A DNA stretch of 44,992 nucleotides, taken from the sequence record NC_110914.1. The stretch is one strand, 5' to 3'. The translations under genes and the position numbers were made by a program. The notes beneath the pieces are model-generated. The model was not told the DNA's origin, ran no database searches, and saw only the letters and a program-made list of their open reading frames with translations. The first letter of the stretch is position 1; the number at the start of each line of letters is the position of its first letter. The stretch is from a phage. This document shows, in pieces, positions 1-44,992 of this stretch.

Positions 1-208
1 TAACGGTAAGTATACCAGATTCATGAGTGCCATGACCAGCCTCAATGGCGTTATCGTTAAAGATTTAGCACCCATGTAGCCTGATTTTTATTCGATTAAG
101 CAATGGGATGGCAACATTTGTGTCGGATGTGATAGCCAATAAGATGTTCATTCGCGCCGCCGGAGAGGGAGGCGCGGTGAGGAACTGGTCAATAATTGGA
201 GTGCAGGT

Positions 209-691
209 TTAACGGTGGGCGTTTTTCATGATACGCGCTTTATCCACCTGCCATTCGCGCTCTTTGATATCTGAACGTTTATCGTGCTGTTTCTTACCTT
301 TGGCGACGCCGATTTTCACTTTGCACCAGGCATTTTTCCAGTACAGGGCGAGCGCCACTACGGTATAGCCTTCTCGATTGACGCGACCGTACAATGAGTC
401 CAGTTCGCGCTGGTTGAGAAGTAACTTGCGGGTACGGGTAGGATCGCACACCACATGCGTGGAGGCCACAGCCATTGGCGTGATGTTAGCGCCAAACAGA
501 AATGCCTCTCCGTCACGCAGAAGGACGTAGCTGTCGCTGATATTGGCTTTTCCTGCGCGCAGGGATTTAACCTCCCAGCCTTGCAGGGCAAGTCCCGCCT
601 CGAACTCTTCTTCGATAAAGTATTCGTGCCGGGCGCGCTTGTTAAGCGCGATGGTCGCTGAACCAGGTTTATGTGCTTTTTTCTTCGTCAT
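209..691 (-). CDS. smpB: SsrA-binding protein SmpB
   Basis: 160-aa ORF translation recognised as SmpB ([48 protein letters not shown]...); conserved neighbourhood with ratA/ratB/bamE/recN. Confidence 0.95.
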
Positions 692-822
692 AAGCGTCGT
701 GAATCATCGGTAATCTGAAATCGAAAACACCCCATATCAATCCTGCGGGGGACAAGGCTCTATCTTAGCATGAACCCGATGTTACCCAGCGCCGGGATAG
801 CGTTTTTTTTACAGCAGGATAA

Positions 823-1299
823 ATGATATTATTTGTTGGATTTTTGTTGATGGAAATTGTTATGCCTCAGATTAGCCGGACCGCACTGGTACCCTACAGC
901 GCGGAGCAAATGTATCAGTTAGTGAATGACGTTCAGTCTTATCCTCAGTTTTTGCCGGGTTGTACCGGAAGTCGGATTCTGGAGTCCACTCCTGGGCAGA
1001 TGACTGCGGCGGTAGATGTCTCTAAGGCTGGGATCAGCAAAACGTTTACTACCCGCAACCAGTTGACCAGTAACCAAAGTATTCTTATGAATCTGGTGGA
1101 TGGGCCGTTCAAGAAATTGATCGGTGGATGGAAGTTTACGCCGCTGAGCCAGGAGGCGTGTCGTATCGAGTTTCATCTCGATTTTGAGTTTACCAATAAG
1201 TTGATTGAACTCGCCTTTGGTCGCGTGTTTAAAGAGCTGGCGGCTAATATGGTCCAGGCTTTTACGGTTCGTGCGAAAGAGGTTTACAGTGCCAGGTAA
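823..1299 (+). CDS. ratA: Ribosome association toxin RatA (SRPBCC/polyketide cyclase-like)
   Basis: 158-aa ORF recognised as E. coli RatA/YfjG; divergent from smpB as in the E. coli chromosome. Confidence 0.9.
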
Positions 1300-1579
1300 A
1301 ATTGCCGTTGAGGTGGCTTATGCGCTACCTGAGAAGCAGTACCTGCAGCGCGTGACGCTGCAGGAGGGAGCGACGGTTGAAGAAGCTATTCGCGCCAGTG
1401 GCTTGCTGGAATTGCGTACCGATATCGATTTAACTAAAAACAAAGTCGGCATTTATAGCCGTCCGGCAAAACTGAGCGATAGTGTGCATGATGGCGATCG
1501 GGTGGAGATTTATCGCCCTCTCATTGCCGATCCGAAAGAGCTGCGCAGGCAACGAGCAGAAAAATCAGCGAATAAATAA
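1289..1579 (+). CDS. ratB: RatB / YfjF (UPF0125 family)
   Basis: ORF frame 1205..1579 is the reading frame; the 96-aa product probably starts at the GTG (VPGKIAVEV...) overlapping the ratA stop. Start choice is inference. Confidence 0.8.
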
Positions 1580-1588
1580 CAGACAGAA

Positions 1589-1616
1589 AAAAGGTGCTCA
1601 TTGAGCACCTTTTTTA
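1589..1616. terminator. Bidirectional rho-independent terminator between ratB and bamE
   Basis: GC-rich inverted repeat aaaaaaggtgctca-ttg-agcacctttttt flanked by A-run and T-run between convergent genes. Confidence 0.6.
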
Positions 1617-1640
1617 ACGTCTTTGAGAGCAACTTTATTA

Positions 1641-1982
1641 TTAGTTACCACTCAGCGCAGGTTTGTTATCAATGTTGGTCAACACACCGCTACTGTTAAA
1701 GGTCAGCGTCAGCGTTTGCTGCGTTACACCTTCATGACCTGGTTGCTGGCGGAAGACATAGAACCAGGTATTCGTACCAAATGGATCGGACATCAACGGT
1801 GTACCCAATGCGTACGCAACTTGTTGTTGCGTCATGCCAACGCGTATTTTGGATACGTCGTTAGCGGTCAGATAATTCCCCTGGTTGATGTCAGGACGGT
1901 AAACCACTCGCTCCAGAGTGGAACAGCCTGCGGTCAACATCAATAGTACTGCTGCTGCAGCAGTCAGCGTTTTACAGCGCAT
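1641..1982 (-). CDS. bamE: Outer membrane protein assembly factor BamE (SmpA)
   Basis: 113-aa ORF with lipoprotein signal (…[23 protein letters not shown]…), recognised as BamE. Confidence 0.9.
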
Positions 1983-2130
1983 AGTGATTTGATTCCTTTT
2001 CGGGCCCGAGCAGTACGTGGCTCATCTGTAATATGCCGATGATAATAGACCTTTCATCACTTTAAAACCTTTTGCTTTCCGGTCCTACGGCGTTTTGCTG
2101 TTTACTCTGACCGTGAAGCAGGAAAAAAGT

Positions 2131-3792
2131 TTACGCCGCAAGCAGTTCTTTCGCATTCGCCAGTGTGTTACGTGTGACTTCACTGCCACCAAGCAGGCGC
2201 GCCAGCTCTTGTAACCGCGCTTTTTTATCCAGGGATTGCATGTGTGTTTCTGTCATCGCACCATCGGTTTCTTTGCTGACAAAATAGTGTTGATGACCAC
2301 ATCCCGCGACTTGTGGCAGGTGGGTAACACACATCACCTGAGTTGATTCGCCAAGTTGACGCAGCAGTTTGCCGACAACTGCCGCTGTTGGACCGCTAAT
2401 CCCTACATCCACTTCATCAAAAATCAGTGCCGGGGTTTCCATTTTACGCGCCGTGATGACCTGAATTGCCAATGCGATGCGTGACAATTCACCACCGGAT
2501 GCGACTTTGGCAATAGGCTGCATTGGCTGACCTGGGTTGGTGGTTACCCGAAACTCAATACGATCGGCACCGTCAGCGCCCAGGTGATGCTCGTCAAATT
2601 TAACATCGATCGTAAACTGCCCATGCGGCATTGAGAGCGCATGCATACTGTCGGTGATCAGCTGTGCCAACTCATTTGCATAATGCTGGCGTTGCAGGTG
2701 TAATGCGTGCGCGGTTTCCAGTGCCTGCTGATGATGTTTCGTTACCGCCAGCGCGAGCGTTTCTTGTGAGTCGGCCTGATCGTCCAGTTGCTGCTGTTCT
2801 TCCAGTAGCGACTGGTAATACTGTGGCAATGCCTCAGGGCTGACGTGATGTTTACGTGCCAGCGAAATCTGTTTTGAGATGCGCTGTTCAAGTTCAAACA
2901 GTCGGTTGGGATCGAGATCCAGACGATCGCAGTAGTGGCGCAGTTCATCGCTGGCTTCAGCAATCTGGATGGTAGCTTCTTCCAGCATATCAAGTACGCC
3001 GGACAGTTTGCTGTCCATGCCAATCAATTCGCTCACCAGTTGTTTAGCCGTGTAAAGCTGACTTTGCAGGTTTGCGTCTTCACCGTCGGCCATTACTGCC
3101 AATGCATTCTGGCTGGTAGTCAGCAATTGACCGCTGTTCGCCAGACGTTTGTACTCTTCGTCGATTTGCTCAAACTCTCCGGGCTGCGGATTAAATTCGT
3201 TAAGTTCTTTTAATTGGTATTGCAGCAGTTCCGCACGGGCGGCGCGTTCCTGACTTAACTGTTGATGATGTGCGAGGTCACGGCAGCTTTGATGCCACAA
3301 CTGATAACGTGCGGTCATTTCCTGGAGCAGAGAGGTTTCATTGGCATAGCCATCAAGCAGGAATTTTTGGTGCTCGGGTTTGGTGAGTAACTGATGGGCG
3401 TGCTGACCATGGATCTGAATCAACAACTGGCCCAGTTCGCGAAGTTGTGACAGAGGAACAGCTGTACCGTTGATAAAACCTCGTGAGCGACCATCGCTAC
3501 TGATTACGCGACGAAGCAAACATTCATGACCGTCTTCAAGCTGGTTTTCTTCCAGCCAGCGCAGGGCCGCTGGCGTATCTTTCAGAGAAAAACGGGCGCA
3601 CAGGTCGGCACGAGCAGCGCCGGTACGCACCATGTCGGCTTCAGCGCGACCACCGAGACAAAGGCCGAGGGCATCTATTGCAATAGATTTACCCGCGCCG
3701 GTCTCGCCAGTTATTACGGTCATGCCGCTATGAAAATCAATCTCAAGCTCACGAACGATAGCAAAGTTGCTGATGGTCAGTTGTGCCAACAT
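2131..3792 (-). CDS. recN: DNA repair protein RecN
   Basis: 553-aa ORF; N-terminal Walker A (GETGAGKS), SMC-like coiled coil; recognised as RecN. Confidence 0.95.
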
Positions 3793-3820
3793 AGTTGTTT
3801 TCCTGTATGAAAAACCATTA

Positions 3821-3858
3821 CTGTTATTGTGTACAGTATAAACTGGTTTTATATACAG
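3821..3858. promoter_or_regulatory. LexA (SOS) boxes in the recN promoter region
   Basis: ctgttattgtgtacag (CTGT-N8-ACAG) and adjacent ctggttttatatacag upstream of the recN start; recN is a classical SOS gene with multiple LexA boxes. Confidence 0.7.
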
Positions 3859-3877
3859 TAAAGAGGCTGGCGTAAAA

Positions 3878-4756
3878 TTAGAATAATTTTTTTGACCAGC
3901 CGAGCTTGGTGCTTAATGTATTGAAATAACTGTAATCTTTCGGATGAATCAGATTCAGATGGTAATCACAGCGACGAATCAGGACATCTTCACCTTCCTG
4001 AATCGGCAGTGCTATCTGGCTGTCGCAACTGATTTCCAGGTCGTTACGGCGATGCGAAAAACGCAGACGGATCGTGCTGCTGCTGTTTATCACCAGCGGT
4101 CGCGCTGACAACGTATGCGGGAACATGGGCACCAGGGTAATCGCATCCAGAGAGGGTGTCAGAATAGGACCGCCCGCAGAGAGGGAATAGGCGGTGGAGC
4201 CTGTTGGCGTCGAAATAATCAGGCCATCAGAACGCTGAGAAAACGCAAAGATCTCGTCGATATACACTTCGAACTCAATCATATGCGCCACTTTGCCAGG
4301 ATGAAGTACCACTTCGTTAATCGCCGTGCTGATGCGTTTCTGGCAATCTTGCTGACAAACTTGCGCTTCCAGCAAAAAACGTTTCTCGCTGATGTAGTGG
4401 CCTTCCAGCACATCGGCTAATTGTTGCTGGGCGTTATCGGGATCAAGGTCGGTCAGGAAACCCAGGTTGCCACGGTTGATTCCAATAACTTTAATATCGT
4501 AACGGGCGAGTGTGCGTGCCGCGCCCAGCATATTACCGTCGCCACCAACGACTACCGCGAGATCAGCCAGTTGCCCAATCTCCGCGAGCGTGCCAGTTTT
4601 CACATTCTTCAGTTGCAGTTCGTGAGCGATTTGCTGCTCAACGATGACCTCGTAACCTTTTGTGTACAGCCAGCGGTAGAGCATTTCATGTGTTGTCAGT
4701 GCAGTGGGGTGCCGTGGGTGTCCCACAATGCCAATACACTTGAAATGATTATTCAT
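3878..4756 (-). CDS. nadK: NAD kinase
   Basis: 292-aa ORF with GGDGN motif; recognised as NadK. Confidence 0.95.
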
Positions 4757-4804
4757 TTTTCCGAGGTCCTTGTTGCGAAGATTGATGACAATGTGAGTGC
4801 TTCC

Positions 4805-4833
4805 CTTGAAACCCTGAAACTGATCCCCATAAT
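4805..4833 (+). promoter_or_regulatory. sigma-32 heat-shock promoter of grpE
   Basis: cccTTGAAAccctgaaactgatCCCCATAAT matches the sigma-32 consensus (CTTGAAA ... CCCCATnT) about 45 nt upstream of the grpE ATG. Confidence 0.75.
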
Positions 4834-4845
4834 AAGCGAAGTTAG

Positions 4846-5472
<627 letters not shown>

Positions 5473-5494
5473 TTTCTGTTTTCGTAATAATTCA

Positions 5495-5526
5495 CGGCCC
5501 TGCATGCGAATGCAGGGCCGTTTTCG
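5495..5526. terminator. Rho-independent terminator between grpE and yfjD (convergent)
   Basis: cggccctgcatgcgaatgcagggccg hairpin followed by ttttcg. Confidence 0.65.
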
Positions 5527-6789
5527 TTACTCCGCCACACTCTCGCGCAGCGGTTTCACAGGAAAAACTTTTACCTGCTTAATCATATTGTCCTGTACGT
5601 CGAGAATATCAATATCGTACTCGCCAATACGCACGCGGGTGCCTGCGACAGGGATCTCTTCCAGTGCCTCAAGAATGACGCCATTAACCGTGCGGGCATC
5701 ATCTTCCGGTAGATGCCAGTTAAAGGCTTTGTTGATTTCCCGCACGTTGGCAGTGCCATCAATAATCACCGAACCGTCGTTTTGCGGAGTGACTTCTTCG
5801 GCAAGTGTTGGCGACATCGACGTGGTGAAATCACCAACTATCTCTTCCAGAATATCTTCAACCGTCACCAGCCCCTGAATGTCTCCATATTCGTTGACGA
5901 CCAGGCCGACTTTCTTTTTGTTGCGCTGAAACTTCACCAACTGCGTGCTGAGGGGCGTACCTTCCGGGACAAAATAGATCTCGTCCGCGGCGCGCAGCAT
6001 GGTTTCTTTGGTGAACTCTTTTTTCTCCGACATCAACCGCCAGGCTTCACGTACTCGCAGCATACTGATGGCGTCGTCCAGCGAATCACGGTAGAGCACG
6101 ATGCGCCCGTGAGGTGAGTGGGATAGTTGGCGCAGAATCGATTTCCAGTCATCGTTGATATCAATACCGATAATTTCACTGCGCGGCACCATGATGTCAT
6201 CAACGGTCATCTTTTCCAGATCGAGCACAGACAGCAGCATATCCTGATTGCGACGGGAAATTTGTGAGCGCGACTCATGCACGATAGTGCGCAACTCTTC
6301 TTTGCTCAAAGAGCCGCTAACCACGATATCGGTTTTGATACCCATCATGCGCATCAGCATACGGGTGATAGCATTCAGCAACCAGACCAGCGGCATCATC
6401 AAAATTTGCAGCGGAGCCAGCAGAAAACTACTCGGATAAGCGACTTTTTCCGGGTACAGCGCGGCAATGGTTTTCGGCAATACCTCAGCAAAAACCAGTA
6501 CGACAAAAGTCAGCACACCAGTCGCAATTGCCACGCCCGCATCGCCGTACAAACGCATCCCAACAATAGTGCCGAGCGCGGAGGCAAGAATATTGACCAG
6601 GTTATTGCCGATTAATACCAGGCTTATCAGGCGGTCTGGCTTACGCAGCAATTTTTCGACGCGCTTGGCCGAGCGATTACCCTGTTTCGCCATATGTCGC
6701 AGACGATAGCGGTTGAGGGTCATCATTCCGGTTTCGGACCCGGAAAAATAGGCTGAAATGACCACCATGATGATCAGAATAATGATCAA
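5527..6789 (-). CDS. yfjD: CorC/HlyC-family inner membrane transporter (DUF21-CBS-CorC domains) YfjD
   Basis: 420-aa ORF with N-terminal TM region and CBS/CorC-like C-terminus; ORF-track start is a TTG. The annotated start may lie about 8 codons upstream (LEHISTTT...), start uncertain. Confidence 0.85.
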   Translation of the reverse strand: MIIILIIMVVISAYFSGSETGMMTLNRYRLRHMAKQGNRSAKRVEKLLRKPDRLISLVLIGNNLVNILASALGTIVGMRLYGDAGVAIATGVLTFVVLVFAEVLPKTIAALYPEKVAYPSSFLLAPLQILMMPLVWLLNAITRMLMRMMGIKTDIVVSGSLSKEELRTIVHESRSQISRRNQDMLLSVLDLEKMTVDDIMVPRSEIIGIDINDDWKSILRQLSHSPHGRIVLYRDSLDDAISMLRVREAWRLMSEKKEFTKETMLRAADEIYFVPEGTPLSTQLVKFQRNKKKVGLVVNEYGDIQGLVTVEDILEEIVGDFTTSMSPTLAEEVTPQNDGSVIIDGTANVREINKAFNWHLPEDDARTVNGVILEALEEIPVAGTRVRIGEYDIDILDVQDNMIKQVKVFPVKPLRESVAE

Positions 6790-6833
6790 CGTAGTAGTAG
6801 AAATGTGTTCCAGGGGAAACTCCTTTTCTGGGT

Positions 6834-7625
6834 TTAGCTGATTAACTGCTGGACAATTCGGCTGCCGAAGTAGGCCAGTGTCAGAATGACTGCACCCGCA
6901 ACGTTAAACCAGACGACGCGACGTCCACGCCATCCTTCATGATAATGTCCCCACAGCAGCACAATATAGACAAACCACGCCACGATAGAGAGCACGGCCT
7001 TGTCGATATTTTCCATGCTAAATAAGTTGTGCATGTAGAACAGGCCAGTGCAAAGCGTGAGCGTTAGCAGCACCACGCCAATCTGCGTGATGTGGAACAT
7101 TTTACGCTCGATACTCATTAATGGCGGCATTTCCTGGTTAAACGCCAGCTTCTTGTTCTTCAGTTGGTAATCAATCCACGCCAGTTGCAGCGCGTACAGG
7201 GCGGCGATAATCAGCGTGGCATAGGAAAAGAGCGATAAGCCAATGTGCACCAGCATCCCAGGCGTTGCTTCCAGATGAGTGATGTATTCATTGGGCATGA
7301 AGGTCGCCAGCGCCAGGTTGATAAGCGCAAAGGCATAGACAATGGGTAGCAGCAACCAGCCACGATTGCGAGAAGCCACAATGGTCATTACCGTACAGAT
7401 CATCAAACTGACCAATGAACCAACGTTCAGCAGGCTGAGGTTTTGTCCGCTATCACCGTCGGGCAGGATGCGGGCTTCCAGAGCGATTGCGTGGCAGACC
7501 AGCGCAATGACCGCAGAAATAATAGCCATGCGCCGCCAGCCGCCGTTTTTTTGCAGCAGACCGGGAACAATCAGCGCAAGACTGACGGAGTAGGCGACAA
7601 GCGCGAGCAGAGCAAAAACGGGCAT
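6834..7625 (-). CDS. ypjD: Inner membrane protein YpjD (cytochrome c assembly/CcsA-like family)
   Basis: Polytopic membrane ORF; start trimmed to the internal MPVFALLALVAYS... Met (263 aa) rather than the 288-aa longest ORF. Confidence 0.8.
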   Translation of the reverse strand: MPVFALLALVAYSVSLALIVPGLLQKNGGWRRMAIISAVIALVCHAIALEARILPDGDSGQNLSLLNVGSLVSLMICTVMTIVASRNRGWLLLPIVYAFALINLALATFMPNEYITHLEATPGMLVHIGLSLFSYATLIIAALYALQLAWIDYQLKNKKLAFNQEMPPLMSIERKMFHITQIGVVLLTLTLCTGLFYMHNLFSMENIDKAVLSIVAWFVYIVLLWGHYHEGWRGRRVVWFNVAGAVILTLAYFGSRIVQQLIS

Positions 7626-7791
7626 AGTGATGTCGACAGTTTGAGCAATAAGAAAGAGAAGCAGTATAGCGTCAGGTGAACGCTGCTCCAACCGTTGCAT
7701 AACAACAAAGACGCCTTCATGTTATACTGCGGCAAAATACTGATGATGTGTCGCGATTGCGGCCAACCGTTTCCACCCCAGGCGAGAGACA

Positions 7792-9153
7792 ATGTTTGAT
7801 AATTTAACCGATCGTTTGTCGCGCACGCTGCGCAATATCAGTGGCCGTGGACGCCTCACTGAAGACAACGTAAAAGATACGCTGCGCGAAGTGCGCATGG
7901 CGCTGCTGGAGGCGGACGTCGCTCTGCCGGTAGTGCGTGAGTTTATCAATCGCGTAAAAGAGAAAGCGGTTGGTCATGAAGTTAATAAGAGCCTGACGCC
8001 GGGGCAGGAGTTCGTCAAAATCGTCCGTAACGAACTGGTTGCGGCGATGGGCGAAGAGAACCAGACCCTGAACCTGGCTGCGCAACCGCCTGCGGTCGTG
8101 CTGATGGCAGGCCTGCAAGGTGCCGGTAAAACAACCAGCGTTGGTAAACTCGGTAAGTTCCTGCGCGAGAAGCACAAGAAGAAAGTGCTGGTGGTTTCTG
8201 CCGACGTCTATCGCCCGGCGGCAATCAAACAGCTTGAGACGCTGGCTGAGCAGGTGGGCGTTGATTTCTTCCCTTCTGATGTTGGTCAGAAGCCGGTTGA
8301 TATTGTTAACGCGGCGTTGAAAGAAGCCAAACTGAAATTCTACGACGTGCTGCTGGTGGATACCGCTGGTCGTCTGCACGTTGACGAAGCGATGATGGAC
8401 GAGATCAAACAAGTCCATGCGTCGATTAACCCGGTTGAAACCCTGTTTGTGGTTGACGCCATGACCGGTCAGGATGCGGCCAATACGGCAAAAGCATTTA
8501 ATGAAGCGTTACCGCTTACCGGCGTAGTGTTGACCAAAGTGGACGGCGATGCCCGCGGCGGTGCGGCGCTCTCTATTCGTCACATCACTGGCAAACCGAT
8601 CAAGTTCCTCGGTGTTGGCGAGAAAACTGAGGCGCTGGAGCCGTTCCATCCGGACCGCATCGCGTCGCGTATTCTCGGCATGGGCGACGTACTGTCGCTG
8701 ATCGAAGATATCGAAAGCAAAGTTGACCGCGCGCAGGCAGAGAAATTAGCCAGCAAGCTGAAAAAAGGCGACGGCTTCGATCTCAACGACTTCCTTGAGC
8801 AGCTGCGGCAGATGAAAAATATGGGCGGCATGGCCAGCTTGATGGGCAAACTGCCGGGCATGGGGCAGATCCCGGATAACGTCAAGTCGCAGATGGACGA
8901 TAAAGTGCTGGTGCGTATGGAAGCCATCATCAACTCAATGACGATGAAAGAGCGCGCTAAGCCAGAAATCATCAAAGGTTCACGTAAGCGTCGTATCGCC
9001 GCCGGTTGCGGGATGCAGGTACAGGACGTTAACCGCCTTCTGAAGCAGTTCGACGACATGCAGCGCATGATGAAGAAAATGAAGAAGGGCGGAATGGCGA
9101 AGATGATGAGAAGCATGAAAGGGATGATGCCGCCGGGATTTCCTGGTCGCTAA
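7792..9153 (+). CDS. ffh: Signal recognition particle protein Ffh
   Basis: 453-aa ORF; GTPase motifs (GLQGAGKTT, DTAGR) and Met-rich C-terminal M domain. Confidence 0.95.
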   Translation: MFDNLTDRLSRTLRNISGRGRLTEDNVKDTLREVRMALLEADVALPVVREFINRVKEKAVGHEVNKSLTPGQEFVKIVRNELVAAMGEENQTLNLAAQPPAVVLMAGLQGAGKTTSVGKLGKFLREKHKKKVLVVSADVYRPAAIKQLETLAEQVGVDFFPSDVGQKPVDIVNAALKEAKLKFYDVLLVDTAGRLHVDEAMMDEIKQVHASINPVETLFVVDAMTGQDAANTAKAFNEALPLTGVVLTKVDGDARGGAALSIRHITGKPIKFLGVGEKTEALEPFHPDRIASRILGMGDVLSLIEDIESKVDRAQAEKLASKLKKGDGFDLNDFLEQLRQMKNMGGMASLMGKLPGMGQIPDNVKSQMDDKVLVRMEAIINSMTMKERAKPEIIKGSRKRRIAAGCGMQVQDVNRLLKQFDDMQRMMKKMKKGGMAKMMRSMKGMMPPGFPGR

Positions 9154-9294
9154 TCGGCCTGGCTTGTTTGCCATTTTGGCACCGGGGTGTGCTCGTCATC
9201 CTCACGTACTGCGTGTACGCTCCGGTGACTGCGCGCACTCCGGCACCAAACTGGCTGCACCGCCGACGGCCTTTTACAGCAGAGTTAGCAACTG

Positions 9295-9650
<356 letters not shown>

Positions 9651-9668
9651 TCTGTCACGGTGGTCATG

Positions 9669-10217
9669 ATGAGCAAACAACTCACCGCGCAAGCACCTGT
9701 TGATCCCATCGTTTTGGGAAAAATGGGTTCGTCTTACGGTATTCGTGGGTGGCTCAGAGTGTTTTCTTCCACCGAAGACGCCGAAAGCATTTTTGACTAT
9801 CAGCCCTGGTTTATCCAGAAGGCGGGTCAGTGGCAGCAAGTCCAGCTGGAAAGCTGGAAGCACCACAATCAGGACATGATCATCAAGCTGAAAGGCGTTG
9901 ACGATCGTGATGCGGCGAACCTACTGACGAATTGTGAAATTGTCGTGGATTCATCGCAGCTGCCTCAGCTTGAAGAGGGTGACTACTACTGGAAAGACCT
10001 GATGGGCTGCCAGGTAGTAACCACTGAAGGCTACGATCTCGGTAAAGTCGTCGATATGATGGAAACCGGATCTAATGATGTTCTCGTCATTAAGGCAAAC
10101 CTGAAAGATGCGTTTGGTATCAAGGAACGTCTCGTACCGTTCCTCGATGGGCAGGTTATCAAGAAAGTCGATCTCACTACTCGTTCAATCGAAGTAGATT
10201 GGGATCCTGGTTTTTAA
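9669..10217 (+). CDS. rimM: Ribosome maturation factor RimM
   Basis: 182-aa product starting [10 protein letters not shown]...; operon position after rpsP. Confidence 0.9.
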
Positions 10218-10247
10218 ACCACCGGATAAACGGTAAAAGACGGCGCT

Positions 10248-11015
10248 ATGTGGATTGGCATAATTAGCCTGTTTCCTGAAATGTTCCGCGCAATTACCGA
10301 TTACGGGGTAACTGGCCGGGCAGTTAAAAATGGCCTGCTGAGCATCCAGAGCTGGAGTCCTCGCGACTTCACGCATGACCGGCACCGTACCGTGGACGAT
10401 CGTCCTTACGGCGGCGGACCGGGGATGTTAATGATGGTGCAACCTTTGCGGGACGCCATTCATGCAGCAAAAGCCGCGGCGGGTGAAGGCGCAAAGGTGA
10501 TTTATCTGTCACCACAGGGACGCAAGCTTGATCAAGCGGGCGTCAGCGAACTGGCAACGAATCAAAAATTGATTCTGGTGTGCGGTCGCTACGAAGGTAT
10601 AGATGAGCGCGTGATCCAAACCGAAATTGACGAAGAATGGTCAATCGGCGATTACGTTCTCAGTGGTGGTGAGTTACCAGCAATGACGCTGATTGACTCC
10701 GTTTCCCGGTTTATTCCGGGAGTACTGGGACATGAAGCCTCGGCAACGGAAGATTCCTTTGCTGAAGGATTGCTGGATTGCCCGCACTATACGCGGCCTG
10801 AGGTGTTAGAAGGGATGGAAGTTCCGTCAGTGTTACTGTCGGGCAACCATGCCGAGATACGTCGCTGGCGTTTGAAACAGTCGCTGGGCCGTACCTGGCT
10901 TAGAAGACCTGAACTTCTGGAAAACCTGGCTCTGACTGAAGAGCAAGCAAGGTTGCTGGCGGAGTTCAAAACGGAACACGCACAACAGCAACATAAACAT
11001 GATGGGATGGCGTAA
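10248..11015 (+). CDS. trmD: tRNA (guanine37-N1)-methyltransferase TrmD
   Basis: 255-aa ORF recognised as TrmD. Confidence 0.95.
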
Positions 11016-11053
11016 GCCCCCGAGATATCAGTTTACCCAGGATAAGAGATTAA

Positions 11054-11404
<351 letters not shown>

Positions 11405-11438
11405 TAACGTATTCGCGCTACATCCAAAGCGTGTTATG

Positions 11439-11472
11439 AAACAAGGGGTTAGCGAATTGCTAACCCCTTTTT
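11439..11472 (+). terminator. rplS operon rho-independent terminator
   Basis: ggggttagcgaattgctaacccc hairpin followed by ttttt immediately after rplS. Confidence 0.75.
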
Positions 11473-11547
11473 CATTGGTGGTGGCGGCAAATTGGCGGCA
11501 GAGATTGGCGCGATGGCGACAGATATAAAAAACCTGCCGAAGCAGGT

Positions 11548-11766
11548 TCAAAGCCAAAGTTGCTGTTGTTGGTTTCTGATGGGATGTGGCGGAGCAGGAT
11601 CAACAGTGCCCGGTTTCACAATGAATCTTGATAGCGTCTCAAAAGTGATAAATGTACATCCGCAATTTATGTTCTGGCATTGGTGATAACGTTCTTTCGT
11701 TTCGGTGCTAAGGTACCGGCTAGTACGAGCATGTGCGGCGTTTTGGCATAACGGGCAGTGCATCAT
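11548..11766 (-). CDS. ogr: Late gene transcriptional activator Ogr (186 B homologue), C4 zinc finger
   Basis: 72-aa ORF MMHCPLCQNAAHARTSRYLSTETKERYHQCQNINCGCTFITFETL..., strongly similar to remembered P2 Ogr. Confidence 0.9.
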   Translation of the reverse strand: MMHCPLCQNAAHARTSRYLSTETKERYHQCQNINCGCTFITFETLSRFIVKPGTVDPAPPHPIRNQQQQLWL

Positions 11767-11841
11767 AATTTTTCCCCCTGCTGGCGCGTTTGAGGGAATA
11801 ATAAACTCTAAAATTGCATTTGCAAGTTATGATTTGCTTTT

Positions 11842-13011
11842 TTATATTTCGCTTTCCTCTGAGCTGTACTCTATATCAGATAGCTTAACCTCAAGCTCTA
11901 ACCCCGTCGTGAAGCCACTATTATTCAGAATGTGAGTTACTTTACTGATTAACCATACCTGTTCGTCTATTACGCGCTTAAAGCCCGACACACGTACAGG
12001 CGTCTCAGGAAATAAATCCGCTCGCCCTAGCGCCAGTGTGATTGAAAACTCCGCAACGCCTCGCTGCAGTTTATCCCACTTAGCCTGAGCGGCACGCATC
12101 GCCTGCGCCTTTGATGCGTAGACCGTTGTCAGCGCCAGCACGTTATCGGCTTCACCGGCCATATACTCACCCTCGCGAGCCTCCTGCTCTTTTTTGGCCT
12201 TTGTCTTTTTGCTGACAGGCTTTGCTTTCGGGTGCTCCAGTGCGCGTAGGTGTTTCTCTTTTGGCTGGCGTTTCAGCGTCACTTTTTGCTTTTGCGGCTT
12301 CGGGTCTTTGGTGTGCAACCATTTTGCCGTTACGCCGGTATAAGCCCCACGGTCGGCAATAGCAAATTGATGACGGTCACCATTGCTACGGGGCAGCGTC
12401 ATTTGCGGGATGGGTCTGCCGCTGGCCGTCATCGCACTACCGGCTTTCAGAAACAGCAATTTCCCCGCTTTCACTGACACCGCAGCTCCGTTTCGGTCAG
12501 CTAGCCGGGTCAGAAACACCGCGTCGGACTCCTGCGACTGGTCGATATGCGGTACCGGGATTTTTTTCAGTGAATCAGCGACACTGGCCGTCAGTTTATT
12601 GCGTTTTGCGATGGTGCTGACCAGTTCTCCGATGGTGGTGTCATGCCATGACTCTTCACGCCTGGAATTTAGCGTGCCGCGAAAGTCCGCGCTGCGCGCC
12701 CGGATGGTCAGGGTGTCAGGCGCTCCCCGGTGCTCAATCTCATCGACCGTAAAATCCCCCTTATTCAGCAACGCCGAGCCCTGCCAGCCAAGCCACAGCG
12801 TCAGCACTGCCCCGCGCAGGGGTAACTCAACTTTCCCGTCGGTATCATCAAGCTCAATATCGAGCTGGTCAGCCTCAAAACCCCGGTTATCGGTCATGGT
12901 GAGAGAAATCAATCGGTCACTAAAATTGCTGGTAATGTCCTGGCTGTTCAGCGTCAACATAAATGCCGGTGCAAGGCTGGCACCGGCGTCAATTGCCATC
13001 CCCGTTATCAT
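11842..13011 (-). CDS. D: Tail protein gpD (late control D)
   Basis: 389-aa ORF at the P2 gpD position; size and order match D-U-T-E-FII-FI. Confidence 0.85.
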   Translation of the reverse strand: MITGMAIDAGASLAPAFMLTLNSQDITSNFSDRLISLTMTDNRGFEADQLDIELDDTDGKVELPLRGAVLTLWLGWQGSALLNKGDFTVDEIEHRGAPDTLTIRARSADFRGTLNSRREESWHDTTIGELVSTIAKRNKLTASVADSLKKIPVPHIDQSQESDAVFLTRLADRNGAAVSVKAGKLLFLKAGSAMTASGRPIPQMTLPRSNGDRHQFAIADRGAYTGVTAKWLHTKDPKPQKQKVTLKRQPKEKHLRALEHPKAKPVSKKTKAKKEQEAREGEYMAGEADNVLALTTVYASKAQAMRAAQAKWDKLQRGVAEFSITLALGRADLFPETPVRVSGFKRVIDEQVWLISKVTHILNNSGFTTGLELEVKLSDIEYSSEESEI

Positions 13012-13493
13012 GCAGTGAAACCTCCGGGCATACCCTGCAGTTTATCTGTCAAATTACCGGCAGAGCCGAGAAGCTCACTGGCCTGTTTATTCAGGTCACC
13101 AAACATCTCTGTCAGCGATTCATCAACCCGTTTTAGCGAAAGCGTGAAATCAATCTTTCTGGCCGCACCATCACTGAAAAACTCGGTGCGTGTAGTCGAT
13201 ACTTTATCGACGATATACATCCCGAGGATATTTCCGGTTCCCTCTATCAACGGCCACGCTCTGCCTTCATTGGCCATCACCTCTACAGCCTTTAGTGAGA
13301 TCCAACCGCCAGTGATAGCGGGGTATAGCGTACCAGCAAGCTGTATAGAGGTTTCCCCCTCGCCAAGAAACTGATAGGCAGGTGGTTTACCCACCCGGTC
13401 ATTGGACACCCAGCGATAATCTTTCGAATGCTGCATCGACTGGTAAGGCAGGGTGCGAAGTTCAAACACAAACATTCCGAGAGCAAGCATCAT
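13008..13493 (-). CDS. U: Tail protein gpU
   Basis: 161-aa ORF overlapping D by 4 nt; P2 gpU-like by position and size. Confidence 0.8.
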   Translation of the reverse strand: MMLALGMFVFELRTLPYQSMQHSKDYRWVSNDRVGKPPAYQFLGEGETSIQLAGTLYPAITGGWISLKAVEVMANEGRAWPLIEGTGNILGMYIVDKVSTTRTEFFSDGAARKIDFTLSLKRVDESLTEMFGDLNKQASELLGSAGNLTDKLQGMPGGFTA

Positions 13494-13506
13494 CGTTTAA
13501 TCCCCC

Positions 13507-15951
13507 TCAATAGTCGTGGGTCATGTTGGCACGCTGGCGGGCGCGTTTATCGCGCTCAATCTGTTCGAGCGTGTCGCGTAGTTGTCTGTCAAGCTGATGC
13601 CCCGGCGCAACACCTCCCGGCAGATTGATGTTGTATTCGCTTTTGCTCTGGTCAATGTAAGAGCGCCCCGCCGGTGCGGTAACTGGCTGATAAGCCTGAT
13701 AGCCGCCATATGTGCTGGTTGCCGGGATGTAGGAATTACCCTGTGTGGCGGCATTGGTTTTGGCGGCGGTCTGGTCGAGGCTGTCCGACTCTTTGTTGAT
13801 GATGCCGAGCTTTTCGAGAAGCCAGTCGACACCGCTGCGCAGCTTGTTAAAAACATTGAGCGGAGCCATCAAGGCAGAGGCCAGTGCCTGACCAAATATG
13901 ACGCCGACATTTTTGCAGCTATCAAGCGTTTCCTGTGTGGCCTTAACCGGTGCTATCAGGTCTTTAAACCACTGCCAGACGCCGCGCAGTTTCTCGCCGA
14001 GACCATCAAAAATGGGAGCCAGTGGAGCTAACATTTCCCCGACTGGGGCAAAGGCACTCATGATGCCTTCAATCACTCCCGAGAAAAATGCGCTGATGGG
14101 CTCCCAATATTTACGGATGAGTAGCGCCCCCGCCACAATCGCCGCACCGACGGCCACTATCGGCCAGGTAATCGCACCGAGCGCTGTCGCAATGGCACTA
14201 CCGACGACAGTAAAGACCGTACCCAGCACGCCAGCAGCGGCGATAATTGCATTAATCCCCATGACAACCGGCCACGCAACGAGACCAATGCCGCCGATGA
14301 TACCAATCAGCGCCAGCGCACCACCGGCGATGATGCCGATAGTTTCCGCTAACTCCTTGTTGTCTTTGATCCAGTCATCAAGCTTTAGCACATACCGTGT
14401 TGCTGTCTGAGTTAGCTGACGCAATGAGCTATCTTGCTGGTCATAGAGGTCAGTGCCGACCGCCTCATATGCTGACTGGAACTCCTTGAAGTCGCCGCCG
14501 AGGTTATCCTGCATAACCTTGACCAGCTCCTCTGTTTTACCGTCTGAATCCTTTATCGTGGCAGTTAGCTTATCGAGTTTTCCGCTTGCCGCTGCCGCCA
14601 TAAGGACACTTGCAGACTTCATAGCCTCCTCGCCGAATATCGTTTTCACGTACTCGGCCTTTTGTGAGGTACCAAGATTGTTGCGCTTAAAACTGGCCTG
14701 CATTTCTTTCAGGATGGTAAATAGCGGGCGCGTATTGCCTTTGCTGTCTGAGGTTTTAACTCCCAGCTCTTTGAGAGCATCGTATGCTTTGCCTGTGGGT
14801 GCCTGTAGTCTCGTTATAACAGCAGCGCCGCCAGTCCCAGCCATTGACCCCCTGATGTTATTATCATGAAGTGTGCCGGTAATCGCCGCCGCCTGTTCAA
14901 GACTCACCCCAGCATTTTTCGCAACAGGGGCAAGGTAACTTAATGAGTCACTTAGTCCCTGAAAATCAGCGGTGGTTTTGTTCATCGTGGTTGAAAGAAC
15001 ATCACCGATATGCGCAGCCGCGTCATTAGAAAGTTGAAAGGCGGCTTTTGTCCCCATCAACAGTTGCGCGTTTTCCTCCATTGTTTTTTTGTTTGCAAGC
15101 GACAGGTTGAGAGTCACAGGTGTCATGGCCGCTATAGCCGCCGCATCACCACCACCTTTTGCAATGATAATCTGCGCACTGGCTGCATCATCAGCAGAAG
15201 CGGCTGTATTGTCACCGAGCTGGCGCGCCTGTTTGCGTAACGCCTGCATTTCTGGCGACTGCTTATCGACCCCGAGCACAGCCTGCAGCTCGGAGTTTTT
15301 TTGCGCAAAGTCATAACCGGGCATCAGCAATTTAACCCCGGCCATCGTTCCCGCTGTCGCAATACCGACCCCGGCAGCACCTGCAGCGGCCATGTTACCG
15401 GCAAGCTCCTTACCCGATTTATATCGCTCTTTCACTCGGTTTAGGTGCGCCTGCTGTGCGCTGACCTTCGCCAATGCTTCACGCTGCCGGTTGAGCTGCG
15501 CCGTCGTCTCGCTGATACGTGTTTTAAGCCCCCGCTCATCGTTTGCCAGATTGCGGGTATTGATACCGGCGGCACCCAGCTCGCGTTGCTGGCGTTTAAC
15601 CGACTCGGTGAGGCTGTTGTATTTAACCTGCAGCCCCTCGGCGGCACGTTTTGCGGATTCGAGCACCTGTGCCTGCGCTCGCGTCGGGCGCTCAGTATTT
15701 TTGAATTGCGTGGCAAGCGCTTCAGCCTCGCGCTTTGCCTTCTCCAGCGACTGGCCGGTTACGGCCAGTTGAGCGCTGGTTTTGCGAAAGCCGTCGATTT
15801 TCGCGGCCTGCCCGTTCAGGTCACGCAGCCCTTTTTGTGTGTCGCGAATATCGCCCGACAGGGTTTTACTCGCGGTCTGGATGGATTTAAGCGGTCGGGT
15901 CGCCTGGTCGACCGCTTTCAGCAAAACCTCAAGTCTCAGGTTATTACTCAT
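13507..15951 (-). CDS. T: Tail tape measure protein gpT
   Basis: 814-aa ORF, Ala/Gly-rich with coiled-coil and internal TM-like segment, at the P2 gpT position. Confidence 0.9.
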   Translation of the reverse strand: MSNNLRLEVLLKAVDQATRPLKSIQTASKTLSGDIRDTQKGLRDLNGQAAKIDGFRKTSAQLAVTGQSLEKAKREAEALATQFKNTERPTRAQAQVLESAKRAAEGLQVKYNSLTESVKRQQRELGAAGINTRNLANDERGLKTRISETTAQLNRQREALAKVSAQQAHLNRVKERYKSGKELAGNMAAAGAAGVGIATAGTMAGVKLLMPGYDFAQKNSELQAVLGVDKQSPEMQALRKQARQLGDNTAASADDAASAQIIIAKGGGDAAAIAAMTPVTLNLSLANKKTMEENAQLLMGTKAAFQLSNDAAAHIGDVLSTTMNKTTADFQGLSDSLSYLAPVAKNAGVSLEQAAAITGTLHDNNIRGSMAGTGGAAVITRLQAPTGKAYDALKELGVKTSDSKGNTRPLFTILKEMQASFKRNNLGTSQKAEYVKTIFGEEAMKSASVLMAAAASGKLDKLTATIKDSDGKTEELVKVMQDNLGGDFKEFQSAYEAVGTDLYDQQDSSLRQLTQTATRYVLKLDDWIKDNKELAETIGIIAGGALALIGIIGGIGLVAWPVVMGINAIIAAAGVLGTVFTVVGSAIATALGAITWPIVAVGAAIVAGALLIRKYWEPISAFFSGVIEGIMSAFAPVGEMLAPLAPIFDGLGEKLRGVWQWFKDLIAPVKATQETLDSCKNVGVIFGQALASALMAPLNVFNKLRSGVDWLLEKLGIINKESDSLDQTAAKTNAATQGNSYIPATSTYGGYQAYQPVTAPAGRSYIDQSKSEYNINLPGGVAPGHQLDRQLRDTLEQIERDKRARQRANMTHDY

Positions 15952-16431
15952 TGTGGTGTCCGCTACGCTGCAGCGCCTTTTCGCGCCATGTGATGAGCTC
16001 GGTCAGGCTCAGGGAATAGAGATCTGATAGCGGCCAGTGGAATATCACCGCGATATCCGCCATCAGGTCATCGGTCGACAGGTCGGGCGGGAAATCTACT
16101 CCGCCGAAGCCGGTGACAAAAAACCAATCACCTTAGCGGCCAACGACAGCATATCGGGCAGGTTCATTGCGGTAAGCTCCTGCGCCGTAAGCGCGGGGTA
16201 GGTCATGCGTGGCAATACCTTAATCAGCGCATCGACTTCGGACTGCGCCACCGCTGCCAGACTGACACCGCGCAGGGTACCGGCGTTCGGCTCAATCAGT
16301 GTGACTTTATCAATCGTCTGACCGGCGCGCTTAATCGGCTTGTCGAGGGTCACGACGTTCGGGTTTACGGTGTCAATTTCATTGCCAGCCATATCAACAA
16401 ATTCAGCGGTTTTACGTGGTGCTTTTGCCAT
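15944..16431 (-). CDS. E: Tail assembly chaperone gpE and frameshift product gpE+E'
   Basis: gpE ORF 16096..16431 (111 aa). Slippery TTTTTTG (about 16117..16123, minus strand) allows a -1 shift; the -1 frame hand-translates to ...VDFPPDLSTDDLMADIAVIFHWPLSDLYSLSLTELITWREKALQRSGHHNE, ending just before the T start. Confidence 0.8.
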
Positions 16432-16494
16432 GATGTTTTTCTCTGCTCTGAATGGGGATTAATAACCGGCCAGCAGTGCTGACCGGTCAGGGAA

Positions 16495-17013
16495 TTACAG
16501 CCCGATTGCGCGGCGGTGCTGTTCCAGACGGTCGACGCCGTTCACCTTCTCAACCATGTTGACGGTGTCGATTTCGATGACGTCGCTACCATCAATCGTG
16601 AGGCGGTAATAGGTGCATACGGTCGACAGTTTGGTCGAGGTGTTTTCACCCTGCTTATTCTCGCCGCCGTCGATTTCTTTATGACGGCCACGCATGACCA
16701 CCTCGACCGCCACGATTTCGCCAGTGTCGTCACGTTGGTAAGAGCCAGCAAAACGCAACGGCACAGCGTCAGCACCCGGCGCGGCGTACTGCGCCCACAG
16801 CGCCACATCAGGCAGGCCACCGACAGACCATTCGACGGTGAGCGCATCATCGTCGAGACCAAGGTCAATCGCCGCCGCGCCATTCATGCCGCCGCCGCGA
16901 TAGTTTTCGAGCTTGCGGGTCAGCTTCGGCAGCGTCACGGATTCCACAACGCCCATGTAGCTAAGGCCGTCATTGAACATGTTCAGATATTTAAGTTTGC
17001 GGGGTAGTGCCAT
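16495..17013 (-). CDS. FII: Tail tube protein gpFII
   Basis: 172-aa ORF at the P2 FII position. Confidence 0.85.
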   Translation of the reverse strand: MALPRKLKYLNMFNDGLSYMGVVESVTLPKLTRKLENYRGGGMNGAAAIDLGLDDDALTVEWSVGGLPDVALWAQYAAPGADAVPLRFAGSYQRDDTGEIVAVEVVMRGRHKEIDGGENKQGENTSTKLSTVCTYYRLTIDGSDVIEIDTVNMVEKVNGVDRLEQHRRAIGL

Positions 17014-17028
17014 GTTGTTTCAGGCTCC

Positions 17029-18234
17029 TTAGCTGTTGACCGATTCGGCCAGATCCACCAGATATTTATCGGTGATACGCTGGCGCAGGGTTAGGCTTTC
17101 CAGTGGTGGAACCGGTGTATAGTCGTAGTCGATATACAGTTTCCCGGCCTTGAGGGTTTCCTTATCGTTCGATTCCTCGTCGAACCAGCATTCACCGTCC
17201 ACGATGTAGCCGTTTGATTTCAGCTCGCGGAATTTGGCGTTAATGCCGTCGACAATGTCACGGATAAGTGATGCGGTGATGGGCTTATCGACCGCCCACA
17301 TGTGCGCCTCGGCCATCGTGTCGGCCAGCACCTGCGCGGTGCGGGTGTAGTTCTCAAACAGGAAAAGCGGGTCATCAGAGCAGGTGCGGTTACCCCAAAA
17401 GCGGAAGCCATCCTTACGCACCAGTGTCGTGACCCCGGCCTCGTTGAGCAGATCAGCATCGGTGCCGGATGCCTGCAAATCCCAAAACACTGACGCACTG
17501 ATGCCGGTAACACCCTGCACGCCGACGTTAGACAGGGTTTTGTGCCAGCCGACGGTCTGGTCGATATAGGCACGCAGGCCGAGTGCGCGCGCAGTTGCGT
17601 ATGCCGGTGCGGTGGCGTTTGTGGTGGTATCCCATGCAAGGAAATCAGGCCAGATGACCATCAGCTCGCGCTGGCTGAAATTCTCGCGATAGGCCATCGC
17701 CTCGGAAATGGTTTTACAACCCCATGCGCTGACATAACCAAACGCGCGCAGGCTGATACAGACCGAAGCAAGTGCGACTGCGACCTCTTTGGTATCGAGA
17801 CCCGGCACGCCGAGAATGCGCGGCTTAACGCCGGTGACTGCTTCGGCAGTCAACAGCGCCTTGATGCCGGTATATTTACCGTTCTCATCCGTGCCGCCGA
17901 TGATATTGGAAATGGTCTGCGCTTCGGCGTCTTCTCCGGTACCTTCGGCAACACGCACGACAACTGTGACGGGTTTTGACTGGTCGGCGATAGCCTGCAG
18001 GGAGGCAGACAACGTGCCTTTTTTACCGGCTTTTGCAATGGCGCTCTGCACATTGGTAATCAATACCGGTTCGTTGAGGGGGAATGTCTCGGCATCCGCA
18101 TCGCTGGCCGTGCAGACCATGCCGACAATTGCGGTTGCAACAGTGGAAATGACGCGGGTGCCGTCGTTAATCTCAAGCACCTGCACGCCGTGGTGAAAAT
18201 CACTCATCCGGTTAACTCCGTGGTTAGTGGGCAA
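17029..18234 (-). CDS. FI: Tail sheath protein gpFI
   Basis: 401-aa ORF at the P2 FI position. Confidence 0.9.
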   Translation of the reverse strand: MPTNHGVNRMSDFHHGVQVLEINDGTRVISTVATAIVGMVCTASDADAETFPLNEPVLITNVQSAIAKAGKKGTLSASLQAIADQSKPVTVVVRVAEGTGEDAEAQTISNIIGGTDENGKYTGIKALLTAEAVTGVKPRILGVPGLDTKEVAVALASVCISLRAFGYVSAWGCKTISEAMAYRENFSQRELMVIWPDFLAWDTTTNATAPAYATARALGLRAYIDQTVGWHKTLSNVGVQGVTGISASVFWDLQASGTDADLLNEAGVTTLVRKDGFRFWGNRTCSDDPLFLFENYTRTAQVLADTMAEAHMWAVDKPITASLIRDIVDGINAKFRELKSNGYIVDGECWFDEESNDKETLKAGKLYIDYDYTPVPPLESLTLRQRITDKYLVDLAESVNS

Positions 18235-18237
18235 GTG

Positions 18238-18552
18238 TTATTGTCCTGGCTGGTCTGTTGAGGGGCTATTTGTCAGTGTTGGGCGATGTCTGACACATTG
18301 AGACATCAGCAACGGATGCGGGAAATTGTTTGTATAGCGTTGAGATACCCGAGGCGATCCAGTTTCCAGACCACAAGCGTATCGCCCTCTGACAAGGTTC
18401 TGAGTAACCTCTTTAGCCCCGGCCAGTCTGATTGATGTTTTGCCGCTGATTTTATCTTCGAAAATCAGCTCACATCCTGCGCACTCCAGTTCATTTCGCT
18501 GTAATGCGGTGTTCTGGTCATTTGTTGATACACGTACATAACCGATAAACAT
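18238..18552 (-). pseudogene. Hin/Gin/Pin-family serine DNA invertase remnant (frameshifted and 3'-truncated)
   Basis: Minus-strand translation gives MFIGYVRVSTNDQNTALQRNELECAGCELIFEDKISGK (catalytic Ser motif); the conserved GDTLVVWKLDRLG block is only in another frame, and the rest of the ~190-aa protein is absent before FI. Confidence 0.75.
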
Positions 18553-18618
18553 GAGAAATAACCCGGTAAAAAGTCGGAAACATGCCAGCTGAACGGAATA
18601 TCTGCATTTTCTAAAAGG

Positions 18619-18644
18619 TTGGTTTGGGAGAAGCGGCAAAACGG
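18619..18644. repeat. Left inverted repeat / crossover site of the invertible tail-fibre segment
   Basis: ttggtttgggagaagcGgcAaaacgg is the reverse complement of 20138..20163 with 2 mismatches. Confidence 0.7.
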
Positions 18645-18986
18645 AATGTAGGTAACGGGCAAAACCAAATTCCGGATATGGCGGCGTTTGCCAGTTCACT
18701 TTCATCAACGGGTTTTCAAAAACTCCCTTCAGGTCTGATTATTCAGTGGGGTATTGTCAGTGGAGCATCAAACTATACGGTGACTTACCCGGTAACATTC
18801 CCAAATCGTTCACTTGCGCTGTTGGCTGTGCCACATACAACGTCGGTGGCTGGTATATCTGCAATGGGCATAGCGAACTGTTCTGATATCAGCAAATCAC
18901 AGTTCTATATAATTGTTGGCGGTATATCTCAGGGAGAAATTGTCAAATATGAAAGGTCCTGTTTTTGGGTAGCAATCGGTGTATAG
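18624..18986 (+). CDS. Alternative (silent) tail-fibre C-terminal cassette Sv'
   Basis: Translation GEAAKRNVGNGQNQIPDMAAFASSLSSTGFQKLPSGLIIQWG... parallels the active H C-terminus; frame opens inside the inverted repeat, no own start. Confidence 0.65.
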   Translation: MGEAAKRNVGNGQNQIPDMAAFASSLSSTGFQKLPSGLIIQWGIVSGASNYTVTYPVTFPNRSLALLAVPHTTSVAGISAMGIANCSDISKSQFYIIVGGISQGEIVKYERSCFWVAIGV

Positions 18987-18994
18987 GTATATCT

Positions 18995-19390
18995 ATGATT
19001 TATTTCTCAAAATCGACTAATGGTTTTTTCTTTGATGGTATAAACAGCGACATGCCTGCTGACATTGTTGAGATAAGTACAGACTTATACAATGAATTAA
19101 TTGCCGGACAGCAGGAAGGGGGGAAATTAATCACGTCAGATGAAAATGGTTTACCGGTACTGAAATCTCCGGCGATTGATTATGTCGCACGTGCGGAAAA
19201 TCAGCGAATGCAGTTACTTGCTCATGCCGATAATGTCACAGCTGACTGGCGAGTGGAATTAATGCTTGGTGATATCAGCAGTACAGATAAAGAAAAACTA
19301 TCCGCCTGGATGAACTACAAAAAAGAAGTAAAAGCCGTCGACACTTCGACGGCTCCTGAGATTAGCTGGCCTGAGTTACCGGAGGCGTAG
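18995..19390 (+). CDS. Alternative tail-fibre assembly protein (Tfa')
   Basis: C-terminus ...WMNYKKEVKAVDTSTAPEISWPELPEA resembles the Tfa/gpG family; start trimmed to MIYFSKS...; 3' ends overlap the other tfa. Confidence 0.7.
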   Translation: MIYFSKSTNGFFFDGINSDMPADIVEISTDLYNELIAGQQEGGKLITSDENGLPVLKSPAIDYVARAENQRMQLLAHADNVTADWRVELMLGDISSTDKEKLSAWMNYKKEVKAVDTSTAPEISWPELPEA

Positions 19391-19805
19391 GCCATTCAAT
19401 ATCTGGCGCACTGGAAGTATTGACCTGTTCCAGTGCGTCCAGGTAATCCAGCCACAAATTATATTGCGCCAGTTCGTCACCGTTCAGACGACCAATAGCT
19501 GCTTTACCGGGCCATTGCTTACTGTTCATGTAGTCGTTTGCCTGGTTGATTTTTTTCTGCTTTTCGGCGTTCGCAGCTTCCACTTCTTCATCGTGACTTA
19601 ACGGTGGTAAATCCACCCATACAGGCTGCCCATTTTCATCAGCGCCGCGGGTTTGCCCTTCTGGTGGCATTCCTGAATATGTGAGAAAAACGTCATCAGA
19701 AACACCTACTAAGTCATCTGGCCAGGTGTTGGCTGCTATGTACAGCGACTTCATTTCTTCAGGGTAAAAACCTAGAGTTGATGGAGAAAAATAATAAAGA
19801 GTCAT
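19362..19805 (-). CDS. G: Tail-fibre assembly protein (gpG-like Tfa), active orientation
   Basis: 147-aa ORF immediately downstream of H; C-terminus ...LEQVNTSSAPDIEWPTPP typical of Tfa. Confidence 0.8.
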   Translation of the reverse strand: MTLYYFSPSTLGFYPEEMKSLYIAANTWPDDLVGVSDDVFLTYSGMPPEGQTRGADENGQPVWVDLPPLSHDEEVEAANAEKQKKINQANDYMNSKQWPGKAAIGRLNGDELAQYNLWLDYLDALEQVNTSSAPDIEWPTPPVTQAS

Positions 19806-19806
19806 A

Positions 19807-20769
19807 TCAGCTTCCTATTGCGAACCAGCGAAAGACATAAACCCCAGATGTTGCATCACAGCGCATCAGGAAATTTGTTTTTGTAAAACTTCCTGCCGCT
19901 CCCGCAATAACCTTTCCACCACCATTGTCGTAAGAGACTACAACCTGATGGCAAATGTTCGGAAAAGAAACCGAGAAGTTAATTGCATTTCCCGTATTAC
20001 CTGTCGCACCCACTCCGGCTGTTGCTGATCCCCATTGAATGATTAAGCCGCTAGGTAGTTTTTGATATCCAGCAGCACCCGTTACAGACAAAAATGAATT
20101 TATATCTGGAATCTGGTTTTCCCCTGTTCCGACATCCCGTTTCGCTGCTTCTCCCAAACCAAGGTTTTTAAGAACGTCGCCGGCCAGTCCCGCGTCAACC
20201 ATTTCTTTCAGAGCATTAGCGATTAACGGGTACTGCTTGTGTGGATTGGCGGCCTCAACATGTTTTTTCATCAGGTCATCAGCATATCCTTTCACCTCGA
20301 TAATCTTGTCGTCGACATACTGGCGCGTTGCCAGCACGACTGCCGGGTCGATTTTCAGGGTGATTGCCGATGTGCTCGACACAATCAGAATCATGCGAAT
20401 GGTCTGCGTGCGACCGCTTCCCTCCTGCAGTTGTGGCTTGTAGGTCTCCGGACAGTTCGCCACGGCAATCAGAATACCATCATCGTCATAGAGACCAATC
20501 TCGCGGATCCAGAAACCACCTTCATTCTCGGGAATAATCTGTTCCGCGATAATCTGACTGGTATTGGCCGGGTCAACGGTCAGCAGGTTCAGCGGCGCGA
20601 TGCGTTTCTGGTTAATGAGCTTCGTCTGCGCCGGGTCAGGGGTCGGCAACGTACCATTCGCATCACCGACGGCCATCTGCGTCAGGTTGAGTTTGGTACC
20701 GAGTGCCGCCGCGTTCGCCAGCCGCGCCGCGCCCTGATTGGTCAGAATGGCAAAATATTTTGCGGTCAT
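19807..20769 (-). CDS. H: Tail fibre protein gpH (short variant)
   Basis: 320-aa ORF with P2 gpH-like N-terminal region (MTAKYFAILTNQGAARLANA...) and a variable C-terminus inside the invertible segment. Confidence 0.85.
   Translation of the reverse strand: MTAKYFAILTNQGAARLANAAALGTKLNLTQMAVGDANGTLPTPDPAQTKLINQKRIAPLNLLTVDPANTSQIIAEQIIPENEGGFWIREIGLYDDDGILIAVANCPETYKPQLQEGSGRTQTIRMILIVSSTSAITLKIDPAVVLATRQYVDDKIIEVKGYADDLMKKHVEAANPHKQYPLIANALKEMVDAGLAGDVLKNLGLGEAAKRDVGTGENQIPDINSFLSVTGAAGYQKLPSGLIIQWGSATAGVGATGNTGNAINFSVSFPNICHQVVVSYDNGGGKVIAGAAGSFTKTNFLMRCDATSGVYVFRWFAIGS
20138..20163. repeat. Right inverted repeat / crossover site of the invertible segment
   Basis: Reverse complement of the left repeat; adjacent near-palindrome aaaaaccttggttt resembles hix/gix-type sites. 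Confidence 0.7.
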
Positions 20770-21374
20770 GCGTTCACTCTCAGATTATCAATCAAATGGA
20801 TGGCCGAGGCCGGGTAATATTCACCGCCGACGACAATCTCCTCGGGGGTGTAGGGGTAAACAGTCAGCGCGTCGCCGTGATAGCATCCCGCGCCGACATA
20901 CAGTTCGCCGGTCGAGCTCAGACTGATAGCCAGCCCGGTCAGGTGGCGACTTGCCGGTTTGGCGTCTTCAATCAGGCGCTCAAGCTCCTGATACATTTCG
21001 TCAGTGATGCCGCTGTCGAGGACGCCAACAACGAGGCGGAATGTGCCTGGCTCCTCGTCGAGTTGCCACCACTCGCGCACCTCAATCAGAAAGCCGAGCG
21101 GCTCGACGACCCGACGCAATGCGCTGATGGTGCCTTTGTGCTGATGGACGAAAAACGAGGACGCGCAGACGCTGCGCTTTGTCGCCTCCGGCCATTTCTC
21201 ATCCCACCTGTCGACCGACAGCGCCCACGCCAGATACGGCAGCAGCTTTACCGGGCAGGTGCGCCAGTTCCACAGGGTGCGCAGCGGTACCGGCACGCGC
21301 TGAATCTCAGAGAACGCAGCGGCGGCGGCGACCTCCAGCGGCGACGAGCCAACGGGTAATAGCCGGTCATTCAT
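20766..21374 (-). CDS. I: Baseplate assembly protein gpI
   Basis: 202-aa ORF at the P2 gpI position. Confidence 0.8.
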   Translation of the reverse strand: MNDRLLPVGSSPLEVAAAAAFSEIQRVPVPLRTLWNWRTCPVKLLPYLAWALSVDRWDEKWPEATKRSVCASSFFVHQHKGTISALRRVVEPLGFLIEVREWWQLDEEPGTFRLVVGVLDSGITDEMYQELERLIEDAKPASRHLTGLAISLSSTGELYVGAGCYHGDALTVYPYTPEEIVVGGEYYPASAIHLIDNLRVNA

Positions 21375-22275
21375 CTGAGCCCCCGATAGTTATCTGGTAC
21401 TCGGTACAGTTCGACGCCTGCGACTTACTCAGCACTATGTCGGCCTGCGGTGATGTCAGCTCGACACGCTGCACCCCCTCAACATGCAGCGCCGCATAAA
21501 TGGCTGACAGACGGATATCACGCCCGAGGCGGTGCTGCGCGCTGATGTAGCTCTGCAGCTTCTGCTCTGACGCCTGCCTGATGGGTTCAGATTCGGGGCC
21601 GGGGTAAACATAGATCGTCGCGTCAATCTGGTACGGCACAATCTCGGCTGACTGGACGGTCACCCGGTCAGCTACCGGGCGCACATCTTCGGCGTTCAGC
21701 GCTTTATCAACAATCGCCAGTAGCTCAGGGCTGGCAGTGCCGTCCCCCTCACGCGATAGCACGGTAATCGTCACGCAGGCTGGCGACGGGCTGGCGACCG
21801 AAACGTCAGCGACCCGCCCGTCGGCGCTGCGGCCGTGATACTCATATGCACCGACCGGACCCGCCACGCTCAATCCCTCAAACGCCTGTTGCGTGCGCAG
21901 TCGCAGGTCGGTATCAGATTCCATAACGGCAGGTGTCGGCGGGATGGTGGTATCATCCGCCGGGGTGATGGTCAGGCGTTCGGTATTATTGTTCCCGGCT
22001 ACGACGTCGAGGTCGTTACCGGCGGAGTAGGCCAGCGTCACCGCCTGTGCGGCTTCGTTCACCCGCTGACGCCAGATAACTTCACGGTAGGCGTTTTCCT
22101 GCAGCAGCTTAACAACCGGCTCTGACTCAAGTGTGAGCGTCCGGGCAATGGCCTCCTGCTGGTCTTCTGGATAGAGCGATATCAGCGTCGCTTTGCGTTC
22201 CGCAAGGATGGTTTCATAGTCCAGTTCCTCAACCACATCGGGAACGGGTAACTGACTCAGGTCAACGGTTGCCAT
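21367..22275 (-). CDS. J: Baseplate wedge protein gpJ
   Basis: 302-aa ORF; P2 gpJ size and position. Confidence 0.85.
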   Translation of the reverse strand: MATVDLSQLPVPDVVEELDYETILAERKATLISLYPEDQQEAIARTLTLESEPVVKLLQENAYREVIWRQRVNEAAQAVTLAYSAGNDLDVVAGNNNTERLTITPADDTTIPPTPAVMESDTDLRLRTQQAFEGLSVAGPVGAYEYHGRSADGRVADVSVASPSPACVTITVLSREGDGTASPELLAIVDKALNAEDVRPVADRVTVQSAEIVPYQIDATIYVYPGPESEPIRQASEQKLQSYISAQHRLGRDIRLSAIYAALHVEGVQRVELTSPQADIVLSKSQASNCTEYQITIGGSDE

Positions 22276-22281
22276 AGTTAT

Positions 22282-22629
22282 TTAACTCAGTGAAACAGTG
22301 GTTGAAACTGACGCACCGGTATCGGTACGCATCCCGGTAATATCGACATACATCTCGCCAGCGTCGCCGGCCTCAAAGCTGATGGATGTAAGCCTGATGC
22401 GCGGTTCCCACTTCTGGATAGCCGAATAGCAAGCCACCATAATTTGCAGCCTGAGCGCCGGGTTTTGCGGCATATCAATCAGCGCCGACAGAAGCGAGCC
22501 ATATTCACGACGCATCACCCGCGAGCCGACCGGCGTCAGCAGAATATCGCGCATGCTCTGGCTGATATGCTCGGTATCGCTGATGCCAAGGCCGGTATTT
22601 CGGTTCATCCCCTGATAGCGCGCCGTCAT
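22282..22629 (-). CDS. W: Baseplate protein gpW
   Basis: 115-aa ORF at the P2 gpW position. Confidence 0.85.
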   Translation of the reverse strand: MTARYQGMNRNTGLGISDTEHISQSMRDILLTPVGSRVMRREYGSLLSALIDMPQNPALRLQIMVACYSAIQKWEPRIRLTSISFEAGDAGEMYVDITGMRTDTGASVSTTVSLS

Positions 22630-23267
22630 AACGGTGCCCCCGTTTGCCCGCCGCTGTCGCCCGGGTGTTTATGGGTGTGGAGTACCTTGCCATTAGACGA
22701 CAGTGACCCGCCGGTATGTTCGATATTGCCGCTCATCTTGCCGCCTTTCTGCACCTCAAGCGTCGCCGTCGTTAGCTTATTGGTGCAAATCACCTCCGGG
22801 GTGTCGAGGGTGATACTGGTCGAGGCTTTCACCAGTACCAGCGGTACGGTTGCGGTGATGGACTCCGATGCCGTCACGTCGGCCGTTTTTATGCCGCTGA
22901 CCGTCAGCGCGCCGGTTTCGGGCTCGTACTCAATGACCGCACCATCAGGGAAAGCCACATGCCACGCATCCGCCGAGGCAGACGGGGCGGGGTTATCGTC
23001 GGAGAAAATACCCGGCAGCACGAAAGCGGTATCAAGCTCGCCACCGATTGCCAGCAGCAGAACCTGCTCACCGACCGAGGGAGCCCACCACGTCCGCGAA
23101 CGACCGGCGCGGGTGGTCAGCCAGTTCAGCCATGTAGTCTGGATCCCGCCGCTTTGTACGCGGCACAGCCCCTGCACAGTATCGACCTCAGTCACCACGC
23201 CTGAGCGGATGAGGTTGCGAATGGCACGTGCTAACTCTTGAATGGTGTTTAATGTGTTCATGAACAA
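22626..23267 (-). CDS. V: Baseplate spike protein gpV
   Basis: 213-aa ORF at the P2 gpV position. Confidence 0.85.
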   Translation of the reverse strand: MFMNTLNTIQELARAIRNLIRSGVVTEVDTVQGLCRVQSGGIQTTWLNWLTTRAGRSRTWWAPSVGEQVLLLAIGGELDTAFVLPGIFSDDNPAPSASADAWHVAFPDGAVIEYEPETGALTVSGIKTADVTASESITATVPLVLVKASTSITLDTPEVICTNKLTTATLEVQKGGKMSGNIEHTGGSLSSNGKVLHTHKHPGDSGGQTGAPL

Positions 23268-23398
23268 AGAATGCCGATTGTTAAAGCCAAGAGCAAAACG
23301 ATTCAGCTGTATGCTCTTCTACACAATTCGGTGTGCATTCATGTATCATTTGAGTGTTGACTCATTCGAAAATCACACAAAACATATGGCAGGTAGTA

Positions 23399-24235
23399 AT
23401 GAAAAGAACTTCATCTTTTAGGCGTACAATAAGCAATATGAAATATATTATAGGTATCTTTTTTTTATACTCCGGGCTTATAGTAGGGTTGTCTGTTTAT
23501 AATGATAACTACAACTCAAAATTCATGGAGAATTTTCTTGTTAATGCAAATTCTTCAATTTTAGACTTTCTTGTTTTGGGTGTGATTCTTTACTATTTTG
23601 AAAATAAAAGGCAAAATAAAGATGCTATTCACGAACTAATTGAAGATCTTGAAAATCTGGCAAAGCATTCTTCTGCAGAACTGAATATTATGAAGATAAA
23701 AATCATACGTCAGTTAAATGCTAAAGGAATATATAACATTCAAGTTCCAAGGATTGAACTTGATAAAATGTCCACTATCAAATATTTACATTTTAAAGAC
23801 GCTGACTTAACCGGCTTGAATATGAGCGAATCATACATTAGAGATTGTTCTTTCGATAATTGCACAATTCAAGCTCTAAATATTACAGGCAATAGAGTTA
23901 AGAGTGTTAAATTCAAAAACTGCAAGCTAAGAAATATTAAGGCATTTAATACATGTTTTCAAAATGTCACTTTCGAAAACTGCAGTTTTGAAGGGGGGTA
24001 TTTTACAGATAGCGAAATGAAAAGCTGCATATTAAAAGGATGTGATTTTAAATCCGTTACTTATGAAGGGGCTAACATGCGGAATGCAAATCTATTAAAT
24101 TCAATTAACATTAGCGTTAAAGAACTTGTTAAAGCAAAAAACATAGATTATTTAATTTGTGATGAGCAAATTAAAAATGAAATAAGAAAGGAAAACCCAG
24201 CAATAAAAATATCGAGAGGAATAATACGAGGTTAG
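23399..24235 (+). CDS. Membrane-anchored pentapeptide-repeat protein (cargo gene between V and S)
   Basis: AT-rich ORF opposite to flanking late genes. N-terminal hydrophobic segments (YIIGIFFLYSGLIVGLSVY; LDFLVLGVILYYF), then pentapeptide-like repeats (CSFDNCTIQALNITGNRVKSVKFKNCKLRNIKAFNTCFQNVTFENCSFEGGYF...). ORF track starts at GTG 23354; an ATG at about 23399 (MKRTSSFRR...) is more plausible. Confidence 0.6.
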   Translation: MKRTSSFRRTISNMKYIIGIFFLYSGLIVGLSVYNDNYNSKFMENFLVNANSSILDFLVLGVILYYFENKRQNKDAIHELIEDLENLAKHSSAELNIMKIKIIRQLNAKGIYNIQVPRIELDKMSTIKYLHFKDADLTGLNMSESYIRDCSFDNCTIQALNITGNRVKSVKFKNCKLRNIKAFNTCFQNVTFENCSFEGGYFTDSEMKSCILKGCDFKSVTYEGANMRNANLLNSINISVKELVKAKNIDYLICDEQIKNEIRKENPAIKISRGIIRG

Positions 24236-24325
24236 GGAATCGAACCCAACTCAGTGGGCACGCCCACCTAGACACCAGTCCACCTCTATCGCTGAGTTAT
24301 ATAATAATTCTCAGCGAATCCAAAG

Positions 24326-24781
24326 TCAATGGCGTTGACATAAAGCATCCATAATTAAACTCTCAACTTTTTGTAAGTCTGATGAAGAGTATCCGAGCAA
24401 CGGTCGCGCCTCGTACTGCACATCCCGGCTGTTGCGGTTTGGCCGGTCTTTTAGGCCGTACTGATGCACCCGCGCCATGCGCTGCACCTTGCCGGTAAAC
24501 TCCACCACCGCCGCACTGTCGCTGCCTTTGGCTTTCATAAAGCGACTGGTGCGCAGTTTGGCGAACATTTCACGTTTAATCCGACCTTTCTTGCTCCGCA
24601 CCGGCTGGCGCTTTCGTGCCGCATACGGGGTGCCGTCGGGTGCCTGCTGGCGCTTGATACGCTGTTGCTGACTGGTACGCAGCTTTTTCGCAACCTCAAC
24701 CGCCATTTGCCGACGTGCCGCCGGTGACAGGCTGGCAATCAGACCGGCAAGGCGTTCCTGCAGCGCGGTTAATTCACTCAT
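24326..24781 (-). CDS. S: Tail completion protein gpS
   Basis: 151-aa ORF at the P2 gpS position. Confidence 0.8.
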   Translation of the reverse strand: MSELTALQERLAGLIASLSPAARRQMAVEVAKKLRTSQQQRIKRQQAPDGTPYAARKRQPVRSKKGRIKREMFAKLRTSRFMKAKGSDSAAVVEFTGKVQRMARVHQYGLKDRPNRNSRDVQYEARPLLGYSSSDLQKVESLIMDALCQRH

Positions 24782-25250
24782 CCCACTTACTCACCAGTTC
24801 GCCGTTAACGTACAGCTCGACCGGGCGCGTCACCGGCTCAGGCAGTGGCTGCTCAGGGGCATAGCTGACGTGCAGCGCGCCGTCGACCTCTTTGACGAGC
24901 GTGCGCTCGGTGAGCCTCAGGCTGATACTGATATCGAGCGAATCGTCGTTATTGATATCAATAATCCAGGTGAATCCTTTTTCCCGCCCGTCGTCGGTGG
25001 TCATAATGTCCGGCTGATGTTCACGCAGCCACGCCTGCACCGGCACGAATATCAAATCAAGGTCACCGGTGAAGTCGGTCACCACCACGTTAAGCACGTA
25101 CACCTTTTCAAACGACAGCGAGCTCGCCAGTCGGGAATCGGTATGGCCGTTGTCGGCAAAAAGGCGCAGCATATCGGGATTATTTCGGAGCTGCGGCACG
25201 GCGTTAATCAGCGCTTTGCGCAGGCTTTTGTGCTTCTGCATCGAGTTCAT
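24774..25250 (-). CDS. R: Tail completion protein gpR
   Basis: 158-aa ORF at the P2 gpR position. Confidence 0.8.
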   Translation of the reverse strand: MNSMQKHKSLRKALINAVPQLRNNPDMLRLFADNGHTDSRLASSLSFEKVYVLNVVVTDFTGDLDLIFVPVQAWLREHQPDIMTTDDGREKGFTWIIDINNDDSLDISISLRLTERTLVKEVDGALHVSYAPEQPLPEPVTRPVELYVNGELVSKWDE

Positions 25251-25494
25251 CCTGACAGTGTTTGACGGTTTTAACCTGCAGCGCGCAGGCGGTCAGCGCG
25301 CCCTCAAGACGGCGGATATCTGCGCTCAGGTCACCATTGGTTTTCGGGTCACTTCCCGGCATCGGACAAAGGCTCACCCTCGGGCATCCGCTGACCACAA
25401 TCACCGGCACTGGCACAGGCGGTGCGGGTGTGCAGCCGACGCACAACATCAGGCAAAGCAGCGTTATACCAGCGGCGAAAGGCTTCATTTTCAT
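25204..25494 (-). CDS. lysC: Outer-membrane lipoprotein spanin LysC (Rz1-like)
   Basis: 96-aa ORF with lipobox (LCVGCTPAPP) and Pro-rich region, overlapping lysB out of frame as expected for o-spanins. Confidence 0.7.
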   Translation of the reverse strand: MKMKPFAAGITLLCLMLCVGCTPAPPVPVPVIVVSGCPRVSLCPMPGSDPKTNGDLSADIRRLEGALTACALQVKTVKHCQDELDAEAQKPAQSAD

Positions 25495-25762
25495 TAAGTA
25501 ACCTCGTTATCGTCTGCTCACGGCGGCTGGCCTCTGCGCTGGCCTTTGCGAGCTGCTCGCGCAGTTCCACCTGCGCGGATTCATTACGTCGGGCAAGCTG
25601 ACCGGCAACACTGAGCTGATTTTTCAGCATTCCAATCGTCGTCTTTTGTTCGCTTGCGACGCGGTTTGCCGTCTCAAAGGAGCGGGATAAATTGCCGTTC
25701 TCATGGCGCAACCACAGCAGCCCGAGCACGGCCAGCACCAGCAGCGTTATCAGGATTTTCAT
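25349..25762 (-). CDS. lysB: Inner-membrane spanin LysB (Rz-like)
   Basis: N-terminal TM (MKILITLLVLAVLGLLWL) plus coiled-coil periplasmic domain; start trimmed to the internal Met whose ATG overlaps the K stop. Confidence 0.7.
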   Translation of the reverse strand: MKILITLLVLAVLGLLWLRHENGNLSRSFETANRVASEQKTTIGMLKNQLSVAGQLARRNESAQVELREQLAKASAEASRREQTITRLLNENEAFRRWYNAALPDVVRRLHTRTACASAGDCGQRMPEGEPLSDAGK

Positions 25763-26256
25763 GCCATCACCCCGCCAGCCGTGCGCCACACAGTGACCAG
25801 TTTGTCGAGGCTGTGCTCACGCTGGCCGTAACCTGCACCCGGCAGCGACGCCCATATATTGCGGCAACGTGAAATTGCTCGCTCAATACGCCCCGCTTTA
25901 ATATCCTCAATGGCACCGCGCTCCCGGATTAACTGAATCGCAAGTTTGTCCTGCGACAACGGGCTGAAATCAGGCAATGCGAGCTGTTTCTGATAGTGCG
26001 GCCAGTAGAGATAAAGCTGCTGGTAACGCCCTGATGCCGTGGATTTTTCGCCGCGTCGATTAAACACTTTCGCTGGTCTGCCATGTGCGAAAGGGTGATC
26101 GGTGTAGTCGGTGAAAATTTCCGGCTTGCCATCAATGCCAGTGACAATGACGTCGTAACCACGATTTTTCGTCAGCGGATGCGTCGCCGTCCCTTCGGAA
26201 TAGGCCAGCATGTCCAGAAACGCGGCGATATTCTGGTGAGTATTAATGACCGGCAT
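25759..26256 (-). CDS. K: Endolysin gpK (lysozyme-like)
   Basis: 165-aa product from MPVINTHQNIAAFLDMLAYSEGT...; the longer 242-aa track ORF is treated as a spurious upstream extension. Confidence 0.85.
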   Translation of the reverse strand: MPVINTHQNIAAFLDMLAYSEGTATHPLTKNRGYDVIVTGIDGKPEIFTDYTDHPFAHGRPAKVFNRRGEKSTASGRYQQLYLYWPHYQKQLALPDFSPLSQDKLAIQLIRERGAIEDIKAGRIERAISRCRNIWASLPGAGYGQREHSLDKLVTVWRTAGGVMA

Positions 26257-26539
26257 CGCTATCCCCCTTTTGTGACTTAAAGCGGCGCTGAATGGCGATT
26301 TCCACCACCTGATAACCTGCAATGCCGAGCATGGATCCAATCCCACAAACGGCAGGCAGTGACATATCTGGAAACTGCACCAGAACAACACCGGCGACCA
26401 TTGAAACAAAACCGCCGAGCAGCATGCGGCCGATAAACAGGCGCGGGGTAATGGGCTCACCACCCGCCAGCACTTTTCCGACAACAATCATCACGCCAAT
26501 CACAAACAGTGACAGGACGCCTTTTTCCCCTTCTGTCAT
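26243..26539 (-). CDS. Y: Holin gpY
   Basis: 98-aa ORF with hydrophobic TM segments and charged C-terminus, immediately upstream of the endolysin. Confidence 0.8.
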   Translation of the reverse strand: MTEGEKGVLSLFVIGVMIVVGKVLAGGEPITPRLFIGRMLLGGFVSMVAGVVLVQFPDMSLPAVCGIGSMLGIAGYQVVEIAIQRRFKSQKGDSDAGH

Positions 26540-26542
26540 GGT

Positions 26543-26746
26543 TTACTCCCAAAGGTTGATAGTTTCTGTTACGGGTGACGATGCCACGTCGGGCAGGTCA
26601 ATTGCCGTGCCATGCGGCAGAATGACGCCCAGCTCAGACAGACCGGGATTAGCCTGCAGCACCGCCTCGACCACGCCCTCAGTGCGCCCGTAATACCGGG
26701 CGCAAAGCGCGTCGATGGTGTCGCCCTGCATCGCGTAGACTTTCAT
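26543..26746 (-). CDS. X: Tail protein X
   Basis: 67-aa ORF at the P2 gpX position. Confidence 0.8.
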   Translation of the reverse strand: MKVYAMQGDTIDALCARYYGRTEGVVEAVLQANPGLSELGVILPHGTAIDLPDVASSPVTETINLWE

Positions 26747-27255
26747 CAGAGCTGACCCACGATACAGCGCGGCTTATCCTGCAGGCGCGAGACCGACCAG
26801 CGCATATCCCGCCACAGGTCATCAATGGTGGTTTCGACGCTGTCGGCTTTTTTGTCACCCTTGCCGGTGGCCTCAACCCCGCGATAACGCTCATACAGGG
26901 TGGCGGTCGCCATCGCCGTCACGGCGCTGAGGTAGTGGAAAACGCGCACATTCTCGCCGTCGATTTCCTCGGCGTCAGGCACGTCGGCCAGTGTCTTAAA
27001 CCCTGCGGCAATCTGGCGCAGCCGGTAGTCGTAAAGCTCCGCATTGGTTTCCGCCATGCCGGTCTTGATGGCGTTGCGCAGGCGCGCATCGGAAACCGTC
27101 TGCTCAAGGCGCATCAGCTCGCGCACCCGCTTCGGATCCACATCAGGGAAAAAGAACGTGTTTTTAATCACTGCGTCGCCCGTCTCCGGTGCGGGAATCA
27201 CCACGCCCGGTACGTCCTGCGGTTCGTCGGGCTGATTCAGTATTACTGTCGTCAT
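26746..27255 (-). CDS. L: Head completion/stabilization protein gpL
   Basis: 169-aa ORF, same size as P2 gpL, correct position. Confidence 0.85.
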   Translation of the reverse strand: MTTVILNQPDEPQDVPGVVIPAPETGDAVIKNTFFFPDVDPKRVRELMRLEQTVSDARLRNAIKTGMAETNAELYDYRLRQIAAGFKTLADVPDAEEIDGENVRVFHYLSAVTAMATATLYERYRGVEATGKGDKKADSVETTIDDLWRDMRWSVSRLQDKPRCIVGQL

Positions 27256-27348
27256 GACAACCTCATTAGGTTGGGCGGTGGACGCCGGTCGCCGTCAGGG
27301 TCAAAACCCGCTTTGACCGGCGTGCCGCCCGGCTCGGGGAGCGTTCAG

Positions 27349-28098
27349 TTAACCGGCGGTTTTTACCGCCTTTGGTGGACGCCCGCGCTTTGCCGCCGGT
27401 TTGGTGGCAGGTTTGCGCGTGCGCGGTTTAGTCGTTTTACGGGGCGCGGCATCGGGCTTAGGCTTCAATGCCCGCTCCAGTCGCTCAATCTCTTTGCGCA
27501 CACCGGCATTGCGGTCGAGCTGCATCGCGCGCTGAAACTGTGCCAGTGCTTCGGCGCTCTGACCGGCATCGCGCAGGGTTAGACCGGTCACCTTATGCAG
27601 TCGAGCGCGCACCATATCGGGAACGTCAGCGCCGTCGGTCAGGCTAAGGGTGGTCAGCAGTAATGCGAGGTCGACAGGCTCACCGGCATCGCGCAGGCGC
27701 AGCGCGGCAATCGCCACCTCCTCAACCAGCATGTAAGGTGGCGTGCGGCGATAGTCAGAGGTGAGGCCGTGCTTCAGCGCGTATGGCGCAATTTCCAGCG
27801 CGCCAGCGATATCACCGGCATCGAGACGCCACAGCATGACTGTCATCAGAATGTCATCCTGCGCACCACGGCCATCAGCCAGCACACCGGCGACCCACGG
27901 CGCATAGAACGGCAGCAGCTCACGCTTTTTCGCGGCTTTCAGTTCGTTTGAACGGATGGTTTTCAACGTGCGGCGGTCATCGGCCAGCTTTACCAGCATC
28001 TGCTCGTAGGCGGTTGCATGGCGCAGCGGGGCTTGTTCCCGCTGCGCGGCTTGAGAGGCCGAGACCCGCATCATGTGACGCTGTGCGGGGCTCGTCAT
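27349..28098 (-). CDS. M: Terminase small subunit gpM
   Basis: Start trimmed to the internal MTSPAQRHMMRVSA... Met (about 249 aa) to avoid the overlap with N; track ORF is 27349..28194. Confidence 0.8.
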   Translation of the reverse strand: MTSPAQRHMMRVSASQAAQREQAPLRHATAYEQMLVKLADDRRTLKTIRSNELKAAKKRELLPFYAPWVAGVLADGRGAQDDILMTVMLWRLDAGDIAGALEIAPYALKHGLTSDYRRTPPYMLVEEVAIAALRLRDAGEPVDLALLLTTLSLTDGADVPDMVRARLHKVTGLTLRDAGQSAEALAQFQRAMQLDRNAGVRKEIERLERALKPKPDAAPRKTTKPRTRKPATKPAAKRGRPPKAVKTAG

Positions 28099-28102
28099 GG
28101 GC

Positions 28103-29170
28103 TTACTCTCCGCTTTCCGGTGCTGCAGGTGCGGTGAAATCGCCCAGGGTGATGTTTTCCAGCAGACACCCGGCGGCATACGCCTCGACCACATAGTCGA
28201 TATTCATTGACTCGTAGTTTTCCACGCGGTCTTTTTTCGGGTTTTCATCAATGCTGCGGCGGTGGCTCTCATCCATGAAATAGATAGAGAGGTTTTCCAG
28301 CGTTGTCACTAACACGGCATTCGCCGGGAAGTACGGCACACGCACAGCAGGCAGGTTGCCGATTCGCTTCTGGCTGATGATGATATCTGCCGCGAGCGCT
28401 TCGCTGTTTTCTTGCGGCTTGTTCACCAGTGGGAAATATTTGTCGGCCAGCAGCTTACGGCCAACGATGGCAACGAGTTTCGGGTCATCCTGATAAACCT
28501 CGTCAATCAGGTTGTTGGTAGCATCCATCACCAGCGCGTCGAGGTTCTCATAGTCGCCGTTTTTACCGACGCGAATCACTGCCGAAACGACCTTACCGTC
28601 AGCATCGGTGATATTGCTCATCACACGCGTCGGGGCTTCGTTGCGGTATTTCTGCAGCCAGCCGATGGCTACATCCTGCAGCATCGGATTTTTGGTGCGG
28701 TCAGAGGTGGCGGCGCGGGTGGTACCGTTAAAACCGGCCATGATGAAATCGAGCGCCTGACGCTTAACAATGGCGTCACGGATGCGGCGCTGAAAGTCCT
28801 GAAAACGCGCCCACAGGTCGAGGGTTTTATATTTCAGATGGAAGTCAAAGTTAATCTGGTCGCACTCGTACTTGTTGGACTCAAGCGCGGTGAAGTCTGC
28901 GGTCTTACGCTCATCATCGCCCGAGGTGTCGGTCGTGCTGGCGATAGTACCGGTCACACCGACGCCGATTTTCTCACCCTTCATTTCTGCGACCGGCAGA
29001 ATGTTAATCGTCTGCAGAAACGCGGATGACTCCTGCACTTTGTTCATCAGCGTTTGCGTGACGGACGGCTCGACGGTGAATTTTTTACTGACGTCATCAG
29101 TGCTGATGCCGTTCAGCTCAGCGACGCGGGTCAGATAGGCATTGAACTTAAAACGGGTTTCCGGGCGCAT
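28103..29170 (-). CDS. N: Major capsid protein gpN
   Basis: 355-aa ORF MRPETRFKFNAYLTRVAELNGI... matching remembered P2 gpN. Confidence 0.9.
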   Translation of the reverse strand: MRPETRFKFNAYLTRVAELNGISTDDVSKKFTVEPSVTQTLMNKVQESSAFLQTINILPVAEMKGEKIGVGVTGTIASTTDTSGDDERKTADFTALESNKYECDQINFDFHLKYKTLDLWARFQDFQRRIRDAIVKRQALDFIMAGFNGTTRAATSDRTKNPMLQDVAIGWLQKYRNEAPTRVMSNITDADGKVVSAVIRVGKNGDYENLDALVMDATNNLIDEVYQDDPKLVAIVGRKLLADKYFPLVNKPQENSEALAADIIISQKRIGNLPAVRVPYFPANAVLVTTLENLSIYFMDESHRRSIDENPKKDRVENYESMNIDYVVEAYAAGCLLENITLGDFTAPAAPESGE

Positions 29171-29246
29171 AGTATTTCCTGTTTGAATTTATCGGTTAGT
29201 CACTGCATCGGGCGGAGTTACCGCCCGGTTTCTGGTCTGCGGTTTA

Positions 29247-30101
29247 TCAGCAGTCGGTCAGCAGCTCATCGCCACCACCGCCGCTGGCTTTCGTGCGTCG
29301 CGGCTGGCTGAAACTTTCGGTTTTGTCGAGGGTGGCTTTCAGGGCGGAAAATGCCTGGCTGGTTTCTTCAATCTTGCCGGTCAGTTCCTGTTTAAAGGTG
29401 GTAAGCGCGGCTTCCATAGCGGAAAGACGCTTATCCTGCGCAGTGAGGTTGGTCTGCACATGCTCGCTGACGGTGGTCACCGCTTCATGCACATCATTCA
29501 GGCGCGCATCGTCGCTGACCTGCTTACGGCTGAAAATGGCTTTCACCTTATCTGCCAGGCTGTTTAGCACCGTATCGGGAACGTCTTCAAATTCCAGTTC
29601 GGCCAGCGTGGCAGCGGAAAAGACGTTTTCAGGGTTGGCCTTAAAGCGCTGCAGAGGGTTGTGCTTCGCGTTGCGGCAGAATTCGAGGTATTCAGTGCCG
29701 AGGCTCGCCGGGTCATCGGTGACAGCAAGGCCGACGAGGTAGCATTTGCCGGTATTGGCAAAATTCGGCTGAATTTCCATTGAGGTGTAGACCTTCTGCA
29801 ATTTTTTATTCATCGCAATCAGGTCGTCGGTTGGGGTGATTCTGGCGAACAACGCCCATTTGCCGTTAAGCGCAGAATCGTCGTCAATTATTTCAGCTTT
29901 CAGTTCAACCACATCGCCTAAGCGTTTGAAGTCGCCATCAGGAAAGAGACCGCGAATATGCTCAAGGTTAATGCGGCAACCGTAGACGCGAGGGTCAAAC
30001 GATTCGGCCATTTCCTGAATATCGTTGCCGCTGATAATGCGGCCGTCGCAGGTGTCACCCTCGACGCCGATGCGAAAGAATTTTGAGACTTTTTTTGCCA
30101 T
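29247..30101 (-). CDS. O: Capsid scaffolding protein gpO
   Basis: 284-aa ORF at the P2 gpO position, divergent from P-Q. Confidence 0.85.
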   Translation of the reverse strand: MAKKVSKFFRIGVEGDTCDGRIISGNDIQEMAESFDPRVYGCRINLEHIRGLFPDGDFKRLGDVVELKAEIIDDDSALNGKWALFARITPTDDLIAMNKKLQKVYTSMEIQPNFANTGKCYLVGLAVTDDPASLGTEYLEFCRNAKHNPLQRFKANPENVFSAATLAELEFEDVPDTVLNSLADKVKAIFSRKQVSDDARLNDVHEAVTTVSEHVQTNLTAQDKRLSAMEAALTTFKQELTGKIEETSQAFSALKATLDKTESFSQPRRTKASGGGGDELLTDC

Positions 30102-30266
30102 TGTCAGGAGTCCTGAGGTTGAGGTTACTGGTCACCGCCAGTTTCCAGACTCAGGACACGCCAGACCACCAATGACGACTGGACAACCGCCCACACAACA
30201 GCACCTTAGCGAATCACTGACGGCCATTAAGTAGCCTTGCCCTGAATCCACTACGGCGAGGCATCA

Positions 30267-32036
30267 ATGACCATTTCCACCGATACAACCTTGTTGCATG
30301 ACCCGCGACGGCAGGCATCGCTGCTTTACTGGCAGGGTTTTTCCGTGCCACAGATTGCCGAAATGCTGCAGGTCAAGCGCCCGACCGTGCAGAGCTGGAA
30401 GCAGCGTGACGGCTGGGACGGCATCGCGCCGATTTCCCGCGTTGAAAGCAGCCTTGAGGCTAGGCTGATTCAGCTCATCGCCAAGCCGCAAAAGACAGGG
30501 GGTGATTTCAAAGAGATTGACCTGCTCGGACGGCAGATTGAACGGTTGGCGCGAGTCAACCGCTACAGCCAGACCGGCAACGAAGCCGACCTTAACCCCA
30601 ACGTCGCCAACCGCAACAAAGGGGAGCGCAAAAAGCCGAAAAAGAATTTTTTCAGCGACGAGGCTATCGATAAACTAGAGGAATTATTTTTCGACCAGTC
30701 TTTCGAGTACCAGTTGCAGTGGTACCGCGCAGGACTGGAGCACCGTATTCGTGACATTCTCAAATCCCGCCAGATTGGCGCGACATTCTATTTCTCCCGC
30801 GAGGCACTGCTGCGCGCACTCAAAACCGGCCATAACCAGATATTTTTATCAGCCAGTAAAACGCAGGCTTACGTGTTCCGCGAATACATCATCCAGTTTG
30901 CGCGACTGGTCGACGTTGACCTGACTGGCGACCCGATTGTCATCGGTAACAACGGCGCAAAACTGATTTTTCTCGGTACCAATTCCAACACCGCGCAGAG
31001 CCATAACGGCGATCTGTATGTCGATGAAATATTCTGGATCCCGAATTTTCAGAAACTGCGCAAAGTCGCCTCGGGCATGGCCTCGCAAAAGCACCTGCGC
31101 TCGACCTATTTTTCGACACCTTCCACGCTGGCGCACGGCGCTTACCCCTTCTGGTCTGGCGAGCTGTTCAACAAGGGGCGCAGCCGGATTGCCGACCGCA
31201 TCGAAATCGACATCAGTCACAGCGCGCTCGCCGGTGGCCAGCTCTGCGACGATGGCCAGTGGCGGCAGATTGTCACCATTGAGGACGCCCTTGCGGGTGG
31301 CTGCACCCTGTTCGACCTCGACCAGCTCAAACGCGAAAACAGTGATGAGGACTTTAAGAACCTGTTTATGTGCGAGTTTGTCGACGATAAAGCGTCGGTA
31401 TTCCCGTTCGAGGAGCTGCAGCGCTGCATGGTCGATGTAATGGAGGAATGGGAGGACTTTGCCCCGTTCGCCGACCATCCGTTCGGCTCTCGTCCTGTCT
31501 GGATTGGCTACGACCCGTCACACACCGGCGACAGTGCCGGGTGCGTCGTGCTCGCGCCGCCGGTGGTCTCTGGTGGCAAGTTCCGCATGCTGGAGCGCCA
31601 CCAGTGGAAGGGCATGGATTTTGCAGCACAGGCAGAGGGCATCCGCAAGCTGACCGAGAAATACAACGTCGAATACATCGGCATTGACGCAACCGGCCTC
31701 GGTCTCGGCGTGTTCCAGCTGGTGCGCTCATTTTACCCGGCGGCACGCGGCATCCGTTACACACCTGAAATGAAAACCGCAATGGTACTCAAGGCGAAAG
31801 ACACCATTCGCCGTGGCTGTCTGGAGTACGACGCCGGAGCAACCGACGTCACGCAGTCGTTTATGTCCATCCGCAAAACCATGACCAGCAGCGGGCGCAG
31901 CGCCACCTATGAGGCCAGCCGCACCGAGGAAGCCAGCCACGCCGATATCGCATGGGCGACCATGCACGCCCTGTTAAACGAACCGCTTTCTGCCGGTAGC
32001 GGCATGCAGCCTAAATCTATTCTGGAGTTCAACTAA
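30267..32036 (+). CDS. P: Terminase large (ATPase) subunit gpP
   Basis: 589-aa ORF (P2 gpP about 590 aa) at the expected position. Confidence 0.9.
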   Translation: MTISTDTTLLHDPRRQASLLYWQGFSVPQIAEMLQVKRPTVQSWKQRDGWDGIAPISRVESSLEARLIQLIAKPQKTGGDFKEIDLLGRQIERLARVNRYSQTGNEADLNPNVANRNKGERKKPKKNFFSDEAIDKLEELFFDQSFEYQLQWYRAGLEHRIRDILKSRQIGATFYFSREALLRALKTGHNQIFLSASKTQAYVFREYIIQFARLVDVDLTGDPIVIGNNGAKLIFLGTNSNTAQSHNGDLYVDEIFWIPNFQKLRKVASGMASQKHLRSTYFSTPSTLAHGAYPFWSGELFNKGRSRIADRIEIDISHSALAGGQLCDDGQWRQIVTIEDALAGGCTLFDLDQLKRENSDEDFKNLFMCEFVDDKASVFPFEELQRCMVDVMEEWEDFAPFADHPFGSRPVWIGYDPSHTGDSAGCVVLAPPVVSGGKFRMLERHQWKGMDFAAQAEGIRKLTEKYNVEYIGIDATGLGLGVFQLVRSFYPAARGIRYTPEMKTAMVLKAKDTIRRGCLEYDAGATDVTQSFMSIRKTMTSSGRSATYEASRTEEASHADIAWATMHALLNEPLSAGSGMQPKSILEFN

Positions 32037-32037
32037 A

Positions 32038-33084
32038 ATGGGTAAACAAAAATCCCGTAAAGCCAACGCACAAAAGGCCAGCAAACCACAACAACTGACC
32101 GCCAGCGCACCGCCAAAAACGACAGCGTTCACCTTCGGCGAGCCGGTGCCGGTGCTCGATAAGCGCGACATTCTGGATTACGTCGAGTGCATCAGTAACG
32201 GCAAATGGTACGAGCCGCCGGTCAGCTTCTCAGGGCTGGCAAAGAGCCTGCGCTCTGCCGTGCATCACAGCTCGCCAATTTATGTTAAGCGTAACGTGCT
32301 CGCGAGCACCTACATTCCGCACCCGTTGTTATCCCGTCAGGATTTCAGCCGCTTTGCGCTCGATTATCTGGTGTTCGGTAACGCCTTTCTTGAGCAGCGC
32401 CACAGCGTCACCGGCCAGTTAATCAAACTGCTGGCCTCGCCAGCCAAATACACCCGACGCGGAGTCGACGATTCGATTTTCTGGTTTGTGGAAAACTTCA
32501 CCCAGCCGCACGAGTTCGCGCCTGATACCGTGTTTCACCTGCTGGAGCCCGACATTAATCAGGAGATTTACGGCCTGCCCGAATATCTCAGCGCGCTAAA
32601 TTCCGCCTGGCTGAATGAATCCGCGACGCTGTTCCGCCGCAAGTATTATCAGAACGGCGCGCACGCGGGTTACATCATGTATGTGACTGACCCGGCGCAG
32701 AGCGCGACCGACGTCGAATCGCTGCGCGAGGCGATGCGCAACTCAAAAGGGCTCGGCAACTTTAAGAACCTGTTTTTCTACGCTCCCGGCGGAAAACCGG
32801 ACGGCATCAAAATCGTGCCACTGAGCGAGGTCGCCACAAAGGATGACTTTTTCAACATCAAGAAGGCCAGTGCCGCCGATCTGATGGACGCGCACCGCGT
32901 ACCGTTCCAGCTCATGGGCGGCAAGCCCGAGAATATCGGTTCACTCGGTGATGTTGAGAAGGTGGCAAAGGTATTTGTGCGCAACGAGCTGTCGCCGCTA
33001 CAGGACCGGTTCAGGGAGGTAAATGACTGGCTCGGCATGGAGGTCATCAGATTCAAAGAGTACACCCTCGACAACCCAGAATAA
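32038..33084 (+). CDS. Q: Portal protein gpQ
   Basis: 348-aa ORF directly after P; P2 gpQ-like size and position. Confidence 0.9.
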   Translation: MGKQKSRKANAQKASKPQQLTASAPPKTTAFTFGEPVPVLDKRDILDYVECISNGKWYEPPVSFSGLAKSLRSAVHHSSPIYVKRNVLASTYIPHPLLSRQDFSRFALDYLVFGNAFLEQRHSVTGQLIKLLASPAKYTRRGVDDSIFWFVENFTQPHEFAPDTVFHLLEPDINQEIYGLPEYLSALNSAWLNESATLFRRKYYQNGAHAGYIMYVTDPAQSATDVESLREAMRNSKGLGNFKNLFFYAPGGKPDGIKIVPLSEVATKDDFFNIKKASAADLMDAHRVPFQLMGGKPENIGSLGDVEKVAKVFVRNELSPLQDRFREVNDWLGMEVIRFKEYTLDNPE

Positions 33085-33161
33085 CTTAGGCCGCCACAAT
33101 CTCTGCGCTCATTATTGAAGATGCAATCTGCGAAAGCTATAGTGCATCGAATATCAAAACA

Positions 33162-34166
33162 ATGGGCGCGGAGATTAATATTTTGGAAACTGATTTTAAA
33201 ATAACCCTCGAAGGTTTCGCTACTGAGCAAGAAGCAAATAATATCGGTAATTTCACACTAGAAGCTATCCGAGCTTTAACAAAAAATCTCAATCTTGATA
33301 TCTCCAAATTAAAATGCGTGATTGTTTCCTATAACTTCAGTGAAGCTCTTCAAAAGGTAACATCCTCTTACCAACACAAATCCCCTAGTTCATTTACCAA
33401 TAGCAAACAGGGCGCAGCCGTCGGGCAGTTAGTAACAAAAATTGGCAATGATGGGCTATGTGAAGAATATACCCTTGTGCTATCGATTGATTTTTTTGTT
33501 GAGCTTTTCAATGATGGTAGCTTCTTAAAACTGAAAGAAGAAGGATACCTCGCAGTCATCCATCGCATTCACCATGAATTAGTGCACGTACATGAAAAAA
33601 ACTTACTAACATGCTTAGCCCAAAACTTTACAGTCAACGAGTATGGTAGCGCGCTTCTTATCTCAGCCACGCGTGCATGGTCTGAATATCTCGCTAATTA
33701 CATGTCTTCGGGGTCTGCCCCTCAAGAAACTATCGATTTATTTTTAGAGAATCTTGACACTGTTGTAAATGAAGTATCTGACGAGATTGAAAAACTCATC
33801 TGGGGTTATAAGTACGGTAATATTTCTCTGAATGACATGTATCTCGAAGTAAAAAAACGTATCAGGCTAATCATCAACTCTTATGCTTATGCGATGGGTT
33901 ATGTCCATTCTCTAAACATCAATATTAAAGAATACGATCCAAAGCTATCCCTTACACTATCCAACTCAAAGATAAGATATCAATTATCAGAATTAGGCAT
34001 TGCTTTTCAGAATCTTTATGGGAAGTTTAATGACCAGCACATTACAGGTTTTGGTGATTTTCGGGAGATAACAATAATCATTGATGAAATATTCAAGCAG
34101 TTTGGGCTTGTTTTAGAGTGTCCCGATTGGTCTGGCGACGGTGAACTCTACATACATGTAAATTAG
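33162..34166 (+). CDS. Hypothetical HExxH-motif protein (cargo gene between portal and cos)
   Basis: 334-aa AT-rich ORF with HRIHHELVHVHE (HExxH) and a Glu about 20 residues downstream (NEYG), suggestive of a zinc metallopeptidase fold. No recognised homologue from memory. Confidence 0.55.
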   Translation: MGAEINILETDFKITLEGFATEQEANNIGNFTLEAIRALTKNLNLDISKLKCVIVSYNFSEALQKVTSSYQHKSPSSFTNSKQGAAVGQLVTKIGNDGLCEEYTLVLSIDFFVELFNDGSFLKLKEEGYLAVIHRIHHELVHVHEKNLLTCLAQNFTVNEYGSALLISATRAWSEYLANYMSSGSAPQETIDLFLENLDTVVNEVSDEIEKLIWGYKYGNISLNDMYLEVKKRIRLIINSYAYAMGYVHSLNINIKEYDPKLSLTLSNSKIRYQLSELGIAFQNLYGKFNDQHITGFGDFREITIIIDEIFKQFGLVLECPDWSGDGELYIHVN

Positions 34167-34386
34167 TTTAATCATAGTAGAAACATAATTAGCAGTTTGA
34201 ATCCTGCCACTCCTGTAAAGCCGCTGCTCCTGGTGGCTTTTCCATGCACACCACCATCACGCATCAGATGCGTCTCACGCGCACGAACACACCCGACCAC
34301 CAACGAACCAGCAGCGACCACGACAGCGCCATCACGACGCGCTCAGAGGATAATTTTTATTATTACGCATCACTGCTGGCGCGCAA

Positions 34387-34405
34387 TGCTTTCCCCGCCA
34401 CGCCT
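34387..34405. other. Candidate cos site (19-nt cohesive end)
   Basis: Reverse complement GGCGTGGCGGGGAAAGCAT is 17/19 identical to the remembered P2 cohesive end GGCGAGGCGGGGAAAGCAC, in a GC-rich non-coding gap pointing toward Q as in P2. Confidence 0.6.
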
Positions 34406-34641
34406 GCCCGCTTTATGGGGCGGTTTTAATGCAGTTGCATGACCACTCTGGATCCCCGCCAGCTCTTGCGGCGCACGTACAAAACGGGTAACCCCGGCGC
34501 ATGCAGAACCATGCACCTGTTGCATGCACAGCTTATTTATTGATAAATCACCTTAAATTTACAAAAATTACGGACATTGATTCTTTCCAAACATGATAGC
34601 CTCTCGATAATTATCGAGCCTATTTTTGAACGGAGAAAGAT

Positions 34642-35583
34642 ATGCAAGGTGAAGTTGACGAACAGCAACCCAATGAGATTATGTCGGAGTTTGGATACTA
34701 TCCAGTAGAAGTTAACATTGAGACTGAACAATTTTCTTTGCTTACTTTACCTGGTCTCAATGAGAAAGTGGAGCGTGTTAATAATGATAAAAACGTTGTG
34801 AAAGGTTGGATATACCCTGGAAACCAAGATGTATATAACCTTAATGGTGGCATATCCACAATGCCTTATAGTCACCGAGTATTCAGTATGCCCAAAACGC
34901 ACACACTAAAATTAAAAAATACATCCTCGTTAGAAACTCTCAACTTTATTGTGTGGTGCCTTTCTTTTTTCAAGGGAATAAGATTGACAACCACTGACGC
35001 TGGTTTTTTAGATGCAACCACTATCAAGCCCACTAAGTTAACCGACTTTATTCTCGTTGGATGCTCTGAAAAAGAAGTCATAGAACTGGCTCTTAATTAT
35101 ATAAATGGCAAACATAAGGATGCGCACTCCCCCAAAAGAATTGCGGCAGTGGTGCATGCACTATTCTTATCTCAAAACCCACAATACCTTTCTTTTGAAA
35201 AATTCCAGTACCTTTACATGGCACTTGATGGGTGCTTTGCTTTGTCGTGGGCTGAGCATGACAAGGCTCCTGATAAAAAACCGCCAAATCATTACAAGCG
35301 ATTAAAGTGGATGTGCAAAATTTATGGGTTATCAATCCCCACATGGGTGTCAGGTAAAAAAAACATTTCTGGCATCCGCAATGATAATTTTCATGAGGCT
35401 ATTTTTTTTGGTCAACCGCTTGGTTTCTCAAGTGTTAACAACAGTCAATATGGTAACGATATATTGCTGCAAATGCAGGCACTGGTATGTCGCCTATTAG
35501 CGGCAATACTGTCGGTTAATGATTGCAGTTATCTCAAATCTTCGGTCAACTCACGAGATTACCATTCATTAAAAATAAATTAA
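34642..35583 (+). CDS. Hypothetical protein with R-x4-H motif (cargo gene at the P2 old/tin position)
   Basis: 313-aa AT-rich ORF with its own AT-rich upstream region and a GGAG-type RBS; contains ...GIRNDNFHEAIFF... (R-x4-H, possibly HEPN-like). No recognised homologue from memory. Confidence 0.55.
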   Translation: MQGEVDEQQPNEIMSEFGYYPVEVNIETEQFSLLTLPGLNEKVERVNNDKNVVKGWIYPGNQDVYNLNGGISTMPYSHRVFSMPKTHTLKLKNTSSLETLNFIVWCLSFFKGIRLTTTDAGFLDATTIKPTKLTDFILVGCSEKEVIELALNYINGKHKDAHSPKRIAAVVHALFLSQNPQYLSFEKFQYLYMALDGCFALSWAEHDKAPDKKPPNHYKRLKWMCKIYGLSIPTWVSGKKNISGIRNDNFHEAIFFGQPLGFSSVNNSQYGNDILLQMQALVCRLLAAILSVNDCSYLKSSVNSRDYHSLKIN

Positions 35584-35657
35584 TGCTAACGCCTCGCGGT
35601 GCTCGTTGTTCAACCCCCGCCAGTACTGAAAGCGAGTTTCAGAACCGGCGGCGTTTG

Positions 35658-35867
35658 CTATCGTCGACGTGGTGGTGGTGCGTATTGTTTCGACCTGCTG
35701 ATGCTATCCAGCTTGCCGTAATTATCCCTGACTATTTCGGCACACCCGACCAGCTCTGCGGGTGTCAAATTCTCATTGACCATTATCTGCTGCAAACGAT
35801 GAACGATGGCCATCAGTTTGATGCTTTTAGTTTTGTGTTGCGGTATTTCACCTGGTAGTCGATGCAT
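35658..35867 (-). CDS. Small hypothetical protein (weak call)
   Basis: 69-aa ORF between two ~50-bp direct repeats; protein-like composition but no supporting motif. Confidence 0.25.
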   Translation of the reverse strand: MHRLPGEIPQHKTKSIKLMAIVHRLQQIMVNENLTPAELVGCAEIVRDNYGKLDSISRSKQYAPPPRRR

Positions 35868-36066
35868 ATTATCACCCTCAATGAATTTTAATCAGTGCCG
35901 TCAAAACGCCACTATAAAACCATCTCAGGTCATGCCTCATTAATCATGGGCGTGTCATCAATAGCACATTGAGAAATTTTGAAAGGCAGGACTTAAGCCT
36001 CGTGGGCTCGTTACTCAACCCCGCCGACGCAAAAAGCTAGTTTTTGCGCCAGCACGGTTATTATGT

Positions 36067-36297
36067 TTAACGCCAGCTATCGTCTTCCCAAATCTCTTGT
36101 AATATGCTGCCTAATGTTTCTCTGTCCGCCTCTTTATCGAATCCGATAGCCTCTACACCAGTCATTGACCCTTTCTTAACGTTAACTTTTGTTGCAGGAA
36201 AAACGCATTGTACTCGATGTGTTATTTCATTTTGAAAAGCATCAATGATCTGTTGCCCTAATTTTTGCTCTTTATCCAACGTGATATTGATTCTCAT
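36067..36297 (-). CDS. DinI-like protein (C-terminal-domain equivalent of 186 Tum)
   Basis: 76-aa ORF MRINITLDKEQ...RVQCVFPATKVNVKKGS...ETLGSILQEIWEDDSWR resembling remembered DinI; LexA box upstream of the two-ORF unit. Confidence 0.75.
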   Translation of the reverse strand: MRINITLDKEQKLGQQIIDAFQNEITHRVQCVFPATKVNVKKGSMTGVEAIGFDKEADRETLGSILQEIWEDDSWR

Positions 36298-36300
36298 AAT

Positions 36301-36483
36301 CTAATCAGCCTTATAAAAATTATCATCTTCGGTTTCGTTATTTTCGCTGTTTGCTAGGTCTGCAATGAGAGTGAGCGCGAGCTTTAAGTCTGATGGCTTG
36401 CAGTTTGCAATCAGAGATACCTCGGCAATAAATTGCACACAAGCCCACTTTTGCTGCGTTCGGCTGAAATGTTCGCCAACCAT
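36301..36483 (-). CDS. Small protein upstream of and in frame with the DinI-like ORF (possible N-terminal part of a Tum-like antirepressor)
   Basis: 60-aa ORF separated from the DinI-like ORF only by an in-frame TAG; GGGAGG RBS before its ATG. Confidence 0.5.
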   Translation of the reverse strand: MVGEHFSRTQQKWACVQFIAEVSLIANCKPSDLKLALTLIADLANSENNETEDDNFYKAD

Positions 36484-36504
36484 GAAGTCCCTCCCATAGG
36501 GTTA

Positions 36505-36520
36505 CTGTATATTTATACAG
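36505..36520. promoter_or_regulatory. LexA box overlapping the promoter of the Tum-like module
   Basis: Perfect CTGTATATTTATACAG (CTGT-N8-ACAG) about 20 nt upstream of the 36483 start, overlapping a TTGCCA ... TATAAAT promoter-like element on the minus strand. Confidence 0.75.
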
Positions 36521-36596
36521 TAGCACGTATTGGCAAAAGATGGGAAGAAAAAAAACGAATAGAGCGATTGCTGTATGTGCATGATATGGATATGAA

Positions 36597-38819
36597 TTAC
36601 TCATGTATTGGTTTTGATGCTTCAGCCATCGCCGCAACACGATTAAGGATTTTCCGAGCTTTAGCTTCATGCGATGGTGCTGCGGAAAATATTTCTCCTT
36701 TGGCCGTTCCGCGTAGCCATTTACCATCAAAACAACTTTTACCACCGGCCATCAGGTGCAGGGCTTCGCCCCGGCTGATATTAATGCCGGTTGTCAGATG
36801 TATCTCATCGATAGTTTTAGCTATAGCTGCGTTTTGCTCATCCGTTCCGTGGATGAATTTTCGCCGTGCTGCTGGCTTTTGCTTCCTGAGTCGGTTGGTC
36901 AATTCTCGTCTTTCACGCCGACTCAGTGGTTTTGTTAAATCCAGTATCGGTGGATCGCTTTCGCTTCCCGTACAGTTATTGACAGAACTCCGAGGGACGG
37001 CTTTGCCGTCCTGAAGGTCAACGGCCAAATCAACAGCACGCTTCGGAACAATCTTCCACTGAGTGAGCCGGGTTAAAATCGGGCTTCCTGCACCTATGGA
37101 GGAATCGTAGACCCCCTTAATACATACCGTTTCCTCACCGTACTGATTAAGCTCGGTACGCGGTTCATACAGTGTGCGCACCTGTAAATCATCGCGACGG
37201 ACAAACGGCCCACCCTGAGCATTAACATAACCAGCCCAGTCACCAGCGTCGGCGGCATCATGGACGGCGGCAAACTCAACGCTCAGACCGTGCGCGGTTT
37301 CGGTATCAGCGAGGCGACGCAACTCACGGTAAACCGTCACCGGCGCACCACCAATAAACTGAAACTGACGGATGTGCCAGCGCGCAGCCCATGCTGAAAC
37401 GGCGGGGGCTGTCTCTTTCAGCAGCTCACCGCTTTCATCATCGGTTTCACCATCGAGAGCATAACCGTCGATATTTTTTGAAATGTATTTAGCAACATAG
37501 CCGGTTGCGCTGCCTTTCTCCGGGTCAATGGACTCCGCGTGGAAACGTGCTTTTTTGGATTTATCGCTTTTCAGTTCGTGGCGGTCTTCTTTCCATGCGT
37601 ATTTACGGACGATGGAGCGAACATATTCAACATCTTCCGGCAGCATGAACATCAGCATGTGCCAGTGTGGAGTGCCGTCGTGATGGGGCTCGGCGACACG
37701 AATACCGAAAATACGGACATCTTCCCGATGTAGTTTGGCACGGATACGCGCCCAGATACCGGTTAGATAGTTTTGCGTGTCAGCCGGGCTGGCACCGCTC
37801 CATTTGCTGTTACGGTAACCGGCTTTAGTCGTGGCGTGATATTTTGACGGCGCGGTTAGAGTGTAAAACTCACCGACATAACCGAGCTCATTACAGATGT
37901 TTTCAAACCCACGAATGCGGGTCATGAGCTCACAGCGGCGAATCGCAGGGTTAGCAACTGAGCCATCATATTTTTCAATTAGGCTGATACGGTTGCCGTC
38001 TTCGTCTTCGAGATCCAGACCTTTGAGAAATTCACGAGTGCGGCGCTTTTGTTCACGCCAGTCAGTCACGCAGTTTTTACTCGCGTAAGTGTTTTTTTTC
38101 TTACTGACGTTGCCGACTGCAATTTGCAGGTGTTCGCGCCACGTAGCTGCTACACGGCGCAAACGACCGCGCCACCACCCATCGTTAAACATTTTGGCGA
38201 TAGCCGGTGCGATTTCATCCGCACCGACATATTTTTTTTCAACCCGCTCCCAATGTGGTGGGATAACGTTGAATTGGAGGGAAATAAAGCCAGCACGAAT
38301 ATACCAGGTGTACAGCGTTTTAAGCTCGCCGAATCCGTGGTCATTAATGTTGGCAAGTTCACCACGAATGAAATTAGCAATATCAGCGGCCAACAGGTCA
38401 ACATCAGCGCGCGACATGTCCGGGAGACGGTTATATCGGGCGACCATATTAACCATGCGTGACGACAGATATTGCATTTGCTGAGTATCAAAATGACTTC
38501 CAAAAACAGCGGTTGATACCTTGCTGTTGATACCAGCGCATTCGTATTTTTTTGCGACCAGTTCAAGACGCGGCAATGCCTTTTTGCAGAAGCTGATTAA
38601 AAATGCATTGGCTCGTTGACTACCCTGATTTTGCTCCAGCACCGCAGCAGTGCGATAAACATCTAACCGCACGCAGTCGGGCTGGAGAGAAAGCACCTTT
38701 TTTGCATGCAGCAAAGCCGCGAACATACGGTCGCGGCGATGCTGTTGCTCATAAGTAAGGTATGGGCTGGAGATTGCCGACCGTGGGACGTTCCACGGAT
38801 AAGCGAATTGAACAGCCAA
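36597..38819 (-). CDS. A: Replication initiation protein gpA (rolling-circle nickase)
   Basis: 740-aa ORF (P2 gpA about 761 aa) at the expected position downstream of the early genes. Confidence 0.85.
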   Translation of the reverse strand: MAVQFAYPWNVPRSAISSPYLTYEQQHRRDRMFAALLHAKKVLSLQPDCVRLDVYRTAAVLEQNQGSQRANAFLISFCKKALPRLELVAKKYECAGINSKVSTAVFGSHFDTQQMQYLSSRMVNMVARYNRLPDMSRADVDLLAADIANFIRGELANINDHGFGELKTLYTWYIRAGFISLQFNVIPPHWERVEKKYVGADEIAPAIAKMFNDGWWRGRLRRVAATWREHLQIAVGNVSKKKNTYASKNCVTDWREQKRRTREFLKGLDLEDEDGNRISLIEKYDGSVANPAIRRCELMTRIRGFENICNELGYVGEFYTLTAPSKYHATTKAGYRNSKWSGASPADTQNYLTGIWARIRAKLHREDVRIFGIRVAEPHHDGTPHWHMLMFMLPEDVEYVRSIVRKYAWKEDRHELKSDKSKKARFHAESIDPEKGSATGYVAKYISKNIDGYALDGETDDESGELLKETAPAVSAWAARWHIRQFQFIGGAPVTVYRELRRLADTETAHGLSVEFAAVHDAADAGDWAGYVNAQGGPFVRRDDLQVRTLYEPRTELNQYGEETVCIKGVYDSSIGAGSPILTRLTQWKIVPKRAVDLAVDLQDGKAVPRSSVNNCTGSESDPPILDLTKPLSRRERRELTNRLRKQKPAARRKFIHGTDEQNAAIAKTIDEIHLTTGINISRGEALHLMAGGKSCFDGKWLRGTAKGEIFSAAPSHEAKARKILNRVAAMAEASKPIHE

Positions 38820-38820
38820 T

Positions 38821-39042
38821 TTATACCCCCCGATAGTGTTTGTTTTTTAGCTCTACGATTTGCTGGCAGGTTACGCAAAAAGCCACGCCCGGAATCGCAA
38901 TGCGGCGAGCTTCCGGGATTGGTGCGTCACATTCCTCGCAAAGAAAACGGGAAGGTGCAGCGATACGGGTGCGTGCGTTGCTGATGTGGCGTTCGCGGTC
39001 TTCCTGCTCGCGCAGTTGTGCTAAATCCATTGCGTCGGCCAT
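38821..39042 (-). CDS. TraR/DksA-family C4 zinc-finger protein
   Basis: 73-aa ORF with CEECDAPIPEARRIAIPGVAFCVTCQ (CxxC-N17-CxxC), typical of phage TraR/DksA-like proteins. Confidence 0.7.
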   Translation of the reverse strand: MADAMDLAQLREQEDRERHISNARTRIAAPSRFLCEECDAPIPEARRIAIPGVAFCVTCQQIVELKNKHYRGV

Positions 39043-39269
39043 TAGTGCAGCTCCTGTGATTCATTCTCAAAGCGGGTTGCTTCACGGCGCAGCAGTTCGG
39101 CAGCTTCGGTGCCGCTCATTCCCTCTCTGGTAATATGGATAGCCAGCGCCTCAAGGCGGATGGAAACAGCGAGCGCGCGGTCTTTACGCTCTTCTTTTTT
39201 TGCATCGGTCAGCAATACGGCCAGCGCATCGCTATCAGTGTTAAAACTACGGATTTCGGTATTACGCAT
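39042..39269 (-). CDS. Small early-operon protein, function unknown
   Basis: 75-aa ORF, translationally coupled in the early operon between cII and A. Confidence 0.5.
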   Translation of the reverse strand: MRNTEIRSFNTDSDALAVLLTDAKKEERKDRALAVSIRLEALAIHITREGMSGTEAAELLRREATRFENESQELH

Positions 39270-39336
39270 AATTAACTCTCCTGATTTCGGGCAATAAGAT
39301 GCCCGGCGGGTTTACGCCATTAAATTTCTGTTTGGA

Positions 39337-39675
39337 TTAATTCGGCATGGTTAGCCGTTTGGGAAATAAGCTCACTACTGCACGAAAATGATTCATCGCT
39401 GTAATAAGCGCCTTTTTCTCGTCAGTAGTCAGCTCACTTAATTCGAGTTCATGACGAGCCGCCGGTATTTTTGCCAGAAAGAAAATAGCGGCCAGCGCCC
39501 GATTATTTTCTTCAAATTGTGGGTCACGTTTATCGCGCATATCATCGACAAAACGTTCAACCTCTTTCCAGCTATCGCCCCAATATCTCGCGCGCAATTC
39601 GGCAACATGATTGAGACCGGCCAGACGTTCACCCGCTTTTAGCGGAACAGTCGCGGAAACAGCTTCGATAGCCAT
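39337..39675 (-). CDS. Early-operon hypothetical protein
   Basis: 112-aa ORF in the early operon; a 68-aa ORF at 39639..39845 overlaps it and cannot be resolved by eye. Confidence 0.5.
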   Translation of the reverse strand: MAIEAVSATVPLKAGERLAGLNHVAELRARYWGDSWKEVERFVDDMRDKRDPQFEENNRALAAIFFLAKIPAARHELELSELTTDEKKALITAMNHFRAVVSLFPKRLTMPN

Positions 39676-39846
39676 GATCCCCCCCGCTTTTGAGTAGAGA
39701 GGCCAGCCAGTAAATCAGCCTGCGAGTGGCTCGGGTGCCAGCGCTTGCCGTCCTTACCTGCGATCCAGCCGTGGCCGTAGTGCATGCCGGGGCTTTGCTT
39801 AACGAGCAGAGATGCGAATGACGGTTCACTTTTCAGCATACGCACC

Positions 39847-40356
39847 TCAAATCAGACCAAACGATGCGCCAATACCGCTCATGGTATCGACCACGCTCGA
39901 CATAGCTGGATTAGTCTGCAGACGTGCATGCAGCGCCAGAGCCGACAATGACAACATGCGAATGCCGGAGTTAACGCTTTCAATCATGTTGTGCTTACGG
40001 GCAATGGTCAGACGTTCATCAGATACCGCGCCGCTCGCCAGTTCGCCGAGTTCACGCATTGCGCGCATGACATAAGACTGCAATTTGTCTTTAGCCAACT
40101 CATTAACCGGCACGCATGGTAGGCAGTGAATCTGCGCTAAAAAACCATCAATGAGGGTTGAGTCTTCGGTCAGGTCAGTCAGCAGCCACAATTCAGACGG
40201 CGTGAACTGGTGAGGCTGTTCCGGGTTGAGCTTGTTACGTAACGTTTGAACGTTCATACCTGCACGCTCGGCCAGCTTCGCCATGTTGTGACGCTGTGCG
40301 AAAATGCGGCATGCTTCGTCATAGTGGGGATGTTTGGAAACCTGAAAATCAAACAT
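39847..40356 (-). CDS. cII: 186-type CII transcriptional activator
   Basis: Product from MFDFQVSKHPHYDEACRIFAQRHNMAKLAERAGMNVQTLRNKLNPEQPHQFTPSELWLLTDL... is near-identical to remembered phage 186 CII; start trimmed from the track ORF. Confidence 0.85.
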   Translation of the reverse strand: MFDFQVSKHPHYDEACRIFAQRHNMAKLAERAGMNVQTLRNKLNPEQPHQFTPSELWLLTDLTEDSTLIDGFLAQIHCLPCVPVNELAKDKLQSYVMRAMRELGELASGAVSDERLTIARKHNMIESVNSGIRMLSLSALALHARLQTNPAMSSVVDTMSGIGASFGLI

Positions 40357-40388
40357 GGTTAAATTCCCTCTAACTTGCATAATCAAAT

Positions 40389-40760
40389 TCAGTTAAGAGC
40401 GGTGCGCTGGTCGATGTAGCGACAATCAATCGCTTGTTGAGTCAGCTTATCGCGCCATGCTTTTACGTTTACGAGGGTTCGGCTTCGTTTAGCAGCTTCC
40501 TCTTTGTTGGAAAAGTCTTTGGTCGGAGCTTTGAGAAGGACTCCCTCATCGAGCCATTGCCAGACCAGACGCTCGCTAACACCGCGAGTAGCGGCGAAGT
40601 CTTTCACAGTCATCGTGTCTGACATAGCGGAGCGAATCATTGTCTGTAGAGCTGGCAGCATGGCGGTAACGATGGCATCAAACTGTGTTGGATTTAGCAG
40701 CACAGTTTGATTTTGTGAGTTTTGCGAGTCGTGCGTCGAGATTGATTTTGCATCTGACAT
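40389..40760 (-). CDS. Apl/Cox-like excisionase/transcriptional regulator (first gene of the early operon)
   Basis: First early-operon ORF, divergent from cI, with an HTH-like segment (TVKDFAATRGVSERLVWQWLDEGVLL); true start may be an internal Met (83-90 aa). Confidence 0.55.
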   Translation of the reverse strand: MSDAKSISTHDSQNSQNQTVLLNPTQFDAIVTAMLPALQTMIRSAMSDTMTVKDFAATRGVSERLVWQWLDEGVLLKAPTKDFSNKEEAAKRSRTLVNVKAWRDKLTQQAIDCRYIDQRTALN

Positions 40761-40881
40761 ATCGCATTATCTCCTGTTGTTTGAAATGTAGTGCAGTGGT
40801 GTGCATCTTGGTCGATGAATGCCACTATAGATCGTAAAAAGTTTTCTGTAAACACCCATAAAATTATCTGTAGGGGGTTTT
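40761..40881. promoter_or_regulatory. Lysis-lysogeny switch region (face-to-face pR/pL promoters and operators expected)
   Basis: 121-bp AT-rich intergenic region between divergent cI and apl-like genes, as in 186/P2; individual promoters not mapped. Confidence 0.55.
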
Positions 40882-41742
40882 ATGAGTTCTGAGCTTGATG
40901 TTCAGTGGCGTGTTAGTGCAACGAACGGCGTATTGGAACGCTTAATGTCAGCCTATGGGGTCAAGATGCAAAAGGATTTGGCTGACCTGCTAGGTATCGC
41001 TAAACACAGCGTTAGCGGCTGGGTTCAGCGTGATGCAATACCTGGCAATGTCATAGTTAGGTGTTGTCTTGACACGGGAGCTGATATCAATTGGCTTGTA
41101 AATGGAGAGCTTGCAAATGCAAATCACGAGCGAGCCAGTTGCAAGTTAAAAGGCAAAGAGCTTTATGACGAGATTATGACGAATGGTGGTAAAACCGTTT
41201 TGCGTAGGATTCTTGATGCGTATGGCTTTACCATGCAAAAGGAGCTCGGTGATTTGCTCGGCATTTCCTCTGGCACAATTAGCACATGGGTAAGGCGAGA
41301 TTTTTTCCCTGGTGATGTTGTTGTTACATGCGCTCTTGATACCGATACGTCACTGGAATGGTTAGCAACAGGCAAGGGGCAAATGCGAGCTAACAGGGAA
41401 GATGTCACATCTGGTTTTTCTATTAAAAAATCTCGTCTTGAATCTGGTGAGCTTAAGGATGCAGGAACGTGGCATCCTGACCCCTCAATGATTCCTTCTA
41501 ACTCAGGGGAATTGATTTTTGTTGACGGTGTAGCTGCCTCTTGGCTTGTCGACTGTTCTGCTTCGAATATAAGTAATGGTCGCTGGTTAATTGATATCGA
41601 CGGCGCTCTTGATGTTTTTGATGTAATTCGTTTACCTGGTGGAAAAGTCAGGTTGTCAAATAAGTCTGCTGAGTTTGAATGCAACATTACCGACATTACG
41701 CCTGCCGGGGTTGTAGTTTTCACATTGGAAAAACACGTATAA
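40882..41742 (+). CDS. cI: CI-type immunity repressor with tandemly duplicated N-terminal HTH domain
   Basis: 286-aa ORF divergent from the early operon; two related N-terminal segments (...LERLMSAYGVKMQKDLADLLGIAKHSVSGWVQRDAIPGNVIVRCCLDTGADINWLVNGE and ...LRRILDAYGFTMQKELGDLLGISSGTISTWVRRDFFPGDVVVTCALDTDTSLEWLATGK). No LexA-like Ser/Lys cleavage motif seen. Confidence 0.7.
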   Translation: MSSELDVQWRVSATNGVLERLMSAYGVKMQKDLADLLGIAKHSVSGWVQRDAIPGNVIVRCCLDTGADINWLVNGELANANHERASCKLKGKELYDEIMTNGGKTVLRRILDAYGFTMQKELGDLLGISSGTISTWVRRDFFPGDVVVTCALDTDTSLEWLATGKGQMRANREDVTSGFSIKKSRLESGELKDAGTWHPDPSMIPSNSGELIFVDGVAASWLVDCSASNISNGRWLIDIDGALDVFDVIRLPGGKVRLSNKSAEFECNITDITPAGVVVFTLEKHV

Positions 41743-41750
41743 GGGAAATT

Positions 41751-42089
41751 ATGAAACGTAAACTCTTTTTAGCTATGCTTCTTACCTTTTCTTTTGGCTC
41801 CTTAGCCGCTGAAAAAACACAGGATTTAGATGGCGCTAAGTTTGGTGAGGATTGGCCGTTAACTTTTGAAAAAGCTACGGTGTCTTGCGTTAACGGTAAG
41901 TATGCCTTTGTATACGACAAAGCAACTGATGACCGATACCCATTAAATGGTTTTGCTATTGATGGAGTAAAGTCTGGAAAGCTTGAGGGGAGCAATATTG
42001 ATGCTGTTTGGAAAGACAGTCCAGAGTATGCAGGTGTAAAAATTCCTTTGGATCCTGTAATGGATGCCGCAACAGCACTTTGCGAATAA
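41751..42089 (+). CDS. Small secreted protein of unknown function (moron between cI and int)
   Basis: 112-aa product with signal peptide (MKRKLFLAMLLTFSFGSLAAEKTQ); start trimmed from ORF 41679..42089; co-directional with cI and int. Confidence 0.6.
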   Translation: MKRKLFLAMLLTFSFGSLAAEKTQDLDGAKFGEDWPLTFEKATVSCVNGKYAFVYDKATDDRYPLNGFAIDGVKSGKLEGSNIDAVWKDSPEYAGVKIPLDPVMDAATALCE

Positions 42090-42111
42090 TTAGAGTTGCC
42101 TCGGTGACATT

Positions 42112-43161
42112 ATGACTGTAAGTAAGCAAAAAAATGGCAAATGGTTATGCGAGCTCTATCCAAATGGTCGAGAAGGGCGGCGTATACGTCGGCAATTCAA
42201 TACCAAAGGTGAGGCCGAGGCATTCGAAGCATTTACCAAAAGCGAGAGTGAAGATAAGCCGTGGCTTGGCAAGAAAGAAGACCGCCGACGCTTAAGCGAG
42301 ATTATTCAGCTTTGGCACAATTTGCACGGTCAAGCGTTAGTCGCCAGTAAGTCGAGGTTAGCAAAGCTTCAAATCGTATGTAATGGGCTTGGTGACCCGA
42401 TTGCATCTCGCCTTACCGCGAAAGACTGGGCTCATTATCGTGACCGTCGATTACGTGGTGAAATAGACAACGGTTATCATAAAGACCCCTCGAAATGGAT
42501 CGCCAAACCTATAACCGTCAATCGCGAACAACAATACCTAGAAGCAGTGTTTAATGAGCTCCGCCGGTTAGGGGAGTGGAGCCTACCCAATCCACTTGAT
42601 GGGATCCGAGTATTCAAAGAGGCTGAGAAAGAAATGTCCTGGCTAACTTTGTCTCAGCTCCCGGAGCTGTTTCGAGCCTGCGAGCAATACGGCAAAGAAG
42701 ACCTCACCATGATTGTTAAGGTGTGCCTTGCAACCGGCGCTCGATGGGGGGAAGCGGAGAGATTGACCCGCCCTCAACTTTCTCCATATAAACTGACGTT
42801 CACCAAAACCAAAGGTAAGAAGAATCGCACAGTTCCTATTCCTAAATGGCTGTACGACGAGTTGTCCGTACGTCAAGGCAGAATGTTTAAACCCTGCTAT
42901 CAGGAGTTTAAGAAGATGCTCAAACTAACGAATATTGAATTGACGGAAGGGCAGAAGACGCACGTTTTGCGTCATACTTTTGGTGCGCATTTTATGATGA
43001 ACGGCGGGAATATACTGGTACTGCAGAAAATTCTCGGGCATGCCAATATTCGAGAAACAATGAAGTATGCACACTTTGCTCCTGACCACCTTGAACAAGC
43101 TGTAACCCTTAATCCGTTATCGCTGTATGTTGGCGACAATATGGCGGCAGAGGTTGCATAA
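42112..43161 (+). CDS. int: Tyrosine integrase
   Basis: 349-aa ORF with C-terminal catalytic region (...HVLRHTFGAHFMMNGGNILVLQKILGHANIRETMKYAHFAPDHL...) at the prophage edge next to yfiB. Confidence 0.9.
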   Translation: MTVSKQKNGKWLCELYPNGREGRRIRRQFNTKGEAEAFEAFTKSESEDKPWLGKKEDRRRLSEIIQLWHNLHGQALVASKSRLAKLQIVCNGLGDPIASRLTAKDWAHYRDRRLRGEIDNGYHKDPSKWIAKPITVNREQQYLEAVFNELRRLGEWSLPNPLDGIRVFKEAEKEMSWLTLSQLPELFRACEQYGKEDLTMIVKVCLATGARWGEAERLTRPQLSPYKLTFTKTKGKKNRTVPIPKWLYDELSVRQGRMFKPCYQEFKKMLKLTNIELTEGQKTHVLRHTFGAHFMMNGGNILVLQKILGHANIRETMKYAHFAPDHLEQAVTLNPLSLYVGDNMAAEVA

Positions 43162-43282
43162 CACTGCAATTCATTGCATTAAAAATTACTTTAACTAATT
43201 GTTTTATATGGTAAGCGTTTGTTTGTTGCGGGGTGTTAATAGGAGCGTCTTAACTAAGATTTCGCTTAAGCGACATCCTGTT

Positions 43283-43317
43283 AAGAAGGGCTGGCCAATT
43301 GGCTGGCCCTTTTTTTG
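43283..43317. terminator. Rho-independent terminator between int and yfiB
   Basis: gggctggccaattggctggccc hairpin followed by ttttttt on the plus strand and preceded by an A-run. Confidence 0.6.
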
Positions 43318-43333
43318 TCTGTTTGCTCGTGTT

Positions 43334-43816
43334 TTAAGGGGTTGTAATCACCACTGCGACGCGGCGGTTCTCGGCGCGGCCCTGGGCGGTCTTGTTACTG
43401 GCTATGGGATATTTTTTTCCTAAACCCTGTGTGGTGAGATTGCTGCGTGGAATTTTTCCACCCATAGCCCATGCATCGGCCACGACATTCGCCCGTTTCA
43501 ATGATAAGCCTTCGTTGTAACTGTCTTCACCATAGTTATCGGTGTGTCCATCCATACGGGCATGTGTTAGCCCTGTCGAGGCCAATTTGGCTGCCATGGT
43601 TTGGATCTGTTGCTGGCTTTCCGGGAGCAATTTGTAGTCATTTTTTGCGAACAGAATGGCATCTGATAAGCCCAGCGACCAGTCGCCGGCGGATTCAGTA
43701 AATCCATAAGATTGCATAGCGACGACTTGCTCAGGAGTAAACTTTCCCTGAGGGGACTGGCAGCCAGTCAGTACTAGCGAGGTGAAAATCAGGGGTGCTA
43801 CCAGGTGCTTTATCAT
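43334..43816 (-). CDS. yfiB: OmpA-family lipoprotein YfiB
   Basis: 160-aa ORF with lipobox (LVLTGCQ) and OmpA-like C-terminal domain; recognised as YfiB. Confidence 0.9.
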   Translation of the reverse strand: MIKHLVAPLIFTSLVLTGCQSPQGKFTPEQVVAMQSYGFTESAGDWSLGLSDAILFAKNDYKLLPESQQQIQTMAAKLASTGLTHARMDGHTDNYGEDSYNEGLSLKRANVVADAWAMGGKIPRSNLTTQGLGKKYPIASNKTAQGRAENRRVAVVITTP

Positions 43817-43831
43817 ATCGATATATCCTTG

Positions 43832-44992
43832 TTATCTCACCAGCTTTTCGGCACGCTGGTGTTTGGCCTGATACATATTGTGATCGGCCAGCTCTTGTAA
43901 TTTTTCCGCAGAAGCGTGCGCAATGGTCATTGCGTAACCAATGCTTAATGTCATGGTGGTCTGATGGCCATTATGAAGATCAAACGGGCGATTAAAGATT
44001 TGTGTCAGTGCTGAGCATATCTGCTGCACTTCAGATTCCGACTGTACATCATAGAGCACCATCGCGAATTCATCGCCGCCCAGGCGGTATGCTTTATGTT
44101 GCAGCCCGCCAAATTCAGCTAACCGTTTTGCGATTTCAATCAAGACTCTATCGCCCGTCGCATGACCCCAGGTATCATTGATATATTTGAAATTATCGCC
44201 ATCAAGAAATAGTAACGCCGACGTTTTTCGGGCATCGGAACTGTTCATCAACGTGTTGATACCGCTACGAAACGCTGCGCGGTTAGCCAGCCCGGTTAAT
44301 GGGTCATGTAGTGCGGTACGTAGAAGCTGCGCATTTTTGGCCTGTAAACGAAGCTGCCACTCTTCCATTTCATCCAGCAGACTGTTGAAGTCGAGAGCGA
44401 AGCGGTGAAACTCTGCGATACGTTCTTCCGAAACTCGTCGGGAAAAATTGCGGTTGGAACGCACATCATGTACGACATCGGTGATGTTTTTTAACGCTTC
44501 AACCAGACCCTTGTGCAAATGGCGGGTGAGGGTAATTGCGATGCCTGATGCCAGCAGAATGCAGGCGGTCAGGACAGCGAGCGAAAACCAGATGAAATGG
44601 CTGATTGAACTGTCGCGAGCGGTTAAGCGAACTTCGCCAATGGTTTCACCATTGTGACGAATCGGCTGAACGATGGGGGCAGGGAAGAGCCAGTGGCTTA
44701 TGAAATTACTGAAAGTATCGCCTGGATCCTTACGGGTGTAATGCCAGGATGCCAGAATATTTTGCTGCTTATCACGCACTTCTGCAGTTGAAAATTGGCC
44801 TTGCTGCCCCAGCGCTGCCAGTGTTTCAGTTGCTGCAGAGCCATCGGCAAAAACGACCGCTGCTTCCAGACTGTAAGTCATTGTTGCTGCTGTCAGTGCC
44901 AGGTTTTTTTGCGCGTACTGTTTCAGGGTCAGCACCGAGGTCACGGAAAGCAGCAACCAGATCAGCATCATAGTGATAAATATGCTGGTCAT
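43832..44992 (-). CDS. dgcN: Diguanylate cyclase DgcN (YfiN), partial at window end
   Basis: TM/periplasmic/HAMP architecture then GGDEF domain (YRLGGDEF); the frame runs to the window edge, so the true N-terminus may be outside. Confidence 0.85.
   Translation of the reverse strand: MTSIFITMMLIWLLLSVTSVLTLKQYAQKNLALTAATMTYSLEAAVVFADGSAATETLAALGQQGQFSTAEVRDKQQNILASWHYTRKDPGDTFSNFISHWLFPAPIVQPIRHNGETIGEVRLTARDSSISHFIWFSLAVLTACILLASGIAITLTRHLHKGLVEALKNITDVVHDVRSNRNFSRRVSEERIAEFHRFALDFNSLLDEMEEWQLRLQAKNAQLLRTALHDPLTGLANRAAFRSGINTLMNSSDARKTSALLFLDGDNFKYINDTWGHATGDRVLIEIAKRLAEFGGLQHKAYRLGGDEFAMVLYDVQSESEVQQICSALTQIFNRPFDLHNGHQTTMTLSIGYAMTIAHASAEKLQELADHNMYQAKHQRAEKLVR

Follow-up and report, generated by a model that had tools for sequence, protein, structure and literature searches.

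Induction of phage 186 depends on the LexA-regulated promoter p95 and on the anti-CI factor Tum (PMC7708051). The work on 186 Tum is that of Lamont 1989, Brumby 1996 and Shearwin 1998 (as cited in PMC3121763 and PMC7708051), and Tum has been likened to a fusion of an antirepressor with DinI (Lemire et al. 2011, PMC3121763). It is encoded by one frame of 146 aa. A first-pass annotation of the DNA analysed here took 186 Tum to be one protein; this holds for the 146-aa frame but is incomplete, as the 186 record has nested products including Tum95.5. The latter starts at an internal GTG with its own AAGGAGG, consists of the DinI-like C-terminal module alone, and is annotated 'modulates SOS induction'.

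In other phages tum is not a single frame. It is split by a stop codon in Fels-2 and PSP3 (Lemire et al. 2011, PMC3121763), and in PSP3 the upstream gene is given as the antirepressor and the downstream gene as a DinI homologue (PMC3121763, from a second-hand personal communication). The PSP3 record (AY135486) has 'similar to 5' end 186 tum; UV induction of prophage' for tumA and 'similar to dinI and 3' end of 186 tum' for tumB. The tumA/tumB arrangement is already known, both from this annotation, which is more than 20 years old, and from Lemire et al. (2011). The discovery value of one more split tum locus is small, since the arrangement is annotated and published. It is also said to be discussed by Bunny et al. 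in 2002.

A comparable but more distant system is the Gifsy dinI-gfoA/gftA module, a small operon with a LexA box, a DinI homologue and a small antirepressor that inactivates a non-cleavable repressor by binding (PMC3121763). In Gifsy, however, dinI comes first, neither antirepressors nor repressors are related by sequence to those described below, and the phages are lambdoid, not P2-like (PMC3121763).

The DNA analysed here, termed the window, is 44,992 nucleotides long. It matches E. coli chromosomes at 100%, e.g. that of the urinary isolate strain 222, and includes a PSP3-type prophage (genus Eganvirus, 186-like) that is inserted between rplS and yfiB. The region is carried by 81 of 5426 complete E. 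coli genomes, and in 27 the window's allele is matched along 80% or more of its length. The PGAP annotation of strain 222 designates tumA as 'hypothetical protein' and tumB as 'DinI-like family protein'.

The minus strand of the window displays a 186-like SOS module at positions 36522..36067, directly downstream of a P2 A-type replicase gene in a P2/186-like genome. It consists of a LexA box, a 60-codon open reading frame, TAG, a single ATT codon, and a 76-codon open reading frame (Table 1). The region is very probably the SOS-induction operon of the PSP3-type prophage, made up of the antirepressor gene tumA and the DinI-like gene tumB. The first-pass annotation had described a box, a 60-aa frame, one in-frame TAG and a DinI-like frame at 36067–36520, and all of these are present. 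Both frames and the core of the box are within that interval; the last two bases of the 20-mer and the −35 hexamer (36546..36541) lie outside it.

Table 1. Coordinates of the predicted SOS-induction operon and of other features of the window.
Feature	Position	Strand	Remarks
Gene A, P2 A-type replication endonuclease	38819..36597	-	Upstream of tumA
−35 hexamer TTCCCA	36541..36546	-	p95 equivalent by alignment with 186 and the U32222 p95 annotation
LexA (SOS) box TACTGTATAAATATACAGTA	36503..36522	.	20-mer; sequence match, conservation and homologous annotated 186 site
−10 hexamer TACTGT	36522..36517	-	Within LexA box; aligned to the 186 p95 −10
tumA Shine-Dalgarno GGGAGGG	36489..36495	-	Read from sequence; strong; kept in relatives
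tumA, predicted antirepressor, 60 aa	36301..36483	-	ATG at 36483, TAG at 36303..36301
Junction TAG-ATT-ATG	36295..36303	-	tumA stop, one codon (ATT 36300..36298), tumB start
tumB, DinI-like, 76 aa	36067..36297	-	ATG at 36297, TAA at 36069..36067
Hairpin directly after tumB	36016..36060	-	dG −29 kcal/mol, z −4.97; possible terminator or 3′-end structure
Cargo ORF, 69 aa	35867..35658	-	phrog_11386
Cargo ORF, 313 aa	34642-35583	+	phrog_5937
Cargo ORF, 334 aa	33162-34166	+	phrog_11743
First lytic-operon gene, 123 aa	40389-40760	-	Apl/Cox position
cI, 186-type immunity repressor, 286 aa	40882..41742	+	Pfam PF07022 twice and PF16452
DUF2511 gene	41679-42089	+	Between cI and int
Host recN	3792..2131	-	Both classical SOS boxes upstream, at 3821-3860

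The 113-nt intergenic region between gene A and tumA contains the 20-mer TACTGTATAAATATACAGTA, which agrees with the LexA consensus TACTG(TA)5CAGTA in 19 of 20 positions and has its core, CTGT-N8-ACAG, at 36505–36520. This core pattern occurs at three sites in the window, where 0.47 are expected. One of the other two is the second classical SOS box of the host recN gene (minus strand, 3880..3821), and the pattern is validated by this internal positive control. Both classical recN boxes (TACTGTATATAAAACCAGTT and TACTGTACACAATAACAGTA) are found upstream of recN. The third site (42004–42019) is inside the DUF2511 gene and is probably a chance occurrence.

An alignment of the window with PSP3, Midge, 186 and four diverged enterobacterial prophages shows the LexA box to be the sole invariant block of the intergenic region. 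The box lines up with two features annotated in the 186 record, namely the 'LexA' site and the −10 hexamer of the SOS-dependent promoter p95, and it overlaps the promoter of tumA. The −35 hexamer is TTCCCA in the window vs TTCACA in 186. A sigma-70 consensus scan did not call the tum promoter, whose hexamers are weak; its assignment comes from homology to p95 as annotated in 186.

Relatives of the module were surveyed in 28 loci from species-representative genomes and in the best 80 of 256 viral-contig loci (n = 108), all gathered at the DNA level and independent of gene calling. All 28 genome loci and 78 of the 80 viral loci (106/108) have a LexA core ahead of tumA, and the distance from box to tumA is about 37 nt across the surveyed loci. 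One of the two viral contigs that have no box starts at tumA, so its upstream sequence is absent. Replicase gene A lies upstream of tumA in the genome loci surveyed. The proposal of a LexA-controlled, Tum-like module is upheld.

TumA differs from PSP3 TumA in one of 60 residues (98.3% identity), which ties it to a characterised protein; the homology to the N-domain of 186 Tum is only moderate. A comparison of the TumA profile with the profile of the 186 Tum N-domain (hhalign) gave a probability of 84% and an E-value of 7.9e-6 over 32 columns with 34% identity. The two share one Cys and an AL-x-LIA-x-x-A motif. TumA matches phrog_1993, and its family comprises at least 208 clusters of proteins of about 60 aa. 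Six sequenced phages have a TumA-type gene: PSP3, SEN1, SI22 and SW9 (Salmonella), Escherichia Midge, and Klebsiella RCIP0057. In BLAST comparisons with sequenced phages, the segment comprising the promoter, tumA and the tumB start has 94.6–97.7% identity to these six. Among the surveyed relatives TumA amino acid identity goes down to about 60%. An AlphaFold2 model of TumA displays a two-helix hairpin with an acidic disordered tail (pLDDT 66, moderate confidence).

No match to TumA was obtained in Pfam, NCBIfam or PADLOC, and when the TumA profile was searched against the sequences of solved structures, all matches were at chance level. These results, the 'hypothetical' label in the databases and the weak similarity to the 186 Tum N-domain would also fit a different reading, in which TumA is not the antirepressor of CI here but has some other SOS-linked role, such as taking over the host, excluding superinfecting phages or communicating with other prophages, and induction takes another route. 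Antirepressors that act in trans against other prophages are known (PMC3121763). This reading is nevertheless improbable. TumA shares its position and the LexA-box architecture with 186 tum, the PSP3 annotation 'UV induction of prophage' and the statement in PMC3121763 agree on induction, and two further points that speak against it come from the CI repressor.

CI is 98.3% identical to PSP3 CI and also aligns with 186 CI. A Pfam search found in CI two PF07022 helix-turn-helix domains and the 186-type C-terminal domain PF16452, and did not find a Peptidase_S24 domain. This cognate 186-type repressor is accordingly predicted to be without an autocleavage domain, as had been noted at first reading from the absence of a cleavage motif. 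Induction through the antirepressor module, also proposed then, is the expected route for a CI of this kind.

The helix-turn-helix (HTH) of CI is duplicated internally: residues ~14–83 and ~102–170 are 50% identical (BLASTP E-value = 4e-25). The duplication is common to the CI proteins of PSP3, SEN1, Midge, SI22, SW9 and RCIP0057; PSP3 CI has been described only as having 'a longer C-terminal domain' (PMC3448106). Among sequenced phages, a TumA-type gene and a double-HTH CI are found in exactly the same six, whereas the fused Tum of the 186 type pairs with a single-HTH CI, as in 186 itself. Strict co-occurrence of this kind is the second point against a role of TumA apart from CI. Phages whose TumA sequences are at least 98% identical have CI proteins that are only 72–76% identical overall. 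The CI variation is concentrated in the first HTH, with almost none in the second HTH and the C-terminal domain. This suggests that TumA may contact the conserved part of CI, i.e. the second HTH or the C-terminal domain.

The following course of events is proposed. In the lysogen, tumA-tumB would be kept off by host LexA, bound downstream of replicase gene A to the box overlapping the −10. After DNA damage RecA would become active, LexA would cleave itself, and a short tumA-tumB transcript would be made. TumA (60 aa, a predicted helical hairpin) would then bind the non-cleavable CI and stop it from binding its operators, whereupon the early lytic promoter would fire and the prophage would be induced. 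TumB, a separate protein probably made by termination-reinitiation, would be expected on RecA filaments, where it may adjust how strong the SOS signal is or how long it lasts. LexA control and antirepression are taken by analogy from 186 Tum, and the antirepressor activity from the upstream gene of PSP3. TumA of this E. coli prophage presumably inactivates its own CI.

The locus closely resembles that of PSP3: the gene pair follows gene A, and both the LexA box and the GAT-TAG-ATT-ATG junction are identical. It differs in its host (E. coli here, Salmonella for PSP3) and in tumB, which past its first ~10 codons is another allele with 47% amino acid identity. With 186 it shares a promoter that is repressed by LexA and lies downstream of gene A, an N-terminal module that can be aligned to TumA, a DinI-like module and a non-cleavable CI as target. 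It differs from 186 in that the latter has a linker of ~20 residues where the present locus has a stop, a single HTH in CI instead of two, and orf97 after tum, which is not found after tumB here.

The first-pass annotation had regarded the split as unusual and had offered three explanations for the TAG between the two frames: a two-protein arrangement, a nonsense mutation, or stop-codon read-through. It was asked there whether the TAG is conserved in relatives. The position of the stop is conserved, and its identity is not. The TumA frame ends at about codon 60–66 throughout the 108 loci, apart from one genome locus (L031) that is truncated at codon 37, and the position is also kept in the six sequenced phages. 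The stop codon itself is TAG in 81 of the 108 loci (genome 17/28, viral 64/80), TAA in 19 (7/28 and 12/80) and TGA in eight (4/28 and 4/80).

The nonsense-mutation explanation supposes that a recent mutation killed a fused tum, leaving a decaying prophage that is no longer SOS-inducible. It could draw on the single 146-aa Tum encoded by 186 and on the many prophages that are defective. Its probability is nonetheless negligible, given a stop position that is kept in 108 loci and in six viable phages, across many enterobacterial genera. Pairwise dN/dS values, taken from pairs without dS saturation, are 0.06–0.26 for tumA and 0.09–0.23 for tumB; they are well below 1, so both genes are maintained by purifying selection. 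The prophage gene set looks complete. Stand-alone proteins of 63–78 aa corresponding to the 186-type N-domain also exist, in Salmonella, Klebsiella, Kluyvera, Enterobacter and Edwardsiella. In addition, the surveyed DNA (28 genome loci and the best 80 of 256 viral loci) includes no locus in which a sense codon joins TumA to DinI. A fused TumA-DinI protein was likewise not found among the protein-database matches listed, which seem to be biased to short proteins; a parallel protein search with the 186 N-domain did not list the known 146-aa fused proteins. Because the protein matches miss known fusions, the statement that no fused form is present is based on the DNA-level loci. The conserved stop position, the low dN/dS values and the viable phages with the same stop led to rejection of the nonsense-mutation explanation.

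Amber read-through, programmed or leaky, would give a 138-aa TumA-TumB fusion as the functional antirepressor or an important isoform. The two frames are in the same phase with only the TAG and one codon between them, and the base after the stop is A. A stop followed by A is not the strongest termination context. The in-frame TAG-ATT-ATG junction is kept in PSP3, Midge, four genome loci and 43–47 viral loci (of the best 80 of 256), and a fused form does exist in 186. The in-frame junctions are, however, nearly identical in sequence, and common descent explains them. Where the junction has diverged, tumB is out of frame, as in Phytobacter (L024, TAG-AT-ATG) and Pantoea (L028, a 13-nt gap). In 27 of the 108 loci tumA ends in TAA or TGA, and a DinI-like gene follows tumA in only 55 (genome 7/28, viral 48/80), i.e. 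it is missing in 53 of the 108 (28 genome loci and the best 80 of 256 viral loci). Thus neither stop identity, nor frame, nor an obligatory downstream open reading frame, the marks of programmed read-through, is conserved. TumB moreover has an ATG of its own, at the position of the independent Tum95.5 start of 186, and in the literature only the upstream gene is credited with antirepression (PMC3121763). The read-through fusion as functional antirepressor or important isoform is very unlikely, and read-through as the main explanation was dismissed on account of the variable stop codon, the variable frame and the frequent absence of tumB. A weaker version, in which a few ribosomes in suppressor-free hosts read TAG-A and give a minor 138-aa fusion that mimics full-length 186 Tum, has slightly less probability still. 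If true, such a minor fusion would couple CI inactivation to RecA filaments and add an extra regulatory layer that two separate proteins do not provide. The in-frame TAG-ATT-ATG junction, strictly conserved in close relatives, is compatible with it.

As judged from these comparisons, the TAG is the natural stop of tumA and is neither a mutation nor a read-through signal. The two-protein arrangement is the explanation that stands. Two genes are the norm in relatives, and the first is the antirepressor according to the PSP3 annotation and PMC3121763; with the arrangement already in the literature, the suggestion that the split is an anomaly falls, and the locus has the normal, published tumA/tumB organisation. 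The survey indicates that a separate antirepressor gene is the common state, and it is probably the ancestral one. The single-polypeptide Tum of 186 is best seen as a fusion that kept an internal start.

The GTG of 186 Tum95.5 (V-K-V-N-I-T-L-D-K) coincides exactly with the ATG of tumB (M-R-I-N-I-T-L-D-K), so that 186, too, makes the DinI-like part as a separate protein. The Shine-Dalgarno sequence of tumB is weak, and from this we infer that tumB is probably translated by termination-reinitiation (coupling) at TAG-ATT-ATG.

The second open reading frame had been called DinI-like from its letters alone, and domain searches agree. TumB scores 63.9 bits against PF06183 (cut-off 24.2; E-value = 1.7e-17; profile positions 2–62 of 63), matches E. 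coli DinI (1GHH) over its full length (E-value = 4.5e-8), and matches phrog_189, 'RecA filament binding protein DinI' (E-value = 6e-30). The alignment with E. coli DinI, for which a RecA complex is available (7YWA), extends from end to end and includes the acidic C-terminal helix ...EIWEDDSW. TumB is expected to bind RecA filaments, as predicted from its family and from this conserved helix. Its score against the NCBIfam DinI equivalog NF007893 is 51.4 bits, below the cut-off of 111, and TumB is therefore classed as a phage DinI-like paralogue, not an orthologue of host DinI. Deletion of the Gifsy dinI homologues had no measurable effect on induction (PMC3121763), and on this account the role of TumB may be subtle.

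The tumB sequence is a mosaic. Up to about position 36268, i.e. through the first ~10 codons of tumB, the window is PSP3-like (97–100% identity). Beyond this point it is 186-like, with 57–77% identity to 186 and 37–67% to PSP3, and the encoded DinI module has 70% identity to the C-terminus of 186 Tum. The recombination breakpoint falls within 36258–36297. Among the viral loci (best 80 of 256), 32 have a PSP3-type DinI module behind the TAGATTATG junction and 11 have one of the 186 type. Recombination evidently makes use of the conserved 5′ end of the DinI gene as a joint.

In loci that have no DinI-like gene, tumA is followed by a hairpin, by other cargo (e.g. DNA methyltransferases) or by late genes. 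The DinI gene is, as the survey indicates, cargo that is optional and exchangeable. An Atlantibacter MAG (L016, positions 2687–2910) displays a DinI-like gene after tumA with a TAA-GCG-ATG junction. It was detected as two overlapping tblastn pieces, and its first open reading frame is only 54 codons long; it appears to be a decaying tumB copy, which fits with tumB being dispensable.

TumA is still given as hypothetical or of unknown function in RefSeq, PHROGs, Pfam and NCBIfam, and the assignment made here has annotation value. A LexA box together with a TumA of about 60 aa provides a reliable marker of an SOS-inducible 186/PSP3-type prophage, and this marker occurs across many enterobacterial genera.

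The hairpin that follows tumB is very stable, and in relatives it is conserved, with compensatory changes. A U-tract is lacking on the minus (coding) strand, and the plus-strand side is T-rich. Within the ~20 nt after the hairpin is a conserved motif, GGTTGA(A/G)(C/T)AACGAGC, which is also present after tumA in DinI-less loci. The hairpin possibly ends or stabilises the transcript. Alternatively, the hairpin and motif could be a joint at which the cargo hotspot recombines, or a convergent terminator.

The segment between tumB and the portal gene (33162–35867) has a low GC content of 37–42% and occupies the position of 186 orf97. Its three open reading frames (Table 1) have neither a Pfam nor a PADLOC match; they may be morons or genes for anti-phage functions, located in a variable hotspot of the P2 type.

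Two further genes flank cI. The lytic operon begins, at the Apl/Cox position, with a gene for a 123-aa protein that has no Pfam match, and its PSP3 counterpart has been described as a singleton unrelated to other Cox/Apl proteins (PMC3448106). On the lysogenic strand, the DUF2511 gene encodes a protein with an N-terminal signal-like sequence and is conserved in Midge and SI22; it is likely to be a lysogenic-conversion (moron) gene.

Follow-up and report, generated by a model that had tools for sequence, protein, structure and literature searches.

A PSP3-like prophage CI repressor with two HTH domains, one variable and one nearly invariant

What makes up the additional length of the CI repressor of a PSP3-like prophage, and what might it contribute to the switch that this repressor governs? 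The 186 switch is among the best-measured alternatives to that of lambda, with its wheel-shaped CI, face-to-face promoters and Tum antirepressor. The 186-type CI forms a wheel of seven dimers, and its operators consist of inverted repeats at pR together with the flanking sites FL and FR about 300 bp away. Repressors of this type typically have about 190-200 residues and one HTH per subunit, as does 186 CI (192 aa; 189 residues in the 2fjr_A crystal, gene of 579 nt), whereas the CI encoded in the stretch of phage DNA analysed here (NC_110914.1, 44,992 nucleotides, hereafter the window) departs from this rule with 286 residues and two HTH domains (Table 1).

Sequence comparisons indicate that this protein is the immunity repressor of a 186/PSP3-like prophage and that its extra ~95 residues are a second HTH. 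The original prediction had described a CI longer than that of 186, carrying a second copy of its N-terminal HTH at about 45% identity to the first, and the measurements bear it out on all of these points. Phage_CI_repr (PF07022) matches CI in two separate stretches (protein E 1.3e-52), local BLOSUM62 alignment of residues 1-90 against 91-286 scores 183 compared with 27.6 +/- 4.5 (maximum 49) in 1000 shuffled controls, and the two HTH domain envelopes, residues 12-81 and 98-170, are 49% identical to each other. A trace of the duplication also persists in the DNA as a 47-nt stretch at 70% identity, the copies lying 267 nt apart. Phage_CI_C (PF16452) matches residues 180-274 (E 1.3e-20), giving the domain order HTH (NTD1), linker helix, HTH (NTD2), linker and CTD. 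These are the same two Pfam families as in 186 CI (2FJR full length, 2FKD CTD), and 2fjr_A aligns only to residues 105-279 of the window CI (175 residues, E 1e-21).

The AlphaFold2 monomer model of CI contains two separate five-helix bundles (residues 17-74 and 103-163, with NTD1 helices at 17-25, 30-37, 41-49, 55-65 and 69-74), an extra linker helix (92-101) and a beta-rich CTD. Linker residues 80-87 have pLDDT values below 50, while G91, K92, Y95, G102 and G103, which span the end of linker 1 and the start of NTD2, are invariant in 40 homologues. Invariant in the homologue alignment as well are R20, Y25, Q30, W47, R50 and W71, which define the fold and HTH of NTD1. With a pTM of only 0.49 for the full chain and 0.45 for the NTD1-NTD2 segment by itself, the model predicts no fixed domain arrangement; the two HTH domains are modelled as independently folded beads on a string. 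A fixed intramolecular NTD1-NTD2 pseudo-dimer was considered and rejected, since AlphaFold2 predicts no arrangement for residues 1-177 (pTM 0.45) and leaves residues 78-89 disordered. The modelled CTD superimposes on 2fkd_A with a TM score of 0.89 and an rmsd of 1.7 A (Foldseek) and, as 186 CI does, distantly resembles the LexA/lambda CTD folds (Foldseek E 1e-4 to 1e-6).

Table 1 Features of the switch region, the CI domains and the SOS module, in window coordinates.
Feature	Position	Strand	Basis or remarks
dinI-like gene, 76 aa, counterpart of the 186 Tum C-terminal half	36067-36297	-	PF06183; aligns to Tum 70-146
tumA-like gene, 60 aa, presumed SOS-controlled antirepressor	36301-36483	-	phrog_1993; weakly like N-terminal half of 186 Tum
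LexA box CTGT-N8-ACAG upstream of tumA	36505-36520		read from sequence; position analogous to 186 p95
cII (CP76 family), lysogeny-establishment activator	39847-40386	-	PF06892, E 4.4e-46
apl/cox-like gene, 123 aa, first of early operon	40389-40760	-	phrog_3554; weak Cox-like excisionase match phrog_575
pL candidate TTGATT-17-CATTAT, facing pR	40742-40770	+	read from sequence, analogy with 186 map
GTGCA direct repeats 10 bp apart, between pL and pR	40791-40805	+	motif class tracks Apl-like subfamily
pR candidate: -35 TTTACA 40852-40847, 17-nt spacer, -10 TATAGT 40829-40824	40824-40852	-	promoter scan, 10/12 matches
Putative CI operator region: TCG 40832-40834, direct repeats AAAGTTTTCTGTA 40838-40850 and AAAATTATCTGTA 40860-40872	40830-40872	+	inferred
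cI, immunity repressor, 286 aa	40882-41742	+	ORF with ATG start, stop included
NTD1, extra variable HTH, recognition helix GIAKHSVSGWVQR	40921-41112 (residues 14-77)	+	AlphaFold2, comparisons
Linker 1: flexible stretch, then conserved helix 92-101 LKGKxLYDEIMxNGGK	41113-41187 (residues 78-102)	+	
NTD2, canonical near-invariant HTH, recognition helix GISSGTISTWVRR	41188-41379 (residues 103-166)	+	aligns with 186 CI NTD
CTD, 186-CI-type oligomerisation domain	41419-41739 (residues 180-286)	+	PF16452, Foldseek
DUF2511 (YebY-like) gene in lysogenic operon	41751-42089	+	PF10709
Integrase, last gene of lysogenic operon	42112-43161	+	PF24624 and PF00589

The CI sequence itself is already known, being 98.3% identical over all 286 residues, with a handful of substitutions, to PSP3 CI (AAN08403; GenBank AY135486 / NC_005340). 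In one sense the gene is ordinary: it is already in GenBank, annotated as CI. The window copy belongs to a prophage in an E. coli chromosome, and the PSP3 record reads 'CI; immunity repressor', leaving the duplicated domain unremarked. The neighbours in PSP3 are also those of the window, namely apl-like orf30, a cII-like gene, DUF2511-like orf28, int and tumA. The sole paper located that comments on the length of PSP3 CI speaks of a "longer C-terminal domain", an account that the duplicated N-terminal HTH corrects. A description of the HTH duplication was not found in literature that covers subscription journals thinly, which is weak evidence of absence; CI seems to be a known gene with an undescribed HTH duplication.

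The order of genes, in which cI heads a cI-DUF2511-int lysogenic operon opposed to an apl-cII early operon, is that of 186 and PSP3, and a DUF2511 gene in the same context has been mentioned (PMC8689200). The apl/cox-like gene has no Pfam match, and two cargo ORFs at 33162-35583 gave no match in PADLOC, Pfam or NCBIfam. The window and 186 share the layout of their switches: in both, cI and int form an operon, pR and pL face each other across Apl-type sites, and cII and a LexA-controlled Tum are present. In 186, however, Tum is one protein, whereas in the window it is split into TumA and a DinI-like protein. The tumA-like product is 98% identical to the 'TumA' of PSP3, an upstream gene for which antirepressor activity has been reported (PMC3121763). 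Among phage records, exactly the nine with the tandem CI type have a TumA homologue, whether or not their operators are alike, as does nearly every IMG/VR tandem-CI locus with sufficient upstream DNA. When 80 IMG/VR loci were compared for changes shared between TumA and NTD2 or the CTD, NTD2 showed hardly any variation and the identity of TumA tracked the general phage backbone. The S24 peptidase family PF00717 is absent among the Pfam matches of CI, which lacks this sequence hallmark of the self-cleaving LexA and lambda CI repressors. At the level of sequence, the tandem CI matches LexA-controlled induction of the Tum type, not self-cleavage.

The candidate pR, predicted to drive the apl-like/cII early operon, corresponds in position to the annotated pR of 186, and a promoter of the form TTTACA-17-TATAGT/TATATT/TAAAGT is present in 126 of 135 tandem-CI loci. 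The candidate pL is strongly conserved across loci, with 8/12 matches, below the threshold of the promoter scan. The class of the GTGCA motif between the two promoters agrees with the subfamily of the Apl-like protein in 20/20 and 11/13 cases, related TGCA repeats occur at 43155-43178 just after int, and both positions are Apl sites in 186. The GTGCA repeats are thus probably bound by the Apl/Cox-like protein and not by CI. They were also considered as a target of NTD2 and set aside, as the motif class follows the Apl-like subfamily and NTD2 is constant in both classes.

The putative CI operators lie at pR. Two direct repeats are found there 22 bp apart, and the TCG that adjoins the -10 hexamer is conserved across immunity groups. 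The motif TTNTCTGTAR has 4 copies in the window against 0.43 expected, three of them, at 40640, 40842 and 40864, clustered on the + strand inside 235 bp of the switch region. Point changes alter the second direct repeat in PSP3 and in one close relative, and locus by locus the direct repeats score no better than shuffled controls. A third TTGTCTGTAG copy, at 40640, was rejected as an operator, being missing from PSP3. Scans for 13-mers resembling the pR region and, in several loci, for half-sites of the ATCG type gave no convincing flanking sites like FL and FR of 186 and no convincing CI operator repeats upstream of int. The original prediction had proposed a look for operator half-site repeats in the switch region and upstream of int; direct repeats or long palindromes are present at pR, and no operator repeats were found upstream of int. 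Whereas the FL and FR sites of 186 are annotated as short inverted repeats (TTCAC-N5-GTGAA), the spaced direct repeats at the window pR resemble the operators of the P2 C repressor, which one study gives as two direct repeats flanking the early promoter (PMC1904268). P2 C has the same role in the P2-family switch, with about half the size, a single DNA-binding domain and an unrelated sequence; no such family is among the Pfam or PHROG matches of the window CI, and C and CI have been stated not to be alignable (PMC3448106).

Comparison with relatives places the start of a divergent block at the putative operator region. Midge, SI22 and three prophages match the window DNA at 90-100% identity as far as about 40810 and at only 26-60% from the pR spacer through NTD1, after which identity recovers; NTD1 lies within the block that begins, relative to Midge, at the operator region. 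When loci are grouped by NTD1 helix, the pR spacer and the sequence past the -35 hexamer are conserved inside groups and different between the 21 groups, across which only the promoter hexamers and the TCG next to -10 are conserved. Operator layouts vary by group and comprise short palindromes in the spacer, 26-36-bp palindromes centred on -35, or direct repeats. A single four-half-site operator for all immunity groups was discarded, given these differing layouts and direct repeats that are no stronger within single loci than in shuffled sequence. Where relatives have a lone HTH with the NTD2-type helix, their pR spacer contains CTY-N8-RAG palindromes, which are unlike the TCG of the tandem loci.

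The two HTH domains have evolved unequally. In a set of 9 unbiased representative proteins, mean pairwise identity is 46% for NTD1, 68% for NTD2 and 32% for the CTD, and the recognition helices differ further (44% for NTD1, 77% for NTD2). This set repeats the trend towards a more conserved NTD2 seen in the genome and IMG/VR loci, sets whose NTD2 conservation is inflated by their retrieval with peptide patterns inside NTD2. Median dN/dS, with dS saturated, is 0.28 for NTD1, about 0.06 for NTD2 and 0.30 for the CTD, values that place both HTH copies under purifying selection. Between the window and Midge, the 64 codons of NTD2 have 30 synonymous and 4 non-synonymous changes and the 64 codons of NTD1 have 24 and 28, respectively. 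In IMG/VR contigs, moreover, NTD1 identity does not follow the phage backbone: contigs with Apl and CII at 95-99% identity have an NTD1 at 55-61%, and those with Apl and CII at 56-74% have one at 80-84%.

These comparative data are consistent with the original suggestion that a duplicated HTH would alter operator geometry and immunity specificity, because, in phages that are near-identical elsewhere, NTD1 and the pR operator segment have diverged in parallel, and because pR has direct repeats spaced by 21-22 bp or long palindromes in place of the short 5-N5-5 inverted repeats of 186 FL and FR.

Architecture, homology, genomic context, the asymmetry of the HTH domains and the co-variation with the operator region, all observed here, describe a tandem-HTH CI of a PSP3-like (Eganvirus) P2-family prophage with a 186-type switch, in which NTD1 probably provides immunity specificity and NTD2 a shared function. 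The core of NTD2, linker and CTD (residues ~103-286) is an ordinary 186-CI unit with a second HTH placed in front. Oligomers of CI would bind the pR spacer and -35 region and thereby turn pR off, with NTD1 supplying the immunity-specific base recognition, as suggested by its change together with the pR operator segment. NTD2, near-unchanged across relatives with different operators and thus assigned a shared function, may anchor the protein on the conserved element next to the -10 hexamer, offer the surface gripped by TumA, or both. Induction would follow the SOS response, in which LexA cleavage leads to TumA synthesis and TumA inactivates CI. The domain-to-base contacts, the oligomeric state and the target of TumA in this scheme are those we infer, and PSP3-like phages with different NTD1 domains would be heteroimmune. 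Two HTH per chain, able to occupy neighbouring major grooves, are also found in the AraC/MarA family and in the Wolbachia prophage protein Wmk (tandem XRE HTH), which have no homology to the window CI and are not oligomeric immunity repressors with a 186-type CTD.

A broader version of the preferred reading can be put forward only tentatively. In it, NTD1 and the pR operators carry specificity and are exchanged between backbones, NTD2 is frozen as a common handle for TumA and perhaps a DNA anchor too, and HTH duplication is recurrent, with at least three independent events in 186-type CIs. If this is true, one TumA would induce every PSP3-like prophage of a cell, whatever its immunity, and duplication of the HTH would let a repressor change its immunity while keeping its induction input. 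A widespread two-headed relative of 186 CI would be a case in which operator layout and specificity can shift on a constant oligomerisation scaffold and with an unchanged induction input. The division into a variable and a frozen head is a concrete hypothesis, for which PSP3, Midge, SI22/SW9 and RCIP0057 provide natural domain swaps.

Two other divisions of labour appear improbable. NTD2 might alone read the operator, as in 186 CI, with NTD1 an accessory (an antirepressor decoy or docking site, or a non-specific DNA clamp) whose rapid change has no bearing on operators. NTD2 is indeed orthologous to the DNA-binding domain of 186 CI, serves by itself in single-domain relatives and has a recognition helix under very strong purifying selection, and the TCG next to -10 is the one non-promoter element conserved in all groups. 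However, the pR segment has only 26-50% DNA identity between phages with an identical NTD2 helix, its spacers are group-specific, and operator sequence tracks the type of NTD1 helix; a constant reader cannot explain such strongly differing operators, which disfavours this view. The fold/HTH residues R20 to W71 listed above are also kept in NTD1, contrary to a purely accessory role.

The reverse arrangement, in which NTD2 no longer reads DNA in tandem CIs and serves purely as a TumA handle or as a spacer to the CTD wheel while pairs of NTD1 recognise the operators, is similarly unlikely to be correct. Spacer palindromes in several immunity groups, such as ATCGCAAATGCGAT, ACACGTAACGTGT and ATGCCGCATTATGCGGCAT, suit two identical NTD1 domains, and phages that share NTD2 but differ in their operators have nearly identical TumA proteins (98%). 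The palindromes or repeats of other groups, however, extend over 26-36 bp and exceed the usual span of one HTH pair, and the same NTD2-type HTH is the sole DNA-binding domain in the 192-196-aa CIs of Rahnella, Ewingella, Franconibacter and Citrobacter.

That the duplication is spurious (from misassembly, a pseudogene fusion or wrong ORF calling), or merely the normal two-subdomain fold of all 186-type CIs, can be dismissed given its recurrence in databases, where a 278-290-aa tandem architecture is found in 120 of the 120 best clusters, in PSP3 and eight other phage records and in ~50 bacterial species, with copies at 100% identity in E. coli chromosomes and purifying selection on both HTH domains, and given that CIs of ordinary length have a single HTH copy and match only NTD2 and the CTD. 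The tandem CI region is present in 124 of 5426 complete E. coli genomes (about 2%), and the other species are likewise Enterobacterales, with a further 356 IMG/VR contigs.

The relatives also indicate which of the two domains is the addition. In an exhaustive HMMER search, all ~190-aa relatives align to CI residues ~100-285, as does 186 CI, and NTD1 is therefore the extra copy. Among the listed 50%-identity representatives with a CTD, a single HTH domain is present in 65 and a pair in 12. Beyond the clade that they form themselves, the NTD1 domains resemble the NTD2-type clade most, which suggests that NTD1 arose in this lineage by duplication of an NTD2-type domain.

Other CI lineages have duplicated their HTH independently. 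The CIs of Klebsiella phages ST437-OXA245phi4.2 and Kp4860-7 (311-313 aa) and of clusters P0184/P0196/P0198, likewise of the P2 family, also combine two PF07022 domains with a CTD. Their own copies are 51-66% identical to each other and only 28-42% identical to either HTH domain of the window CI, the duplications being independent and more recent. Both recognition helices in these proteins are nearly alike, and three direct repeats of the form TCACAwwTCG lie upstream.

The cI gene of the window encodes two phage-186-type HTH domains in tandem. The open reading frame agrees exactly with the original prediction in position and length and opens with ATG. Pfam assigns two stretches of the product to the phage-186 CI HTH family PF07022 (E 1.3e-52) and residues 180-274 to PF16452, the C-terminal domain family of 186 CI. 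A local BLOSUM62 alignment of residues 1-90 against residues 91-286 scores 183, far above the chance level given by shuffled sequences (27.6 +/- 4.5, maximum 49, n=1000), and the envelopes of the two domains, NTD1 (residues 14-77) and NTD2 (residues 103-166), are 49% identical, in line with the tandem copies at about 45% identity that had been proposed. The repeat can also be traced in the DNA (70% identity over 47 nt, at an offset of 267 nt). AlphaFold2, run on a 40-sequence alignment (mean pLDDT 77.5), modelled a pair of distinct five-helix bundles (helices 17-74 and 103-163), an additional helix in the linker (92-101) and a C-terminal domain (CTD) rich in beta structure, with low confidence at the hinges (80-87 and 170-177).

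The ordinary 186-type unit is NTD2-linker-CTD, with NTD1 and the linker helix as the addition, because the 186 CI structure 2fjr_A aligns solely to residues 105-279 (E 1e-21) and an exhaustive HMMER search, covering 1.84 billion cluster representatives, placed every relative of ~190 aa on residues ~100-285. The modelled CTD superposes on that of 186 with a TM score of 0.89 and an rmsd of 1.7 A. These alignments uphold both the earlier comparison with 186 CI and the reading of the surplus as a duplicated DNA-binding domain; a two-subdomain fold common to 186-family CIs is ruled out as the source of the repeat, since the ~190-aa proteins cover only ~100-285. They also contradict a comparative paper on P2-like regulatory genes, which gave PsP3 CI 'a longer C-terminal domain' than 186 CI (PMC3448106); the extra part is NTD1.

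A duplication within its own lineage, not capture of a foreign HTH, would fit the origin of NTD1, because the domains nearest to it beyond the NTD1 clade belong to the NTD2-type clade or to single-domain relatives of that clade, in a tree built on ~70-residue domains and thus indicative only. Close single-domain relatives in Rahnella (loci L055, L064 and L058-L074) carry in-frame upstream extensions of 30-75 residues, and some matches ahead of the single HTH are interrupted; these could be leftovers of a lost NTD1 or artefacts of start-codon choice. Other 186-family CIs with two HTH domains point to separate duplication events: in a Klebsiella phage type (311-313 aa) and in clusters P0184, P0196 and P0198, one copy matches the other at 51-66% identity and each domain of the window CI at just 28-42%, and both copies group together in the domain tree. 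Among the 150 representatives listed at 50% identity, those with the CTD comprise 12 tandem and 65 single proteins. In Klebsiella, the tandem-HTH CIs of ST437-OXA245phi4.2 and Kp4860-7 (L004 and L005) have two nearly identical recognition helices, and the former locus carries TCACAwwTCG three times as direct repeats at the cI start or just upstream (L004 2414-2472).

The cI sequence itself is not new, being a known and common PSP3 gene. From end to end, its product shares 98.3% identity with the protein annotated as CI in Salmonella phage PSP3, where the neighbours of cI also match; identity is 97.6% with the CI of SEN1 and 73-77% with the CIs of phages Midge, RCIP0057, SI22 and SW9. The switch follows the layout of 186: cII (PF06892), an apl/cox-like gene, cI, a DUF2511 gene and int. 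Of 5426 complete E. coli genomes, 124 contain the 1.9-kb cI region, and several chromosomes match it at 100% identity; tandem CIs are found in ~50 Enterobacterales species (one-genome-per-species contigs), and 356 IMG/VR contigs encode a relative. The best 120 protein clusters are of tandem length (267-290 aa), save one 208-aa entry. What is new is the strong asymmetry of the HTH copies, their tie to the operator segment, the recurrence of duplication and the duplication itself, which appears not to have been described before; the searchable literature holds no description, although this is weak evidence, as most subscription-journal papers lie outside the search.

The two copies evolve asymmetrically. 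In a motif-unbiased set (the window protein, P0103, P0121-P0126 and P0128), mean pairwise identity is 46% for NTD1, 68% for NTD2 and 32% for the CTD, and 44% and 77% for the recognition helices of NTD1 and NTD2. The NTD2 HTH, GISSGTISTWVRRDFFPGDVVV, is nearly unchanged across 56 tandem loci, and more than 20 different NTD1 recognition helices occur among such loci (GIAKHSVSGWVQR in the window). Median dN/dS is 0.28 for NTD1, 0.06 for NTD2 and 0.30 for the CTD, with dS saturated and the loci retrieved by peptide patterns that fall within NTD2. Comparison with Midge is the cleanest case: 24 synonymous and 28 non-synonymous changes over 64 codons of NTD1, 30 and 4 over 64 codons of NTD2, and 21 and 10 over 101 codons of the CTD. 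The NTD2 counts argue that its coding DNA is old and diverged and its protein kept constant through selection, and the 30 synonymous changes rule out a recently shared recombinant segment.

The variation in NTD1 is linked to the adjoining early-operon promoter. A promoter scan found a single strong sigma-70 site, the candidate pR next to cI, in the position of 186 pR and present at 126 of 135 tandem-CI loci. In sliding-window comparisons with Midge, SI22 and three prophages, DNA identity is 90-100% across the apl-like gene to about 40810, drops to 26-60% from the pR spacer to the cI start and through NTD1, and is 76-81% in NTD2 (nearly all synonymous change) and 85-96% in the CTD. NTD1 identity does not follow the phage backbone among IMG/VR contigs: it is 55-61% where Apl and CII match those of the window at 95-99%, and 80-84% where they match at just 56-74%. 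In an alignment of 122 loci anchored at the promoter hexamers, both the spacer of 17 nt and ~20 nt past the -35 were conserved within NTD1-helix groups and different between the 21 groups, with only the hexamers and a TCG adjoining the -10 common to all. For example, helix PANNISSW accompanies AATCGCAAATGCGATT, PTNTISNW ACACGTAACGTGT, PRSTVSNW ATGCCGCATTATGCGGCAT and HANNVSSW AATTTTnGTT-GTA-AACAAAATT, centred on the -35. Chiefly because the pR-region elements pair with the helix groups, NTD1 is the putative immunity-specificity head, a correlation and not proof.

Features of the switch, SOS and cargo regions of the window
Feature	Position	Strand	Details
cI	40882-41742	+	ATG start, 286 aa
pR candidate, -35	40852-40847	-	TTTACA; 17-nt spacer
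pR candidate, -10	40829-40824	-	TATAGT
pR -10 region	40821-40833		GCCACTATAGATC
Putative operator, first copy	40838		AAAGTTTTCTGTA
Putative operator, second copy	40860		AAAATTATCTGTA; 22 bp from first
Third copy	40640		TTGTCTGTAG
GTGCA direct repeats	40791-40805		10 bp apart, between pL and pR
TGCA repeats	43155-43178		directly after int stop codon
apl/cox-like gene	40389-40760		123 aa
DUF2511 gene	41751-42089		YebY-like, signal peptide; between cI and int
LexA box	36505-36520		CTGTATATTTATACAG, perfect; ahead of tumA-like gene
tumA-like gene	36301-36483	-	60 aa
dinI-like gene	36067-36297	-	76 aa
Cargo ORF	33162-34166		334 aa; between portal/cos end and tum region
Cargo ORF	34642-35583		313 aa; between portal/cos end and tum region
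pR-like sequence	35904-35920		GCCACTATAAAAC; intergenic
phrog_11386 ORF	35658-35867	-	69 aa

The window's own immunity group (AKHSVSGW) has a direct repeat near pR, its putative operator, and no clear palindrome there. Four copies of the motif TTNTCTGTAR were counted over the window, where 0.43 would be expected; three sit on the plus strand within 235 bp at the switch region. The second copy of the direct repeat carries point changes in PSP3 and one close relative, and PSP3 lacks the third copy. Other groups, too, have direct repeats spaced 21-22 bp apart, among them two copies of TAAATCGAwwwTGAGT in Midge, and in single loci such repeats are no better than shuffled controls. Counterparts of the flanking FL and FR operators of 186 (TTCAC-N5-GTGAA) were looked for and none was found. 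The putative operator geometry thus seems to differ from that of the 186 sites considered here.

An NTD2-type HTH can bind DNA, because it is the sole DNA-binding domain of 192-196-aa CIs in Rahnella, Ewingella, Franconibacter and Citrobacter. CTY-N8-RAG palindromes lie in the pR spacers of single-domain relatives with this HTH and were not found in tandem loci. The conserved GTGCA repeats between pR and the facing promoter pL were rejected as an NTD2 target; because their motif class changes with the subfamily of Apl-like protein (20/20 and 11/13), these and the TGCA repeats after int, where 186 likewise has Apl sites, are probably excisionase/repressor sites at the switch and the attachment-site arm.

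A second candidate partner of NTD2 is the TumA antirepressor. The single tum gene of 186 is split in the window, as in PSP3, into tumA-like and dinI-like genes; the former product is PSP3 'TumA', and antirepressor activity has been ascribed to the PSP3 upstream gene (PMC3121763). Nine phage records, exactly those with the tandem CI type and including phages with different operators, encode a homologue at 98% identity; a homologue is also present at almost every IMG/VR locus whose upstream DNA is long enough. We favour, as well motivated, a division of labour in which NTD1 would supply specificity and NTD2 would serve a shared job, either anchoring or antirepressor docking.

The apl/cox-like product is unusually long compared with 186 Apl (87 aa) and has no Pfam match and a weak Cox-like PHROG match; the PSP3 version was described earlier as a singleton without detectable domains. 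Given its placement, which is shared by PSP3, Midge and SI22 and touched on in an E. coli YebY study (PMC8689200), the prophage would be expected to express the DUF2511 gene in lysogens. Neither cargo ORF has a match in Pfam, PADLOC or NCBIfam; both lie in a region that varies among P2-like phages, which would be a fitting place for accessory or defence genes of an unknown type. Near the phrog_11386 ORF, the intergenic GCCACTATAAAAC resembles the pR -10 region and may be a further promoter of the pR-like type.

What the first reader, a model, noticed from the sequence alone, without database searches (positions are those of the whole stretch)
41751..42089. Small secreted protein inserted between cI and int
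A signal-peptide-bearing 112-aa ORF is co-transcribable with cI and so would be expressed in the lysogen, which is typical of lysogenic-conversion genes. I do not recognise the family.
Basis: partly seen in the sequence, partly recalled or inferred. Interest (0 to 1): 0.4.

Follow-up and report, generated by a model that had tools for sequence, protein, structure and literature searches.

The report
Prophage YebY-like periplasmic protein gene
The small secreted-protein gene between the repressor and integrase genes of this E. coli prophage is real, but it is the already catalogued PSP3 gp28 / DUF2511 (YebY-fold) gene; its function is untested, and its fixed place right behind the phage repressor points to a job in the lysogen, most plausibly protection of the cell envelope.

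Summary
Window 41751..42089 (+) is a 112-aa gene with a Sec-type signal peptide. It lies 8 nt after cI and 22 nt before int, and no promoter or terminator was predicted between them.

The family is recognisable:
- Pfam DUF2511/YebY, 2e-17.
- phrog_2950 over the full length.
- 97% identical to Salmonella phage PSP3 gp28, and 100% identical to annotated RefSeq E. coli genes.
- The AlphaFold model (pLDDT 90.7) matches E. coli YebY (7N0J, TM 0.91) and then MlbQ.

The host is E. coli. The prophage (~11390-43255) sits at the 3' end of rplS.

Phage 186 has nothing between cI and int, so the gene is extra relative to 186. It is not a sporadic moron, though. In all 65 related loci where the gene could be placed, it follows cI (gap 8-11 nt in 63). 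Eight of the nine nearest 50%-identity cluster representatives (30-57% identity) are also phage-borne, five of them directly behind an identified repressor. dN/dS is 0.08-0.27.

Function is untested. My best guess (~0.35) is a lysogen-expressed periplasmic binding protein that excludes superinfecting phage, a positional analogue of K139 Glo. The rivals are a brake on YebZ copper import, or binding of an envelope-active peptide.

The gene is already known and of modest interest.

The parts
40743..40771 (+). Candidate lysogenic promoter pL (TTGATT-17 nt-CATTAT), which would drive cI, the DUF2511 gene and int
   Evidence: Read from the sequence. Nearly invariant in 7 relatives: six are identical and L021 has one change in the -35. 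The layout matches the annotated pL of 186, with the -35 inside apl and the -10 just outside the apl ATG. It was not picked up by the stricter consensus scan. Inferred only.
40824..40852 (-). pR-like early lytic promoter (TTTACA-17-TATAGT), face to face with pL
   Evidence: Promoter scan, 10 of 12 matches. The hexamers are conserved in relatives.
40882..41742 (+). cI immunity repressor, 286 aa, with two tandem CI-type HTH domains and the CI C-terminal domain
   Evidence: Pfam Phage_CI_repr 1.3e-52 (2 stretches) and Phage_CI_C 1.3e-20. 98.3% identical to PSP3 cI.
41741..41746 (+). Shine-Dalgarno-like AAGGGA for the DUF2511 gene, overlapping the cI stop codon
   Evidence: Read from the sequence. 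The cI-stop to start distance is 8-11 nt in 63 of 65 related loci.
41751..41807 (+). Signal peptide (residues 1-19, MKRKLFLAMLLTFSFGSLA), predicted signal peptidase I site SLA|AEK
   Evidence: Hydropathy; conserved AxA|AEK in 16 relatives; low pLDDT for residues 1-20. There is no lipobox cysteine. The cleavage site is inferred.
41808..42089 (+). Mature DUF2511/YebY-fold domain (93 aa, ~10.1 kDa, pI 4.4; Cys46 and Cys111 correspond to the YebY Cys48-Cys113 disulfide), plus the stop codon
   Evidence: Pfam PF10709 2.1e-17; phrog_2950 1.8e-52; PDB 7N0J by sequence 3.7e-7 and by fold TM 0.91, rmsd 1.2 A; composition.
42112..43161 (+). Tyrosine integrase, 349 aa, third cistron of the lysogenic operon
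   Evidence: Pfam Int_N 6.6e-31 and Phage_integrase 3.3e-19; 91-99% identical to the integrases of PSP3, SW9 and Midge.
43243..43255 (.). attR core GAGCGTCTTAACT (original 3' end of rplS); its partner attL core is at 11390-11402, inside the rplS stop region
   Evidence: The only shared 10-mers or longer between the two prophage borders. rplS is read at 11057-11404. The same rplS|yfiB insertion site occurs in many assemblies.
43283..43314 (+). First terminator-like hairpin downstream of int (the host rplS/yfiB intergenic terminator), the likely end of the lysogenic transcript in the prophage
   Evidence: Terminator scan: 14-bp stem followed by a T run.

Best explanation
What it is (shown). The gene is the PSP3-gp28-type member of the DUF2511/YebY family. 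It is the second cistron of the lysogenic operon (pL)-cI-X-int of a PSP3-like Eganvirus prophage integrated at the 3' end of rplS in E. coli. Its product is predicted to be exported by a Sec signal peptide and to fold in the periplasm as a ~10 kDa, acidic, disulfide-stapled YebY/MlbQ-type alpha/beta domain.

When it is made (inferred from anatomy and from the annotated 186 and K139 lysogenic operons). It should be made whenever CI is made: during establishment and throughout lysogeny.

What it does (inference, about 0.35). It acts as a soluble periplasmic binding protein that guards the lysogen's envelope. Most plausibly this is superinfection exclusion: it binds a component that an incoming (P2/186-like) phage exposes in the periplasm and blocks DNA entry after adsorption. 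That would make it a non-homologous positional analogue of Glo of Vibrio phage K139.

It belongs to a phage-borne subfamily of DUF2511 that has travelled with the immunity repressor for a long time, not to the copper-operon YebY orthologues.
For: Identity:
- Pfam DUF2511 2.1e-17.
- phrog_2950 full length, 1.8e-52.
- 97.3% identical to PSP3 gp28.
- 100% DNA identity of the cI-X-int block to RefSeq E. coli genomes.
- Model pLDDT 90.7. The only significant PDB fold matches are YebY 7N0J (TM 0.90-0.92, rmsd 1.2-1.5 A) and MlbQ.
- Cys46 and Cys111 align with the YebY disulfide cysteines.

Operon:
- Gaps of 8 nt and 22 nt, with no + strand promoter or terminator between cI and the end of int.
- The 186 and K139 records annotate pL as driving the whole lysogenic operon.

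Fixed coupling to the repressor:
- All 65 related loci where X could be placed have cI directly upstream (8-11 nt in 63). Int follows 21-24 nt downstream in 54 of 63.
- Of the nine nearest 50%-cluster representatives whose context I could read, eight are phage-borne. Five sit directly after an identified repressor: P0019, P0020, P0021, P0024 and P0029 after CI. P0023 follows a 118-aa HTH protein that I take to be a C-type repressor (an inference). P0025 lies in a P2-like tail-gene context. P0034 is phage-borne only by analogy: it follows a BRCT/WYL protein on a 1.2-kb contig.

Functional but fast-evolving:
- dN/dS is 0.08-0.27, against 0.02-0.04 for int.
- Protein identity falls to 30-37% where int stays about 73% and cI 46-60%.
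- X alleles swap independently of cI. Midge and RCIP0057 differ at cI by dN 0.003 and at X by dN 0.169.
- Host AZY YebY is much more conserved: 66% between E. coli and the L017 host. It is only 32% identical to the prophage copy in that same genome.

Precedent:
- K139, also Peduoviridae, has cI-orf2-glo-int, with Glo annotated as 'periplasmic protein; involved in phage exclusion' (PMC3952083 and PMC4870250).
- In some relatives the same slot also carries another signal-peptide protein (L012).

Copper site: the mature protein has no His, one Met and only the two disulfide Cys, so it has no obvious copper site of its own.
Against: - No experiment on any phage-borne DUF2511 protein was found in the paper library.
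- There is no hit in PADLOC-DB, and nothing significant in the viral structure library.
- Glo is not homologous to this protein, so the analogy rests on position and compartment only.
- Most known exclusion proteins are membrane-anchored rather than soluble (PMC3952083).
- The only tested activities in the family are modulation of YebZ copper import (YebY) and lantibiotic binding (MlbQ).
- The phage protein keeps all family-wide conserved residues: G32, W35, P36, Y63, N66, G67, A69, W87, P91. That argues for a biochemical activity shared with cellular members.
- Transcription in the lysogen and periplasmic location are predicted, not measured.
- The neighbour-joining tree that groups the phage-borne copies has no support values and rests on about 85 columns.
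Confidence: 0.35

Rival explanations
1. Copper-import modulator. The prophage supplies an extra YebY-like periplasmic protein that interacts with the host YobA/YebZ (CopC/CopD) importer and damps copper uptake. This would change the lysogen's copper load and copper-dependent MarR signalling, which is true lysogenic conversion of host physiology.
For: - Same family and fold as E. coli YebY.
- YebY co-expressed with YebZ lowers copper accumulation and is proposed to be a 'safety valve' (PMC11923076).
- About 52% of YebY representatives are next to copC/copD (PMC8689200).
- Hosts of these prophages are Enterobacterales, several genera of which (Shigella, Salmonella, Enterobacter, Klebsiella) are reported to carry AZY-type operons.
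- In one genome a prophage remnant carrying cI-DUF2511 lies right beside the host copC-copD-yebY operon.
Against: - The phage copy is only about 28-32% identical to AZY YebY. It also does not share the AZY-type signature: AZY orthologues have Q in place of W87 and D/N in place of G67.
- The phage subfamily evolves far faster than host YebY, which is odd for a protein that must dock on a conserved host transporter.
- The mature protein has no His, one Met and no free Cys.
- YebY's own copper binding needs reduction of the disulfide and was judged 'likely not physiologically relevant'.
- Single yebY deletion gave no reporter phenotype.
- The host already has its own yebY.
Confidence: 0.25
2. MlbQ-like immunity. 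The periplasmic protein binds and sequesters an envelope-active peptide or bacteriocin (a lipid-II-binding peptide, microcin, colicin domain or tailocin component), and so protects the lysogen against competitors rather than against phage.
For: - MlbQ, the only other studied member of the fold, is proposed to confer resistance to the lantibiotic NAI-107 by direct binding (PMC8689200).
- The fold match to MlbQ 2MVO has E 4.5e-4 and TMq 0.64.
- The conserved aromatic and Asn/Gly residues are kept.
- The protein is acidic (pI 4.4), which would suit a cationic peptide ligand.
Against: - There is no lipoprotein anchor, no ABC transporter and no bacteriocin genes nearby.
- Lantibiotics are poorly active on Gram-negative cells (general knowledge).
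- It gives no reason for the tight linkage to a phage repressor.
- No ligand is known.
Confidence: 0.12
3. The gene serves the phage's own lysogeny cycle, for example establishment or maintenance of lysogeny, or translational coupling that sets int expression. It would then be a core lysogeny gene of this lineage rather than a host-directed or defence gene.
For: - Position and spacing are invariant between cI and int (8-11 nt and 21-24 nt).
- The gene has been retained over deep divergence.
- int has a weak ribosome-binding site just after the gene.
Against: - An exported periplasmic protein is an unlikely regulator of cytoplasmic DNA transactions.
- 186 and P2 manage with cI/C directly adjoining int (186; P2: from my own knowledge of its map, not checked here).
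- In some relatives other genes are inserted on either side of it without loss of the module.
- In the P0023 and P0025 contexts it occurs without an adjacent int.
Confidence: 0.06

Closest known systems
Salmonella phage PSP3 gp28 (orf28, NP_958085; phrog_2950), with the same gene in phages SEN1, Midge, RCIP0057, SW9 and SI22
   Same: 97.3% identical protein, also 112 aa. The order cI(2xHTH)-X-int and the spacing are the same. The cI is of the same type (98.3%) and int is 91% identical. In practice it is the same gene in a prophage of E. coli.
   Different: Nothing of substance differs. The window's int is closer to that of SW9/SI22 (98.6%) than to PSP3's, which shows module shuffling. No function has been assigned in any of these records: they read 'hypothetical', 'DUF2511 domain-containing' or 'putative periplasmic protein'.
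E. coli YebY (PDB 7N0J), third gene of the yobA-yebZ-yebY (CopC-CopD-YebY) operon
   Same: Same Pfam family and same fold (TM 0.91, rmsd 1.2 A). It has the same size, a signal peptide, two Cys at equivalent positions and the conserved Trp. YebY is periplasmic and monomeric, with a Cys48-Cys113 disulfide (PMC8689200).
   Different: Only 28-32% identical. The genomic context is a phage lysogenic operon rather than a copper operon. The window protein keeps the family-consensus W87 and G67, which AZY-type YebY has replaced. It is more acidic and evolves much faster. It is a paralogous, phage-borne subfamily, not an orthologue.
Glo of Vibrio phage K139 (Peduoviridae)
   Same: It is a small protein with a signal peptide, described as soluble and periplasmic. 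It is encoded in the pL lysogenic operon between cI and int, immediately upstream of int, and is annotated and cited as involved in phage exclusion. This is the best functional analogy for 'works like'.
   Different: There is no detectable sequence similarity and Glo belongs to different PHROG families. Its fold was not compared, because structure prediction was restricted to window and database proteins. K139 has an additional BRCT-domain orf2 between cI and glo.
MlbQ (PDB 2MVO/6QFP), lantibiotic NAI-107 self-resistance lipoprotein of Microbispora
   Same: Same fold family, with the disulfide in the same place. Fold match E 4.5e-4, 25% identity. It is an extracytoplasmic binder of an envelope-active molecule.
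   Different: MlbQ is a lipoprotein with a long linker, is Gram-positive and is encoded next to ABC-transporter immunity genes. The window protein has no lipobox and no such neighbours.

Membership tests
DUF2511 / YebY family (Pfam PF10709) | Match to the family HMM above the curated gathering score | tested here: met
   63.7 bits against a cut-off of 21, E 2.1e-17, profile positions 5-87 of 87.
DUF2511 / YebY family (Pfam PF10709) | Two conserved cysteines at the positions of the YebY Cys48-Cys113 disulfide, plus the conserved Trp (YebY Trp37) | tested here: met
   C46, C111 and W35 align with the YebY residues and are invariant or nearly invariant in 103 family sequences. Actual disulfide formation cannot be tested here.
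DUF2511 / YebY family (Pfam PF10709) | YebY/MlbQ fold: a four-stranded antiparallel sheet packed by helices | tested here: met
   AlphaFold model at pLDDT 90.7 with strands 22-27, 41-47, 51-56 and 62-64 plus helices. Foldseek TM 0.90-0.92 to 7N0J; MlbQ is the next match.
DUF2511 / YebY family (Pfam PF10709) | Extracytoplasmic location through an N-terminal signal peptide | tested here: inconclusive
   The sequence features are all present and conserved. No SignalP-type predictor and no experiment were available.
YebY orthologue of the AZY (yobA-yebZ-yebY) copper operon | Adjacent to copD/yebZ, with copC/yobA two genes away | tested here: not met
   The neighbours are cI and int. The same holds in all 65 related loci where X could be placed. 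A true AZY YebY in L017 is 66% identical to E. coli YebY but only 32% to the prophage copy.
PSP3 gp28 group (phrog_2950) | Full-length similarity and the synteny cI - X - int in a 186-like (Eganvirus) genome | tested here: met
   phrog_2950 1.8e-52 over positions 1-112 of 112; 97.3% identical to PSP3 gp28; identical gene order.
Superinfection-exclusion protein of a P2-like lysogenic operon (K139 Glo type) | Encoded in the repressor-integrase lysogenic operon and exported to the periplasm | tested here: met
   Position shown; export predicted; K139 layout.
Superinfection-exclusion protein of a P2-like lysogenic operon (K139 Glo type) | Homology to Glo | tested here: not met
   BLASTP finds no alignment at E <= 100. 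The PHROG families differ.
Superinfection-exclusion protein of a P2-like lysogenic operon (K139 Glo type) | Expression reduces plating of superinfecting phage without loss of adsorption | not testable with these tools
   This needs an experiment. No report was found.
Moron / lysogenic-conversion cassette | Own promoter and terminator, so that it is expressed independently of phage operons | tested here: not met
   No promoter-like or terminator-like site flanks the gene on the + strand. It is separated from cI and int by 8 nt and 22 nt.
Moron / lysogenic-conversion cassette | Patchy presence among close relatives and deviant base composition | tested here: inconclusive
   GC is 40% against about 46-57% in the neighbouring phage genes, and the gene is absent from 186. 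Within its lineage, however, it is present in every locus examined and at the same spot in relatives only 30-37% identical.
MlbQ-type lantibiotic immunity lipoprotein | Lipoprotein signal (lipobox Cys) and linkage to ABC-transporter or lantibiotic genes | tested here: not met
   The cleavage region GSLA|AEK has no Cys, and the neighbours are cI and int.
Known anti-phage defence systems (PADLOC-DB 2.0) | Match to a defence-system protein model | tested here: not met
   No family at E <= 0.01.

The most novel reading that the evidence does not exclude
Phage-borne DUF2511 proteins form an old, unrecognised class of soluble periplasmic 'guard' proteins that Peduoviridae co-express with their immunity repressor. 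They would block DNA entry of superinfecting phages, or the action of related tailocins or bacteriocins, by binding a periplasm-exposed ligand. Ligand sequestration in the periplasm would then be the ancestral activity of the YebY/MlbQ fold. That would recast chromosomal YebY as a sequestering brake rather than a copper protein.
Probability: 0.3. Interest if true: 0.55.

Novelty: already known. Interest (0 to 1): 0.3.

Why it matters
The gene as an object is catalogued. It is PSP3 gp28, annotated in RefSeq, and present in 68 of 5,426 complete E. coli genomes. One allele alone is indexed in about 1,900 blocks of the public-assembly index.

What this analysis adds is that the nearest relatives of the protein in a library of 1.84 billion representatives are nearly all phage-borne. 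Five of the eight phage-borne ones sit directly behind an identified immunity repressor. The gene evolves fast but under purifying selection.

Two things follow. First, it is a clean and cheap experimental handle on the still unexplained DUF2511/YebY/MlbQ fold: one small gene, a known phage and simple plating or copper assays. Second, it is a candidate for a new soluble periplasmic exclusion factor in P2/186-like phages, a group in which only K139 Glo is known at this position.

If it proved instead to brake copper import, it would be a new kind of lysogenic conversion bearing on metal stress and mar-dependent antibiotic tolerance in E. coli, Salmonella and Klebsiella.

Tried and rejected
- NCBIfam gave no family for the ORF. 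PADLOC-DB had no hit for it or for the neighbouring cargo ORFs. The BFVD viral structure library gave nothing below E 0.19.
- The search for homologous proteins returned only 18 close relatives because of its word index. The exhaustive representative search was needed to reach distant ones.
The narrower alignment found only 4 species-representative genomes, so a family-wide context census could not be done that way. Contexts were sampled through 12 encoding-contig look-ups instead.
- The repeat finder with a 12-nt seed missed the att core. A 10-mer script found the 13-bp core.
- Nesper et al. 1999, the primary paper on Glo, is not held. Glo's role is cited from the GenBank record and two secondary papers.
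- Two proteomics papers mention a 'DUF2511 domain-containing protein'. One peptide is clearly host YebY and the other cannot be assigned, so neither is evidence that the prophage gene is expressed.
- The P2-phage regulatory-region papers (PMC3448106, PMC11126057) do not discuss this gene.
- I considered and rejected the 136-aa reading from the ATG at 41679 (homologue lengths, ribosome-binding site, signal peptide).
- I rejected a lipoprotein, because there is no lipobox.
- I rejected recent capture of the host yebY: identity is 28-32%, the signature residues differ, and the host copy in the same genome is only 32% identical.
- I rejected a non-functional ORF, because dN/dS is 0.08-0.27.
- I ran no further search on AZY-type YebY orthologues. 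The family-wide alignment already showed which consensus residues the AZY type has lost.
Full report
**1. The observation**

The window has an ORF at exactly 41751..42089 on the + strand. It starts with ATG, ends with TAA and encodes 112 aa.

The N-terminus MKRKLFLAMLLTFSFGSLA|AEKTQ has the three regions of a Sec signal peptide: a basic n-region, a hydrophobic core (9-residue hydropathy up to 2.64) and a small-residue c-region. It has no lipobox cysteine.

In 16 relatives the signal peptides differ in sequence, but all end in an AxA-like motif followed by an invariant mature N-terminus A-E-(K). The AlphaFold model leaves residues 1-20 at low confidence and folds the rest at pLDDT 91-98.

The ORF starts 8 nt after the stop codon of cI (40882..41742), with AAGGGA overlapping that stop. 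It ends 22 nt before int (42112..43161). The consensus scan found no promoter-like or terminator-like site on the + strand between the start of cI and the end of int. The first terminator-like hairpin is at 43283-43314, beyond attR. The longer 136-aa reading from 41679 is not supported by the homologues.

**2. Where the window comes from**

The flanks are E. coli. The yfiB-dgcN side is 100% identical to several complete genomes. The left side carries ffh-rpsP-rimM-trmD-rplS.

A 13-bp core, GAGCGTCTTAACT, occurs at 11390-11402 (the last codons of rplS) and at 43243-43255. This bounds a P2/186-like prophage of about 31.9 kb inserted between rplS and yfiB.

The cI-X-int block is 100% identical to that of at least 15 RefSeq E. 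coli genomes. It is present in 68 of 5,426 complete genomes, where PGAP calls the ORF 'DUF2511 domain-containing protein'.

**3. What the protein is**

- By family search it matches Pfam DUF2511 (PF10709) at 2.1e-17 and PHROG 2950 over its full length at 1.8e-52.
- By sequence it matches one solved structure, E. coli YebY 7N0J, at 3.7e-7. The two cysteines and the conserved tryptophan are aligned.
- An AlphaFold model built on 103 family sequences has mean pLDDT 90.7. Its only significant PDB fold matches are YebY (TM 0.90-0.92, rmsd 1.2-1.5 A) and the lantibiotic self-resistance lipoprotein MlbQ.
- It is 97.3% identical to gp28 (orf28) of Salmonella phage PSP3. It is 72-88% identical to the corresponding proteins of Midge, RCIP0057, SW9 and SI22, and phage SEN1 carries the 97.3% PSP3 allele. 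All lie between a 280-286-aa cI and int, and none has an assigned function.

[quoted passage not shown] No other paper in the library discusses it.

**4. Inserted moron or fixed part of the module?**

Phage 186, the type member of the genus, has cI overlapping int with nothing between them. Only 9 of 50,697 GenBank phage records (6 phages) carry any detectable DUF2511. At the level of the genus the gene is accessory.

Within its own lineage it is fixed.
- I examined 66 related loci: 62 IMG/VR viral contigs and 4 species-representative genomes of Enterobacter, Escherichia, Erwinia and Pantoea.
- X could be placed in 65 of them, and all 65 have cI upstream. The gap is 8-11 nt in 63.
- Int follows at 21-24 nt in 54 of the 63 loci that extend far enough.
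- The exceptions carry additional cargo in the same slot. One is a 134-aa protein that also has a signal peptide (between cI and X). The other is a 166-aa cytoplasmic bPH/SHOCT protein (between X and int).

The linkage also goes much deeper than this clade. An exhaustive search of 1.84 billion cluster representatives found 340 family members at E <= 0.001, but only one above 40% identity. I could read the genomic context of nine of the nearest representatives.
- P0019 (57% identity): cI-X-int at a different chromosomal site.
- P0020 (37%): cI-X-bPH/SHOCT in a prophage remnant.
- P0021 (34%): a 194-aa, 186-type cI, then X, then int.
- P0024 (32%): cI-X-int.
- P0029: cI-X.
- P0023 (36%): a short HTH protein that I take to be a C-type repressor (inferred), then X, in a P2-like element.
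- P0025 (31%): next to P2 tail genes D, U and T.
- P0034: behind a BRCT/WYL protein, which recalls K139 orf2. This is on a 1.2-kb contig and the phage assignment rests on that analogy.
- P0022: next to a KAP NTPase, and not obviously phage.

A neighbour-joining tree groups the window clade with P0019, P0020, P0021, P0024 and P0029, apart from E. coli YebY. The alignment is short and the tree has no support values, so this is only suggestive.

In one genome the host's own copC-copD-yebY operon lies a few kb from such a remnant. The host YebY there is 66% identical to E. coli YebY, but only 32% identical to the prophage copy. AZY-type YebY has also lost two family-consensus residues (W87 to Q, G67 to D/N) that the phage proteins keep.

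The phage gene is therefore not a recent capture of the host yebY. It belongs to a phage-borne subfamily that has long travelled with the immunity repressor.

**5. Selection**

| Gene | dN/dS (pairs with unsaturated dS) |
|---|---|
| X (DUF2511) | 0.08-0.27 |
| cI | 0.07-0.21 |
| int | 0.02-0.04 |

 The gene is under purifying selection but evolves as fast as, or faster than, the immunity repressor. Where int stays about 73% identical, X drops to 30-37% and cI to 46-60%.

Alleles also move independently of their neighbours. Midge and RCIP0057 have nearly identical cI (dN 0.003) but very different X (dN 0.169, dS 1.67). GC is 40% over the gene, against about 46-57% in the neighbouring phage genes.

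**6. Expression**

The switch region is highly conserved among relatives. It contains a pR-like promoter on the - strand (40852-40824). It also contains a candidate pL (TTGATT-17-CATTAT, 40743-40771) laid out as in 186, with the -35 inside apl and the -10 just outside its ATG.

In the 186 and K139 records pL is annotated as driving the whole lysogenic operon. Co-expression with CI in the lysogen is therefore a strong inference, but it has not been measured. X has a better Shine-Dalgarno sequence than int.

**7. Mechanism**

Shown or strongly supported: the product is a small, acidic (pI 4.4), probably disulfide-stapled YebY-fold protein that is exported to the periplasm and made with the repressor. 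The mature protein has no His, one Met and no free Cys, so it is not expected to bind copper itself. YebY binds copper only weakly, and only after reduction of the disulfide, which its authors judged not physiologically relevant.

My preferred reading (about 0.35) is superinfection exclusion, or more broadly envelope guarding, by binding a ligand in the periplasm. The reasons are:
- the invariant coupling to the immunity repressor across deep divergence and across two probable repressor types;
- fast, allele-shuffling evolution under purifying selection, which suits a variable partner better than a conserved host transporter;
- other exported cargo in the same slot;
- the precedent of K139 Glo, a soluble periplasmic protein encoded between cI and int of another member of the Peduoviridae and implicated in phage exclusion.

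Glo is not homologous to this protein, so this is a 'works like' claim and not membership of a family.

The main rival (about 0.25) is a YebY-like brake on YebZ/YobA copper import, based on the only functional data for enterobacterial members. A third reading (about 0.12) is MlbQ-like sequestration of an envelope-active peptide. A role in the phage's own lysogeny (about 0.06) is unlikely for a periplasmic protein. The remaining probability is for something not yet imagined.

**8. Verdict**

The gene is already known as an object (PSP3 gp28, DUF2511), and its context has been noted in the literature.

The useful additions are the depth and rigidity of its linkage to the repressor, the evidence that it is a distinct phage-borne subfamily rather than a borrowed yebY, and a concrete testable hypothesis. 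Interest is modest (0.3). It would rise to about 0.55 if the exclusion role were shown.

Noticed in passing
window 40882-41742: The cI repressor (286 aa) has two tandem CI-type helix-turn-helix domains (Pfam Phage_CI_repr matched twice, at about residues 13-75 and 106-169) ahead of the CI C-terminal domain. The cI of 186 is 192 aa with one such domain. Relatives have 280-291-aa versions, while the P0021 and P0029 contexts have single-HTH versions of 191-194 aa. An earlier paper described PSP3 CI only as having 'a longer C-terminal domain'.
   Followed up: partly
window 33162-34166 and 34642-35583 (+), between portal gene Q and replication gene A: Two cargo ORFs (334 and 313 aa) lie at the position where P2 carries old/tin; that position is from my own knowledge of the P2 map. 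They have no Pfam or PADLOC match, and only PHROGs of unknown function (phrog_11743, phrog_5937). They may be an uncharacterised defence or accessory module.
   Followed up: partly
L012 5570-5974 (also L013, L014, L031, L060): In some relatives a 134-aa ORF with its own signal peptide (MKRSIFALVLLTSFAVHA|QPS; phrog_3807, no Pfam) sits between cI and the DUF2511 gene. It is a second exported protein in the same lysogenic operon.
   Followed up: partly
L010 5168-5668 (also L011, L017-L020, L073-L076): A 166-aa cytoplasmic bPH_3/GRAM + SHOCT protein lies directly after the DUF2511 gene: between it and int in L010, L011 and L073-L076, and with no int in the L017-L020 remnants. The cI-int interval therefore acts as a small cargo slot.
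   Followed up: partly
L017 / L018 1-6000: A degraded prophage (truncated integrase, cI, DUF2511, bPH/SHOCT) lies immediately beside the host copC-copD-yebY operon. That genome therefore carries two DUF2511 paralogues about 3.5 kb apart that are only 32% identical. I could not tell whether this is coincidence or a trace of how phages acquired the fold.
   Followed up: partly
window 11390-11480 and 43243-43314: The prophage integrates into the last codons of rplS and rebuilds them (13-bp core). It supplies its own terminator-like hairpin after the rebuilt rplS (AAGGGGTTAGCGAATTGCTAACCCCTTTTT, about 11444-11473). The original rplS terminator is left at attR, downstream of int.
   Followed up: partly
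window 40770-40835 (alignment A4): The roughly 65 bp between the candidate pL and pR hexamers are almost invariant in seven phages whose cI proteins are only 59-98% identical to the window's. This is unexpected if the stretch holds immunity-specific operators. It may instead hold Apl/Cox-type sites.
   Followed up: no
window 40389-40760 (-): The first gene of the early operon (123 aa, in the position of apl/cox) has no Pfam family. It gives only weak hits to a Cox-like excisionase PHROG (7.9e-5) and to the MADS HTH protein. It matches phrog_3554 over its full length. This agrees with an earlier remark that the PSP3 Cox/Apl is a singleton.
   Followed up: no
L098 195-1142: A distant DUF2511 gene (P0034) follows a 198-aa protein with weak BRCT/WYL matches. 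This is the same pairing as K139 orf2 (BRCT domain) followed by the periplasmic exclusion protein Glo. The contig is too short to tell whether it is a prophage.
   Followed up: no
L016 658-909 (phage 186 Orf69): The last gene of the 186 lysogenic operon encodes an 83-aa protein made almost entirely of LAPDGTYVGG-like repeats. It is unrelated to the finding but is an odd lysogen-expressed product.
   Followed up: no
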